From positions 32,054,001-32,118,000 of the forward strand of contig OZ004609.1 of NCBI GenBank assembly GCA_963924565.1: DNA of 64,000 bases, written 5' to 3'. Of this stretch, positions 1-64,000 are shown piece after piece. The position numbers and the translations under genes were made by a program. A model generated the notes under the pieces. That model made no database searches and was not told where the DNA came from. It saw nothing but the letters and a program-made list of their open reading frames with translations. Numbering within the stretch: position 1 is the first letter of the stretch; each line of letters starts with the position of its first letter. The DNA is from Ascidiella aspersa. Its lineage: Eukaryota.

Positions 1-105
1 AGGGCGATTGTAAAATGACTATATTGTTGTTCTGTTAAAAGTGTGTCGCGAAATATTTAAGATATTTTTAGTGTGCCGCGAGCGAAAATAGTTTGGGAAC
101 CACTG
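1..105 (-). mobile_element. hAT-type MITE end (same family as 12144-12441)
   Basis: Ends gtttgggaaccactg; its reverse complement matches the first ~105 nt of 12144-12441. Confidence 0.8.
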
Positions 106-574
106 CTCTATAGTTTTAGAATCTAAAATTTATACTATAAAAATGACCAAAAAAAATTAGGCCAAAATGCCTTATGATTTTTCTGACATCAACCAGGTTA
201 AAAAAGATTTTTGTTGTCAAAAAAGCCATTCTGGCAAGCCTTGTACGTATGTCTACCCAATACTTTTCAGGTGTCGGTCTGTGGTTCGTATTATTTTTTA
301 TATTACCATTATTTTTTTTCGTTTTTATATTACGTAGGCAACCTATTGAAAGTGTCGTGTAGGGCCTGGTCAAGAATGGAATCATACATTATTATATGTT
401 ATACAAAAGTGTGACTTCTTTTGAAAGAATGCTTTAAATATCCTTATTTTGACAAGCTGGTAAGAATATAGGAATTGGTAATAATGGTATACAAGTGTAA
501 TTTAAGAAAAAACAAGGCCTAAAAGTTTTATTTAAATGAGCCGCTGGTTGGGTTAAATTAAATTATTTGCTGAT

Positions 575-698
575 GCCGTCCGCGGTTTGTAATAGCCTAA
601 ATTTACTTTCCTGAGCATTTGTTGTTTTTTAAGGCCGGTCCGCGACAAAATTTTAGTTTTAAACCGGTCCGCAGTGCAAAAAAGGTTGCCGACCCCTG
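575..698. mobile_element. Partial hAT (Charlie-like) MITE end
   Basis: Repeated (cg)gtccgc motifs ending aaaaggttgccgacccctg; the other end was not found. Confidence 0.55.
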
Positions 699-1318
699 AT
701 ATAAGGGATAGCAATTTGTGTGAAAACCAGCAGTTACCGTAAACATACTGTTCATCGTCGAGTGCGGGTCGCGCACGTTACGGAGACAAAATTATTGTAC
801 GTGTACGACACGTTGGTACCTGTCAGTAGGTCTGCTGTTTTACCGTTGTCGCAATAAATATTCTTCCATTGTGGTTAAGACCCACAGTTCCACACTTACT
901 ACAGTTTTTGTTGCAGAGTTTCGGGCCTTACAGTCTTTGGACCCTTTATGAAAAAAGTTTAGTGACCACCCTTTAAATTAAAAGCTGGGAACCATGAACT
1001 ACAACAAACTCAATAGGCCTACCTGTAATAATATGTGGTTAGGAGTGTGAAAAGCAACTGGTCACCAGGCGGAGATAAGAAATCCGTGAAGGCGATTTGT
1101 CACTTTCAAACTAAACAAAAAAGTATATTTCATTCACTGGAAAATTACAAACATTTTAATTTTAAGTTTCTCACACGGCATTTGGAAAAATGGGTTTACG
1201 AGTTCGTTTGCTAATTGTAGTTGAACGGTTAGTAAACCGCAACCCACTAAAACAACTTTTTTGTTTCGATATAATTCCAGTGTGTCGTGTATCTGAATTT
1301 ACTTACAATGTTCTAGTT

Positions 1319-1568
1319 CAGTGATGGCGAACCACTGACCCTCGGACCCACCACACATTTTTAATGACCCACTTGTCTCTCTAGAAATACCGAAATGTTA
1401 TCAATCATTTTCAAGAAAGGATAAATGTAAAAAAATAGTTCTGCTCAAAGTTTCGCGTAAACCCATCACCAAAGTTTTGCGTGAAATTAGCATAGAGTTA
1501 ACTATATGATCCACTTAGGCATTTTGTAAGGATTAAGATCGTGTTTGTGAAAACGTTCGCCATCCCTG
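1319..1568. mobile_element. hAT-type MITE
   Basis: TIRs cagtgatggcgaac / gttcgccatccctg; both flanks begin ttcta (eroded TSD). Confidence 0.7.
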
Positions 1569-2383
1569 TTCTATAGTTTAATATGTGATCACTTTTATTC
1601 TTACGTTCGTATCCTGGTAATGTGCGATTATAAACGCTTGAATCGCCCGTTTTTCTTGTCGGAAAATCAAAATTATAAACACAAAAACTTTGAACACTTA
1701 ATTAGGTAATTGCTAAACACAGTTTAGGGGATTGTAGCCTATTCTCAAACTTTCATTTCAGTGTTTCTCAAACGTTTTTGCATGGCCGCTTTAAGCAAGA
1801 ATTTATTGAAGAATACTAAATAAGGCTGGCGGCAAAACATGATTTCTCACCTTGTTAATTTATTTTTTCTGTTGGTCAATTTTCCCTTTCGTCTATTGAA
1901 ATCAAATATCAGTTTTTTTAAGACATTTTTCTCTAATTTCTTCAACAAGATAACAAAAGTAATCAATAAATTTCGACATAACATTTTTCCTATTATTAGA
2001 TGCTCGATTCGTTAGGAGGGAATCAGACAATGGAACCAAATTAGACCGGAGAAAAGACCTTCGTCAACTAACCTAAAAGTTACCCATTAAAAATTTTACA
2101 GCGTAGCCTATGGGCACGTAGCCTACGTTGCCTAAAATAGCAGTTCGTTATAATTTCATTGTATTCGTTCACACAGTCAATCAATATTTATAACAGAAAA
2201 CACAAGAAGCAAGTCATTTCAGGTTGCGCCAAGACGCGTCCGGCCGCTCTAATTGCTTCATTAGCAGCTAAAGCCGACCAACACGAAGGTATGTCACGGC
2301 CGTCGAGTATAACTATACGACAGAGCGACAAACACCATCCAGTTCTGTGGAGCACGTAGATCGCAGTAGAGATCAAGCTTAAA

Positions 2384-2589
2384 ATGACATCCAGCAGAGC
2401 TGCTCGTGGGGATGAGCCCAGTTTGTACCGCTTCGCCGATATGTACCAGTCTTCTGAGTTTGCTAAAACTTTGTTCGACGAAGTTGCCCAAATCTCTGAC
2501 GTGTGGTACGTTATAACCGGTTCGTTGCTGGCCATCGTTGCCGTCTTCAGCATAATCTGCAACACCTTGACATTGTGTTTTTACCCGAG
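2384..2589 (+). CDS. Opsin exon 1 (N-terminus, TM1)
   Basis: ATG at 2384; encodes ...QISDVWYVITGSLLAIVAVFSIICNTLTLCFYP; donor AG|GTAAGT after 2589, phase 2. Confidence 0.85.
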
Positions 2590-3427
2590 GTAAGTGTGGT
2601 GACGTTTAACGACCAAATTGTAGTGGGAAAGGGAGATTTTTTCATTACAGTCGTAGCTTATATACCAGGCTGTATGTCACCCTTTGTGTAATTCCATGTA
2701 TTGTACGAGCTTTCGTTGTGTCATTCCCCCCGACGAAGGCGACCTGCATAAGTTGCCGAAACGTTGGTAAAGAATTACAATTACCAGAGGAGCTGTTTTT
2801 TATTTTAACTATCACGCAATGTGTCACCTCTGTTCAATTAATTCTAGGGCCGAATTGTATTCGTTTTTCCCAGGCTTCAACAAACGTTTTAAATAAAAGG
2901 CAAGATAACTATAAAGAAGGTCGCAGGCATGATGCAGCATTTTGTGTCACACTTTATAAGCAAACATGAAAAAATAATTATAAAACATTCAGTGAGCTTT
3001 ATACAATTGTCGTTTAGTTAAAATGACTTTAAAATTTGGATTAGATTTGCATCTGACAAATATTTCCGACAATAAACTATATTTCAGCCACATTTAGGAA
3101 ATATGCCACGGACCGGAAAAAAAACTTAGCCATGGGTATAAGTTTCATAGTCCCTGGTTTGAGTCATTGGCTCACTGACCCTTGGACTGGGAATTAACCG
3201 ATTGTTTTGTAAAATAGTAATATGTTAAAATTTACTTAAGTCCACTTTTTTTGTCAATCGCTTGTGTGCTCTAATTGTAGTTCTAAAGTCTAGTCTGGGG
3301 TTCACCAAAAATGCTACTTTGTACCACGGCATGTATCGTTCTTCAGTCAAAGAATTTGAAATAATACAATTTGGCCGGAACGATTTGTATTTTTCAGTAG
3401 GAAAAGTATGGGATAGTGTTAAAACGA

Positions 3428-3506
<79 letters not shown>

Positions 3507-6500
3507 AGCTTATTTAGCCTACCATTTGCATTATTAGAAGAAGAATTTTCGATTTTACTTAAATTGATTGTTTATAAATTGAATGTAATTTGATTTCAAA
3601 TTCTAGTTTAAATTCTGTTTTGTAATCTTATTTGAAAAAAATGAATTGAACTAATTTTAAATCAAATCTAATTTAAAAAAGCCAAAATAAAAATAGTTGT
3701 CCAAGTGTGTGTTTTATCTTTGTAATGTGTTTTGCCATTCTGTTTTTTTCTGGGTTCCTTTTCGAAAAGTAATGTTTATATTCAACAGACAACGCTTCGT
3801 TTCAGAATATACAGCACGCGACGAAAACGCGTTATCAATCTGCCCGTGATTTCACTTACCATTTCCAATCTCGGAATAAACCTCTCGAATTTTCCGTTCA
3901 TGATTTGGTCGAGCGCCTACAGGGGCTGGCAGTTCAGCGCGACAGGTAAGCAGGGTTGCGAACAGGGCTGCAGAGTCGGTTAAAAATAATCCGAGTCCGA
4001 CTCCGGCCAAAAAAATAAACCCGGGTCCGATTCCAGAGTCCCGAGTCCGACTCCGGTCAAATGTGCGATTTCCAAGTCCGAACCTGTCGACTCTACAACC
4101 TGTATTCCGACAATTTACGTAACTAAAATAACGTCGATATTCAGCAATCCATAGAGGTGTCGTATAAAAATTCATTCACCTACAAATGGTTGGAAAAGAT
4201 TCCACCATATGTTATTCCATCTTTACACTTTCCAGTAGGCGGCCAAATCAGTTTAAAATTTTGGTACTGCCCATTCGCATGTCGAGATTGGGACTCGGGA
4301 AGTTTTACGTGGTCTTACTCGAGTGCCGAGTCCGACTCCAGCAAAACGAACCGACTCATCGAGTCCCGAGTCCGTTTGCTTAGCTGGAGTCGGACTCGGC
4401 GCTCGAGTAAAACCACGTAAAGCTACTCAAGTCCCGAGTCCGGCGTGCGCATGCACAGTACCAAACTTTAAAACTGGTAACGCTGCCAATCGTAAATTGT
4501 AAAGGCGGAATAGCACATGGTAGAATATTTTCCAACCATGTTTTGCTGATAGAATATTTTCCAACCATGTTTTGCTGATCGGACTCAGGTTCCTTTTTTT
4601 AAGTTGGACTCGAGCTCATTTTTTGGTTGTTGTTGCCGGACTCATGTTTTCAACCGACTCCGGCAGATATAAGGCGCTTTTCTCACGTTTGAGGATGAAA
4701 CACGCATGCAGTCATGGAAATCGATTCTCCGTTTCAATTTTCCTTTAATATTGAGTCGCGAGTCCGCTTTGGCAAACAACAGGACCTGCTTTCTTTCAGT
4801 GTGCAGAATAGCCGGGTGCCTGGGCGGAACCTTCGCCTTCATGCAGATCGGAACTTTAGCTCTGCTTGTGCACCAAAGATATCGAGCAACTACCAGCATG
4901 ATGCCAATCAAAGTACGCACTCGTTACCAGGTGCTCACCATTGGAGGAGTGTGGCTAGCTTCGTAAGTGTTTTGTAGTGAAATTTGTAATGACTCAAGTC
5001 ATCGACTTCGTTTCTTACAAGTCCCTGTTTTCAAATGACCTGACCTGACTTATGTCGTTTTGGTAAAATAGCTTCACTCGTCTTAAGGTTTTTAAACAAA
5101 GGCCTTGGCTTGGACTTAAATCATCAAGTGAAATGACTTGGGTTGAAATTACGTGGTTTTATATAACTTTTTGTTCTAAAATTGAGCTATTCATCTCAAT
5201 TGTTGCACGTAACACAATCAGATTGCTACAAGTTGGGTTTTCCTATATTTTTTAGTTGACTTATTGCTTCTAATCGGGCGAGTTAACCATTTTAAAGGTT
5301 CATCGTTTAATTTTGGTATTAGTAATTTGATTTGAAGATGAATTGCTTTAATAATGGCTTGACTGGGAATTGACTTGTTATTTTTTTGAAAAGACTTGCT
5401 TAAATAATTTCAAAATAACTTGTTTACAACACTGAAAATTCTAAACTAAGTAATTCAAGTCCAATCATTTTTAAACTGACATTGATCTTATTAAGTATTT
5501 TGCAAAAATAATGTCAAGTCGTTAAGGCCTTTAATGCGTTAACCCGATTAATCAAGTAGGCCTACAATGGATTATAAACTAAACTTAAAAGATTAAAAGC
5601 GTTATATTATATTTTATCATTATTTTATTATTTTTTTTAGATTTTCGTTGGCTGTTCTGCCGCTTTTTGGAGTGAGCAGCTTCGTTCTGGACGGCCTAAT
5701 GGTCAGCTGCACCTTCAACTACCTCGAAACCACACTTTTCAACCTTATATACATCGGATGCATAATCTTACTAGGATTTATCGGTAGGTTTAGGTAATTT
5801 ATTTGGTAAGCTCAGACCTGTTGTTTTAAATAGGCGAGCCCGCTGTCAGCAGCGGTTCTGTCAATAGAATTAGAACTTATTTTTTCACTTCTAAGAGTTG
5901 CATGATTTTGACGAATTTCCATTAACCCCTTTCAATACTGTAAAATAAGGACTTTAAATCAGGGAAGCGAAAAAATCGGCACCGGATATTATGACCCGAT
6001 TTTGTGCCAACTCCGAAACTGAACCGAATATTGTAAAAGCACTTAAACCTTGGCCGAACCCGTCAAAAATTCGGTTCACTGCAGCATGACTTAGCAACGA
6101 ATATACAAAGATGTTCTACATAAACGTTGACCAAATGTTTAAGCTGGTTAACTATGTAGTAAGTATGATAGTCTATACATGTATAGATACACAGTTTTAG
6201 GCTGACGCAAGTTAGTTTTATTGAACCCCAATCGAATATTTATTAACCCATGTTTAAATAAGTTGAACTGAAACTAAACCGGAGCGTTTAAATTTCCCTG
6301 AAATGAAGTCGGAACTGAACCGGATTCTAACAAATCTGAAGTCAAATGGTTCGACACCCTGCTTTTTTCATCTTTCCGTGCATATTATTAGCAGTGTTGT
6401 AAAGACTTGAGGCAATTACTTGACTCAAGTGAACTTAAGTCACTTCATGTTACATAAATGAAAAAAAAATAATTAACAATTTGCTTTGTTTTTGAGGTTT

Positions 6501-8917
6501 ATTTGGCGAAAAAAATGCTTAGAACAGATCAGAACAGGTTCATTTATTTTGTAAGTTCAACATTCAGTTTAAAAGCTAATTACGTGACGTTTTTGACTTG
6601 TTGTAGCAATGACTTGCTGATTTGGGTACCTAAAGACTTTGAATAGGACTGGACTTACGTTATGTTGTTTTGCATATCACTTGACTAGGACTTGAGTCAA
6701 TTAAACATGACCTGTTTGCAACACTGCGCATTTACCACTCGATCGGGTAAAAAAAACGATGCAAGGTACAGTTTAAGACTTTTATTGAAACATTCAGCAT
6801 ACCCAAATTTACCGTTCCAGTTCCCTTGGCGCTGATATCCTTCTGGTTCGGACGGATCTTTCGCCTGAGCAGGCTGAGTGGCTTGCAAATGCGTGGACCT
6901 GCCGTGATAAGGAGCAAGTTCAGGCAGAGGCAGTTCAGACTGGCCGCCACCGCCGCCCGAAATATCGCATGCTTTTGCTTCAGCTGGACGCCTTACTGCA
7001 TCATCACTATAATCGCCGCTTGTGGACAGGTAAGGTTCATACATACCGCAAATGCACAACCGAACACTATCTTGATTTAAAAGCATCGGTAGCACGTTAA
7101 TCGCATGCACCTCTGAGCCTGTTTCCAAGGACATGGATGTCTGGTTTATATAAAACAAACCATTATCTTCAATGAATCACTGTAGCCTACACCTATTTGC
7201 CATATGATGATTCAACTAGCGCAGACATATAGTTTCAAACAAAACTTCGACACTACATCATCATAAAGTTGTCTAAAAGTTTTTTTGTAGTATGTGAATC
7301 CGATGTTAATCCAATCGTTTTTCGCACCTTTCAATCCAAACGTTATAGTTGTTTTCTGAAATGTCAACCAATCGTTTTAGTATTTTGTCCACATATCACC
7401 GATTGTTACAGTTGTATTCTAAAATGCGAATCGAATCGTTTTAGTATTTTGTTCAACATACTAAACCAGTCGTTTCAGTAGTTTGTTGTCATGTCAATCC
7501 AATCGTTTTAGTATTTTGTCCAAAATATCGATCCGATCGTTACAGTTCTTTTCTCAAATACGAATTCAATCGTTTTAGTATTTTGTCCAACGTATCAAAC
7601 CGATGGGTTTTTTGCTGATAATTTAATTTAATTGTGGTAGTATTTTGTCGAACATATCAAACCATTACAGTTGTTTCCTGGTTATCAATTCAATCCATTT
7701 AATTGTTTTTCAGCACATCAATCCAGTCGTTGCAAACGTGGCCGTCATCACAGCCAAATGCTCCACAGCGCTGACCGCCATCTTGTATGTGACGAGCCTT
7801 CCGGAATTTTCGCGCTTGTTCAAAGTCGCAGTGCCTTTGGAAAAGCCTTCAACCAGTAAGCAACATGTTCGATACTTGGCATTATGTTCCGGTACCGATG
7901 GACAAAGATCGTTGCTATGCATAGGGAAGCAAAATATAAATAAAATTATAACGTTTAAAGGTAATTTTTTTCAGGTTCTTATTCCAAGATTTCCTTTAGC
8001 GTTACGACGTTTACTAACCTTCAGTTGTTAACTTACCATTTGTTGATAAATTTACCTTTTTTTTAGGTAAATTCACCTTTTTAAAGACAAGGTCTTTTAG
8101 GTTTCCAAAATTTGCTTTAGCATTACGGATTTTAGTTACCTTCAGTCGTTTATCTGCCCTTTTGTAGTGTATTTACATTTCAAGGTAAAAATCACTGCGT
8201 TGAATCGCAAATCACGGCTGAGATTATTATATTAATTTGTATCAGATCGGAAACCGATGCCACATGGTATCGAAAAAGAGCGATATTGAGGTATTGGCTC
8301 CGATCGGATCGGGTATTATCAGACATCTCTTGATAACATTTAGTTTGAAATAAGCTATTGTTGCCAGGCATAAAATATAACGGAGTGTTGCTCTTCCGGC
8401 AACACGCCGCCAGCACAATGAACGTAAAAACTGACGTTCTAATGCCCATTAGCTATCGCGCGCTCTTACACCAATGAGCGTTGGTGCGAGTTTTTAATCG
8501 CACGAATTGTTGCTTTTTGATTTATAAGGAATCTGTTTTACATGTAACGTCAGTATCCTGATGAAGACGTTCTGTATAGCACGTCGAAACGTCGATCTAT
8601 TATATATTCTGCTGGAAGAGCAACACTCCGTTATATATAGTTTGAAGTTTAAAAATATACTCTCAGAATTCCTCCGTGAAACGTTATCACAGCTCATTAT
8701 AAAAAGGCGTATAAATCTATTAAAACCATTTACCACGTTCAGTAAAGCTTAGATAGTTGTGAACTTAAATTGAAGTCCTAAATAAAGTCATTGTAAACGT
8801 AGTTCTGCTAAGGGTTTTCAATAACATTCCACCCAACTTATTTATCCAGTGCGAAGCTTCGCGACAACTAAAAGATCTTCTGAAACTGAACGACACTACT
8901 GTTCTACCGCTCTCTAG
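2384..8917 (+). CDS. Divergent rhabdomeric-type (Gq/melanopsin-like) opsin, 7-TM GPCR, 7 coding exons, 356 aa
   Basis: Exons 2384-2589, 3806-3945, 4800-4962, 5641-5783, 6821-7029, 7714-7855 and 8850-8917 are all GT-AG with compatible phases (2,1,2,1,0,1) and total 1071 nt. Opsin motifs: TM1 Asn, WQF..C110, RY, ECL2 PLFG..LDG..SCTFNY, TM6 FSWTPY, TM7 AK(296), helix-8 SLPEF. Segments resemble squid rhodopsin/melanopsin as recalled (NFPFM, GGTFAFM, CIILLGF.P, RLA). Confidence 0.9.
2723..2801 (+). ncRNA. Hammerhead-like motif, family B (CCGACGA core variant), with 3' tail
   Basis: CCGACGA-A-GGCGACCT(gcat)AAGTTGCC-GAAA-CG-TT-gg followed by the tail aattacaattaccagaggagctgtttt; homologue at 47290-47403. 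Confidence 0.55.
3431..3498. repeat. (AC)34 microsatellite in opsin intron 1
   Basis: Direct reading. Confidence 0.98.
3806..3945 (+). CDS. Opsin exon 2 (ICL1, TM2, ECL1)
   Basis: Acceptor tttcag; encodes IYSTRRKRVINLPVISLTISNLGINLSNFPFMIWSSAYRGWQFSAT; donor G|GTAAGC. Confidence 0.9.
3963..4666. mobile_element. Palindromic foldback element in opsin intron 2
   Basis: Terminal inverted gagtcggtt.aaaa / tttt.aaccgactc; many gagtccgactcc units; internal ~160-bp inverted arms ~4183-4342 / ~4383-4542; 29-bp tandem duplication at 4521-4578. Confidence 0.75.
4800..4962 (+). CDS. Opsin exon 3 (TM3, ICL2, start of TM4)
   Basis: Acceptor ttctttcag; encodes VCRIAGCLGGTFAFMQIGTLALLVHQRY...GGVWLA; donor TC|GTAAGT. 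Confidence 0.9.
5641..5783 (+). CDS. Opsin exon 4 (end of TM4, ECL2, start of TM5); absent from the ORF track
   Basis: Acceptor ttttttttag; encodes FSLAVLPLFGVSSFVLDGLMVSCTFNYLETTLFNLIYIGCIILLGFI; donor G|GTAGGT. Confidence 0.92.
5960..6361. mobile_element. MITE-like element with CAGGG..CCCTG ends and aaccg repeats
   Basis: Ends cagggaagcgaa / ttcgacaccctg; repeated gaaccg/aaaccg. Confidence 0.5.
6392..6726. mobile_element. MITE family rich in GACTT/AAGTC motifs; related copies at ~4975-5434 and ~59660-59803
   Basis: TIRs cagtgttgtaaa / tttgcaacactg; the same end (tttacaacactg) at 5423-5434; gacttaagtc clusters in all three. Confidence 0.6.
6821..7029 (+). CDS. Opsin exon 5 (end of TM5, ICL3, TM6)
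   Basis: Acceptor gttccag; encodes VPLALISFWFGRIF...QFRLAATAARNIACFCFSWTPYCIITIIAACGQ; donor CAG|GTAAGG. Confidence 0.92.
7300..7700. repeat. Degenerate minisatellite with ~65-67-bp period (dimer of ~33-bp subunits) in opsin intron 5
   Basis: aatcgttttagtattttgt recurs at 7370, 7434, 7501 and 7568, with a degenerate copy near 7631. Confidence 0.85.
7714..7855 (+). CDS. Opsin exon 6 (TM7 with Schiff-base Lys, helix 8)
   Basis: Acceptor gtttttcag; encodes HINPVVANVAVITAKCSTALTAILYVTSLPEFSRLFKV...; Lys codon AAA at 7756-7758; donor A|GTAAGC after 7855. Confidence 0.88.
8375..8636 (+). mobile_element. Penelope-like pseudo-LTR fragment (family A) with a hammerhead motif and 27-bp inverted ends
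   Basis: Inverted repeat 8375-8401/8610-8636 (1 mismatch); CCAAT at 8471; TTTATAA at 8521; hammerhead core 8558-8593; second copy at 39815-40045 on minus. Confidence 0.7.
8551..8611 (+). ncRNA. Minimal type-I hammerhead ribozyme motif (family A)
   Basis: atc-CTGATGA-A-GACGT(tctgtatagc)ACGTC-GAAA-CG-TC-gat: intact core, palindromic ACGT in place of helix III, GUC site after 8593. Confidence 0.75.
8850..8917 (+). CDS. Opsin probable terminal exon 7 (Ser/Thr-rich tail ending STAL)
   Basis: Acceptor ttatttatccag; the phase-1 join gives MRSFATTKRSSETERHYCSTAL*; AATAAA at 9117-9122 downstream. Confidence 0.6.
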
Positions 8918-9116
8918 CGGCTGGAGCCAGGATGCTGATTTGGTCGCTTATCATTTATTTTACCTTTTTTGTTTCGTTGTATCGTGCTTAGAGCGTCTTT
9001 GAACCACTGTCATCTTGTTAATTTGTTAAACTTGGTGAAAAAGTTGTATACTAACTTGCGTTTCATAAATTGTGTGTGAAAAGTAAAATGTTATGTTCCG
9101 AACTCTCATTTGTACA

Positions 9117-9122
9117 AATAAA
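9117..9122 (+). terminator. Candidate polyadenylation signal of the opsin gene
   Basis: AATAAA about 200 nt after the predicted stop. Confidence 0.5.
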
Positions 9123-10671
9123 CATGTATAGGTCTATTGTTGAACGGTGTACTGGTTATATAAACTTTATGCATTAGGATTATAAATACATAAATATATT
9201 AAAAAACTAATAAATATTAGAAAAACTAAGAGATGACAACTACTGTTTAACCACGAAAAAATAACTTTTTTTAACAAAACAAATTAATTGTTTTTGTTTG
9301 AATATTTGCAATATGTTATGATCATTAATTATTTTTTATTTCCAAGCGTTTAAAAAGATAACTGTGAATTTGTTTTGGTGTTATATAGTGGTCAACCGAC
9401 GCGTAAAAAGCGTTCCCCGTCAGAAATACTTTCGCCTGCTTGTATACAGATATTTAAACTATACTGTTTGATTTGGTGTTATTTAAGACTATAGTTTGGT
9501 TAAGTGAACAAACCATCCACAAATTTTGTATTTATTTTGTGTACAAATCAATCAAAACTAATGTGCAGACAATATTTAATTAGAATTGGTTTGTCTACGA
9601 TTATTTTTTTAAATTGCGGCTCTTCAAAAATTGCAAGCTTATTAAAAAGATAAAAAGTCGACTTTATTCCAAAACTAAAACCTAATTAAAATGTCGTTAC
9701 TCAAAGTTGGAAGCATTTTTCTGTTCGAGGAACCACTATAGACCAAACCTCTCTGCATCGACACACCTCGCCGTCTTTTCGGTGTACTTTACGATGAGCG
9801 AACGCCCTAAAAATCCCACGTAATTACGAACCAGAATGTGGACTGTTTGCCAGAAGAAAATAGCTAAACAAGTGCTCAGGCAAACATATTAAACAGAAGT
9901 TAGCTTCAATATAAGCTAAATCCTGCTCAAGGTAGAGTCATTTGCAGTCTTTGCTCAATGATATATACTCTGTTTGATACAAGGTTTAGTTTCAGTGTAA
10001 GTATAAGAATGTTGATTTGGTTTGTAATTAACATCTGGTGGTTAGCGATCCTTATCACAGGTTTAGTTTACACTTTGAACAACTTCTGTCAATACTTTCC
10101 CCTAGTTTCAACGAAACTGAAAAGCTATAATGAGATCTACAACGTAATAAGCTCGAAAATGTTTTTGACTACCGATCTTGAGCATTACGTTACAACGCCA
10201 AATAAAAAGTCAACAACGGCAGAAGAAAAAAGTAGAAGAAATGACGCAAGGTACATCTGGAACAACTCGCAGTTTTCTTTGGTTCCGGTGACGCCGAAAT
10301 AACGACACAAAATCAAACCTCACGAGATCTAAACTCAGAAGAAACAAATCAACAAAAGAAGGCACATTCGTTGTTAAACATTCGCACATTTTGCTTCGGT
10401 GAAAATGTTCTCTTAAGGTTATACGTTCTGCGATGCTGGTTATCTTTGCTTGCAACAATTTCCAGCTGCTACCTGTTGGTTTATTTTAACACTTTACACT
10501 CAACTAACATTCAATTTTCCTGCCACCAAAGGAAAACTAGTTTAACCTGCATTTATACAAACTATACGTAACTTATGTGGTTTGGGTTCAATGTGTAACG
10601 TACTTTGTCCAGACGCTTTCTGTAGCAGTGCCAATCTTTTTAATTTTTCGTGACATTTTGTGCTTAAATAA

Positions 10672-11247
10672 ACGTTCACTGATCTCAAACTAATCAAAAG
10701 GTTCGAACGTGCATCAGGAAATCATACCGACTGGAAAAATGTGCATGGTGTTATAAGGCATATCAAAAAACAAACTGGGAATAACTACAAAACATTTCTC
10801 AAGCTGTACGACTACAAAATTTTCTGGAAAGCTTTAGCAGCCTCGGATCTAGCTTTCTTATGCTTCTACAAAAAAGTGTTGAATGGAAACTTAACCAAAG
10901 TATCTACCATGTTAGAAATATCTACATATTTTAAAGATCTAGATTCGAAAATTAAAGAAATTAACCGAAAGTGTCAGATAAAAATAGAACTTTATATACC
11001 ATCTATGATTGATGAAATCGGGGAAGCGAATCTATTGGTTTTAATCAACTATCTTAAAAGTTTGGACAAAATGTACCAAGGCCGAAAGTCAGAAGAAGAT
11101 AGCCCTTCTTCTAATGTACTAACAATTATCAATTATACCATCGATGTGTTAAACAAACTTTTACAATTGTCTACAAACCAAGAAAGTCAACAAACGCACA
11201 GAACGAAACTCAACAAGACGGAAAACACGAAAATCCTCCAAACGTAA
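10672..11247 (+). pseudogene. Unassigned 576-nt open frame, possibly an exon of a decayed gene spanning ~9690-11340
   Basis: 191 stop-free codons in very AT-rich DNA giving a helical-looking protein. Neighbouring stretches (9691-9867, ~10100-10330, ~11283-11340) read as protein-like with in-frame stops or frameshifts. No family recognised. Confidence 0.35.
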
Positions 11248-11358
11248 ACCAACAGTGTTACAAATACCAAAAACTAACATAGGATTTACGAAATGGTCAT
11301 AATGAAATATTGCAGGAACTACACAGGATGATCTCCAAAGGTAATATAAAGCCTAACT

Positions 11359-11764
11359 CAGGTATAGGCAAACTACCGCCCTTGTGCCACACCCGGCCCG
11401 TTTTAGCGTTAAATTCGGCCAATGAACCACTACTCTCATCATTTTAAGAATGTATTTGTTTTTTCCGTTATAGGTTCATGCTATAGAAATGTAGTGAGAA
11501 GGCATCTGAATTCTAAGTTGTATAGTAAACTTTATAATACTCTATTTTCCAAATGAGTGACGAAAAGCGTTAAAATTTACAAAAAAACTTAAATAAATGT
11601 GCGTTTTCGAGACCACCAGGCCCGCTTTTCAAATACAAATAAAGGAGTAACAAAAAGCCAGAAAATGTATAAAAAACTTAAATAAATAAGCGTTTTAGTT
11701 CATTAGGCCCGCTTTTCAGATCATAAAAAATTGGCCCGCATCTCATAAAGTTTGCCCACCCCTG
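11359..11764. mobile_element. hAT-type MITE
   Basis: TIRs caggtataggcaaact / agtttgcccacccctg; TSD gcctaact/ccctaact; internal ggcccgc repeats. Confidence 0.8.
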
Positions 11765-12143
11765 CCCTAACTGCTATACCAATAGTAACAGTGTCATTAA
11801 CGAATAATTTTCCCTAGTATTAAACATCTTTTAGGGTGCTAGGGATGCTATTTTTTGTGCCCATAGCTTTAACGATTATTACTCTCGTGAAAACTCGGCC
11901 TCTTAGCAAACGTAATAAAACGGTTAATATTTTATGCTCGTCGATTGAATCGTATCTTATATTATATTGTCCTTAGCACTTAAATGTTCTGGATGTCTTT
12001 TGAAACTTTGAATATACTCTGAGTAAAATGGCCCTCTATGAAACTAAAAAGTTGTGTAAGGACGGGTTTATTAGCGGCCCTGCTGGTTAAGACGCCGATA
12101 TATCCAAAGACCGCGCGTTAGTAATCTGTAGGACGAGTTAAGT

Positions 12144-12441
12144 CAGTGGTTCCCAAACTTTTTTGGCTCGCGGCACACTAAAAATATCTTGAATATTTCG
12201 CGGCACACTTTTAGCAGAACAGCAATAGAGTAATTTTGCAATCGCCCAAGAAACTATACGGAAATGTTTCAAAATGATTAATTTGTAATGAATAGTTCGT
12301 GTTCAAGTCTAAAATGCTTGCGCGTATGCTTATTGGTAAAACAAATACTTTATTTTCCGAAATTACAAAAAGTTTCGCTGCACACTTGGCAATCTCTCAA
12401 GGCACACTAGTGTGCCGCGGCACACAGTTTGGGAATCATTG
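12144..12441 (+). mobile_element. hAT-type MITE
   Basis: TIRs cagtggttcccaaact / agtttgggaatcattg; 8-bp TSD agttaagt/agttaact; repeated subterminal gcggcacac. Confidence 0.85.
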
Positions 12442-13084
12442 AGTTAACTCTTCGCCTTAAGACCAAATCTTAGCGACATCAAACGCTAAACGATTAACCT
12501 TTTCTCACTTGATAAGTCTTCAATATGCATTCCAAAACTGCATGATTTAACGTCATTGCTAAAGACATGCCGTTTAGAGCGAAATATTTCTGCGTATATA
12601 AGGATTTTCTTTGAAAACATTTTAATTCAAATGCAGAGAGCAAAAAAACAGCAAAATAAATTGTTTTGCGCAAATATTAATTAACAGCAATAGCTGGAGG
12701 TGAAACGAACAGGAGTAAAATAAAAAATAGTCCTAATATCCAAAGTTTTCAGGGGTGTCAATAATGTATTTTCATTCACAACCGTATTGAACTTTTTTTC
12801 CAATCGCTCGTTCCCTTCTATGATTTGTCATATTTTTCATATTTTTCGCATTTGTCTCGAATGTAATGTAATTATATATTCTCTATGTAGGAATTTAGGG
12901 AAATAAATATTAAACGTTGTTTATCTAAAAACAAATGCTATTTGGTTACGTAGTGGTTATTGAATTATATTGACGCGAAGAGTATTTCTAATATTCTGTG
13001 TCGCAATACTAATTAGTCGCTTTTGTGTTGTTTTTTTTCTAAAAAGAAAGTTGCCCAAAAACAACGTCTAATGCGAAATCCTTT

Positions 13085-13610
13085 CAACCAGGCTGACAAA
13101 AGAAGCAACTATATTATTTGGCTTTACGCTTTCGCCGCGTTCGCTATCGTGGCAGTAAAACAGAAATAAAAGCTTCAGATGCACTTTCTCAAAGGAAAAA
13201 TCAACTGATTAAAGTGCTGTCAGGTGAATTAATCAAATGCCTGTATATAAGCCCTAATTAAACGACAGGCACCTCAACATGATGTAAAGCTAAATTAAAA
13301 GCACAATCGTTTTTTTCAATTTTTTTCTCGTTTTTGCAAGTGTGTAAGATACGCACATCATGCACTTTCGAATTAACAGCCGCGGCAAAAGTTGTTGAAG
13401 TTAACGTTTTTAATCACACTGGCTCAGATGACCTTTATTCAAGATAGAATTCGTCGTTTCTAAAGGCAAATCCATTTGACTGCAACCAGATTCGTTCCAG
13501 GAGTTTTGATCGGCGAAAAAAAAATCCCCAAAATCTCGACGCAGTCTCTTGTCCGGCAGCTGGCGCTCTTGCGTACTTCATGACAATTAAATCGAAAGCC
13601 GGCAGTTCCG
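13085..13610. repeat. Diverged direct duplicate of ~15010-15548 (ephrin paralogue 1 3' UTR and flank)
   Basis: Colinear blocks at ~1.93-kb offset, e.g. agattcgttccag, aatctcgacgcagt, gtccggcagctggcgc, acctttatt.aag, tgcaag.gtgtaa, aaagtg.t..caggtga. Confidence 0.85.
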
Positions 13611-14717
13611 CATTGCGAATTCGTTTTGCAGTTATATATTCACCTTATCGTCGGTTGTTGTCGATATTGGCTCTGTTTAAATGGCCTCAGTACCAAAGAT
13701 CCAATTCTAGTTACCCAATTAACAACCGCTGCAGGCTATGTCGATATTTTAGTTTCAAGCCACAACCGTTTTGTACTAAGAGCTGTTTTACTTTTCAACA
13801 ATGGTTTCTCCAGGTTTGCTTTTGTTGCACTGTACATTTACCGCGCTTGTCCGAAATGTAATCTTTGATTGTTTGGCTTTTATGTAGTCTGTAGTGCTCA
13901 TATTGAACTGTAGAATGACGTCAGCACTCTGTGTCCATATCTGTCCGTATCGTAACGCTTGGTCACCTTTTGCTGTTGTGTTGTTTCAAATAAAAGTAGC
14001 CTTTAACATATTGAGGGGTGCTAAAGTTAGATGCTGTCAGTCAAATAACAACACATGCGACTTTTGTAGACGACTCCTTGCAGTAGATATGCAATCCACT
14101 TGAAACTTTTACCATGTTTTCTGCGCTGACAAGCAAACATCAAAGACTTAACAGAAACTGATAAATTGTATTTTTCTTTATTCGTAAAGTTTTGTAAGAG
14201 CATCGTTAAAAGCAAAACAAAGAGCGACATCACAGTGCAAAAACAACAAAAAATAAGATAAAACAAAATAAAAGAAAAAATCCAAAATTCAACCGAAATA
14301 TTGCGTTCGCGCAAACATATCAAACTTAAAAGCAACACAAAAATCTTATATTTAATCTTGACCAGAATCTAAAGAAACGGAATTATTTAGCTTAACCAAC
14401 TATAGGGAATGTTTGTTACAAAACGAGTCTTAAAAGTTAGCGAGCAGCAAATGTTAACTCAAGACAGTCATAAAGCTTGTGAAACGTCTCGTTTCAAGTG
14501 CTGTAAAATATTTTCAGCGCTATAAAAACGCATAATTAAATCCAACTCCAGAACGAAGCTGACTATAGTCACTTCGTATAGAAGCCGTATAAAATTGAAC
14601 CAGATTTCTTCAAAGGTTCCTTTTCAAAGGCGTAAACCCACACATCTTGCACCGTGTTTTTCGCTATTTCTCATTTGTATGGCGTTACAACCCTCTATAC
14701 CTGTTTGCCAAGCGGCG

Positions 14718-14776
14718 AAATTTAGATTTTACACAATTTTTTTAGATTTTACAACAAAATTTAGATTTTACAACAG
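14718..14776. repeat. Three tandem copies of tttagattttaca (~21-bp period)
   Basis: Direct reading. Confidence 0.8.
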
Positions 14777-15378
14777 CACTGTGAAATACGCCGCAGATTT
14801 CATCCCGAAATCCAAGTATGTGGCAGTATAGGTTCACGCGCATTTTATCGGAGCTGGCCGAAACAAACAATTAACAAAAAAAATAATCAAGTATACACCT
14901 TAATCTCGCAGAAAACCGACAAAGCGCCGGCGCAGTGATGGTTTTCTGTCCTAAAAAAATTGTTACGCAGTAATTTGGGCACGAAGCAGACATGAATACG
15001 TTGTTTATGTTGAGTAAAAACAGCTGCTATTTTGAGGGCTTTCATTCGATGTGTTGGCAGTCCGTTTTAGTCGGGTAAAAATTAGCTTTAATTGCCCAAT
15101 GCAAGCAAATGAATTGAATCGAAAAATAGCTTGTTTAAAGTGTTACCAGGTGATCAACAAAAACGCAAGCTGGGATACGACACAGCAAATAAAGACAAGC
15201 ACTTGCCTGGCATTAAGCTTAAACAAAAGCACAGTTTATTTAATTCTTGTTTTTTTCTCTGTTTTCTGCAAGGGTGTAATAAGCATTAAGCACCTTTTTT
15301 CGAATGAAAAGCGTCGGCCGCCGCCACAAATATTTGATCAAGCAGTTTAAATCCCACTTTAACGGAGGTAAATAACCC

Positions 15379-15384
15379 TTTATT
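15379..15384 (-). terminator. Candidate polyadenylation signal of ephrin paralogue 1
   Basis: AATAAA on minus about 200 nt past the stop; also conserved in the duplicated copy at 13434-13439. Confidence 0.45.
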
Positions 15385-15585
15385 GAAGTTTTGCAACACA
15401 TCCCTTTTTAGACGTCAACTAGATTCGTTCCAGAATGTTCGCTCGGCGTGAAAAAATCCCCATAATCTCGACGCAGTTTCTCGTCCGGCAGCTGGCGCCC
15501 TTTCGGAATTCTTGACACTTGAGGCAGCAGAGCAACGGAGCAGTTCCCAGTCGGGTTAGTCCATCGCCTCCACAAGGTCTCACAA

Positions 15586-15689
15586 TCATCTTTGAAGGAG
15601 GAAAAAAAAGAGCGGAAGCAGGACCGTCCACATGGTAGCGCTACTGAGCCGAGTGTTGGCGCCGTTAGTGGTGGTGGTTGAACTTTTCA
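15586..15689 (-). CDS. Efna: Ephrin-A paralogue 1, terminal exon (GPI signal)
   Basis: Encodes VKSSTTTTNGANTRLSSATMWTVLLPLFFFLLQR*; acceptor cttttcag. Confidence 0.9.
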
Positions 15690-18600
15690 CTGAAAAGGTA
15701 AATGAAGTTTTTCACAGGCTCCAAATAGCGTAAATTACACTTGTTTGTGTAAAACTTCCGGGTATCGCTAGTAGTCCAACAACAAAATGGTATAAATAAA
15801 CAAAACAGTGGCATTTGTGGACAGAGCTCAAACAAAAGAAACAGATAAATAAATAAGTTTTTTTTAGACCAAAGCATAAAATTTCCTATCTTTTTTTAGC
15901 AATTAACATTCATAAATTGCCCTGTTAACTAAGGACGAACAGCAGTTATTAGATTCACATATGTAAGTATCTCAAGTCTTTACCTATCGGACGAGCTGAA
16001 TTTGCAAAATTGACTTTCTTCGTTGCTTTTGGGGTTGTTGTGGTTGTAGGGGGGGTTGGTTTCGGGGTGGGTTTGGGGGTCTTCTTCGGTATGCCAGGGG
16101 TGGGTTTCACTGTTGCCTTGTCATGATGGTGAACGGTTTCATGGCGAACCTTGATGCGCATGCGCATTGCGTTTTCGCACGTCATCTTGGTCAAGTCGGA
16201 AAATGCTGGAAGGCGAAAAAAAATTGTTATTCGAGCACACGCCCAGGCAGTTTTAAGGTCCCGTAGTAACACATAGTGGTTATGCTCTAAAGTTGTAGGC
16301 GTTTCCTTCCCACTGTACAACGATATTTAACAATTCATCGCGTTTAGAAATTTGGTGACGTGAATTTGTCAGTTTTCTTTTTTAAATCCATTTTCACGAA
16401 GCGTCGCTTGGCGTACTCGGAAGTATTACTGAGAAAAGGTTGTTATAATGCGTGTAACGAAGTTTAAAAACTTACAATAACAATCATGCAGTTAAAAGTG
16501 ATGTATGTGATAGCTTCAACAATCAAGGGAAATTAAAAAAAAATTGATCGCTCAAAACGTGTTTCCCGGTCGCGAAGGGTCGCTGCTTTAAACCTCTCAC
16601 TAGAATATTATCAAAATGCATCGTAATAAAGATATTTACAAGATGCAAAGACTTACCCAGGTAATAGTAGTAATGGCCGGGCAGGAAAATAAAGCCCAGG
16701 GGATTTGGACTCCGTTTCTGAAACTTGGTGGTCAGCTTTCGAGTCTGTGTTGGGTTGTTGCAATCGAAGATCTTGCGAAATTCTGAACGAGAACATGAAG
16801 TTAGTTTACTCTGTATTTTTTTTTTGTTTTTTTAGCCATGTGAGAATTACTCCCAACCCAAGCCTTTAGAGCTACGCAGCGCATGGTTCATTTTCCAGGC
16901 CACCCCAACGCTCATATAGTTCCCCTTTTAGTTGTATTTTCGCGGTCTGGCTTTCCAACTGGCTTATTCCAATCGGTAAGGGCCTTTTTTCTCATTCAGC
17001 AAACATACTTAGGTTTTTTGGCGATCTAAAGTCGCGATATGACGATACCAAAGACCCCGAAAAGAAAAAAACGAAAATCCAGTCGTGCCCACCGTCGGGC
17101 ACAATGGCCACAGCTGGAAGCGTAGACCACCCAGCGATTTCATACAAAAAATACGCTAAGGCAACCAAGAGGCGTTTGGCGCTGTAAATGGCCCACCTAC
17201 AGCGCGACCCTGTATTATCTAGGCCTACCACAATACGCAATTCCCCGACTGTTGCTAACGCCAATATGAGGAACCCGCACCATTCAACTCACTAGGGCCG
17301 TGCGCGACACAATAGCTTGGGGTTCGTTTGGAAAACCGGGGTCTTTCAAGCAGTGTGACTGGGTGAAAATGTGGATTGAGTAGCCGCTGTAACAACAGCA
17401 AAACTGCCAACACATTTGAATAGTAAATTGAGTGAGCTGAATAGCGACTAATTCGCACACCCTTCTAACTTCGAGAGTGTAATGTTAGAACTCGTATTTA
17501 TTACCCTTTGAACGCGTGCTAGGATATAGCTATGAAAGAACCAGCATACGTGCTTAGTGTTTATTGAATACCGGCACTATACTAGAGGCCAGCCAGTCGC
17601 CTATACTTATCTGGAATTATTGAAAAACCGAGCACAGCAAATGGTCCAACGATGAGCGCAAGAAAAGGAATGCGCTGTGGTATAGTGTAATTGGAAAAAG
17701 GAGGGCGCTCTTATCAGTTTCACCTTGGTGTTGGACCGTAGGCACGTAAGCACTTTCGACAGCAAGCTGTTTCACGGACTCCCTATACGCTGACTATGTC
17801 AAGTTTGGACAAGCCTTTGTTGTATAGCCTACTTGAACTAGCAACGAGTATCGAACTGTTTTTTTTGATTTAAGAAACCGAGTTTCCCGCGATACCTTAA
17901 AATTTAAGTTCAACTTTATAGACCAACTTAGAATGGGCTGAGTAATGGCAGACCTGTGTATTCGACCTTAAATATAAGAGTAAAAGATATTCCCAAGTCG
18001 AACAAAGGAAAAATAGCTATGACAAAAAACGTTATTCAAGTATAGAGCACCATAAAATCCGTGTTTACGGGTTCCAAACTTGAACTCTTTTTCGTTTTAT
18101 AGAAAAATGTTTAACAAAATACGGACCTATCGTTTGGCTTCGGTAGTGCGCAACGGATTCAGTACATAACGCACATTTTGGTGGATCCTATGTCGCACCC
18201 ACGCCCGTTTAAAAAATAAAGACCGGTTTAAAAGAAACTTACCATGTTTCTCGCCCAACGTGCACTTGTAAAAGTTCTCCTCGCTCACATTGAATATGGC
18301 GAAGGTTAGCCTCTGTGCCTCGGGCTTGTCCTTGTCGTACTGCGGACAATAGAGGTCCATGTACTCGTTGCTGTGCACTTCAAGGTGGTAGATCTCGCCG
18401 TATGAAAACCTGCAACACACACAACACGCGAAGTTAATACTTGTGGCAGTTGTGCTTGACCTGGCCGTTTTTTTTCTATGAATTTGGAAAATGGTTTGAC
18501 TTTTCAGGCTTTGACAGATCTTTTGTGAGATCGTGCATGCTACTTTTGCATTTTTTTGTTGGGGACATCCAGCTTTTATTGGAAATACGTTCACTGAGTT

Positions 18601-21600
18601 ACATACACATGTAGAAAGCATCACACACACACGACACATTTTTCCAGCGTTTAAACCTGAAGGAGTAAGTCCAGTCACAATATTATTAGTTTAATTTTTA
18701 AAGTTTGCGTTCTTTTAAGCGACGAAAGAAACTGCCTAAGTCGTTGCCAGTCGGCCCAACAGTGCCAACCGACTTGCACATTGTCAAGCAACCTATATTA
18801 CGCTTTGCTGGTCACCCCGCTGTTACCAATCACACGAAAAACGTCACTTGTAGCCCAAGGAGGCAAACTCAAGACCATGCGGGGATTCCATCGGCATGGA
18901 AATGTTCGTGTCTACAATTTTTCAGTCTTGGCCACGGCAACGGCTTGTCGGCAAACAAGATTCCCGAATTAAAAAAAACAGTAAACAGCAGTTTGAAACG
19001 CTTATTCCTTGTCGGTAAACATCTGACGACACAACCCTTCGTGTTGCTTTTATCGTTTCGCTTGCTATCTTACATAGTTAATTGGTTATCTATGCTGGAT
19101 ATACAAACTGTTGGGCTATTGGCCAATACAACGTTGAATCTTACATTAGATTATTTGAAGAGCTTTTTGCGATTTTATTTTGCATAATAATTAAAGATAA
19201 GCACAATACCGTTGCTATAACGCCTACTTTGTGGCTACTTATACAATCAGTTATGTGCAGCGTGTAACGTTTGCTCAACTGTACAAGTCAACATCATATT
19301 TTGCAATGATACAATTACCTAACAATGTTAGAAATACCCAAAACTCAAATGGGCTTTTGAGAACAGCGCAAAACTATTTCGGACAACCAGCGACGTTATG
19401 TCATCGTTACAGCAAAGAGTCGCCAAGGTTTACACGAGTTTATTAGGTTGTAAGCGTTCACAATACAGTAACACTGAAAAAAGATCTGCTTTAACAAGCT
19501 TGCTTAATGGCAGGAGAATAATTTTCCTGTCGCTGTTTTGGACAACAAACTTTATTGACACAGGGAACCTTGTAAGCCCGTCGTACTAACACGCAGACGC
19601 CATCTGTCTTGTAAGATTAATTGTTAAGTCGCGCTCACTTTAACAATAAAAAACAATTACGCTAAAGTCCTGTCTAGGAAAACAGTTTTCTTTCTTGCCG
19701 AATGTTTACGTCAACGTCTATGGAGACGTTTGTCATCCCCAGTGTGACGTCACATAGACAATGGCAAGCACCCGAGCGCGTGTGTATTCTATTTTTACAC
19801 TTGTGTTACACAGTCGGCCTTTGTAGGAGAGGTGGGTAAAGAAAAATAGGGCGGTGTGTTTTCTATGTCACGCGATTGCCGTCGAGCAAACACAATTACC
19901 TCATAGCGCCGTAAATAATCGCCTGCAGCAGCCCCCACCCCCCAACCACCGCCCCCTCGTCACCTTTGCATTTGCTTTGTGACGTAATACACACCTACGC
20001 TCAATTAATTGCCACGTGTAAGGTTTAGGGGTGTGATACGCCAGTTTTATTGCGACCGAAGACAATCGAAACTCAGTCCTACTCGAGCGCTGAAAAGGAT
20101 AAATCATACGGAACAGGAACAGTGGGTAAAAGTCCCCTGGCGTAATTTGAGAGGAGTTTTTTGTAAAACGTGTACTGATTAAGGAGTACTGGTGTAAAAT
20201 CCCCTGAGGCCTAAATGACCCAGGTCATTTGTGAAGCTCAAACTTTTAGACAACAACAACCAACCGCACTTATACTTCCAACAAATGTCCGGGTGTCCAA
20301 AAGTTTTCTTCAAGGATGAAAAACCCAACTACATCAAAATGATTTACATTAGGAAAAAAATAACTTTTAAATTATAGCACTTTATAAAGATGAGAAATTT
20401 AAAAGAGAGTCCTTGCCATTTTAATTCAAAGGCGGTGTCATAAGTTTCAAAGGCGATGTAATAAGTTGCCGATGTTTTTAAGACACAAATTTCATTATTT
20501 TCAACCCTAACCTGGTCCAACCTTTGTACAATAAAAATGCAGTGACTAAGACCGAGGCGAGAAGCCCCTGCAAAAAAAGGGGTCACATGACGTTACTCGT
20601 TGTCAGCTGATTAATCGAAAAGCAGCATCGTCCGACTTTAAACAAGGAGAGAGTTAGTAGTACCCCTGCCCGATCTTGCGCCATAGCAAACAAAAAGCGA
20701 CGAGAAGCATCTGCTTCAGAGTGAGCAGCAAACATGAAACTTTCGAGTCGAACCGATGCTGGCTTGGCGGGGGGCACGCCCGGCAAACAAGCGAATCAAT
20801 TGCGGGACTTGCTGGAGTGGCGTTTGTTGGTCTATGTGTGTGTGTATAAGTAGGGGGGTAAAAATGCTTACGCGTTGCATCTAAAGCAGCCGTTTTTTCT
20901 TCTCCATTTTTTTGCATTTATGGGCTGCAAATTCAATCATTCACTCGAGAAAACCGTAAGACCTTCCAAGGCGTTTAAAAAGCTTTTGACAGCATTTGTT
21001 AAATTTTGCGGTAATTTTGAACCTACGAGTAGAATTTGGCCCTAAATTGCTTTCAAAAGCCACACACTGGCTTTCACAATTCGCAAAAATCGCATGAAAA
21101 CCTCGCGGTTCGAAGCTTGTTTGCAAAAGGAGGCCAACCGACGTCGTTTCGACTTTGTTGCCGAAATGCAGCGAGAGCGACGAGCGCAAGTGAAACATTA
21201 ACCAGCACTGAGCAAAGCTAGGCGTTAAAGAGAGCACGACTAAAAAGCGCCAGCGATCGTCTATGGTTACCAAGTAAACAGTCGGGACAAAGCTAAACAC
21301 CCGACTCGTAACCAGATCGGCTTGAGCTAGAGCGAAGCCTGTTGTGTCGAGCCGTGTTGTACAGGCTAGGCCTACGCGCCACCCTGCAATTGTTATATAT
21401 TTACAAGGACCCATTTATCGATGAGACAGCTTGCCGCTTCTTATGCTGGCACCGCCCAAATGTAAGAGCCTTGTTTCCATATCGCTTTTCAATCACAGTT
21501 TGTCAACATGTGGATATCGCCTTGCAAAGCTGATGGCGTTTAACTGTGATTGGAAAAGCATTACGCGTGTAATGGCGATTGGTTCTGCCCACGGCAGCTT

Positions 21601-24600
21601 TCGCTGTACTATATAACTAGCGCGAAAGGCCTCCATTTGACGTTGGCGGTGGCGACTGTCAATATTTGGCCACCGTCTAGAAACGCTGGCACCGTTTTTA
21701 ACGACGCCGTGAAACAGCATGGCGAAGTGCTGCAAAAGCTCTGAAGGAATAAGTCCGAACACGTTACACTCACTGTTAAGAGCAATGAGCGCATTTAACT
21801 CGATTCCCGAGTCCTTAAAATCACTTAATCACCCAAAAGTACAAAAATGTATAAGAAAAAGATGCTCATTGAGACTTTGCCAGTAGACACGTATTGTAGA
21901 AATCCGGCGGCAATATTTTCCCAACTACACGTTGGAACTTTTGGCGGGAAATCGTGGTTGGCCGTAAACCTTTGGTCGCGTTACAAACTTTACGAGTCGA
22001 AAAGGTCTGTTGAATATTAAAAGTAAAATTGGCACACAAAGAAAAACGACAAACAATACATCAAAAAAGCGAAGCCACGCCTTGTATGTAAAAGTGGCAT
22101 GCCTTGTGGAATCGTCCGAAAATAAAGCGGACTCGTAGACACGAGCGACCTTTGCATAACACGCCACCTGTGATCAACGCTCAAACTTATATGACCAAAT
22201 AAGGGCAAAACCTACAAGACCCAGTCGCGCTTTGTCAAATAAAGGGTGTGCAGTGTCAAGTGCTTAAACCATCGCAAACCCATCAGTCAAGCCAGTCGTC
22301 GGCCCGCAACACTCAAGGTCAACATTGACACGTGACGTCACGCTCGTGATGTCACGTATCGCGTACGTGGCATTTGACATGGTGTCGTTGCGGCGGCGAC
22401 GAAATGTACCTTGAACGCGCCGTAAATAAAACGTCAAGGCCGATTTCGCTCCATTCTGTGTTTATGCGTTTGTCTGTGTGGTTTGTGTCCTTGTGTGTCT
22501 GTGTGACTATCGTGGGTTTACCGTCGGCGTTGGTCGGGGTTAATGGACGCGACTTTGGTCGCTACTTATCTTGTGGAACCGAAACGCTAACGCTATTGTT
22601 CGCAATTGCAACAACAGAAACCTCAACGAACTCCGCTAATTGATCGGTAAACTTTAAAGCTGTAATTTCCAAACAAACAAGTTCGCAGCACGAGTACTCT
22701 GAAAAGCACTCCAAAAACTCTCCACGATGGCTGACTGTAACTACACTGTTCTGGTAAAACTTTCAGGCTGTTTAAAATACGTATTTTGCCGATGTTTTAT
22801 GATATTTTCACAGGTGCAAAACAAAAACACGGCTTTCCATATTCCATAGTTACCTTTTCAACAAAAAGGCCGTTTTCGCGCGTTTATTTACCGTGACGTC
22901 GATTAGTGACGTCAATCAAAGGGTCGGGATAAAAAAAATCGACGGATTACATCATTAAGCAAACACACAACCACAGAGCATTTACTATATCTCTAGGAAA
23001 AGGGTAATAAAAGACGGATAAATATGGCGACAGGTGGTGCTGACATCATACAGAGGGCCATGAAAAGTGTCGCGCGACTCATCTCCTTTAAGCAAGGACT
23101 GAGGAGCATTTTGAGAGTCACAACGCATAAGCTGTTCGACGCTGGAGTGTTTGCCTTGTTGTCTCATCCCGCGACCGGTAACGGTCGGCTGCCACATGCG
23201 CAAACATCATTAGCGCCCCCCTAGTCCTTGGAGCTGGGTGTGACTGTTCGACTGGCAAGGAGGACACTTACAGAACCTCTCGCGCCACAGTCAAGCACGC
23301 GTTAGAGACTTGCGAAGCGCACTCTTGGCTTGAATCTCGGTTGGAGAACCTCTCTTGAGAAGGAGAGACTCTTCCAAGACACTTGAGCATAAAGGACATA
23401 CCCGCCTTTTGGTGTGGTGCTGCGCTACTGAACGCTCCTTCGGTCAAGGACCGCGCGGTTAACGGATCGCGTTTTGGACTTTTGCTACAGTTGGAGCTCT
23501 CGTTAGCGTAAACAACTTGATCGACGACCTTGCTGCTTCTTTCAATTGTATCGAAACGACAACAGAGGCCTTTTGTTTTCACGTGTATGTTTGTGAACGT
23601 GTTTGTTTAATTGTTTAGCTGTTGTCTTAATAAAGCGACCTTTAGCAGAAATCGGTTAACAATTAACGGAATATCGACTCGCCAATTTGGCCCCGTAAGT
23701 GGCGGAACAAATAATAAAACACACAGCGTGCAAAGGGACAATTAACATTCACTAATTAGCGTCGCGCTGAGGTATATAATTTACAAAGTGGCTCGTCCAA
23801 CACTGCAAAATATCCTTCAATATCGGGGCACAAATAAAAGCGTAAATAGATTACCAATTGTGTGCATTATTCGCTTGGTGTATATACAGTTGCCTGATAA
23901 TAATATCGACACGAGACAATAGTTCGATTAGGCCAGAGTTAGCCTTTGGCGGGCGTCGGAGCTATTCCGGGTCGAGATTTACTAAGAACTACGAAAATTA
24001 AGAAAAAATCAAGCAATTGTCTTTGCAGCTATATTTTTGTGTACCGTGTCCCTAAGTATAGTCTGCGACAATCTGTTGACGCGAAATTCGTGATCGGAGC
24101 ACCCCTAACATACACTTACTTCCACGCGGGCTACAAAGAGGACAGTTCGGCGTTGGACTGTTTCTTTCCCGAAATGCGATTTCGCAGCGAATATCGCGGC
24201 CGCAATCAGTCGCTCCTGCACCAGCACACCAACCTCAAGTACATATATGGACAACGAATGTTCACGAACGTCGGCGGTTTCTCGTTCAAGTCTTAGTTTA
24301 GGTTTAATAGCCGGCGCGTGCGTATTTGCGATACAATCTGGCCGCGAAGCGAAAAGAGCGAAAACGCGAGCGCTTGTTTGTTACGTATGAATAGGCAGAC
24401 CCCGCGGCGCACTATGAATGCGATAAGACAAGGTCGGGTGACGATCCGTCGCCGGTAGCGATTTAAAAACTCTAGCCTGGATTCGTTTTATCTTGGCCGG
24501 AAGTGGGTATATGTTTGCAAATGTTTGTCGTAGTCTCCAGAACACAAAGCAATACAGCCCAAAGGAATTAGATAGTACCGCCAGTTTTACAGTAATCGAC

Positions 24601-27600
24601 AAGCTTTTTATTTTTAGTCGAAATTTGGTGGTTTTGTCAAGTCCCTTGCGGCAATTAAAGTGTCTATTTAGTTGGTGTTTTTGACGCTGGTGTAAGTATA
24701 AGTTTTGCAATAGCGAATTCAATTTGACAATACTCCACATACTGTGGCTTGTTGAACTGCCCCACAATTTAAAACACAAAACTGAGGGTTTCGAAAATAT
24801 CAAACCCAGAACATTTAATAAATCGACACGACTTTCACTTTTTTGCCTACACATCGGAAAATAGAAAGAGGTGGTGATTTTATCGCATGTTCTCGCTATT
24901 ATATCGAGAACTTTCTTTCTCAATATGCCCTGCTTTGAAAAGAGAGGCAGCCTATAGGTGTACGGTTTGCATTAAGCTTAAGTGGGACGAGCAAACGGCG
25001 TCGTAAAGTGGTGCAAGATTGCCGACTGCAAAAGGGTCGCTATATTTGCGATTTGCAAGTACTCAGAAGGTTCGCTCAAGCTCTGGCACCTGCAATTAAC
25101 GTAAAGGGCCACCTCGGACGCGGTCGGCCAAATAACCGGTGGGACGGGAATTAGCGTTCCGAGAAAAAATACCCAAGATAACCCACGCCGTGGCGGCGGT
25201 TCTACAGCTTGCAATTATGTACAAAACGCATTTGATCACGTTCAAGTGAGTTTTTAACCGCAACCTTTTGAGACTACTTCGAAACGCGCCATACTTCGCT
25301 TATAACAATGTATAACAATTTCACTCCCTGACAAGCTTACAGTTGCAAAACAGTCCGACCCCTTTTTTACCAGGCCAATTTTGTGCAATTTTCGCATTGC
25401 TGAGACTATTCTTTTTTGGTGTAAACCTATTGTCGGCGAATATGTGAGACGCGTTTAGTCGGTGAGCATAGACAGAATTACCGGAACAAATTGCGATGAA
25501 ACACGTTTCCGCGATTGTAATCAAACCCGCGTATGCTTTTTCCTCTTTTTTCCAATTTTTTTACGGGAGCCAAAATACTTGGCATTTATAGGGGCCGGTA
25601 TCTCAACCCATTACGAAATTCGACCTTGTCCATTTGAAAAGTATTTGTCGACAGGATTAGTTTTGAATTTATTGTCCAAATAATATGTAGGTTTTTAGAA
25701 GCTGAATGGAAGAGTTGCTTAAACCTAAACTATTTTGTTGACAGGATCATTTTCGATTCTATCTTTAGTTTTTGAGAGCTAATGAGTGAGAAGACTAAAC
25801 CTAGTTACCCCAATGGCAACTTATAGAGCTGCAAACACACGAAATTAAGCCATTATCCGTGATACTCGACCCGCCAAACGACGGTTCAAAACGGTCCTAA
25901 GCAAACCGGCTATGCGCACATGAAACAAACCAGAAAATTTAGCCAACAACATCACGCCCAAGCCGACCCGGCGCGAATTAACCGCTCTTGGGCGCGGCAA
26001 TCCGCTTAATGCAAAACGAATTGCGAAAAGACGAGCAGGTTAGCAGCGACCGAGGAAAAAGCCGATTAGTCGTGTCAGGCGCTAAGCCGTTTCGAGGGCG
26101 CCGACCCGTCGAGATAATGCTTTGAGATGCGGCCTATTAAAGCAAGAGACACATAGGGAGCAAATCGAATCTGGCGACTTTTAAAGTTTGCCCAGATGTT
26201 CGGCATATGGCGGCGACGGGGGGCGACGGGGGGCGACGGGGACGACGGGGGACGACGGGGACAAGCAGCGGCCAAATGGCCAGACCCGCCTTCCCAGCGG
26301 GAATTGTCGTTCTCCTTTTTCCATAGGGTTTGTAGACAATGGGTGGGAAACCTGCGTATCACTACGGACCGCATAAATCGCATAATAAATTTGGGTGGAC
26401 CAAAAACAACGAAACAATACCGTATAGCCTGTATGTGATATAGTTTAACAGTTCTCATGGCAAACTACACCCTTTTGTAATAGTGGTTTTGTTTTTCGAA
26501 GCATTTAAAGAGTCTATTCATGCCAAATTAAGTACGCTTCCCGTCCCTTCGACAGACGAACGCCCGGAATTCCCCATGCGCTTTGAACGATGTGTTTCCA
26601 ATTTCAGACGCAATTTGGCAGCATAGAAGTCAAATTTTTGCTTGGCGTTTTCCGTCGTAATTTCCCCGCTATTATTGAGCGGGCGGGCGACAAAAACAAT
26701 GGCCGGCTTACAAGCTTTTCGAGCACCTTTGCTCGTCCAGCCGCCCATTAGCTGCGGTTAGTCGACTGCTCCGTGCCTGGTACCGCCCCTCCGCCCAGCA
26801 TCGGCGATCCCGGCCGAGGCTGCGCGCGAGACTAAGGCGGCGCTAATAACAGTTTCGAGCTGATAATTCTCGCCGTCGCTAAAGCGTTCAATCGACATTT
26901 CCAAGGCGCCTTGAAAAATCAACTCGCTAAGTGGCCGCTCTTGTTACGTCACAGAGGCAGACGCCGGCCCCGCTGCGCTCGTAGATGAAAGGACACAAGG
27001 GCGTGATAAAATGGTTCCATGTTCCCGTCCCTATCAATTGGACGCCAAAGTATTTTAAAATCTATTCTGATGGGATTACGGCATCATGTACGCAAGGTTA
27101 ACAAGTTACGTCGTATTTTGCGATTTGATAGTCACATTGGACTCAACAGAAATTCACACGTTCAAATAGCTCACGGCAAGCAATCAACTGCGGTGGATCC
27201 TAAACGGCGCGCCGCAGCATTTCGGCTGCCACTTATCTCACAGCACGTCAAAGCTTATTTTAAAACACCAAGTGACTCCCACGCCGCAATGCGAATCCCG
27301 TGTCAAAGGCGGACCTTACGTAACCTGACAGGACTCTCCCAGCGATAAAAGACGTTGCAGGGGTCCGTAGGCAAAGCCTAAAGGGCCAACGCGGCCTACA
27401 GAGACAGCAGCAAAAACAACACACTTGTCCAGCATTGGTCGTTACGTGTCAGTTGTGGTCACGCCTCGGCGGGCGCATTTACGACAGGACAAGACTGACC
27501 TGGCGTATTATGACGCGCCTACCGGTCATCAACATAGCGCTTATGGGAAAGCCCCTTGTTTTGCTACCTGTTAAGAAGGAAACATGGCGAGTGAGCGTCG

Positions 27601-30600
27601 TGTGCCTGGCACAGGTCCGGCGTAATGACACGGATTAAAGGGGAAAGCAGCCTCGCGACGCGACTACATCAGAGAGCGCTAAACGTCCGGAAACGCACGA
27701 TGCTTGAATCTTGAGCACCTGTTAGCCACGTGACCACTGTGGTCCTACAAAGCCATCGCCGCCAAGAAGTGCTGGTAAATGACCACCTCGAAACGAAACC
27801 GGTTAGCTGAGATTTGTAAATGAGCAAGTTGTGGGCAAAAATGTGGGCGGAATGGTACTATAGTCTAAGTTTAATATTGAAGAGGCCTGATAATACGCTT
27901 TTCTGTCAGTTGGGAACATGACTTCATAAACATCGAAACAAAAACAAACTGATTGGAGCAAATTGTAGAGCTTGCAACGACCGTGATTTTTCAACTGGAG
28001 TTCAATACATTTACAAAACACATGGGTTGCCTTTTTCCTAACCTTGTGTCCTAAACTGTATGAGTGGCGATAAAGTTCAAGGATATTAACGATTAACTTT
28101 CAATAAAGCAATTGGCTTTCAAGAGTTTGTTATTAAGCGGATTAAGGCACATGACTCGGCATTTCGTTTTGCGGCGTCACCGACCGCAAAGAAGGATGCC
28201 AATTGCTTCTGAACCCGGTTTGCCGCAAATACATCGGCGGCGCACACGCCCGCTAATCAGTGGCGGTCATACTGTAAAAGGAATACGCTCGTGTGTAAAA
28301 TCCAACCGTCGACATTTTTTTGTAAACTCGGAGCGAACGTGTGAACTAAACTTAGAACCTTGGATCGTCCTTAAAAATAAAGAAATTAGCCCCAAAGAGT
28401 ATCGTTTTAGTTACATTATTATATTTGTCATGTTTATTGTGGGTACTAATTACAAGGGAATTGAGTACGGCTGTTTAAAACAAATAAAATTGACCCTTTT
28501 CTCCCAAATTAGGAGGCAAAAGTTCACATCTTTAAAACATGTCATTTTAAGTTCTCCAAATTAATTTTCGAAAAGCGAAAACTCCCGATTTTCTCCGTTT
28601 TAAGCCACGTCGAGGATAATGTCAAGTTTGGCGTCTGGCATCAATCATTTATGCGCTAGAACGGCGCAGTGGAAGGCGATGAAAGTCGTCGTCGTCGGAC
28701 GAATCCGCCGCAACGCAATAAAGCCGAAACTGAGTCGAATGCATATATTTAAAGAGCGCGCGCGAGCGGGCAAGCAAGAGAAAGAAAAACACACAAAATC
28801 GAGCGGCTGAAATGGCTTGTTTGTGCAGTTGTGCCTGCTGAAAGGGCCCGTGGGCCGTTCGCGTGTATACTCAGTCGGCGCAGGCCCAGACCCGACCCGT
28901 TTGCGGCCGTCCGGGGACAATGGCCTCGACGACGTACGGCTGGGGGGGGGAGGTCATAACAAATGGGGCAGCGCCGATTTCGGCCGTCGAGAAACCACAC
29001 TGCCAAATTTACGAAGCAGATTACTGTAGGTTCGTCGTTTTCGCTCAAAAAATCGATCTTGCGCGACAGAAAAGATTGAGCGATGCCCGTGATTTTATCT
29101 ACTGCGGAAACGCCGAGATTTAAAGCGTCCAACAATTGGCTTCTCGACTCTGAGCCTAATTGATCACCGCCACTGCGAGGAAAGGAATGCGAAAGGGTGG
29201 TTTACCTTTGGAAGGTAGCAACAAAAACGTCACCAAAATTTTAAACGGTTTGCTAATTGACCACTCCGATGTATTTTCCGGCGTAATAAAAATTATACAA
29301 ATTATAAATTAATTTTGTTTGAAGTAAAAAAAATCGTAGCAGAAATGGCGAACCGTTGACTGACACCGCTATACTTGCTAATGTACTAAACAATACGCAG
29401 AAATATAAAACCAAGTTGTGTAACTTTGTGTATCTACACGCGAGGCAAATGCCCGAGTCATATGTTTGCGATTGCCATTTTACAATGGTAAACTATGCAC
29501 GGATCTGTAATATATCTTGAAAATGAACTTCAAAGCCAAATAGGTCGAGTAAATCGACATAATCGAAAAAAGACGTTCCTTCTTTTAAAATGGAGGTATG
29601 ATTAAATTTCAGTAACATTAACTGATGACGATATAAGTGTTTATCGAAACGTATTTTTTCAGATGATGTCAATTTACTTGACCTATTTGACTTTGGCCTT
29701 TATTTTCAAGCCACATTTTACGATGGATATACTACTTTCATCTCGAACAAAGGAGCTCTAGTCAAAATCGTGTCATCAAGGAGTTGCACTGTGTTGTGCA
29801 ACTTGAGATTCTAGAGCAATATTACACTCTTATGAAACTTGAAGCTCCACTTGTGATGTGTGGGCTTCAACCTTATCGCCAAACCCGTAAGGTTTACAAG
29901 TCCATTTCGGCCGATATTCGCAAGCTCTTGCGCAATTCGAAGCAAACAGATCGGAAGATTGCGTCAGAATTCATTTCGGAAAAAATTCAACCCACTTTCC
30001 GCGGCCAAGCAGACGGAAGTGCTTGTCCCTATAGACAGGCACAGATTTTTAATGGGAACAAATTTGTCGTTTCTCGGCGGCGACGCATTGAAATCTGTCC
30101 AGCCGTGTAGGACAAGAGGAGAGGGCGCGCGCCCCAAATAATAGCCCCTGTTGCCAATTGAGCGTAAAAAAGGTAACGACCACCTCGGTAGAAATGAACT
30201 TGCCTTCGAGACTCAGTCGCGTGATCTTTTTATCTTTTACGCCGTAAATGTACGTCTGTTCAAAAGAAGGGTGTGTATGAGTTGGGGGGATAAAGGACTT
30301 GGACTGTAAATATGCGCTTGCGTGCTCCGGGCATTGAAACGCGGCTATTTTGTGGGTTTGGCCCGCGGCGAAAAACAGCCAGTTATGCCGACCGGCAAAT
30401 ATGCATTGAAGTCTCGCTTTAAAGCGTCTTTCTGCTTATGAAAGTACCGGTATGGCTATTTGCATTTGAGACTGGCAATTTCGGCGCAGAGCCCTATACA
30501 AGAATGGCAAAGCGACCTGAAAACGTGCTGTAAAGTGAATTCGCGTTCAAAGCCACTGAACTTTGGTTGAAAGGTTACAAATTAAATTGCCGGCTACCTG

Positions 30601-33035
30601 TTTTTTGTTATGCCGTCAAATGAAAATTCGCGAAAACAACTATTGGAACGGCGTTGTCATGCGAATTTTATTTGGCGTGGAGCGGTTTTGTTATTCCTCC
30701 AGGGCCGTAACTGAGGTACGCCACCTGTGGGCTCTGTTTTCTCTGTACAAAGCTCACACAAAGAAACTGTCGAGGCGGTTTTAAAAGGGCCGTGAAGGGA
30801 AAGGGTGCTGTTTAACTGTTTATCGAGCGGGCAAGCCCAACTTCGTTACACACTTGTTAAACACTTGTACTACACAACTGGTAAGCGTAAATCTTCGGGC
30901 GGTTTTATGGCGCCTTCGAACCGTACGAGCTATAAGGAGTTTTCTTCAAATATGACGCCTACTACTACTATTGGCAAAACGTAGGGCAGTCATAAAGGTC
31001 CGGATCCAAGGTTAATTGCTCAGATGTTTTCTTTAGGGTTACGAGCACGCCTCGGCAAATTTGAACTGGTGAAGCGCCCGTGGTGCAATAACCTTATCGA
31101 GAGTTTTTTTTGTGACAAGGTTCAAGCCGTTTTGCAGATTGATCGCGTTGTTTGCGAACGAAGGACAAACAAATACACCGCGTACCTCCCATAAAAAGGC
31201 ACTTTAACCTTCGTTTCAGTTCATTTCCACGCGTTTCACAGCGTTTTGTCTTTTTTATCCTGTTGTAAGTTCAAACAAAATACAGCAAACGAGCTTTATG
31301 TTAAAAAAGCGCGTGTTCTAGGGAGGACAAAACATCTGCGATAATTGCAGATCCGTCAAAAGGACTAGAAAGTCTCGACATAAAGCACTAAGTGCTGTTT
31401 ACTTTGGGTTATGAATCACCTGGCATCAATTATTAACCAACCCCGGGACCCTAAACCATGGGTTGTGGATTAACTTTAAGCGGTAATTTTTTGGACATGT
31501 ACACTTGTACGGCTGTAGGTAGAATCGTTTTCATACACGCTATAGCCCGAATTATATTGTCTGATAACACTATAAAACATTCAGCGCTTTTTAAATAGCC
31601 CTTCCTACGAGTTCGTTTGTTTGAAAAGCTCTTTCTACGAATCATGAGTTTCTATTTTACACCATACATCAGCGAATTTAACGAAAAGCGTTGAAATGTC
31701 AAGGAACCTGAAAATGTCACGGATTTATTGAAGCCCTTAAGCCATAAACAAGGATGTGACTCATTCCAAATACGAAAATAAACGTGGATAAGCCTATCGA
31801 ATAAACAAAAGCCATATCGCGAAATCGAAACCTTGCTCGATTTAAATTCATAAGTGTAGCAATGGCGCATATAAAGACGAATTTTGTTGTTTTGTCCAGT
31901 TTTCGTCTCATTTTATAACATCACCTTAGGAGCGTCTGAAACAACATTCTCGACAAGCGGGAAGAATTCGCTCGTGATGTAAGCCTTCACGGTATTCGGA
32001 AAACAACAACAGAAACGAAGACGCTTGGTTGATCGCTCTGTCGGCCAGCCCACGGCATCGCTGTCGGATTTTTCGCCTAATAACTGAATCATAAAGGGCG
32101 GCACTCGGCATAGCTGCCAACACAAACCCGATCATCCGCGACTCGACTTCCCTCTTGAAAACACCGAGGAAAAACTCGAAGAGGCCAGAAAACGCGCAAC
32201 CTCGGACTTAACCGTGCGTAAATGCGACGGTGAATCATATAGGGCAACTTTGCTTGAAAAAAAACCTGCCCGCATACCACAAGCCGCTCTAAGTCGTTCG
32301 ACAACAGGCAAATCGTGTATGTCAAGGGCTGTTTGGAGCCGATCGAATGACTTGTTCTAAACTTCTAAAGTGCGTAAGAGGCGTTGCGACGCACGATAGG
32401 AAAACAACAAGAACTAAAACCAGCACTCCATTAGGAGTAGACTCATACGAGTGGCTGTGTGGCACAATTTACAGTTGTCATTAGAATTAAACAAATTTCA
32501 TTGTTTAACAAATTTATCGATGGTGATATGAGCAACATAGGGCTATTTCAATCTTTGTCCACCTTTAAAATATACGACTTATACAATGTTTTTATGTGAA
32601 CGGAATGTCTTGTAAATGGATCACAGCAAGTCCAATCGTCACATACCTTTAAGCCTAATGGCTGGAGTTGTAGTTCGAAGTAGAATGAATTTCAAAGCCA
32701 ACATTAAAGTAGCTAACAGTTTTTAAATGCTTCGAAGACTGTTTCATACATTTTTAACATGTTAACATAACCATTCGCCAATTTACTACACTAGTTGCTT
32801 AATACCATAGATCGGCAGCTATAGTTACTCACTACGGATTACATTTGCTGCTTGCGATCCCGTTTCACGTGGTCCTAAACAACATTTACAAATTTTGCTT
32901 TACTCACTCAGCCGTTACGTCGGGGTTCCACGGCACCAGGTGAGTCTTTTCCTCTCTGGACAGTCTCCGTTCTGCCTCGCCTCCACTGAGCACGATCGCC
33001 AACAGAGTCAGCACGGTAGTCCTTTGATAAAGCAT
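15586..33035 (-). CDS. Efna: Ephrin-A-like (GPI-anchored) ligand, paralogue 1, 5 coding exons, 248 aa
   Basis: Exons (minus) 33035-32908, 18409-18243, 16782-16657, 16205-15984 and 15689-15586 are all GT-AG with phases 2,1,1,1 and total 747 nt. Contains a signal peptide, THLVPWN, YMDLYCPQY, FNVS..FYKC, DCNNP..KLTTKFQKRSPNPLGFIFLPGHYYYY, a Thr/Pro stalk, and an NGA omega-like site with a hydrophobic tail. Confidence 0.95.
15984..16205 (-). CDS. Efna: Ephrin-A paralogue 1, coding exon 4 (last strand and Thr/Pro/Lys stalk)
   Basis: Encodes AFSDLTKMTCENAMRMRIKVRH...PKPTPPTTTTTPK...ARPI; acceptor ccttccag; donor G|GTAAAG. Confidence 0.92.
16657..16782 (-). CDS. Efna: Ephrin-A paralogue 1, coding exon 3 (G-H receptor-binding loop); absent from the ORF track
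   Basis: Encodes EFRKIFDCNNPTQTRKLTTKFQKRSPNPLGFIFLPGHYYYYL; acceptor ctcgttcag; donor G|GTAAGT. Confidence 0.95.
18243..18409 (-). CDS. Efna: Ephrin-A paralogue 1, coding exon 2
   Basis: Acceptor gtgttgcag; encodes FSYGEIYHLEVHSNEYMDLYCPQY...FAIFNVSEENFYKCTLGEKH; donor G|GTAAGT. Confidence 0.95.
26212..26260 (+). repeat. (GGCGACGGGG)n-like tandem repeat, G-quadruplex candidate
   Basis: Five units, each with a G-run of 4-6. Confidence 0.8.
29516..29710 (+). mobile_element. Foldback element with ~62-bp arms enclosing a hammerhead-like motif (29622-29653)
   Basis: Arms 29516-29577 and 29648-29710; CTGATGA-C-GATA(taagtgtt)TATC-GAAA-CG-TA; helix I is weak. Confidence 0.45.
32908..33035 (-). 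CDS. Efna: Ephrin-A paralogue 1, first coding exon (signal peptide and first strand)
   Basis: Encodes MLYQRTTVLTLLAIVLSGGEAERRLSREEKTHLVPWNPDVTA; donor GA|GTGAGT, phase 2, matches the next exon. Confidence 0.85.
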
Positions 33036-33770
33036 TTTTGCCAGGGCAAATTTCACAGCAGTGGTTACATCAAAAAATAAGCTTTTAATCTGAAACAAAA
33101 CGTCGAACAGTGGGTTATTGAATGATATATTTGTGCTTGATTATAAAGAAATAAACCTTTTTCGCAATACAGTTTGAAACGAATTATCGCAGTTATTATA
33201 GTTTACCAAGATGCACAATTGGAAAGGACTGATTCTGACTTTAATTACAAACGAAACAATTAAACACTGAAGGATTTTATTACTTAAAACAAAACAGGCT
33301 TAGATTACTACAACAATCTAAAGTAAACGCTCAATGGCTAATTCAATACAACCTACAACATACATAAAGTACACTCGTTCTGACGTTAAACCAATATACA
33401 GCACCAAAACATCTCACGTTACATCTCGCCAAACGGGCGTCGCAAAGAACAAGGCTATTCACAACGGGTTCGTCATCCAACACCACTGACCCAACAGACC
33501 TCGCTGGCAACAGTGTTTCACCACACGGCGCCTCCTACCAAAACTCGACAGCGCTAATCTGCTTCATCTCAAGCTAAGCGCTGCCCGAAAAGCTCGCCTG
33601 AAGGCTAAAGCTCAAGAAACGCTTTAACAGCGCACACAGCAAGTTTGTTGCCGGACTAGAGAGCGCAAGAGACGTGACTGTTTCTTGCCCGCGGGCCCGA
33701 TCGGCGGTTTTTAGCGCGGGCGCCTTTGCCTTTTGCTTACAGAGAGCTTCTTGACAGCGCGCGCACTCAC

Positions 33771-33815
33771 TCATAAGCAGCACAACACAGCTACAAACAC
33801 TTGAACTGACTGATT
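33771..33815 (-). promoter_or_regulatory. Candidate initiator/TSS and short non-coding first exon of ephrin paralogue 1
   Basis: Inr-like TCAGTCAGTT on minus near 33804-33813 in a CpG-rich stretch; donor GA|GTGAGT at 33771/33770; acceptor ttttgtttcag at 33090, 54 nt before the ATG. The acceptor could instead be a spliced-leader trans-splice site. Confidence 0.4.
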
Positions 33816-36800
33816 GCAATCGCGCGCCTCTCTCGCTCATATCCTTCCATCCCTCCTGGGGTCCTGCTGTGCTTTTGCTGTTAATCGAAAGCCACTGCCA
33901 TCGCCATTTGTTCTCGATCGCCGGTCGGCCGCGCCCTGGGAACAATTGTGGATCGCTGGACGCACGCCAAATCGCGTCCATTGTCTTTCGTCGCGGCCCG
34001 CTGTTCCGCTACAAATTGCCCTTCAATGTATTCCAAACGGCTTCCTCATTAATCTGGAACGCGCTTTGTACACGACGTCACAGTCGGCCGATTGTTTTGA
34101 GCACAATGCTCGGCGCTGGCGATTGCGACCAGGGCCCCTTTTTTCTCTTCCGTTTTTTACGACAGCGGTCCATTTGTCAAAAACGCTACGCTCTTGGCGG
34201 CTATTTTTAGTGCGAAAACGGATCAGGCCCCGTCTCTCCCTCTCACGATAACTGCGGTATTATTCTTCTGGGTAGCACAGGTTTTTTGGGGCAGTAAAAT
34301 ACTAAAATTATTACTACTATTTACACCGACATTAACAAAAATGTAAAAACGTTAACCTACTGCCGATGCGCAGCTCAATATTCCCGGCCTCCTTTTGGCC
34401 AATGGAAAGAATAAGCCACTACACGTTCACCACTTATTTTACATTTACTTTCTTTACTTTATTTTAGTTAGTAAAAAAAGCAGTTATAGAGCGTTTGTTG
34501 CCCTATAAACTGCAGCGAGCAGCACGAATTAAAAGTCGTGCTTAACCTTGTGTATTGTATGCGGGTTGAGTTACAGTAATCCTCCATAATCCGATGCATG
34601 CTTTAGGTTTAAGGCCTGCTAAACTGTTCGATGTTTTGCTCGTGATCTGTTTAATATTGCCAGCTAACCCTGCTGATAACGTTTTGTTTGATGACACAAC
34701 CCATCCCTATCTCGACTTAAATCAATATAACTAAAGCTTTTAGGACCAAAACGAACCAGGACCAGGTGTTGTCCGTTTTGGTCAATATAGTTATTTTTCG
34801 AGTCGTGCTGAGCTATACAGTTAAGCGGAAACCGCATTAGAATGTTTTTTTATGGAGTCCCTCAGACTGCATAATCATGTCCCCAGAATAAACAAAATTA
34901 ACAATCTTTTGTTTTGAACCAGAAAAGGCAAACAAACAGTTGTTAAAACTTGGATTTCAGGAAATTTGCTACATTGTTCTTGTCAATTAACAAAGTTGCA
35001 TTTTTTTGTTTATCTTATTTGGCATTTGCCTCAGCAATTGTAACGTTAGGTATTATGGTAATTGTAGGAGCTCAAACGCTTTTTGCCATCAGCACCGCAA
35101 ATTGGCATCCCAAAATCAAAATTCAGTTTTAGACATTAGTTCCTACATTTTCAGTGTCACCGTGCGTGAGCCATAAAAACGCGAATGTGCAAAAATTACT
35201 CTTCGCAAATTCAGCGGTTTGTAAAAGAACACAAGAGTTTTGCGAAGCGCAGCCGCGCCTTAAACTTGATTGCACGCTGTCGGTTGGATTTCTAGCAGCT
35301 CTCTGTTCCGCGTAGATTGCTGTTATCGGTTTACTGGAAGCCCGGGGCTGGGAAGTGCCTTCACCGACGTTTGTTGCCACTCTGAAATACGTTGATTCTG
35401 TAAGATCGCGAGCCACTGTCTACACATGTCAACATACTCTGCAGTGATTCACGTGTAAATTTACCGTAATCTCCCTTGGCTAGAAAAACGAAACGTTGTC
35501 ATGAGCATCAGGTATATAGATTACTTTTGAAAGATTAGAAGCAGAGTCGGCGAAATGGCTCGGGTGTTTGTATAGGTACATAATCCGTTTACAGCGCAAT
35601 ATTTTCGAATAGACGGAAAAACACGGTAATGCCAAAGAATATAGTCTGCCTGCGCAATATATAACTAAATCCCTTTTGCTGCGTAAATGTCATGACAAAA
35701 GTATTTCAGGCTCTTATCGCATCATAATGTATGTAATTCAAGGTATCCTTGCCAAATTTATCACTATCGATGTTATATTCAGTATTTGTTTAATTAGAAG
35801 TTGATTGATATTTTGTTCATTCGAGCACATGGTTCATCAATTTAGGAAATTATTATATTTAAAAGTATTTCCTGTGTTTTTTAGATTTCTGAGATACGCT
35901 CAAAAAAAATTAATTTTTCTGCCATAATTCCTCGGCTTTTTCACAAGTAGTGTACTACAGAATAAGTTTAGAATAGATTGTGCCTTATGACTGGATTCGT
36001 TTTACGTGTTGTATCATCTATTTAAAGAACAAATTTGATCTTTTGCTCGCCTTTTTAGTGGTACAGGATCTCTGGATGATTGTAGGGCCTTGAACAAAAA
36101 GTACTGAAGAAAAGATTCATAAACAATATAAATGAAAAACATGTGTCGATGGTCATCACATGTGGTAAATAAATATTCACTAGCTTTATAACATTTAACC
36201 CAGGTTTATTGTTTGTTTTCTTTTATAACACATAAATTGATTAAATTATTAAAGGTCAGTGGTCACTTATTGTCATCTGGCGTAGGCTATTGTGTTGGCC
36301 GACCAAAACCTTAAGCCGCAACCACTTAAAAAAAAAACACCAAGTTTCATGAAACTTGGTGTCTGTTCCAACAACTTGATTTCCCTTAATTTGACTTGGT
36401 TTCCTCAGTTTGTTAAAAATTGGGGCTAAAGATTGGATCCTTTAACAACTAATAGGTAAAATCATTTCTCGAACTGACTAAACCTACAACGAAAGCACTT
36501 CCTGAAGCGTATGCCAGATTTTTAAATCGTTTGTCATGAGCTGTGTTGTCAAATTGTTGTTTGGACAAAATTATTTTAAACAAAAACATGTTGTATCGAT
36601 ACACGAAATTCTTGCCCTTTTTTGTTTTATATCAGTTCGAGATTGATATTTTCTCAAGATGTGGCAAAAACAACCCACCCAGTCAATCATGGAACAACAA
36701 TAGGCTTCATTATATATTTTAAAGGCAATCGTTCAAGTTCTGATACGATTTTATCGGACGTATCCACTGAGGTATTATAACTGTAACATCTAGAAACATT

Positions 36801-37093
36801 TCGATGCGATTTGACGATAGGGTGCATCATTCGACGTAAATTCCCTCCAATTCTGACACCGCAAATATACACAAATTTTTTCATAAACAATGCAACAGAT
36901 ACCATCAGCGTATCAACTTGACGTGTTAACTGTGTACCCCAAACAGCGCTCCGGCCCTATACAGCTGTGTGTCGTCGATAACCGTGTATAGGTGTATACG
37001 TTAGGGTGTATATTTGCTATTCAAAACCATCGACGGCAGGTATAGGTTTGTTAATTGCTGCGCTCTGATTTATTTATTTATTTGTTTTCTTGC

Positions 37094-37159
37094 AGGAACT
37101 GACGAAGCGACTTGGCGAAATATATTTTCCTTCTAAACAAAACGTCTGATCCTGTTTTT
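37094..37159 (+). ncRNA. Minimal hammerhead motif, family C, with tail
   Basis: AGGAA-CTGACGA-A-GC(gacttg)GC-GAAA-TATA-TT-TTCCT: 5-bp helix I, intact core, weak helix II; tail tctgatcctgttttt shared with the 38687 copy. Confidence 0.6.
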
Positions 37160-38686
37160 CATGTTTTTAACTACAAGTTTTACTTGTTAGTTGTGCATAA
37201 GTATGGTGTAAACAGAGCCGATGACCTCTTTTTGCGGCCCGAGCCATTTTCGGCACCGAGACGGCCCAATAAAATGCTGAAGATAAACCCTTTCGGCGAA
37301 AGAAATTTTCGCCGAGGCTTGTTACGCAAGCAAACATAATAACAAACACGATATATCCAAAGCAGCGAGGTTTCTCTTGTTTTTCAATTGACAACATACA
37401 GGCCGAAAAGGTCGACCATTTTACCTTCGCTTTTTGCTGCGAGTTTGTCGTATCAATTAAAATAGGAGTTGTACACGTTACCTAAAGGTCAGTAGTGTAT
37501 CCAGATCCCTATCAAAAATAAAATCAACTTTACATGTCAGAAACTTGTGGAGCTGGAAATAACTCTAGTGCTCCAAATATCTCGATTAAAGTTTTAAATT
37601 TAACGCGATTCAAAATTAAGTAAAGAATACCACGACAAGGTCTTTGCCTAAATATTGTGTTGTCCCGTGGTTCAATGAGACCGACATCACATAAATAAAA
37701 AGAACTTTGTCCATAATCATTTGGAAAGAAAGAAAGAATAACATCCCCAAGACTTTTGTTTTAACAACGCCAAGAATTAAAACTGTGCCGTTAAAAAGGC
37801 TGCGTACGACACCTAGTGAGCGAAAATCCGTATTTTGTTTTCCGCACGGTACACATACCGAATAAAACACTAAATCTACCTAAGTGCAGTTGATTGAGAA
37901 AACATAATTATACTAAGAAAAACAAATATCTTGAATAGTTACAGGGTTTTAACGGATCTCTAAGGTTTATGATATTTTAGGAAATGAGTCATTGAAGTAT
38001 AACGGTAGATCTTATTCTACATTAAAACAGATTGATGGCATCTATGTGCATGTTTTATGATTCACTCAGCTAACCAAAGATGTAACATAAGAATTTAAAA
38101 TGGTAAAGTTAACACCATGTTTAATATCGTTGTTAAACTATCATAGTTGATGTATACGATGTTAATTCCACTTTGCGTTTGTTTGATAAAGTTTGCATCG
38201 CGTATCGGTCATTTTAAACAAAATGGAGTATTCAGTGTCTTTATGCATTTCTTTTGTTAAATTGTGTAATAGTACGATATTATTTTATTATTTTCCAACA
38301 ATCCTGCACACCAGAATTGTTGTCTTATCCTAAATTAGATTGGTATAAATGCCGCTCTATACCTATCATGACAAACGTATAGTTCAAAAACTTAAGAACT
38401 ATTTCAATAATTGTCAAAGTTAAACTAACCGAAAAACTGTTTCTAAGGTTAACAATTATCAGTCAAAGAAGTATCTTAGAATGTCAATGTTTTATATAAT
38501 TTAAAAACTTTTTTATGAGACCACTTCAATTAATTAAAACAGTCCGCAAGTGTTTACGTTTGATGCACAAAGCCGGAACGATTTTCGTTTCCAACATATG
38601 CACGTATTTCTTTATGTGCAACTGAACGGGATTGTGTTTTCACTACAGTTTTGACATTTGCATATCGTATAAGACAATACCCGAAT

Positions 38687-38750
38687 AAAAACAGGATCAG
38701 ATATTTTAAGGGATATATATTCAGCTTATGCATGCATCGTCAGTTCATGT
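38687..38750 (-). ncRNA. Degenerate hammerhead motif, family C
   Basis: Minus strand reads gaa-CTGACGA-T-GC..GC-TGAA-TATATA-T..aaaatatctgatcctgttttt; the GAAA core is mutated. Confidence 0.4.
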
Positions 38751-39814
38751 AAACAAAGTAAAATACATATAGCATAGTAATAATAAAATTAACGAAAAAG
38801 TCAAAAACGTTCTTTTTTGAATGCAACATTTTTGGTAAAAATGGTGTGGGCCCACTCGCGGCTCCTAAAATTCGATGTGACCTCTGCGAGGTCGTTACCC
38901 CCAGTTTGGGGACCTCAACAAGCGACCCAGTAAATAATAAGGCCATCCTAAGTATGTTACACGTCCGTTTGACAAGCAACGGCTCAATGCCTCGGCATAA
39001 ACAAAGCCTACAGTTACATGCACGGTATTTCTGTAATCGAATTAATCAGACAATCTCTTGCGGTTGGCATTTACGCGGATAACACAAAGTCGAAGTTTGC
39101 TAAGTGTCAGTCAGGACCACAAAATACTTATCTCAAGCAGTGTTATTTCGACTTGCTGAACGCCCGACTTCATTCTCAAAAGTCACACCGAACAGATTTG
39201 CGGAGGGGGGCGGCGGATCGTGCGTCATACTACGTCATCGCCTGTAGTCTGGCAACGATGCGTGACTTCACTGGTTCAGGTGTCGTGTATTCTGTCTTGG
39301 GTAATTAGCGATGTGAGTGAACCTCTTTGATATGGAAACCTCTCTGCAAGCTTTACACGAAAATATCACTTTTTGATCTAATGTGTTTTCTTACGCTGTA
39401 TTATTATTGTGGTCTCTCAGATTAAAAAAGCAATCAAGTATATTGTTGCCTGTTAGACCCCTTGTGGACTTCTGATGTGGAATCAGTTAAGCCAGTTCTT
39501 TCCAAATAGTTTTAAGAGTCTCGGATGACATCGTCAATTTCTCGCCAAATGTTACATCTATGGATATTGTAGTTTTTTGAAAATTATTATTATTATTTTT
39601 TTAATTCCAATGTCAGACTATTTCAAAACCCTTTCTCGGCGTTTCTCAACCTATTGGTCGCAATCCAAAATTGATCGCCGACTGTGGTAGCTTTATATGT
39701 TTAGATTTATTGATATTGGTTAAACAAGATTTCTCCACAATTTGAAAAACCTGCGGAAGCAATGGAAAGACATGGTGAATGGGTCATATAAATTGAGTCC
39801 CAACATATTAATGC

Positions 39815-40045
39815 TATAACGGAGTGTTGCTCTTCCAGCAGTATATATGATAGATCGACGTTTCGACGTGCTATACAGGACTTCTTCATCAGGATACTGA
39901 CGTATCGTGCAAAACAGATTCCTTATAAATGGAGAATAACAATTTGTGCGATTCAAACCTTGTACCAACGCTCATTGGTTTAAGAGCGCGCGATAGCTTA
40001 TCGGCATTTGAACGTCAGTATTTACGTTCATCGTGCTGGCGCGTG
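39815..40045 (-). mobile_element. Second family A pseudo-LTR copy with hammerhead motif (core 39857-39892)
   Basis: The reverse complement aligns with ~8402-8635 and contains CTGATGA-A-GAAGT..ACGTC-GAAACGTC, with one extra helix II mismatch. Confidence 0.7.
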
Positions 40046-43000
40046 AATAGATATTCCACGACTCAAGAAATATTAATGCTAATTTATCTTTATTGGCTTA
40101 CGAAATGTCCAGTGTAGAAAATTGGTTTGGCAAAACTTTGCTGTTATCCTCATGCGCGTTTGGTACTTGGGTAGCCGCGTAAAAAGATTGAGAAACACTA
40201 TGGGGTATTCGAAAAATGCTTGCCGAAACAAAAAAACAAGAAATCTTCTGTTTATTGCTGCTAAAGGATGCGGAAAAATTGATAAACAAAAGGGGCGGAT
40301 GACCAAAAAGTTTGCGAAGTCCTGAGTCAAAGAAACAATGGCAATTTTGCTAGGTGTTAGTTAGAGGTACTTAAACATAACATGGTAGAAGATATAGTCG
40401 AAACCGCGCAAAGCTAATTTCAAGAAATCCCATGAATTTGTAAAACGATTAAAATACTTGCAACGTCATACCGTTACCGAGTAGTCTTGCGAAAATTTGC
40501 GAAACCAGCTTTCCGCGTGGAAATTCTTTTACCTAGAAATTGACAAAAAAAACGCCAGAAAACCTCAATAAAACCGCTGCGAACAGCAATAAGCCAAAAG
40601 TCGATCGGAAAACCCCGACAGTTCACCTAGGTTTGGGTAAACACGGCCTGAAATCAAATCCGCAAAAAACCGTAAGGATTTTCACGGCGGCCGCTAAATC
40701 CGAGCGGATTTTGCCTCGTCGGAATGCTTTTATCGATTAGGCGCAAAAATTCGCGGCCGAAATAAAGACAAAGGAATAAGTTTTTTTTTGGCTTCGGACT
40801 GGTCGCTCGATTTGCCGGAGGCTATTTGACGCTTTAAGGTTATAAGTCCACAACAGTTTCTCAATTGTTATAAGCCAGGCCTGCATAACTCAAAATGGAA
40901 GAGGGGCGTAACAAGAAAACTATTTTCACGAGCCGCGTAATTAATGTAACCATTGTAAGGGGTGAATCGAAAAAGAAATATATCCGAATTATGAAAAAAA
41001 TTAATGAATACAACCGTTAGCTTATATTCTTAAACTTATGCAATATAATTGTAGCAACACTTTATAATCGAAGTTAAAAAAAACCTTGCCGTGGTTCTTA
41101 AACTGTTTTAAGTTTTAAATCCTCTTTGCTTCTTGAAAATATTGGTGGACCCTGTCAATTTTTTGAACTGGGATTTTTTAAATCGCCCTATGATAATTAC
41201 TCTAATATTCCATGTAGTTCTCTTACAAACAACTTAATTTGTATATAAGCTGTCAAATGTTGTTTTCTAAATATTATCATGGGAATTGATGTGTTCCGCC
41301 AAATATAATTCATAAGTCAAATATTTAATAGATGTTGCGCAGATCTCTGCCCCATATGACCCCGAGGGGTCTGCAGACCACTGTTTGGATACCATTGTAC
41401 CTGCAAAAATGGTTCTACATCGAGAGGGCAGCATTAAAAGGTTGCACGGACCTTGTCCGTTATTCAGGCCTTTTTTAAGCAACCGCACTAAAAGGCTTGG
41501 CGCTCGCCGCGTGAAATCGGTTTATTTGGCGACAATCTTCTCGCATTATCGCCCGTTGGCAGCTCGCGTAAACAGCCAATACTCGGGAAAACTCGCTTCC
41601 CTGAAAAGCCGTCGCCGTGTGTATGTAAACGGCCTTTACTTTTACGAGCCTATTCGCTTCCGTCTTTTTTGCGTGCGAATATTTCCGCCCATTTTTCGCG
41701 GCAAACGTGTAGGTGTTGAAAGGCTTGCGTCACTTAGTTGTGATTCGAGCGTGTGCACTCTGTTTACATGCGTCGATGCGGCGTCTTTACGCGTAATGCG
41801 TACCTGCGTTTGACTTATGCGCGCAATAACATCAACAGCAACCAGAAAGCTGAGCTTGCAGGTTGCAATGCTCGGATTCCGATGAGATTTCGATTCAAGC
41901 AAACAGCGAGCGATTTTGAACAGAGGTTTGCGTATTTTTCTCTTAATTTGTTATGAACTTTCAACACTCATGAACCTCTTGAATATAATTGTTACAATTT
42001 GTTGTTTTTATAATTAGAAAAAAAAAGCTTAGTCTCCCCCAAACACACACACATAAACACAAATCTCTTTTAAAAAACTAAACGACCTAATACTTTGTAA
42101 ACTATATTCCCTTTATAATATCTATAGTTAAAAAAGCCACAAAATTAAAGCCCTCAAAAATTAACCACAGAGATGGACTAAAGCTTGCACTTACACACAA
42201 AGAAGTATTGAAAAACAAGATGTCGTTCAAGGTTCAGTCAGTTCCGAGTGCAAAATATTGCAAACTTATTTGTCCGTTTTCACGACCGCTCCGGAAATCA
42301 GTCGTGTACCTTTTACTTTCATTTTCATATAAACTCTCATTTTCATATAAACTTGAGGCAGGAAAAAAGTGCATTGAAAACTGTATAGGTCGTGTAATCC
42401 AGCATAGGAATTGGCAAATCGAAAATCCTTGCTAAAACATTGAGCTTGGTTTTTAGTGGCTTTATTACCTGCCCTGGTTGCGTCTCCTCGCCGCATCTTG
42501 TTGTGATGCGAAAAATATTTATCAAAATCGCATTAGCCGTGATTAATACAAAGTAAAACGGTCGTTTGGCAAGTGTAGGTTGTTTGTGGGTAAAACGGAA
42601 TACAAGTCTCAACAATGAGACTCATGTTCAACCTCGTCTATTCATCAAGATCGCGGCCCACAAAAGACTGCAGGGTTCATCTCGGGTGCAAAAACCTGCG
42701 CAAACTCCGTTTTGCGGTCTAACTCGTTTCTCATTTCCCCGTAATAAGCTTGTTTTGCTGCCGTTTCTTGCGCCTGGAAGTTGGATGAACTACCATGGAC
42801 AAATACGCTTTTTCTTCAGCTGCTTTATATTTCGGTATTGGGTTTCCGCGGATAACTTTGCTTCATGTAAGTCTGAGTATTATCTGTCTGTCTTGGATTG
42901 AACTAGGAGCAACTCCTGGGATTTTTCCAATAATTCGACCTAATGCTTTATCGTTTCGATATACGTCTAGCAATTTCAGGAGTTTAACTTTGTCATCGGC

Positions 43001-46000
43001 GCAAAGTCTATTATTATTCTTTTTCTCAAAGGGCTATTAAGTTAAGGCCATAACATTCTTCAGACGACAACGAAACTAAGTAGAATCAGTCGATAGCCAA
43101 ATCGTATAAACATCGTTGATCTCACTTTAAAGGCTTCTTATTATCCGCGATGTTGTGTAAAACACGATGAACATATTAGTCATCTCTGTGTCTGATTTTC
43201 GACGAAACGTGCATAAACTTGGCATGACATGCTGCTCGAATTTAACCAAGTCTTAATGTATCAGTGCTAAAATTACTTGGTGTTTAAAAATTTCTACCCC
43301 GAGGGCTTTGCCTCTGTTAAAAGAGTAAACACCATTGAAACCTGCAGTTTTTTAGCTTAAGTTTCGTTCGGAAACAACCGATCAATGCTCCGACAAACAA
43401 ACATACAGACAGAACACAAAACGCGCAAAAGTGCGACCTTCTCTGATGTCACAATCCCTTCCACCCACCGTAAACATATTTATCGACCATTAAAGCTAAA
43501 GGGTCATAATAAGTATTTGAAACAAATAGTAAAAACGTCAAAAAAGTAAAAACGTCGACCCAGTGTCTTTTTGTCTTGTTGATTATTACTTGATTGTGTT
43601 TGTTGTAGATGAAAACTATGTTTGGGAGGCTATAACACAACTTTTTCGGCTAGTAGAGGCAGCCCAGTCCGTTATCTTCCCAATCGCTGGAAAATTTTAC
43701 CAAGCATCAAATAAAAAAAATGCCCGAAAAACTGACTGACGATTCTGTTTCGCGCAAACCGACCGTTGCACTTGGAAAGCCCGAAAAAGGAGAAATGACG
43801 AGCGGCGGTTTCCAAGCTTTGAGTCGGGGTCGATCGGTCGATGACCTTATGCGATCCAACAACGAGATACGAAGCCAGAAAGAACAGCCTGCCTCCTTGT
43901 TAGGATTCAAGGGTGGGGCCTTGCCTCGTTTATTTTGCCGCTTGCATTTTGTTCGCTTTTTATCGCACCAATTAAGCTGGCCGATAGCGATCGTGTCGAA
44001 ATTACACGGCACCGCGTATAGCGGGCCTGCTGTGCAAATGCGCGGACTTGCAACATTTTCAAGTCTCTAAAAACTAGGTTAAGCGCCGGAGCGGCAAAGA
44101 ACTTGCTAACGCGGCCGATCGGTGAGGCACTAAAAAGCAATCAAGCCTTCTGAATTTGATAAACTTAAAATTTTGTTTCCATGAACATTTTTTGTGTTTA
44201 TTTCTGCTTGAACTTTTAGACGCGGGTAATTTCGATGTTTGAATAAGTGTTTGGATAAATCTTGAATTGGGCGATTTCCGATAGAGATGGTCGTAACTCA
44301 TTGATTTACCAAGATACAAGACATATTAGACTGTCGGTTATAATGTCTATACCCATAATGTCAAGTTCAAATTGCCATAGTTTAATTAAATAATAAGGTA
44401 AAACGTTGCTTTCTATATGGCGTAAAATCGTTTGCCTGCCTTTACTTCGATTAGGATAGATCGATATCGATACCAACACGGTATCGGACGTTCACCGATA
44501 ATACCAACACGTATCGGACACAGGATCTCATACAATCACCTGTCGATATGTTTCGCTGAGCCAAAAATAAACCAAACGACTGGGATTCGTGCTGCAGTTA
44601 AAACTCGAAGGCCGGATCACGAAAAGTAGGTCGTCTCAGATGAAAACGTGGCATTTCGACTTGTATATGATCCGCGCGCCCGAGAGATCTCGTCTAATCA
44701 GGTGCTTTTATCGCGGCGCATTCGCGTTGAGCCTTGCAATTTCACGCCCCTGCAAAGGCTGCCGGTGCTCTTTGCAAAAAGATGGCAAAAAAGCGCCGGC
44801 GCTGATGCTAAAACGTGTGTTTCTCGTCACGTCTAACGCTTTTACACGTTTCTGAAGGTCAGCTCATAGGCCTGAAGGCGCATTTACAAGCACGAAGTGC
44901 ACAACATACGACTCTTGTCATGCGGCTATTTTTGTAGGGTTTATGCGAGAGACGTGATTTTTTGGGTAGGATAGCATGCAAATTTAGTCACCTTTCTCCT
45001 TTATTTAAAAGCACATGCAAAAGTTCTCTATGTAAATAAACATCTTGCGAAAAACGTACGCTTATAGGAGTTAGGATGCAGCAGGTTAGAGCGTTTCGGT
45101 TTTTAAGTGAAAATCTATTACGCCTTTTGTGCCTTATTTTGTAGTTGGAAGAGCAATGGTCTGGGAAAGGATAAAATAGTTAGGGAGAGTCTCAACGCAA
45201 ACCATAATCTTAAGTAAGGTTAGTTGGAAGTATGTTGATACACCATAAAACTAAATGGTTGTTCGCTGCATGATGATTTTCCTACTACAAATTGTGTCGA
45301 TTTTTTGCCATTTTATTATTACTATAAAAAGAATCAAAAATGAATTCCTTTCTCACGCTTAAGACTCATGCCTTTCTAAAATTGCTGATCCCAGTTACGT
45401 TACGTTTTAAATTCCCGTGTTAAAATTGTTTGAGTTCTACATATTTTTTTTGTTTTCAGGAGTTCTACACAATAGTTTTGGGCAAGCATATATTTTTAAG
45501 GTAGGCTGTTGCATAAAACTGTTTTAGAAATGCCCGTTTTATGTTTGTGCAAGGTCTTATGTACTAAACGCAACAGTTAGTAGCTCATTTGTTACACAAT
45601 TATAAAATTATCCGCTCGATGCCGCTATAGCAACGCTATTCTCACGAATCAAAGCGACAGACGCGTTTACGCACGTAATCTTTTGCTTCTGATGGCATCT
45701 GGTGCGAATAAAATAAAATTAATCCAAATTATAATCCAATTACAGTTTGATTCAGAGCGGCGCTTGAGTTCAAATGCATCTGTTTGCTTTTGACAACGCG
45801 TGTTTAACCATTCGTTGATGAACAATTTAGTCACACAGGAGTATGCAAGAAGAATTGAGTTTTTTTTAACTAGTAATATTGTTAACCTACTAATTTAAAT
45901 TGGTAAACTCGTCCGTGTATGAGCAAATCTCAATTAAAAATAACAAAAACGCGAAAAAATGCCAGCAAATGGTTTCACGAAATAAATTTGAAAAAAATAA

Positions 46001-46845
46001 CCCAAATTAAATTAAAAATATTAAACATAAACATCTTATTTTAACCCAAGCTTGCTAACCACCTCAATTTTGACTAAATATGTATTAATTGAAAACTATT
46101 AAACTTCGCCAAATTATTTGCCCAAATGCTTGATGTCCAAGTCAAAGTATTTGTCCAAAATACTTCGGTTTTGAGTCTAGTAGTTTCAAAACAGTGAATT
46201 AATTGAATTTAGGTGACTTATGGCACATGCGGCCATGCATTTGTAAAGAGTGTAACATGTTAGGTACTGCTTGCCATAAACAAATCAACATTCATACCAC
46301 ATTTTAGGGTCTATGACCAGTCGTTTGACGGCAATAGATTGGAATTTGACATTAAGCACAACAATGAGCACTCTTAAAGAAATCGTTATTGCGGAAATAA
46401 TCTCCCTCAATTGGGCAGTTGTTATTGGTCAGCCGGTGTAAAAACTCGTAAAATTCAGCTTTAAAGAGATTTTACCACTCAGTAATCTGTATTCCGCTTC
46501 CCTGTTTTGTAAAAAAACAACAGCAGTAAATTGCTCGCAGGTCGCGCGGCTCTGCTGCCATTTCGAAACACGAGTTGTACTGAAGAGCCCGCAACAAATT
46601 GCCTCGTTAAATGGTTGAACAGCGAACGAGCGAGCGAGACGAATCGATTCCAAAACAGGTTATTCTTGATTTTTTTAGTAGCGCCATACTTAGCTTTAAC
46701 TCAAATGCAGCAAAATTGCAGGCGCTATCGCAGATTTCACGCCTGCCATTTTTTTGGACGTCAAAAATCTCCGTCGTGTGCGGCGGTGGCACCTTTTCAA
46801 GTAAAACCATCCGTTTAAAGCAGTTTCCGACTTTTTTGTCTAGGT

Positions 46846-47125
46846 CAGTGGTTCTTAACCCTTTTCCTTGCTGCACCCCTTACAAATAACCAACCAGCTC
46901 TCGCAACCCCTTCTAGAAATGCTTGAATAACAAAATCATTGGAATTTTATTTTTATACAAGTAACTGGTAATACAATAACACACTACCAAAATGTGAGTT
47001 AAATTTACATTTAATTGAACATAAATGACATTATACATTTTTCTGTGTCTGATTCAGCATCCCCACATCCCCTTGGAACAGTTCTCGCACTCCTTGGGGT
47101 TGCGACCCCTGGTTAAGGAACCCTG
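46846..47125. mobile_element. hAT-type MITE
   Basis: TIRs cagtggttcttaacc / ggttaaggaaccctg; perfect 8-bp TSD gtctaggt. Confidence 0.88.
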
Positions 47126-47289
47126 GTCTAGGTATTTGGTCGGTCGTTAGATATTGTTGGTATCGATATATTTTAACCACTTTGTACAAAGAACAAGTTA
47201 AACGATGAAATAAATAATAAATTCACGCACAAAATGAAAAAAACGGAGGCTCGCATAGTTTGATTAAAATACAATGCACTGATGATAGT

Positions 47290-47403
47290 AATAAACAGTC
47301 CTTCTTGTAATTGTAATTGTTAGCCAATGTTTCGGTAACCTATTTAAATCGCCGTCTTCGGAATGAATGACTGGGTAGCTTTCCAGAGGAGCTGTTTTTG
47401 ATT
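47290..47403 (-). ncRNA. Hammerhead-like motif, family B, degenerate, with an inverted tail copy
   Basis: Minus strand reads CCGAAGA-C-GGCGATTT(aaat)AGGTTACC-GAAA-CA-TT-gg..aattacaattacaagaaggactgttt; tail copy in the opposite orientation at 47381-47403. Confidence 0.5.
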
Positions 47404-47529
47404 ATTATGATTATTATTATGCCTGGTAGCAACAGTTTATATACTGTTCTCAAAACTTAAAAACAATATTATTCTTTAATCGCTATAACTGTTGTAACGG
47501 ATATTTGTGGCATTTGTTTGGTTAAGTTG

Positions 47530-47640
47530 TTTGGACCGCTCCACTACCTAAATATCCTAGCTCAGAACGGGCGGGATTTGAAGCAAAGACCCTCGGAACC
47601 GGCGACCTGAAGACAAGCACTCACACTGCTCCCTGGCGGC
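47530..47640 (-). mobile_element. Possible degenerate tRNA-derived SINE head
   Basis: Minus strand shows an A-box-like gggagcagtgtg and a B-box-like gcttcaaatcc at tRNA-like spacing; both are imperfect. Confidence 0.3.
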
Positions 47641-49058
47641 AAAGCCTTGACGCTAATCCGCGCAAAGCCTGACAGGATTGGCGGGGATCGTTGCGCTAAT
47701 GCTTCGCGCCCCGCGCACGCTCAAGCCTTCGAAGTAGGCTAATTACAGGCGGCCGCTGCAGTCAATAAACTTAAGCGCTCGAAGCCGCACAAACACAACA
47801 AGCCAGTGGAGACAAGCAGGCGCCTATGTTCTTTGCTGCTGATGCTGTTGCTGCTGCTTACGACTTATACGTCTTACCTCGGCAATAATTAAACTCTCCA
47901 AGGCAGCGCCAGTTGGCAGAGGGCCGCGTTTCAGTCAAACCCGCAGCGTGACGTCACGTAAAACTGCGAAGGGTAACGATCCCTTTTGTGGTTTTCGTTT
48001 TAACGATTTGCCTGTAACCTTTATGTACACTCCCCCTAGGGACTCGTGTGACCCTCTCAATCGAGTGAGCAACGCCTGGCTATTGAAGCAGGTGTAAAAC
48101 TACTCTGTATTCTGTCTAGTTGACTGTAAAAACGTGCACGTTTGTTACAACGTATTTCGATCTTTTTTATCAAGTCTATAAATCAATGCTCAACCATTTT
48201 TTTATCATCATGTCAAGTAAACCAAGCGGAGCTGTCGCATTAACATTTAAAAAACTACATACATCAGTTGAAACCTACACCTTTTTTCTAATATCCACAA
48301 GGTAAAACACTAATGTTTTCATTAAAACTTTGTGAAGCATCTTTGTATACCTTTTAGTACTGGAGCACCTCATGCATATTTTGGTGCACCGTGCACACCG
48401 GTCGAAGAGCACTGCTATAAATCACAGTTACCCAAACAATTTATCTTACATTAACAAAAATACAATTGTCCAATAAGCTAATGCATCAACTCACAATGTC
48501 GTCCTTCGGGAATTTTTGTTTGTAGCCCTTACGTTTGTGTTTTCCGCAGTATTTAAATTATATTTGGGAGACCCTACATTGCTTGGCTTAAAACGCAGGG
48601 GTAAAATAAAATGTCTATCTTGTTAGCTAAAAAATTTGTATATTTTTGGCAAAGTAGCCTATACGATATGACTTTTGCCACCTTTTGACAAGATAATAAT
48701 TAGAGTTCAACAAACATTACACGCTCGATTTTACAAATGAAAAGACAAATGTCAAACAAACAATATGCAACTATTTATAAGTGAGTCCTTATCGTCAATC
48801 GTTTCAAACGATTTTAAAGCGACCACATCATGCTGTAAAAAGACACATGGGTAAACAATTACCGCACTGTCTGACAAAAACGTGCACGTTGCTGCCCTGT
48901 TGGTTTGTTTTTACAAGCGTATAAACCAGTGTTTCTTAAACAATATAATCCTGGTTTAACATAAACAAACATACAAAACTTATCACGGTTATTTTTTCGC
49001 CCTATTTTAACCTATAGCCTGAACAGAATAAATGCAATGTTAAACCTAATGTATACAC

Positions 49059-49384
49059 CAGGGTTGTCCAACATGAGGCACACGTGCCAAAAATGGCACG
49101 CGACCTAATAAAAAATGGCACGCAAGCCCCCCAAAAATACAGCCTATTGTCAAAAAAGCTAAATTTGGTATACAGCCAATTGGCATTGTTTATTCACAAT
49201 ACAAAACAACTCCAGCAATTACGACAACAAACAATTACTGCTGATATTATAACATTATACTGTTTTTATTTTTTGTATAAAAGCGCTTTTGATATTAGAA
49301 AAAAAATAGTTGCTAAACTTTGGCACGGAAAGCAGTTGTAAGCTAAAAATTGGCACGTCGGCATGTTTGAACTAGACACCCCTG
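49059..49384. mobile_element. hAT-type MITE
   Basis: Termini cagggttgtc / gacacccctg; TSD gtatacac/gtttacac; repeated subterminal tggcacg. Confidence 0.8.
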
Positions 49385-50224
49385 GTTTACACGTTAGTTT
49401 TATAGACACTTTCGTAACACGTAAAAAGTTATCCTGTTTATAAACGTAAGAAGACAATAGTTTTACTGAACATCTCCATATAGAACCGGTGGCCGCGTTA
49501 AACCGATTAAATACTATCTGAACCGTTATAATGTTAGTCACTTGAAATTCGTTTAAAAGAGGTCGATGTTAACGATGTTGCGTAATGCAATAAATTTCGT
49601 CTAACTAATTATAAAGGAAGGGGAAAATATGTGTACATTTCAGACAAAAATACAATAAATATTGCCGAAATACATTCATTTCAACGTGGAAATACATGTA
49701 ATTCTTCTTCTGGTTCGCAATTTTTTCCCGCTGGTTTGACTTTTTTGAAGCCACTATAGCTGATTGACGGTAGACACTGTTTTTACAGAGCCATATAATA
49801 TGGTTATCCAGGGCAGAAAATAACAACACGGCTGCTTAACCTTTTTATCATCTTATTAAAGCCCATTGTACATTTTGTAAACTGTTTCTCTCAAGGTACA
49901 ATGGAACAAATTTCATAAAAACTCTATAGCTACAAAAACTTTGTTTTTTAGATATCTTCTCTTATATACGACTCACACCAAAACAACGCACTAAATATCT
50001 GTCGTTATACTTGTTTATTACGCAAGTCAAAAGTTAGAACAGCGGCCGCTGGTCAGTATAGATAGAATATGCAAAATAAATTGGTGGCGAAATCATGCAG
50101 AAAGTAGAAAAAGTATATTTTGTGTGAGAAAAGGGGCTACCGTTGACGCGGGATACTGCCACAAGAGTGTTGGATCATTATAGATAAGATTAACTTAAAA
50201 AAATCCTGCCAAAGAGCAACCGAC

Positions 50225-50431
50225 TGGGATGTCCGATAGTTCGTTTTGCAAGCCGATACCGACGCGCGATATTCCATGCATTAGGAATATTACAGCAATG
50301 GAATCAATGCTATTATTAACAAAGTAAAATAAACAAAACGTCAAATAAGAAACTACAAACTTAGTATGAAAGTTTTGACGTCATTGACTGGCTTTTAGTA
50401 TCGGTTCCGATCCGATATTATCGGACATCTG
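50225..50431. mobile_element. MITE with gatgtccgata / tatcggacatc ends; related fragments at ~8240-8330 and ~44455-44550
   Basis: Inverted termini and ccgat/atcgg-rich subtermini. Confidence 0.55.
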
Positions 50432-52550
50432 AAACCGGTGGCTTGTAACAGAGTGGTGTGCTCGAAAATAAAAAGCGACATAAAACAAAAAATGTAAAGC
50501 TTTAAAAAATAAGATAGCGAACGCAAAAAATGGGGGCAGCGCGAAAACACAATATTCGAAACAAAAAAACAACGATAATAAACTCAAGGAAAATAATCTC
50601 TCTGTCACAGTGCGAAAAATGGAAGACTAATAATAAAATAAACGCGGGAAAAAAACGTAAAACTCCGCGACGAAACGTAAACGGGTCGGCGTTAATTTAT
50701 GTTTAATGAGATGCCGATGTGCCACGATCGCACAAAAAAACGCGCAAACCAAACGGAATATGTGACAAAAGAACACAAGGGCGAATGTAGCGATGATTCG
50801 ATTTGTTTAAAGTTGGGACAGGGTTTATGTTCCGATAATATCGAAATATGAATGAGGAACGAACCGATTTCCTTTGAAAATTGTTGCAATAATGCAGGGG
50901 TTTGTTGAATAAATAAATTTAACCGCGGTACGATTGTGTTTTAAAAATATATGCCTTTTTCAGATTCATTATGATAAATTTAATAGATTTACGATTGGCA
51001 CGCTTTTTCGTACACGATTAACTGTGTTCTGAAAATATTTCCAGTTTTGGCAAGTGGAATTTGATGAACTGTATACCAATGTTTGGCCAGACTGGCACTG
51101 TTATTCTCACAAAATGAGTCGTATTTTGTAGCGCATTCCGAAAGAAAAAAAATGCCATTTAATTTTGCTCAGGTTGGCAAGATCATCATTTAGCTATCTC
51201 CGACGGTTTGTCGCGAAGAATACCGACTCACGGGCGACATATCTTGAAATAAACGATAGCGAACCCAACTCATTCGCAGAAATAGCAGCTCGCTTATAAA
51301 CGGTAAGCGAAGTAGCATTTGACCAACAGCCGCGCGAACTTCGATGCCAAACCTTTTCCCAAAACTTTTCGCACGATCTGGTTAAATGATTAAACACGGC
51401 GCGCCAGGAACACATCAGGGCCCGCATCTGGCCTGCAAAAAGTTCACGGGAAGTATTGCGACGCCGTTTCGGTTATTTTAAGTCTTGCCGTTTCCGGACG
51501 ATTTGAGTCAAAACAAGGTTTCGAGCCAGCGTTTACGTAATTGCGATCGGTGGGAAAATTTGGATTTGGCTTTGTGTACTTGTTCTCCTTTGGGACTTGT
51601 TATCGTGGCAATTGAAATTGGCGTTCGGAGGCAATAGGCAATTATTCTGATCGGAACGTCGACCATGGGCGCGTTCTTAATTTTTTGACATTATACGTAG
51701 CAAATTGTTGACCTTATATTCTGCAGGCTAGACGTCAGATTAACTTTGAAGAAAAGCGAAAATTAGTGGCGACAAAATAGCAACAACGTGGCAGTGTCGT
51801 GTCTCCAGTTTCGTGACAAATCGCCACTTGTCCGCGAACTCCTACGCGCTACAAAACAGCTTGGCCTTTTTCACAAACTGTAACTTAAAATGATGACCAA
51901 ACTGAGACTAAATGACGAGAGGGCAATAACAGCGCTTCAATACCATTTTCGTAACCTTTCCACATAAAAGCAATACGCTAGACCAGATAAGTTTGCAATG
52001 AGTATACGCCGCACGTTTCAGGCCCAGAAATTGAGCCTATAGAGTTAAACACAGTACAGAATCCACCAAAACGACCTTTCTGTAACATTTTACGGTATTA
52101 ATTTCAAAGCAAAAAGCGCCGACAAGTCGGACAATTCGTTTCGGCGCTTTTCCTAGCGTATTTCTACACGCAAACCTTTAAACTGATAGAAACCAGCTGT
52201 TAAATGAAATACCGCTGGTGTGAAGAAAGGTACTGTATATCATCGGCCGACCAAATGACCGACCGGCGCATCTGACAAAGCGTGGAACTCAAAAAAGAAC
52301 GTTTTCAAAAACTGAAGCCTTCACCCATGGGCGCATCATTTTAATCGCCTTGCCGACTGCATCGTTCACAATTCTCGCCATTTAATCGCAAGAGTTCAAG
52401 GTCCATCACCACCGACACCAACGCCAGTCCCATGAGGGCTCGGCAATCGTCCGGGCGTCGGTCCGATGAGCGGTGGAGAATTCTCACGGCACAGAAAGAT
52501 AAAGTCGGTTTTTGAACTTTCGTAACCCCGACAATCTTAGCCTCGCGAAT

Positions 52551-52861
52551 TCACCGCGTTGTCACTTTGAGAGTCCTCGTCATCAATGACGTCACGAGCG
52601 CCGCAACCAACGTCATCAGGAGCGTGATGCCACCGGATGGCGCCTCGCGACACCCCCCACCCCCAGGCCCTTTGGGGGAGGGTGACGGCTTGTTCAGTCT
52701 CAGAGGTGGGTGAACCACCTTGTTTGGCCGCGTTAGTTTGTGGTATTTTGTTGTTATTTTTCTTGTTGTTGCTGTTGTTTTTTCGGTTGTGGTTTTTGTC
52801 GGCTTAGGTTTTGTTGTTGTCCATCGCGGTAGGGCAACGGTCTTGGGCCTTTTTTGGTCTT
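52551..52861 (-). CDS. Efna: Ephrin-A paralogue 2, terminal exon (mucin-like stalk and GPI-like signal)
   Basis: Encodes EDQKRPK...TTTKPKPTKTTTEKTT...GGGGCREAPSGGITLLMTLVAALVTSLMTRTLKVTTR*; acceptor ttttatcgcag. Confidence 0.88.
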
Positions 52862-55800
52862 CTGCGATAAAAAGAAAAAATAGTTTTTTTTTTAGTTGAA
52901 ACACATTTGCTTGCGGCATTTTAGAAGCGTTTTATAAACCAGCTGCTTTCTCTAAAGCCATTGAAATATAGACATTAAACTAAAAGATTTTTTTTAATTA
53001 TTTTTTTAAACGAAACATTAAAAAACTACAACATTAGACAATTCCGAATTCTAAAACCATTAAATTGTATGTAACATACACTGAACGATTTTTTTTGGAA
53101 ATAAGTCAAGTCAAACAAACAGAACTAACACGCTAGTTCGTAACACGTTTGAACTTACTTAACCCGGCAAAACGGGGTTGCTCGAAAGCGTGTGTCACAA
53201 GCGCAATTCGTCTTACTACGGTGTCGTACAACCCACAGCAGTGGCAATGTAAGCAAACGTCGCATTGAATTGTAAAACGAGAAGGACTTAACGCCTTGTC
53301 GACGTATCGCCTTTCTAACGGCTTTGAATGCAGCGGCCAAATGTTGTTGGGTCGCACGCTGTGCTGTGTTTAGACTTTGCTCGCCGTTTCAAACAACGAT
53401 AGAAAGCACTGCTTTTAAGCCTCTTAAGGTCAAATTACACGGCCGATTTGAAAAGGGCCGAGCTTGGTAATTTCGGCCACGCTTTCGTGTACTTTTCCAA
53501 CCCTAGGTCAGTTCAAGCGTGCCCTAAATGAAACCGACTGTATTTATTGCCCTGTTTCTGACATATACAGGGATATAATGGAAATTTAGCCGAGGTCGTG
53601 AGTTCATACCTCACCCAGTCTAGATTTGGTTTAGTCCCCTTAAGGCTCCCCGACCCCGTGTACCATAATTGTGCGTGTGCCGTTGTTAATTGTTCGACAT
53701 AAGAAGATGGTTCCCAATACTTTTTTAGCCACATACCCTTTAAACATTATTGAGAGGACCTAATTTTTTACCCCATTTAAGATTTTTTCATTGACCCTAT
53801 TCAAGAGTTTTACGAAACTATATAGGCATACATTTATAGAAATTAGCAAACTTTAAATGCGAATTTGTGGTCGAATTAAATATAAAATGAAACATTTAAG
53901 AATTATTACTTTATTTAAGAAATATTTTGTCCATTTCTTAGTTCACTAGCGGATCGCTAAACCATTTCATGAACCCTTTTGAGGCTACGTTGACTCCTGG
54001 GCAATATCACTACTGTATGCACATTTGTTTATGTGTTTTGCTGTCTCTGAAATGTGAGACATGGTACTAATACTGAATGAGGCAAAGAACCTTGTAAACT
54101 GCTCCCTTCTTTAGGTGAGACGTCCACACACCTCTTACACGGCCTACTATATGTGTGACTGTGTGGTCGTGTTTTCGTGGTGCGCCTTGTAGTTTTGACG
54201 TAACGCGACACCCTGGCCGTAAACAACCTGTGCGATAGACGTCTGGGGGGCGGGGCGGTTTGCCACCAAGTCGGTTTCGTAAACGAAAGTCTCACACTAC
54301 TTTAAAACAGCGACAAATGAGATAAAGCTTTGCCAATTATTTCCACGCGAGGTCAGAAACACGCTATAACTTGTATTGGCCTTTTTGCGGATTGCAATTT
54401 AATCGTAGTCGTATTTCTGCAATGACGCTTGTTTGAATTGGAAATTAACTTTTAGGCCAACGCCTGTTTTATGCGAATGACAGCAAAGCAATGGGCTTTG
54501 ACATCAAGCTAATGGCACCAGTCATGGGCTTTAAAATTTGTCGTGAAAAACAAGGTTTCATTTTCTTTTGAGACTTTTAAACCGCGTTTACGACCTGCTG
54601 TAAGCTGGAATTTGGATATTTTTTGCCGTGCGTTGATTGAAATATTCGATTTTTGCGGTTATACACACATTTCAAGGTAAATTCGCGACTGTTGCGTGGA
54701 GTTATAACGCAAATATTATGCTGGTTAATTGATTGATTGGCTCAGCATTTAAACCTAATATTTATGGATTGCTTTTTCAGTCAAATGTCAAACCATTTTA
54801 GAATCGTCACATAATGCTTCGTTCCTTTAACAAAAGCACACCTCCTATAACCTTTGTAATGAAGAAGCCTGAAACGTTTCAGCTTACCTCGACATTTGAC
54901 GACGATCCTTATTCTGGTCGAGTTCTTCATGCAGCCTGCCTTGTTGCGAAGTTCAGAAACGGCTGCAAAAAAAAGAAAAACATTCATCACATCAGCAAAT
55001 TCGAAACCGATTAACAAGTTTACTCTTTTATTTTATGAAAGCAAATTTCCTACAAGCCAAGTCACACAAACTACATACAATAAAATCTAAAATCTCAAAG
55101 TTGAAAGTCTAAATTACATAACACCATTGCGGAAAAGAGGACAGTGTTCTAATTTAAACACGTTTATCTGTATTGAATGCGAGTTTCGTTTTGTTAAACA
55201 CGCGGGATTGCAAATCATAAGAAAGCCTTACGATCTTCGGAATAGCATTGTCGAGACAATTTCCCCGCTCTGTTCGCCCTGTATTGGGTTAAGTTAAATT
55301 AATTTAAAACAAGCTAAAGTATAACCCGGTGTTTCTCTATTGTGATCTTAAGCCCTCTGGGTGAATAAATCACCGGGTTAACCAAACTGTTATTTCAGGA
55401 ACCAATTGCGGGAGCTGTTTCTGATGCACGTGTTTTATGCCGAATTGCACCGTGTCGCTTGCTTTAAAATGCAAATGGCGCCACCGCTTCGGCAAAGTTC
55501 CCATTAACCAGTAGCGTGCTGGGAAATGCAAGGCATCGAATTCGCACGGGCGCTCGCAGGTTGCACTATCTTACCGTTGCGATTAATCGGAACGGTGGTC
55601 TGCTCTCGCGATGCGCAGAACCACCACTGCACAGCGTTCGCACGCCCAACGAAGTGTGGGATTGTCAGGCTATTTCAAATTTTTTACAAGGACTCTGGTT
55701 ATTTTTATGGAGTGTGAACACCGTTACTAGAATGTGGAAATTTGTTACAATTTGGTTCTCACTGACTATGGCTCCAAAGAGAGATTTTCCCAGACCGAGC

Positions 55801-58800
55801 TGCATGAAATCGATGTTTTAACAATTTCTGGATAAAGACAATTTGTAAACTGCTTATGTAACAAACTGCACAATAATGAATTTACATCAATTAATAAGTT
55901 GCTATGCAATCCAGAATCGTTACAACTATAGCTTTAATAGAAATGCTTATTAAGATAAATTTATATGTCAATAAGCGAATTTAACTTGTGCCGAGTTAAT
56001 TCAAAAGTGAACCCCGGTGTGTACCTAAATAGTTTGATAAGCTCCGACTTAAATGGTACAAAAAGGCATAACATCCCTGCATAACGAATACTGCAATTTG
56101 TGAAGAGGCTATAATGCTATTGTCTAACGACAGTAAAGGTAGACCTAATGGCGAAAACGCTGTATTACTCAAGAATACTTAAAATGATAAGAGTGTAAAG
56201 TCCGCTCTCGGGCCTAGAAAAATTGGTATCACGCTACAAAAAATGGGGCGGTTTAAGTCACGATCGTGTGCGCAGAAACCGCGAACTACCCACGGTTAGT
56301 CATTTTGTACATTAGGGAAATCTGACTCACCGACGAAGTAGTATTCCGTGCAATATCGAAAGCGGAATCCGAGCGGCGAAGGACTGATCGTCTGAAACTT
56401 GAGAGTCAACTTGTTCTCGCGATCTGGCTTGTTGCAAGCGAATATGAAGTTCTTCTGGCGATCTGGCGAAAAAAAGAAAACAACGAACTGTGAGTTGTGG
56501 GCTTAAACATAAAGTTGGAAACGAAATCAGTCTTTAAAACGATTTTTACTTAAAAAAGCATTTAAGACTCCGGTTTGAAATACTATTGGCGCATATCTCT
56601 GGCTGGGTTCCTTTTTTGCAATCTTTGTGCATTCTTAGTTTTTTGGGGGGATTTGTTTTGCTTACGTGAATGTTCCACGATCTTTAGTTCCATTATTTAC
56701 CCCATGGTCAATTTATTTATGCCTTTCATAACCCGTCGGGAGAAAAACACTAGATTTGCTCTTGCGAACTTGCCCATTGGTACACGTTCGTTCTAGCGAA
56801 AACGCTTAACAACTGTCGTATCCCCTGTTGCATAAACTAATGGCAACGAAGGTCGCATAAACTTTAATTCATAAAACAACCACTAGGATTTTTCACATTG
56901 GGGATGTCCCGCCCTATAATCAATTCCAAAAATATTCAAGCTTTGCACGTGTTAAGCGATAATTGAACGTGAAGTTTTAGGCCCATGATCCATACAAAGT
57001 TTCGACAGTTGTTTAGCAAACAATTACTGAATCAAGCCAGATAAGCCACGCGAATTCACGCCCACACATAATTTTTGACCCGACATTGAGTCACACTTAA
57101 TCCCAGACACGTGGTCTGTGCATACTGCATGGGTTGTTACTTTTAAGCCAAATACTATTTGAACACTAAGGGAATTTTTCAGGTAGAAAACGAAGCGATT
57201 TGTTAATCTTCTAAAACGCTGATTGTCATTGTTTCGAAAGAATTTTGACAGACCAAAACATTTTCTTAAAGCATAGGTTGGACTACAGTTATGGTTATTC
57301 TTCTAAACTTAGATAAAAGTTGTGTCCTTTTAATATCCTTGGCAGACGCTAAAGGCAAACGTTAAACAACCAGACTACAGTGATTGACTCGCTGTGCAAT
57401 TTAAACTGATGTTTCCTTGAAATTCAAATTCCGCTTTGCGCTAGCGAAGGGTGCAACGAGGCGGAACGCTAATCCAACAAATGCACGATCCGTCGCAGCG
57501 CAGGTCATGCTCAAGGACGAGAAGCACATGAAAATGATTTGATTTACCTTGGATGATAGCTTGGGTCCTATTTTTGAAAGGTTTGGCATTGCCAAACGCT
57601 AAAATTATAAGAAGAGACCGTCACTGTTATATCATCAATGCATACTAGATACAGGAATTGCTTGTAAGTTTACACACGTCCCCCAATGTTTTAAAGATGA
57701 GCGAATTTTTGATTTTTTTTAAGTAAAATTTACCACACCGGCAGTCACAGAAACATTTTGAGAAATTGAAGAAATTTAGAGACCGTTTAAGTTGCTTAAA
57801 ACACCTTGAAAAAGCACTGGCCACTGCTGTACTTTTTACCAAACTTTAGAATTGGCCGCCATTTCAAGTTTTATTCCGTGTTCAACCCCTTGTTCAGCTT
57901 ACGTTGCATTTTGAAGTGCTTTTCATTCTGCACTGTCGAAAAAGGAGCCGGCCGATTTTAAAGTGGCCACAAATAACGGCCTTTTGACGCGTTTTTTTTC
58001 GTACGCATATAATTATGTATGTAACGTTTTTGCGACTGTCGCAAAATGTGGGAATTGTTTTGACTTGGAGCGAAATTCGCTTTTCGCCTTCGCTTTCAGT
58101 TTCAGAAGCGAAACACAGCAGAGGCGGGTTTTAATGGTTTTACGGTGGGAATGCGCCAGGGATTCCTGAAAGGCACTCTTCAACTCTTTCACGTTCAAAC
58201 CGGGGCACGGTACATTGCCATACGCGTAACTACAACACGTTAAAACACAATGGGATTCCCTGGTTAAACCAGCATTACAAAGTGATGAGCAGGACGTGTA
58301 ATTTCTGGTGTAGAGCAGGGCTTGAATTTTTTAACAAAATTGCACTTATCAACGCGTATGGCAAGAGGCTACTTCATTTAGTCAGTACAATTCATTTTCA
58401 CTTTAGCTATATGTTGTTGTGTTTTATTATATGAGTTGCTGTGTTTCATTAAGGAAATTACATAATATGCATATAGGATTTGGGATGCACAGCAAGCAAA
58501 ACATAAATCATTTATTGAATAATACATCTTATTATTTAATAAATATTTGCCGCAGGCGACAGGGGATATTTTCTTCTTGGGTTATACGTAACGGCAAAAC
58601 CTAGACAGATTATATTTCCTCTAAAGACCCTTCATTCTACTTTCCCAAACGACCACAAGACAAGTTTGTTGTCTGAGAAAAACGCACGCTGAAATATCGG
58701 CAAACCCAGACACACGGTCGCAATAACAGAAACGGCAGTAAGCGCTAAGGTTGCGACAGCCCGGGTTCAGACGGTATCGCGACGGTAGGACCACAAACAA

Positions 58801-61800
58801 ACAACCTAAAGATAGACGCCTTTGCTTTTTCGCAAACCACGGCGGCCAAAATCCCCCCCTACCCCGTCGGTTAGAAAGGATCTCGGGTTTCCAATCAGAA
58901 CCGCACAGGTCGAAAAACGACGGGTAATTGGCTCGATGTGAATCGACATCGAGTAGGACTTATCCCACTTAAAAAGCGACCGCGAAAGGCGATACCTTAA
59001 CGTCCGTTAACGCGCCGCGGCTGAGTATATACAGAAGGCGATATAGTGATAGCAATGGTCGAGACAATTCCGGTTCCCCCAAAGGGTTTGAGACAATTTA
59101 GTCGGCAGACTGTTGTGAAAATGTCTGTCAACGTCAATTTGCAAGGACCAATTGGAATTCACTAGCGAAGATATACATGGGGGTCTATGGATACTTGTAT
59201 ATTTATACGCCTCACTCACCCAATGTCCACTTTGAATATGAGCAAATCGCAGCACCACTAGACAATTTGCACAGTAAATTTATTTTCGCACACAGAAATC
59301 AACAATATTTTTAGATATAGCAATATCCTTAACGGGACCACTGTTGTTACTAACCAACTAAATTTAGAACTCCATTTGTCCTCGTGTCAAAAGCGTGTCT
59401 AACTGATAAAGCACAGAATTTAACGGTAGCGTTGCCATTGATGCTTATTAATATTTAATAATTACTACATCATGTCGGTCTCGCACGCTTAGCATATGCT
59501 CGACGACTTGATTGAAAGCTGTATTGTGCCCTTATTTTAGTTCATTGCGATACTCCGTAGTTAGACAAAAACACAACCTGAAATAATCGTTGTTTACCAA
59601 CATAAATAAGTAAAACACTTTAACGAAAGTTCATTTGCCAAAGTAAGTCCAATTTGAGTCAGTTGTCGAAACGACTTACATAAGTCAGTAATTTAGCCCA
59701 AAGGACTTAAGTCAAGTCAAGTAATTTGGAAATAGTGACTTGAATGCACTTAAGTTAAAGTAATTGAGAAATAGACTTATCGACTTAAGCCATTACAAAA
59801 CTGGAATGTGGGGCTTAATTAAATGGATTATATTGCAAATAGGTAAAAGAGTAGTGAGGATCAACTGGGCAATATCCAATTAGAACCAGAATTGCAACCA
59901 GACTGTTCACCACTGTTATTAAATGTTTAATGGCGACAGGGTAGTCGTGATTGAAAGCTGTTTTTTAATCTCGTAGCGTCTGGAGGATACCAAAACCCAG
60001 AGGACCCGGAATTGCGTTCCGTTCGCGTGACAAGCCGAATCAAATAAATGGCAAGTATTTTTTATGGAATTGGCATGCTTAGGGTCAAACGTTTGACTTC
60101 TCTGTCAGGTCTGTGACACGGCGATTTAAAATAACGCAATTTCTGTCCTTAACCGCAACCGCAGAGGCATATTTAGCATATTTAGATTGTAAATTGCATT
60201 ATAAAAGAGAAGTCTTCAACTCTATTTTACCATTTAATTCGCATAACACGTTTTAAGCCATATGTAAATAGGCAATTGCATTTAGCGTATATTTTAAAAG
60301 CTTTGGAATTTCTAAATATATGAAAAATGTAACGTGCGCCACTCTTTGATAAGCAAAATTGGCTTTTGCTGACTATCCGCCTAAAAATCGAAAGCATGTA
60401 AAAAAATAATTTCCAATACGATCAAACAAAACTCACCCACGCAAAAACAAAACATTTAGTCACCGTAACCGAAAAAGCAATTACGCCAGTCGCCTTACGT
60501 CTGTATCTCGCTCCTAATTTTCCCGGGTCGCCGTTTATGCTTCACATCGGGACTCTGCGGTTTGTGTCGTAACAATGGGGCCTCTGTGTTGGGGCGCGAT
60601 ACCGCGTCCTGGCCATTGTCACGTTGCTGAACCGCGGCGAGATAACGCGTTTACCCACGCCGATCGACAAAACCGGGAAACGGGGGTGTTAGGGTAGAAA
60701 TCGGAGATAAGGTTTGGCCAGTTTTTGTGGCCTCGCTCCGGAACCCTTTTCAGCCTATTTTTTGCGCCTATCTTTACTTTCCAATTTACCGGTTCAGCTG
60801 TTGCCTTTGATTCTCAGTCGGCCAGCTTTGTGGCCTCTCTTCGGAACCCTTTTCAACCCGAACTTTGCACAGTATTTAGTGCTTTCCAAGTGGCCTGGTT
60901 TTCTGGCTAGTTAATTAGAGCCGTTGTTAGTACAAGGTAGGCTTTTATTCTTATTCGGCCAGTTTTCGTGGCTTCGCTTTTAAAGCAGTCGGAAGCCCAT
61001 TTCTAAGTTATTTTTCGCACCCAAAGGTGATAAGGTGATTTTAAAGTGGCTCGGTTTACTAGCCATAGTTGAAAAGGTTCGTTGTTAGTACGAAGTAGCC
61101 ATTTGTGTTTTTTTTTGCCCCGCTTTAAAAAATTAGGATTATCTGTAAAAGGAAATACGTACAACTATTCCGATTCTTACCTGGTATCTACAGGTAAAAC
61201 AATTCCAATGGTAAAACCCCACCTAATGAATTGACTCATAAAACAAACAGAATGAAAATGAAAGCAAGGCGGCGTGCGTATTGACTTTAAAAAGACGGAA
61301 AGTGAAAACAAGGCGATGTATTGACTTAAAAAAGTGAGTAACTCCGACAAAGCAAATTGGTGTGCTTCCTATTCGACAAAGCGTATATTGTGCGTTGCCT
61401 TATTTGCGTTGACACACAAACGGGTGGCTTTTAAATATTTTCAAACGTGCTTTTAAACTTCTCCAGAGACAGATACCCGTCGAAATTTCGACTCACAATA
61501 ATATGGGAATTTCCCTAAAACCATGGGCAGCAACCAGTTCAGTGCGCCCAACGGTGCCGATGAGTAATGTGAATCGATATGACACGCCGTGTCCATTAAT
61601 GTATGTATCACTTGACTTATGAAAATACATCGTAAAATCGCGATTATATGGGTTTTCGTGTTTGGACGTGTGGGCGAGTCAAATTTACTGTCATTCACAA
61701 TGCTAGGATTTCGTTTTACACTCCAAAATAAGTTAAGCTGAAACACTTTAGAAAAGTAAGGATTTCCCGCGGACAATAAAATGTAAAAAAAGATTCTTTT

Positions 61801-64000
61801 TTTCTGTTTATTTATTAAAACAGATAAAACATAAAATCATTTCTTAAAATCTTTCAGAAATATATATTACGCCTATAAGGCATCGTCAGTTTCTGTACAA
61901 AAACAATCATGTAAAAATGCCAATATTGATAGTTAAAAAGTAAAAATATATAAAAAATATAATAAAATTAAAAATTGTAGGATTGCGTATAGGCCTAAAA
62001 TTAAAATAGGCGTAAGATATATTTCTGAAAGATTGTTTTGAGGTTTCGTTTATGAAAACATCAAGACTTGGTCACACCCTTTCGCTTCTGCGTATTGAGT
62101 TTCATCTTCTAGATATAACTACTTTGTAAGGCTGATTTAGGGCGTTGATTTACTGTTGAGACCAAACGCCGTGTACCCTGTTTTCACCTAAGAATAGAAC
62201 CTTTGTGGTGCTTTTAACGTCAAAACAATATGCTGTACGGGTGAATAGCCTCTTCCTTAATATATTTGTTGACCACTAACTGTATTGGAGTAACTCTGGA
62301 GACGAACTAAATCGTCGTGTAAGGTTTTAATCGTATTGTCGAACTCCCCAACTAACTGGTTGTTTAATTCTAGCCCAAATGCACAATTTTTTACACTGGC
62401 AAGATAAACTGTTGGCTTGTTTAAACTTGCACTTGTGCTATTTTAAGAATCGCTTTTTTCGTGGCCTTGTTGGACAAGTAAAGTGTTGCCCGGTAATTAC
62501 GGACGGACATGTTTATCTGCGTTGTGTTCCGGGTGTATTCGCGCTACAAGGAAAGGTTAATCATTGGCCTTCGTATCGGTTTCTGGAAATTGGGCGGCGC
62601 TACACTGTAACTACATTAGTCAAGTGGGTTTACATAGGAGAGGCTGGAAAGCGGAAAGAAGCTTGCAGACAAGATATACGATGCGGCAATTCGTTTTGCA
62701 GCCTACGTGCGGCAACAATTACCCTGTATTGACGGGGATTTGCTTGAACGCAAAACACGTAAGTCGTAAAACTAATGATGTAGCGTTCAGCAGTTGGTTA
62801 GAGATTTCTTATGGATGCGGGTAGTTTAAGTTAACACGGCTAGTCGCCCTTCGATTTTTTTAACATCAAGTTTGCCATTAAACTACGCGTAATTGTGTCG
62901 CTATTTTTTGCCTATTAAAAACTTAGGATTGTTTTAAAGGCGAACTCGCCAGCCAATTTAAAAGCTCAAGTACTAAACACATAACGGCGAGGCAATTGTG
63001 AATCAAGAGTCAAGGCAAAGTCATGATACTCTTTCTATCGCTCGTAGCTATACGAGTTTTAAACCTATCAGGCTTCAGGGCCTGCAACGAAAGTAGTAAA
63101 GCAATGGTCCACCTAAAGTGCTTCAAAGATAAGTGCTTTTTCTCGAATGTATATTCAACGTGACTCTCTACAGCAACTTTAATGACGACGGTTTTGAGTG
63201 AAAGTAGATAAATGCGACATAAAAGCCCTGAAGACATGGCGACCACAAGGCTACGTTATTCGCATCACGTTCGACTCTTACTCAAAACAAATAAAAGTCT
63301 AAAATTGCTGCGGGAAAGTTTTCGCACACCTGTTTGTCGTAAGTGAAAGTTAAACGTGGCCTGGATAGATTTAAGCCAATTTTTTTAATTTTGAGAAAGG
63401 GGTAATTCTCTTAGCGTAGCTGCGATATATCGATGCAAACAAGCGAGGCCTCCGTTCCTTTAAGGATAACGTATCGCTGGTGGAAAAATCAGTTAGGGTT
63501 TTGACAAAAATCTTCTGACCTACCCTAGCTATTACTTTCACTTGCTATATTAAATGCATCTTAAACACCGTAAAACGATAAACATAACAGACTTGAATCC
63601 GAACCAACGTTTAACCTTCAGTCGAAACTAAAATTTTTTACCAAAGCTAGATTGAAATTGTCAAAGACACCAGTTTTCTTTTTAGGCCCACTTATTGTCC
63701 GATGTTCAAACACTCTGGTTCACACATAAAACGTGACAAAAGGGGTGTTTTTCAACGGACAAGTTTATTAGATTATTGGGATAAAAAGGGCATCATTACT
63801 TAGCCTTAAGGAACCCAGGCATTGGTATAGGGCAAAACTGTCGCTTAAAACGCCCGCGTTAGATAAGAAGCCTGAAGCTCCAAAAGTAGCATACAACCAG
63901 TTGTAGCTTTTCAATATTTTTTCTACTTACCTCCGTAATGGCAGCGCTGGTAGTCTTTCTTGGTAACGTTAAAGATGTTGAATTTCGGCGCCACCTGGGC
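52551..64000 (-). CDS. Efna: Ephrin-A-like ligand, paralogue 2 (5' part lies beyond the window)
   Basis: Exons (minus) >64000-63931, 56462-56331, 54962-54888 and 52861-52551 are all GT-AG, phase 1. Motifs: FNIFNVTKKDYQRC, ACNKPDRENKLTLKFQTISPSPLGFRF..EYYF, GCMKNSTRIRIVV, a Thr/Lys/Pro stalk and a C-terminal hydrophobic segment. Confidence 0.93.
54888..54962 (-). CDS. Efna: Ephrin-A paralogue 2, last-strand exon
   Basis: Encodes AVSELRNKAGCMKNSTRIRIVVKCR; acceptor ttttttgcag; donor G|GTAAGC. Confidence 0.9.
56331..56462 (-). CDS. Efna: Ephrin-A paralogue 2, G-H loop exon
   Basis: Encodes DRQKNFIFACNKPDRENKLTLKFQTISPSPLGFRFRYCTEYYFV; acceptor tttttcgccag; donor G|GTGAGT. Confidence 0.95.
60714..61100. 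repeat. Degenerate tandem repeat (~100-150-bp units, about 3 copies) in an ephrin paralogue 2 intron
   Basis: ggccag.ttt.gtggc.tc at ~60715, 60819 and 60956; cgttgttagtac.a.gtag twice. Confidence 0.7.
61848..62034 (-). ncRNA. Hammerhead motif related to family C (61855-61895) with an inverted duplicate of its 3' half
   Basis: Minus strand reads CAGAAA-CTGACGA-T-GCCT(tat)AGGC-GTAA-TATA-TA-TTTCTG with a 6-bp helix I; 28/29-nt inverted repeat 61848-61876/62006-62034. Confidence 0.6.
63931..64000 (-). CDS. Efna: Ephrin-A paralogue 2, partial exon (homologous to exon 2 of paralogue 1)
   Basis: Encodes AQVAPKFNIFNVTKKDYQRCHYG; donor G|GTAAGT. Confidence 0.9.

Follow-up and report, generated by a model that had tools for sequence, protein, structure and literature searches.

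The 64,000-nt window from Ascidiella aspersa (the whole stretch of DNA analysed) contains an opsin gene, unbroken and single-copy, whose likely origin is the rhabdomeric (melanopsin-class) opsin of chordates and which likely encodes a bistable, non-visual light receptor, a reading in which we place considerable confidence. To our knowledge, the model ascidian opsin set comprises c-type, RGR-like and Nut opsins and lacks a canonical melanopsin. Melanopsins have been described as apparently lost in tunicates (Borges 2012), a 2026 survey has no Ciona gene in the r-opsin row consulted, and we found no report of a tunicate r-opsin in the literature searched.

Gene structure and introns

The spliced frame extends across six exons on the + strand (2384–7855) with no stops or frameshifts, and all five introns are GT–AG, with phases 2, 1, 2, 1 and 0 in order. 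The exons and a candidate seventh are as follows.

Exon 1, 2384–2589, + strand: start codon, N-terminus and TM1; phase-2 donor
Exon 2, 3806–3945, + strand: IL1 with a 2-residue insertion common to the relatives, TM2 and EL1; phase-1 donor
Exon 3, 4800–4962, + strand: TM3 (C117 = site 110, A120 = site 113), IL2 and the first half of TM4; QRY where D/ERY is expected
Exon 4, 5641–5783, + strand: remaining TM4, EL2 (D187 = site 181, codon 5690–5692; C193 = site 187) and the first half of TM5
Exon 5, 6821–7029, + strand: remaining TM5, full-length IL3 and TM6
Exon 6, 7714–7855, + strand: TM7, which bears the retinal lysine (K302 = site 296, encoded at 7756–7758), and helix 8; TAILY replaces NPxxY and LPEF replaces HPK(F/Y); candidate phase-1 donor at 7856
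Candidate exon 7, 8850–8917, + strand: putative Ser/Thr-rich tail and stop, predicted from DNA; product 356 aa

Because DNA from position 7865 onward is high-copy repeat, we regard 7855 as a real donor candidate, and the gene likely has a seventh exon at 8850–8917, judging from the DNA. The alternative 3′ end, a read-through to a stop at 8031 (392 aa), crosses repeat DNA. The host's own high-copy repeats occur in the introns, and the neighbours seen encode a nuclear receptor and an ephrin; the OPN4 neighbourhood is WAPL(KIAA0261)–OPN4–LDB3 (PMC1514791).

Intron 1 lies just past TM1 in phase 2, and intron 2 interrupts, in phase 1, the codon preceding the TM3 cysteine, as the earlier note had read them from the letters. 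These positions, which we take to be those of OPN4 introns, are real, but intron 2 fails as an r-opsin mark, since its codon and phase are also those of an intron in a neuropsin-like gene. OPN5 and peropsin genes carry an intron just after the RY motif; the gene model confirms that there is none here. The intron after TM6 is 4 bases off a fish melanopsin intron, the fish intron after HPKY is absent, and neither of the two fish melanopsin introns that could be compared is common to the ascidian opsin, whose introns 3–5 have no counterpart in the r-opsin loci compared. None of its five introns is common to the host's opsin3 or c-opsin, and none fits the RRH/RGR-type pattern of host opsin3 (0/5).

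Host genome and copy number

The suggestion that the host is a tunicate is borne out by its genome, which has a Ci-opsin1 orthologue (contig C4) and two copies of RGR-like opsin3 (both on contig C1); the opsin described here is neither. Exons 4 and 5, searched against the host genome, gave no paralogue, and a 7tm_1 scan (57 matches listed) gave no opsin among the ORFs of 30 loci. One of five TM7-pattern matches in the host genome was opsin. Tandem matches on contig C4 were rejected as opsins and are non-opsin receptors. No exonic indels were present in the gene among the 24 indel rows listed, and no RNA run appeared among the sequencing runs listed for it.

Motifs and similarity to r-opsins

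Hydropathy and alignment give seven TM helices. All of the motifs proposed earlier are present in the spliced product: QISDVWY..G ahead of TM1, NFPFM, GGTFAFMQIGTLA, LDGLMVSCTFNY, CIILLGFIVP (spanning intron 4), RLA and SLPEF, although the spacing in LDGLMVSCTFNY is three residues where two had been claimed. The S.P.F motif, which had been read as r-opsin-like, is partly common to tunicate opsin3/Nut (DPE), which the LPE at the eroded HPK site of the ascidian opsin resembles. None of six motifs taken from the ascidian opsin occurs in the Ciona GPCR list (weak evidence).

Among named proteins, the canonical r-opsins (vertebrate melanopsin OPN4, squid rhodopsin and jumping spider Rh1) matched it best in sequence and profile comparisons and in trees. 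The gene shares with r-opsins K296, the C110–C187 cysteine pair, P311, and an acid at site 181 with a non-acid at 113, a pattern that is not unique to r-opsins; it also retains R135, W265, Y306, a long IL3 and the RLA stretch of TM6, and K302 aligns with a lysine in all 30 other alignment rows. It differs from r-opsins in identity (only ~23–26%), in having Ala where they have Tyr at 113, in Asp at 181, in QRY, TAxxY and LPE, and in its 2-residue IL1 insertion and short tail. H-P at sites 310–311 is found in 7/7 r-opsins and 0/19 other opsins. Class-diagnostic columns matched were 4/16 for r-opsins, 0/6 for tetraopsins, 0/8 for c-opsins and 1/15 for cnidarian opsins. The ciliary Ci-opsin1/2 have the opsin fold and K296 in common with it but are 16% identical and carry E113, an NRQ motif and other introns; ciliary traits looked for in the ascidian opsin (NxQ, c-opsin placement, the eight diagnostic columns) were all absent. 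The Ciona opsin3/Nut-like proteins (RGR/retinochrome type) share K296 and P311 and join the family in some trees, but have a short IL3 and other EL2 and introns.

In a phmmer comparison with 31 references, the spliced protein scored 98 bits against a melanopsin-type protein and 56–87 against arthropod r-opsins, versus 25–64 for cnidarian opsins, 38 for a neuropsin-like opsin and 23–27 for c-opsins; the score with the host's own opsin3 was 24 bits. Taken singly, the exons fell below the Pfam 7tm_1 cut-off (exon 2, E 0.017). The first PDB match for each of exons 3, 4 and 5 was squid or spider rhodopsin, non-opsin receptors ranked first for exon 2, and exon 6 had no match; these single-exon E-values are weak (0.003–0.05). 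A profile of 13 relatives matched five squid/spider sequences in the PDB at 142–154 bits, versus at most 103 for bovine rhodopsin. For an AlphaFold model of relative P0013 (pLDDT 67.6), the Foldseek E-value order puts squid/spider first; the TM-scores did not separate r- from c-opsins and were not counted as evidence.

A family of relatives

Full-length relatives (P0007–P0022) were found in the Logan and JGI collections, together with one read-through exon (P0005, ENA) whose boundaries both coincide with those of exon 5. A single exon served as query for the representative search (2 matches among 1.84 billion), because exon alignments on scaffold opsins were mostly misaligned or would rank orthologues too low. 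The ascidian opsin is 32–34% identical to all four compared and scores 169–178 bits with all nine; since these nine relatives are independent and the match to the fish melanopsin-type protein reaches 98 bits, the opsin match is not due to chance. The opsin and its relatives form one branch (support 100/100), and the best match of one relative in the host genome is the ascidian opsin, a reciprocal best hit. Relatives pass Pfam 7tm_1 at 124–132 bits and share the IL1 insertion, DG at 181–182 (Asp at 181 in 4/4 tabulated), A303 and the exon 5 ends. Unlike the ascidian opsin, they have NAxxY, EKY, Asp117, Glu or Lys at 94, and HPx (HPQ or HPR at 310–312 in 4/4 tabulated), within an HP(Q/R)F that resembles r-opsins.

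The relatives probably come from other tunicates. Their DNA was not found in genome or viral contigs, and no named tunicate orthologue was found in the protein collections searched. A 171-aa 'hypothetical protein' (P0004) scored only 51–55 bits against the family and was omitted from the trees. A word-indexed homologue search with exon 4 passed 0/17 candidates, and the same exon found nothing at 0.9 or more in the ESM Atlas; P0005 as query returned arthropod UV/blue opsin fragments at 0.90–0.92, which we treat as a lead only.

Phylogenetic placement

Maximum-likelihood trees place the family with r-opsins, in agreement with the lineage first proposed. Under LG+C20 PMSF without opsin3 support was 96/95 (26 rows) and 100/99 in a second 26-row set with more c-opsins, and the ascidian opsin alone grouped among r-opsins in a 34-row tree (SH-aLRT 99). 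Near-duplicates, fragments and two amine/peptide-receptor outgroups were left out, as was the long opsin3 in the mixture-model trees and some of the AU sets; the trees are without full-length peropsin, vertebrate RGR, retinochrome, Go-opsin, xenopsin, and amphioxus or echinoderm r-opsins. One AU test rejected grouping with neuropsin-type opsins (p-AU 0.025). Under LG+F+G4, tetraopsin, c-opsin and cnidarian placements were 14–16 log-likelihood units worse and not rejected (p-AU 0.09–0.15), nor were they with opsin3 present (0.08–0.25); tetraopsin placement ranged from 0.025 to 0.25 by set and model, with thin sampling. Including opsin3, which has the longest branch (2.2–3.4 changes per column, versus 1.2 for the ascidian opsin), collapsed the r-opsin support, and union of the family with opsin3 (p 0.53) or with all tetraopsins (p 0.12) was not rejected. 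Once the family was removed, opsin3 went back to the tetraopsins (SH-aLRT 98.5), and the family never joined tetraopsins in a free tree without opsin3. The r-opsin lineage is upheld. As to 'melanopsin' in its narrower meaning, no sister within r-opsins is supported, and sisterhood to chordate melanopsins was neither recovered nor rejected (AU p 0.26 and 0.36, with one melanopsin sampled).

Alternative explanations

A fast-evolving RGR/peropsin/Nut tetraopsin pulled to the r-opsins by artefact is improbable. It would account for the union with host opsin3 in the free tree (SH-aLRT 97) and for Asp181, P311–E312 and, in relatives, K135, which also occur in opsin3/Nut, and its own branch was barely sampled; yet it is the long opsin3 that moves to the family and not the reverse, 24 bits with opsin3 stand against 98 with the melanopsin-type protein, no introns or tetraopsin-diagnostic columns are common, and, by eye, EL2 and IL3 look different in the four RGR/Nut-like Ciona sequences. 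Descent from the non-canonical r-opsins, the paralogue of amphioxus, echinoderms and lophotrochozoans, would leave the gene outside the melanopsin line. We consider this unlikely while giving it some weight, since placing the family outside all sampled r-opsins, as their sister, and placing it among them fit equally well (0.02 log-likelihood units apart) and Ramirez 2016 records such a paralogue in cephalochordates (PMC5521729), whereas a melanopsin-type protein is among the two best non-family matches and melanopsin sisterhood stands unrejected.

Contamination or a decaying pseudogene is very improbable: the locus sits within a 39-Mb contig, has host repeats in its introns, recurs in three further DNA runs of the same species label (X1, X2, X7) and keeps an open frame across six exons with conserved relatives. 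Set against these are an RNA depth of zero across most exon bins (one run, about 6 in 100 read), the lack of a named tunicate orthologue in the protein collections, and a second individual whose exon 5 differs by two amino acids. A gene derived from r-opsins that is no longer a Gq receptor, serving as a retinal-binding photoisomerase, a retinal store or a light-independent sensor, is possible, though on balance doubtful. The long branch, the loss of the acid at 134 (now Q), N-P at 302–303 turned to T-A, the missing H/K at 310/312, and the K135 and A303 of relatives all fit such a change of role. However, full-length IL3, RLA, R135, W265 and Y306 are retained here and shortened or altered in tunicate opsin3, there is a candidate Ser/Thr-rich tail, and a sea-cucumber r-opsin whose HxK motif is only partial is reported to be a working blue pigment required for light responses (PMC13403383).

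Proposed function and significance

As a likely bistable receptor, the ascidian opsin would bind 11-cis-retinal at K302 as a protonated Schiff base, by analogy with opsin biochemistry. Site 181 is the counterion in r-opsins, and because site 113 is Ala, D187 would take that role; light would then convert the protein to a stable all-trans state. Signalling by way of Gq/PLC, in photoreceptors of the adult or outside the ocellus, would be the weakest step, inferred only, because the switch motifs are eroded: from sequence, QRY, TAxxY and LPE suggest that coupling is weakened or altered, and we put normal Gq coupling at about even odds.

Microvillar photoreceptors have been reported from the eyes of salps and the siphon spots of ascidians (Lamb 2009). 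We tentatively suggest, with somewhat less than even confidence, that a melanopsin orthologue, evolving fast, has persisted both in the present ascidian and in pelagic tunicates and is the missing pigment of these salp-eye and siphon-eyespot cells. The relatives from plankton collections would, in that case, be salp, doliolid or pyrosome genes.

The tunicates form the vertebrate sister group, and a retained r-opsin would bridge the gap between amphioxus and vertebrate melanopsins. It would also provide a marker for tunicate microvillar cells and make it possible to test whether these cells are homologous to melanopsin ganglion cells, and the family would offer natural variation in the counterion and in the switch motifs.

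Gene structure

The opsin gene of the window is a real, intact and divergent ascidian opsin. All five of its introns are GT-AG, with phases 2, 1, 2, 1 and 0, and once its exons are spliced the frame stays open and encodes seven predicted helices.

Exons of the opsin gene
2384-2589, 3806-3945, 4800-4962, 5641-5783, 6821-7029, 7714-7855 (+): exons 1-6, spliced frame
8850-8917 (+): candidate last exon predicted from sequence (phase-1 donor 7856, acceptor 8849), which would give 356 aa with a Ser/Thr-rich tail

If exon 6 is read through to the stop at 8031, the product has 392 aa. From 7865 on, however, depth jumps and loose ends appear, so the stretch to 8031 is repeat DNA. Acceptor 8849 was absent from the list given by a pyrimidine filter. 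Exonic indels numbered zero among those listed (12 of 21 in one listing, 12 of 15 in another), and the exons of a second individual carried at least five silent substitutions and at least four codon changes among those listed, which have little bearing on selection. The one RNA run, about 6% of which was read, gave no depth in the exon 1 and exon 4 bins and only repeat-like partial reads elsewhere. High-copy repeats at 2720-2800, 3963-4460, 5020-5430 and 12144-12438 occupy introns and flanks of the gene; they vary in length between individuals and are likely non-autonomous transposons.

Neighbouring sequence
18211-18435 (-): ephrin exon (Pfam PF00812, E 8e-9), the one such exon in the window by tblastn
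15958-16326 and 52554-52931 (-): Pro/Thr-rich ORFs without a Pfam match, which may be ephrin-type tails
9904-10299 and 10672-11244 (+): two AT-rich ORFs, one of 132 aa and one of 191 aa, that lie downstream of the opsin in single-copy sequence; a Pfam search gave no significant match
L045:2928-3170 (-), some 17 kb ahead of the window: zinc finger of nuclear-receptor type (zf-C4) with a His/Gln-rich ORF upstream, presumably ROR-like by its motif

The host and its other opsins

In the host assembly (308.6 Mb, 75 contigs, the window on one of 39 Mb), a TM7 pattern search located a c-opsin on contig C4, an exon of which shares 93% identity with an opsin from Ciona intestinalis, 85% with one from C. 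savignyi and 69% with one from Clavelina. A second pattern search located an opsin3-like gene, labelled by likeness to Ciona sequence, in two copies on contig C1.

C1, 31.78 and 31.95 Mb: inverted, near-identical opsin3/RGR-like copies (L164 and L167) about 170 kb apart, either a recent duplication or an uncollapsed haplotype

The earlier note had supposed a tunicate host; these matches bear that out and identify an ascidian. The window gene is distinct from both genes and was single-copy in searches with its exons and with a relative.

In the available text of the published record, melanopsins are apparently lost from tunicates, with a caveat about negative searches (PMC3528684), and Ciona opsins are counted as three (PMC10963430) or as three plus three opsin-like genes (PMC2396169), two of these six having c-opsin best matches and the other four being RGR/Nut-like by eye. 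The first r-opsin row of one supplement (PMC13403383, Table S1, row 18) has an empty Ciona cell. No tunicate r-opsin appeared in the accessible portions of PMC5521729, PMC5648526, PMC9776813, PMC13170672, PMC10770211, PMC1514791, PMC13746493, PMC9368030 or bioRxiv 2025.09.11.675609, and the literature search found no paper on one; such a sequence may still stand in tree figures, in papers behind subscription or in bioRxiv supplementary files, which lay outside its scope.

Unnamed relatives

Exon 5 queried against 1.84 billion representatives gave two matches. One, P0005, is an exon with read-through flanks whose match to the full-length P0007 covers exactly 72 residues, beginning at the TM5 proline and stopping one residue beyond the TM6 glycine, with both limits where window exon 5 has its own; its flanking letters, read from protein, would fit a phase-1 acceptor and a phase-0 donor. 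Screening 1376 candidates with a profile of the two matches yielded eight full-length proteins. Cluster members raise this to 16, all of them unnamed (JGI, Logan and ENA sources). These relatives share 32-34% identity with the window protein (four compared) and score 169-178 bits against it (nine of nine), any other opsin at most 99. They share with it an IL1 insertion, Asp-Gly at 181-182 and Ala303, and the best match of P0013 within the host genome is the window gene. From kinship and source, our guess is that they come from pelagic tunicates. P0004, an unnamed 171-aa opsin fragment, shares 54% identity with exon 5 in one TM6 stretch but scores low overall against the family.

Placement among opsins

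Reference opsins came from one metagenome scan of 116 loci (28 near-complete ORFs, with more stitched from exons), and we assigned the labels melanopsin, arthropsin, neuropsin-like, cnidarian and pteropsin from motifs, not from database names. Melanopsin-type and arthropod r-opsins scored highest against the window protein, c-opsins and the host's own opsin3 lowest, and the family profile ranked them in the same order. Against PDB, a profile of 13 relatives scored 142-154 bits with squid and spider rhodopsin and at most 103 with bovine; the 30 PDB matches of another search included no tetraopsin.

The window protein alone fell inside r-opsins (SH-aLRT 99), and trees without the very long opsin3 joined the family (window protein plus relatives) and r-opsins at 96/95 and 100/99. 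This support collapsed once opsin3 was included; in the free tree opsin3 joined the family, a union the AU test did not reject (p 0.53). With the family removed, opsin3 returned to the tetraopsins (support 98.5), which points to long-branch attraction. In AU tests, placing the family with neuropsin-types gave p 0.025 and with all tetraopsins p 0.12, while under a simpler model tetraopsin, c-opsin and cnidarian placements gave p 0.08-0.25, each 9-16 log-likelihood units below the r-opsin placement. That placement is thus best, yet others are statistically allowed too. We consider it very probable that the gene belongs to the r-opsin lineage. Strict melanopsin orthology is somewhat favoured. Within r-opsins, the melanopsin-sister placement gave AU p 0.26 and 0.36, and a position sister to all r-opsins fitted equally well.

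Introns of the host's own opsin3 and c-opsin matched none of the five window introns. Intron 1 may correspond to an OPN4 intron. A neuropsin-like locus has an intron at the codon and phase of window intron 2, so intron 2 is not r-specific, and r-opsins and tetraopsins may have inherited its site from a common ancestor.

L075, 980-1790: neuropsin-like gene whose intron, apparently GC-AG, interrupts the codon preceding the TM3 cysteine, at the position of window intron 2

In contrast to the window gene, a fish melanopsin (L103) has an intron after HPKY, and its phase-2 intron lies four bases before the site of window intron 5.

Key residues and proposed function

In bovine rhodopsin numbering, anchored on aligned c-opsins, the window protein retains K296, C110, C187, W265, R135 and Y306, and has Ala113, Asp181, Gln134, Thr-Ala at 302-303 and Leu-Pro-Glu at 310-312. 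His-Pro at 310-311 occurs in seven of seven r-opsins, four of four relatives and none of 19 other opsins. In P0007-P0014, Asp181 with Ala/Ser113 is accompanied by Asp117 and by Glu or Lys at 94; these extra charges near the Schiff base could point to a shifted counterion or to spectral tuning.

By general opsin biochemistry, retinal would attach as a Schiff base at K296, site 181 would act as counterion where 113 is neutral, as the available text of PMC3522658 states for melanopsins, the photocycle would be bistable and output would run via Gq-PLC. The window protein likely forms a pigment, and the odds that it is a normal Gq receptor are about even because its switch motifs are eroded. Microvillar photoreceptors are reported, in the accessible text of PMC2781864, from siphon spots of adults and from the cerebral eyes of salps, and these cells are candidate sites of the window opsin.
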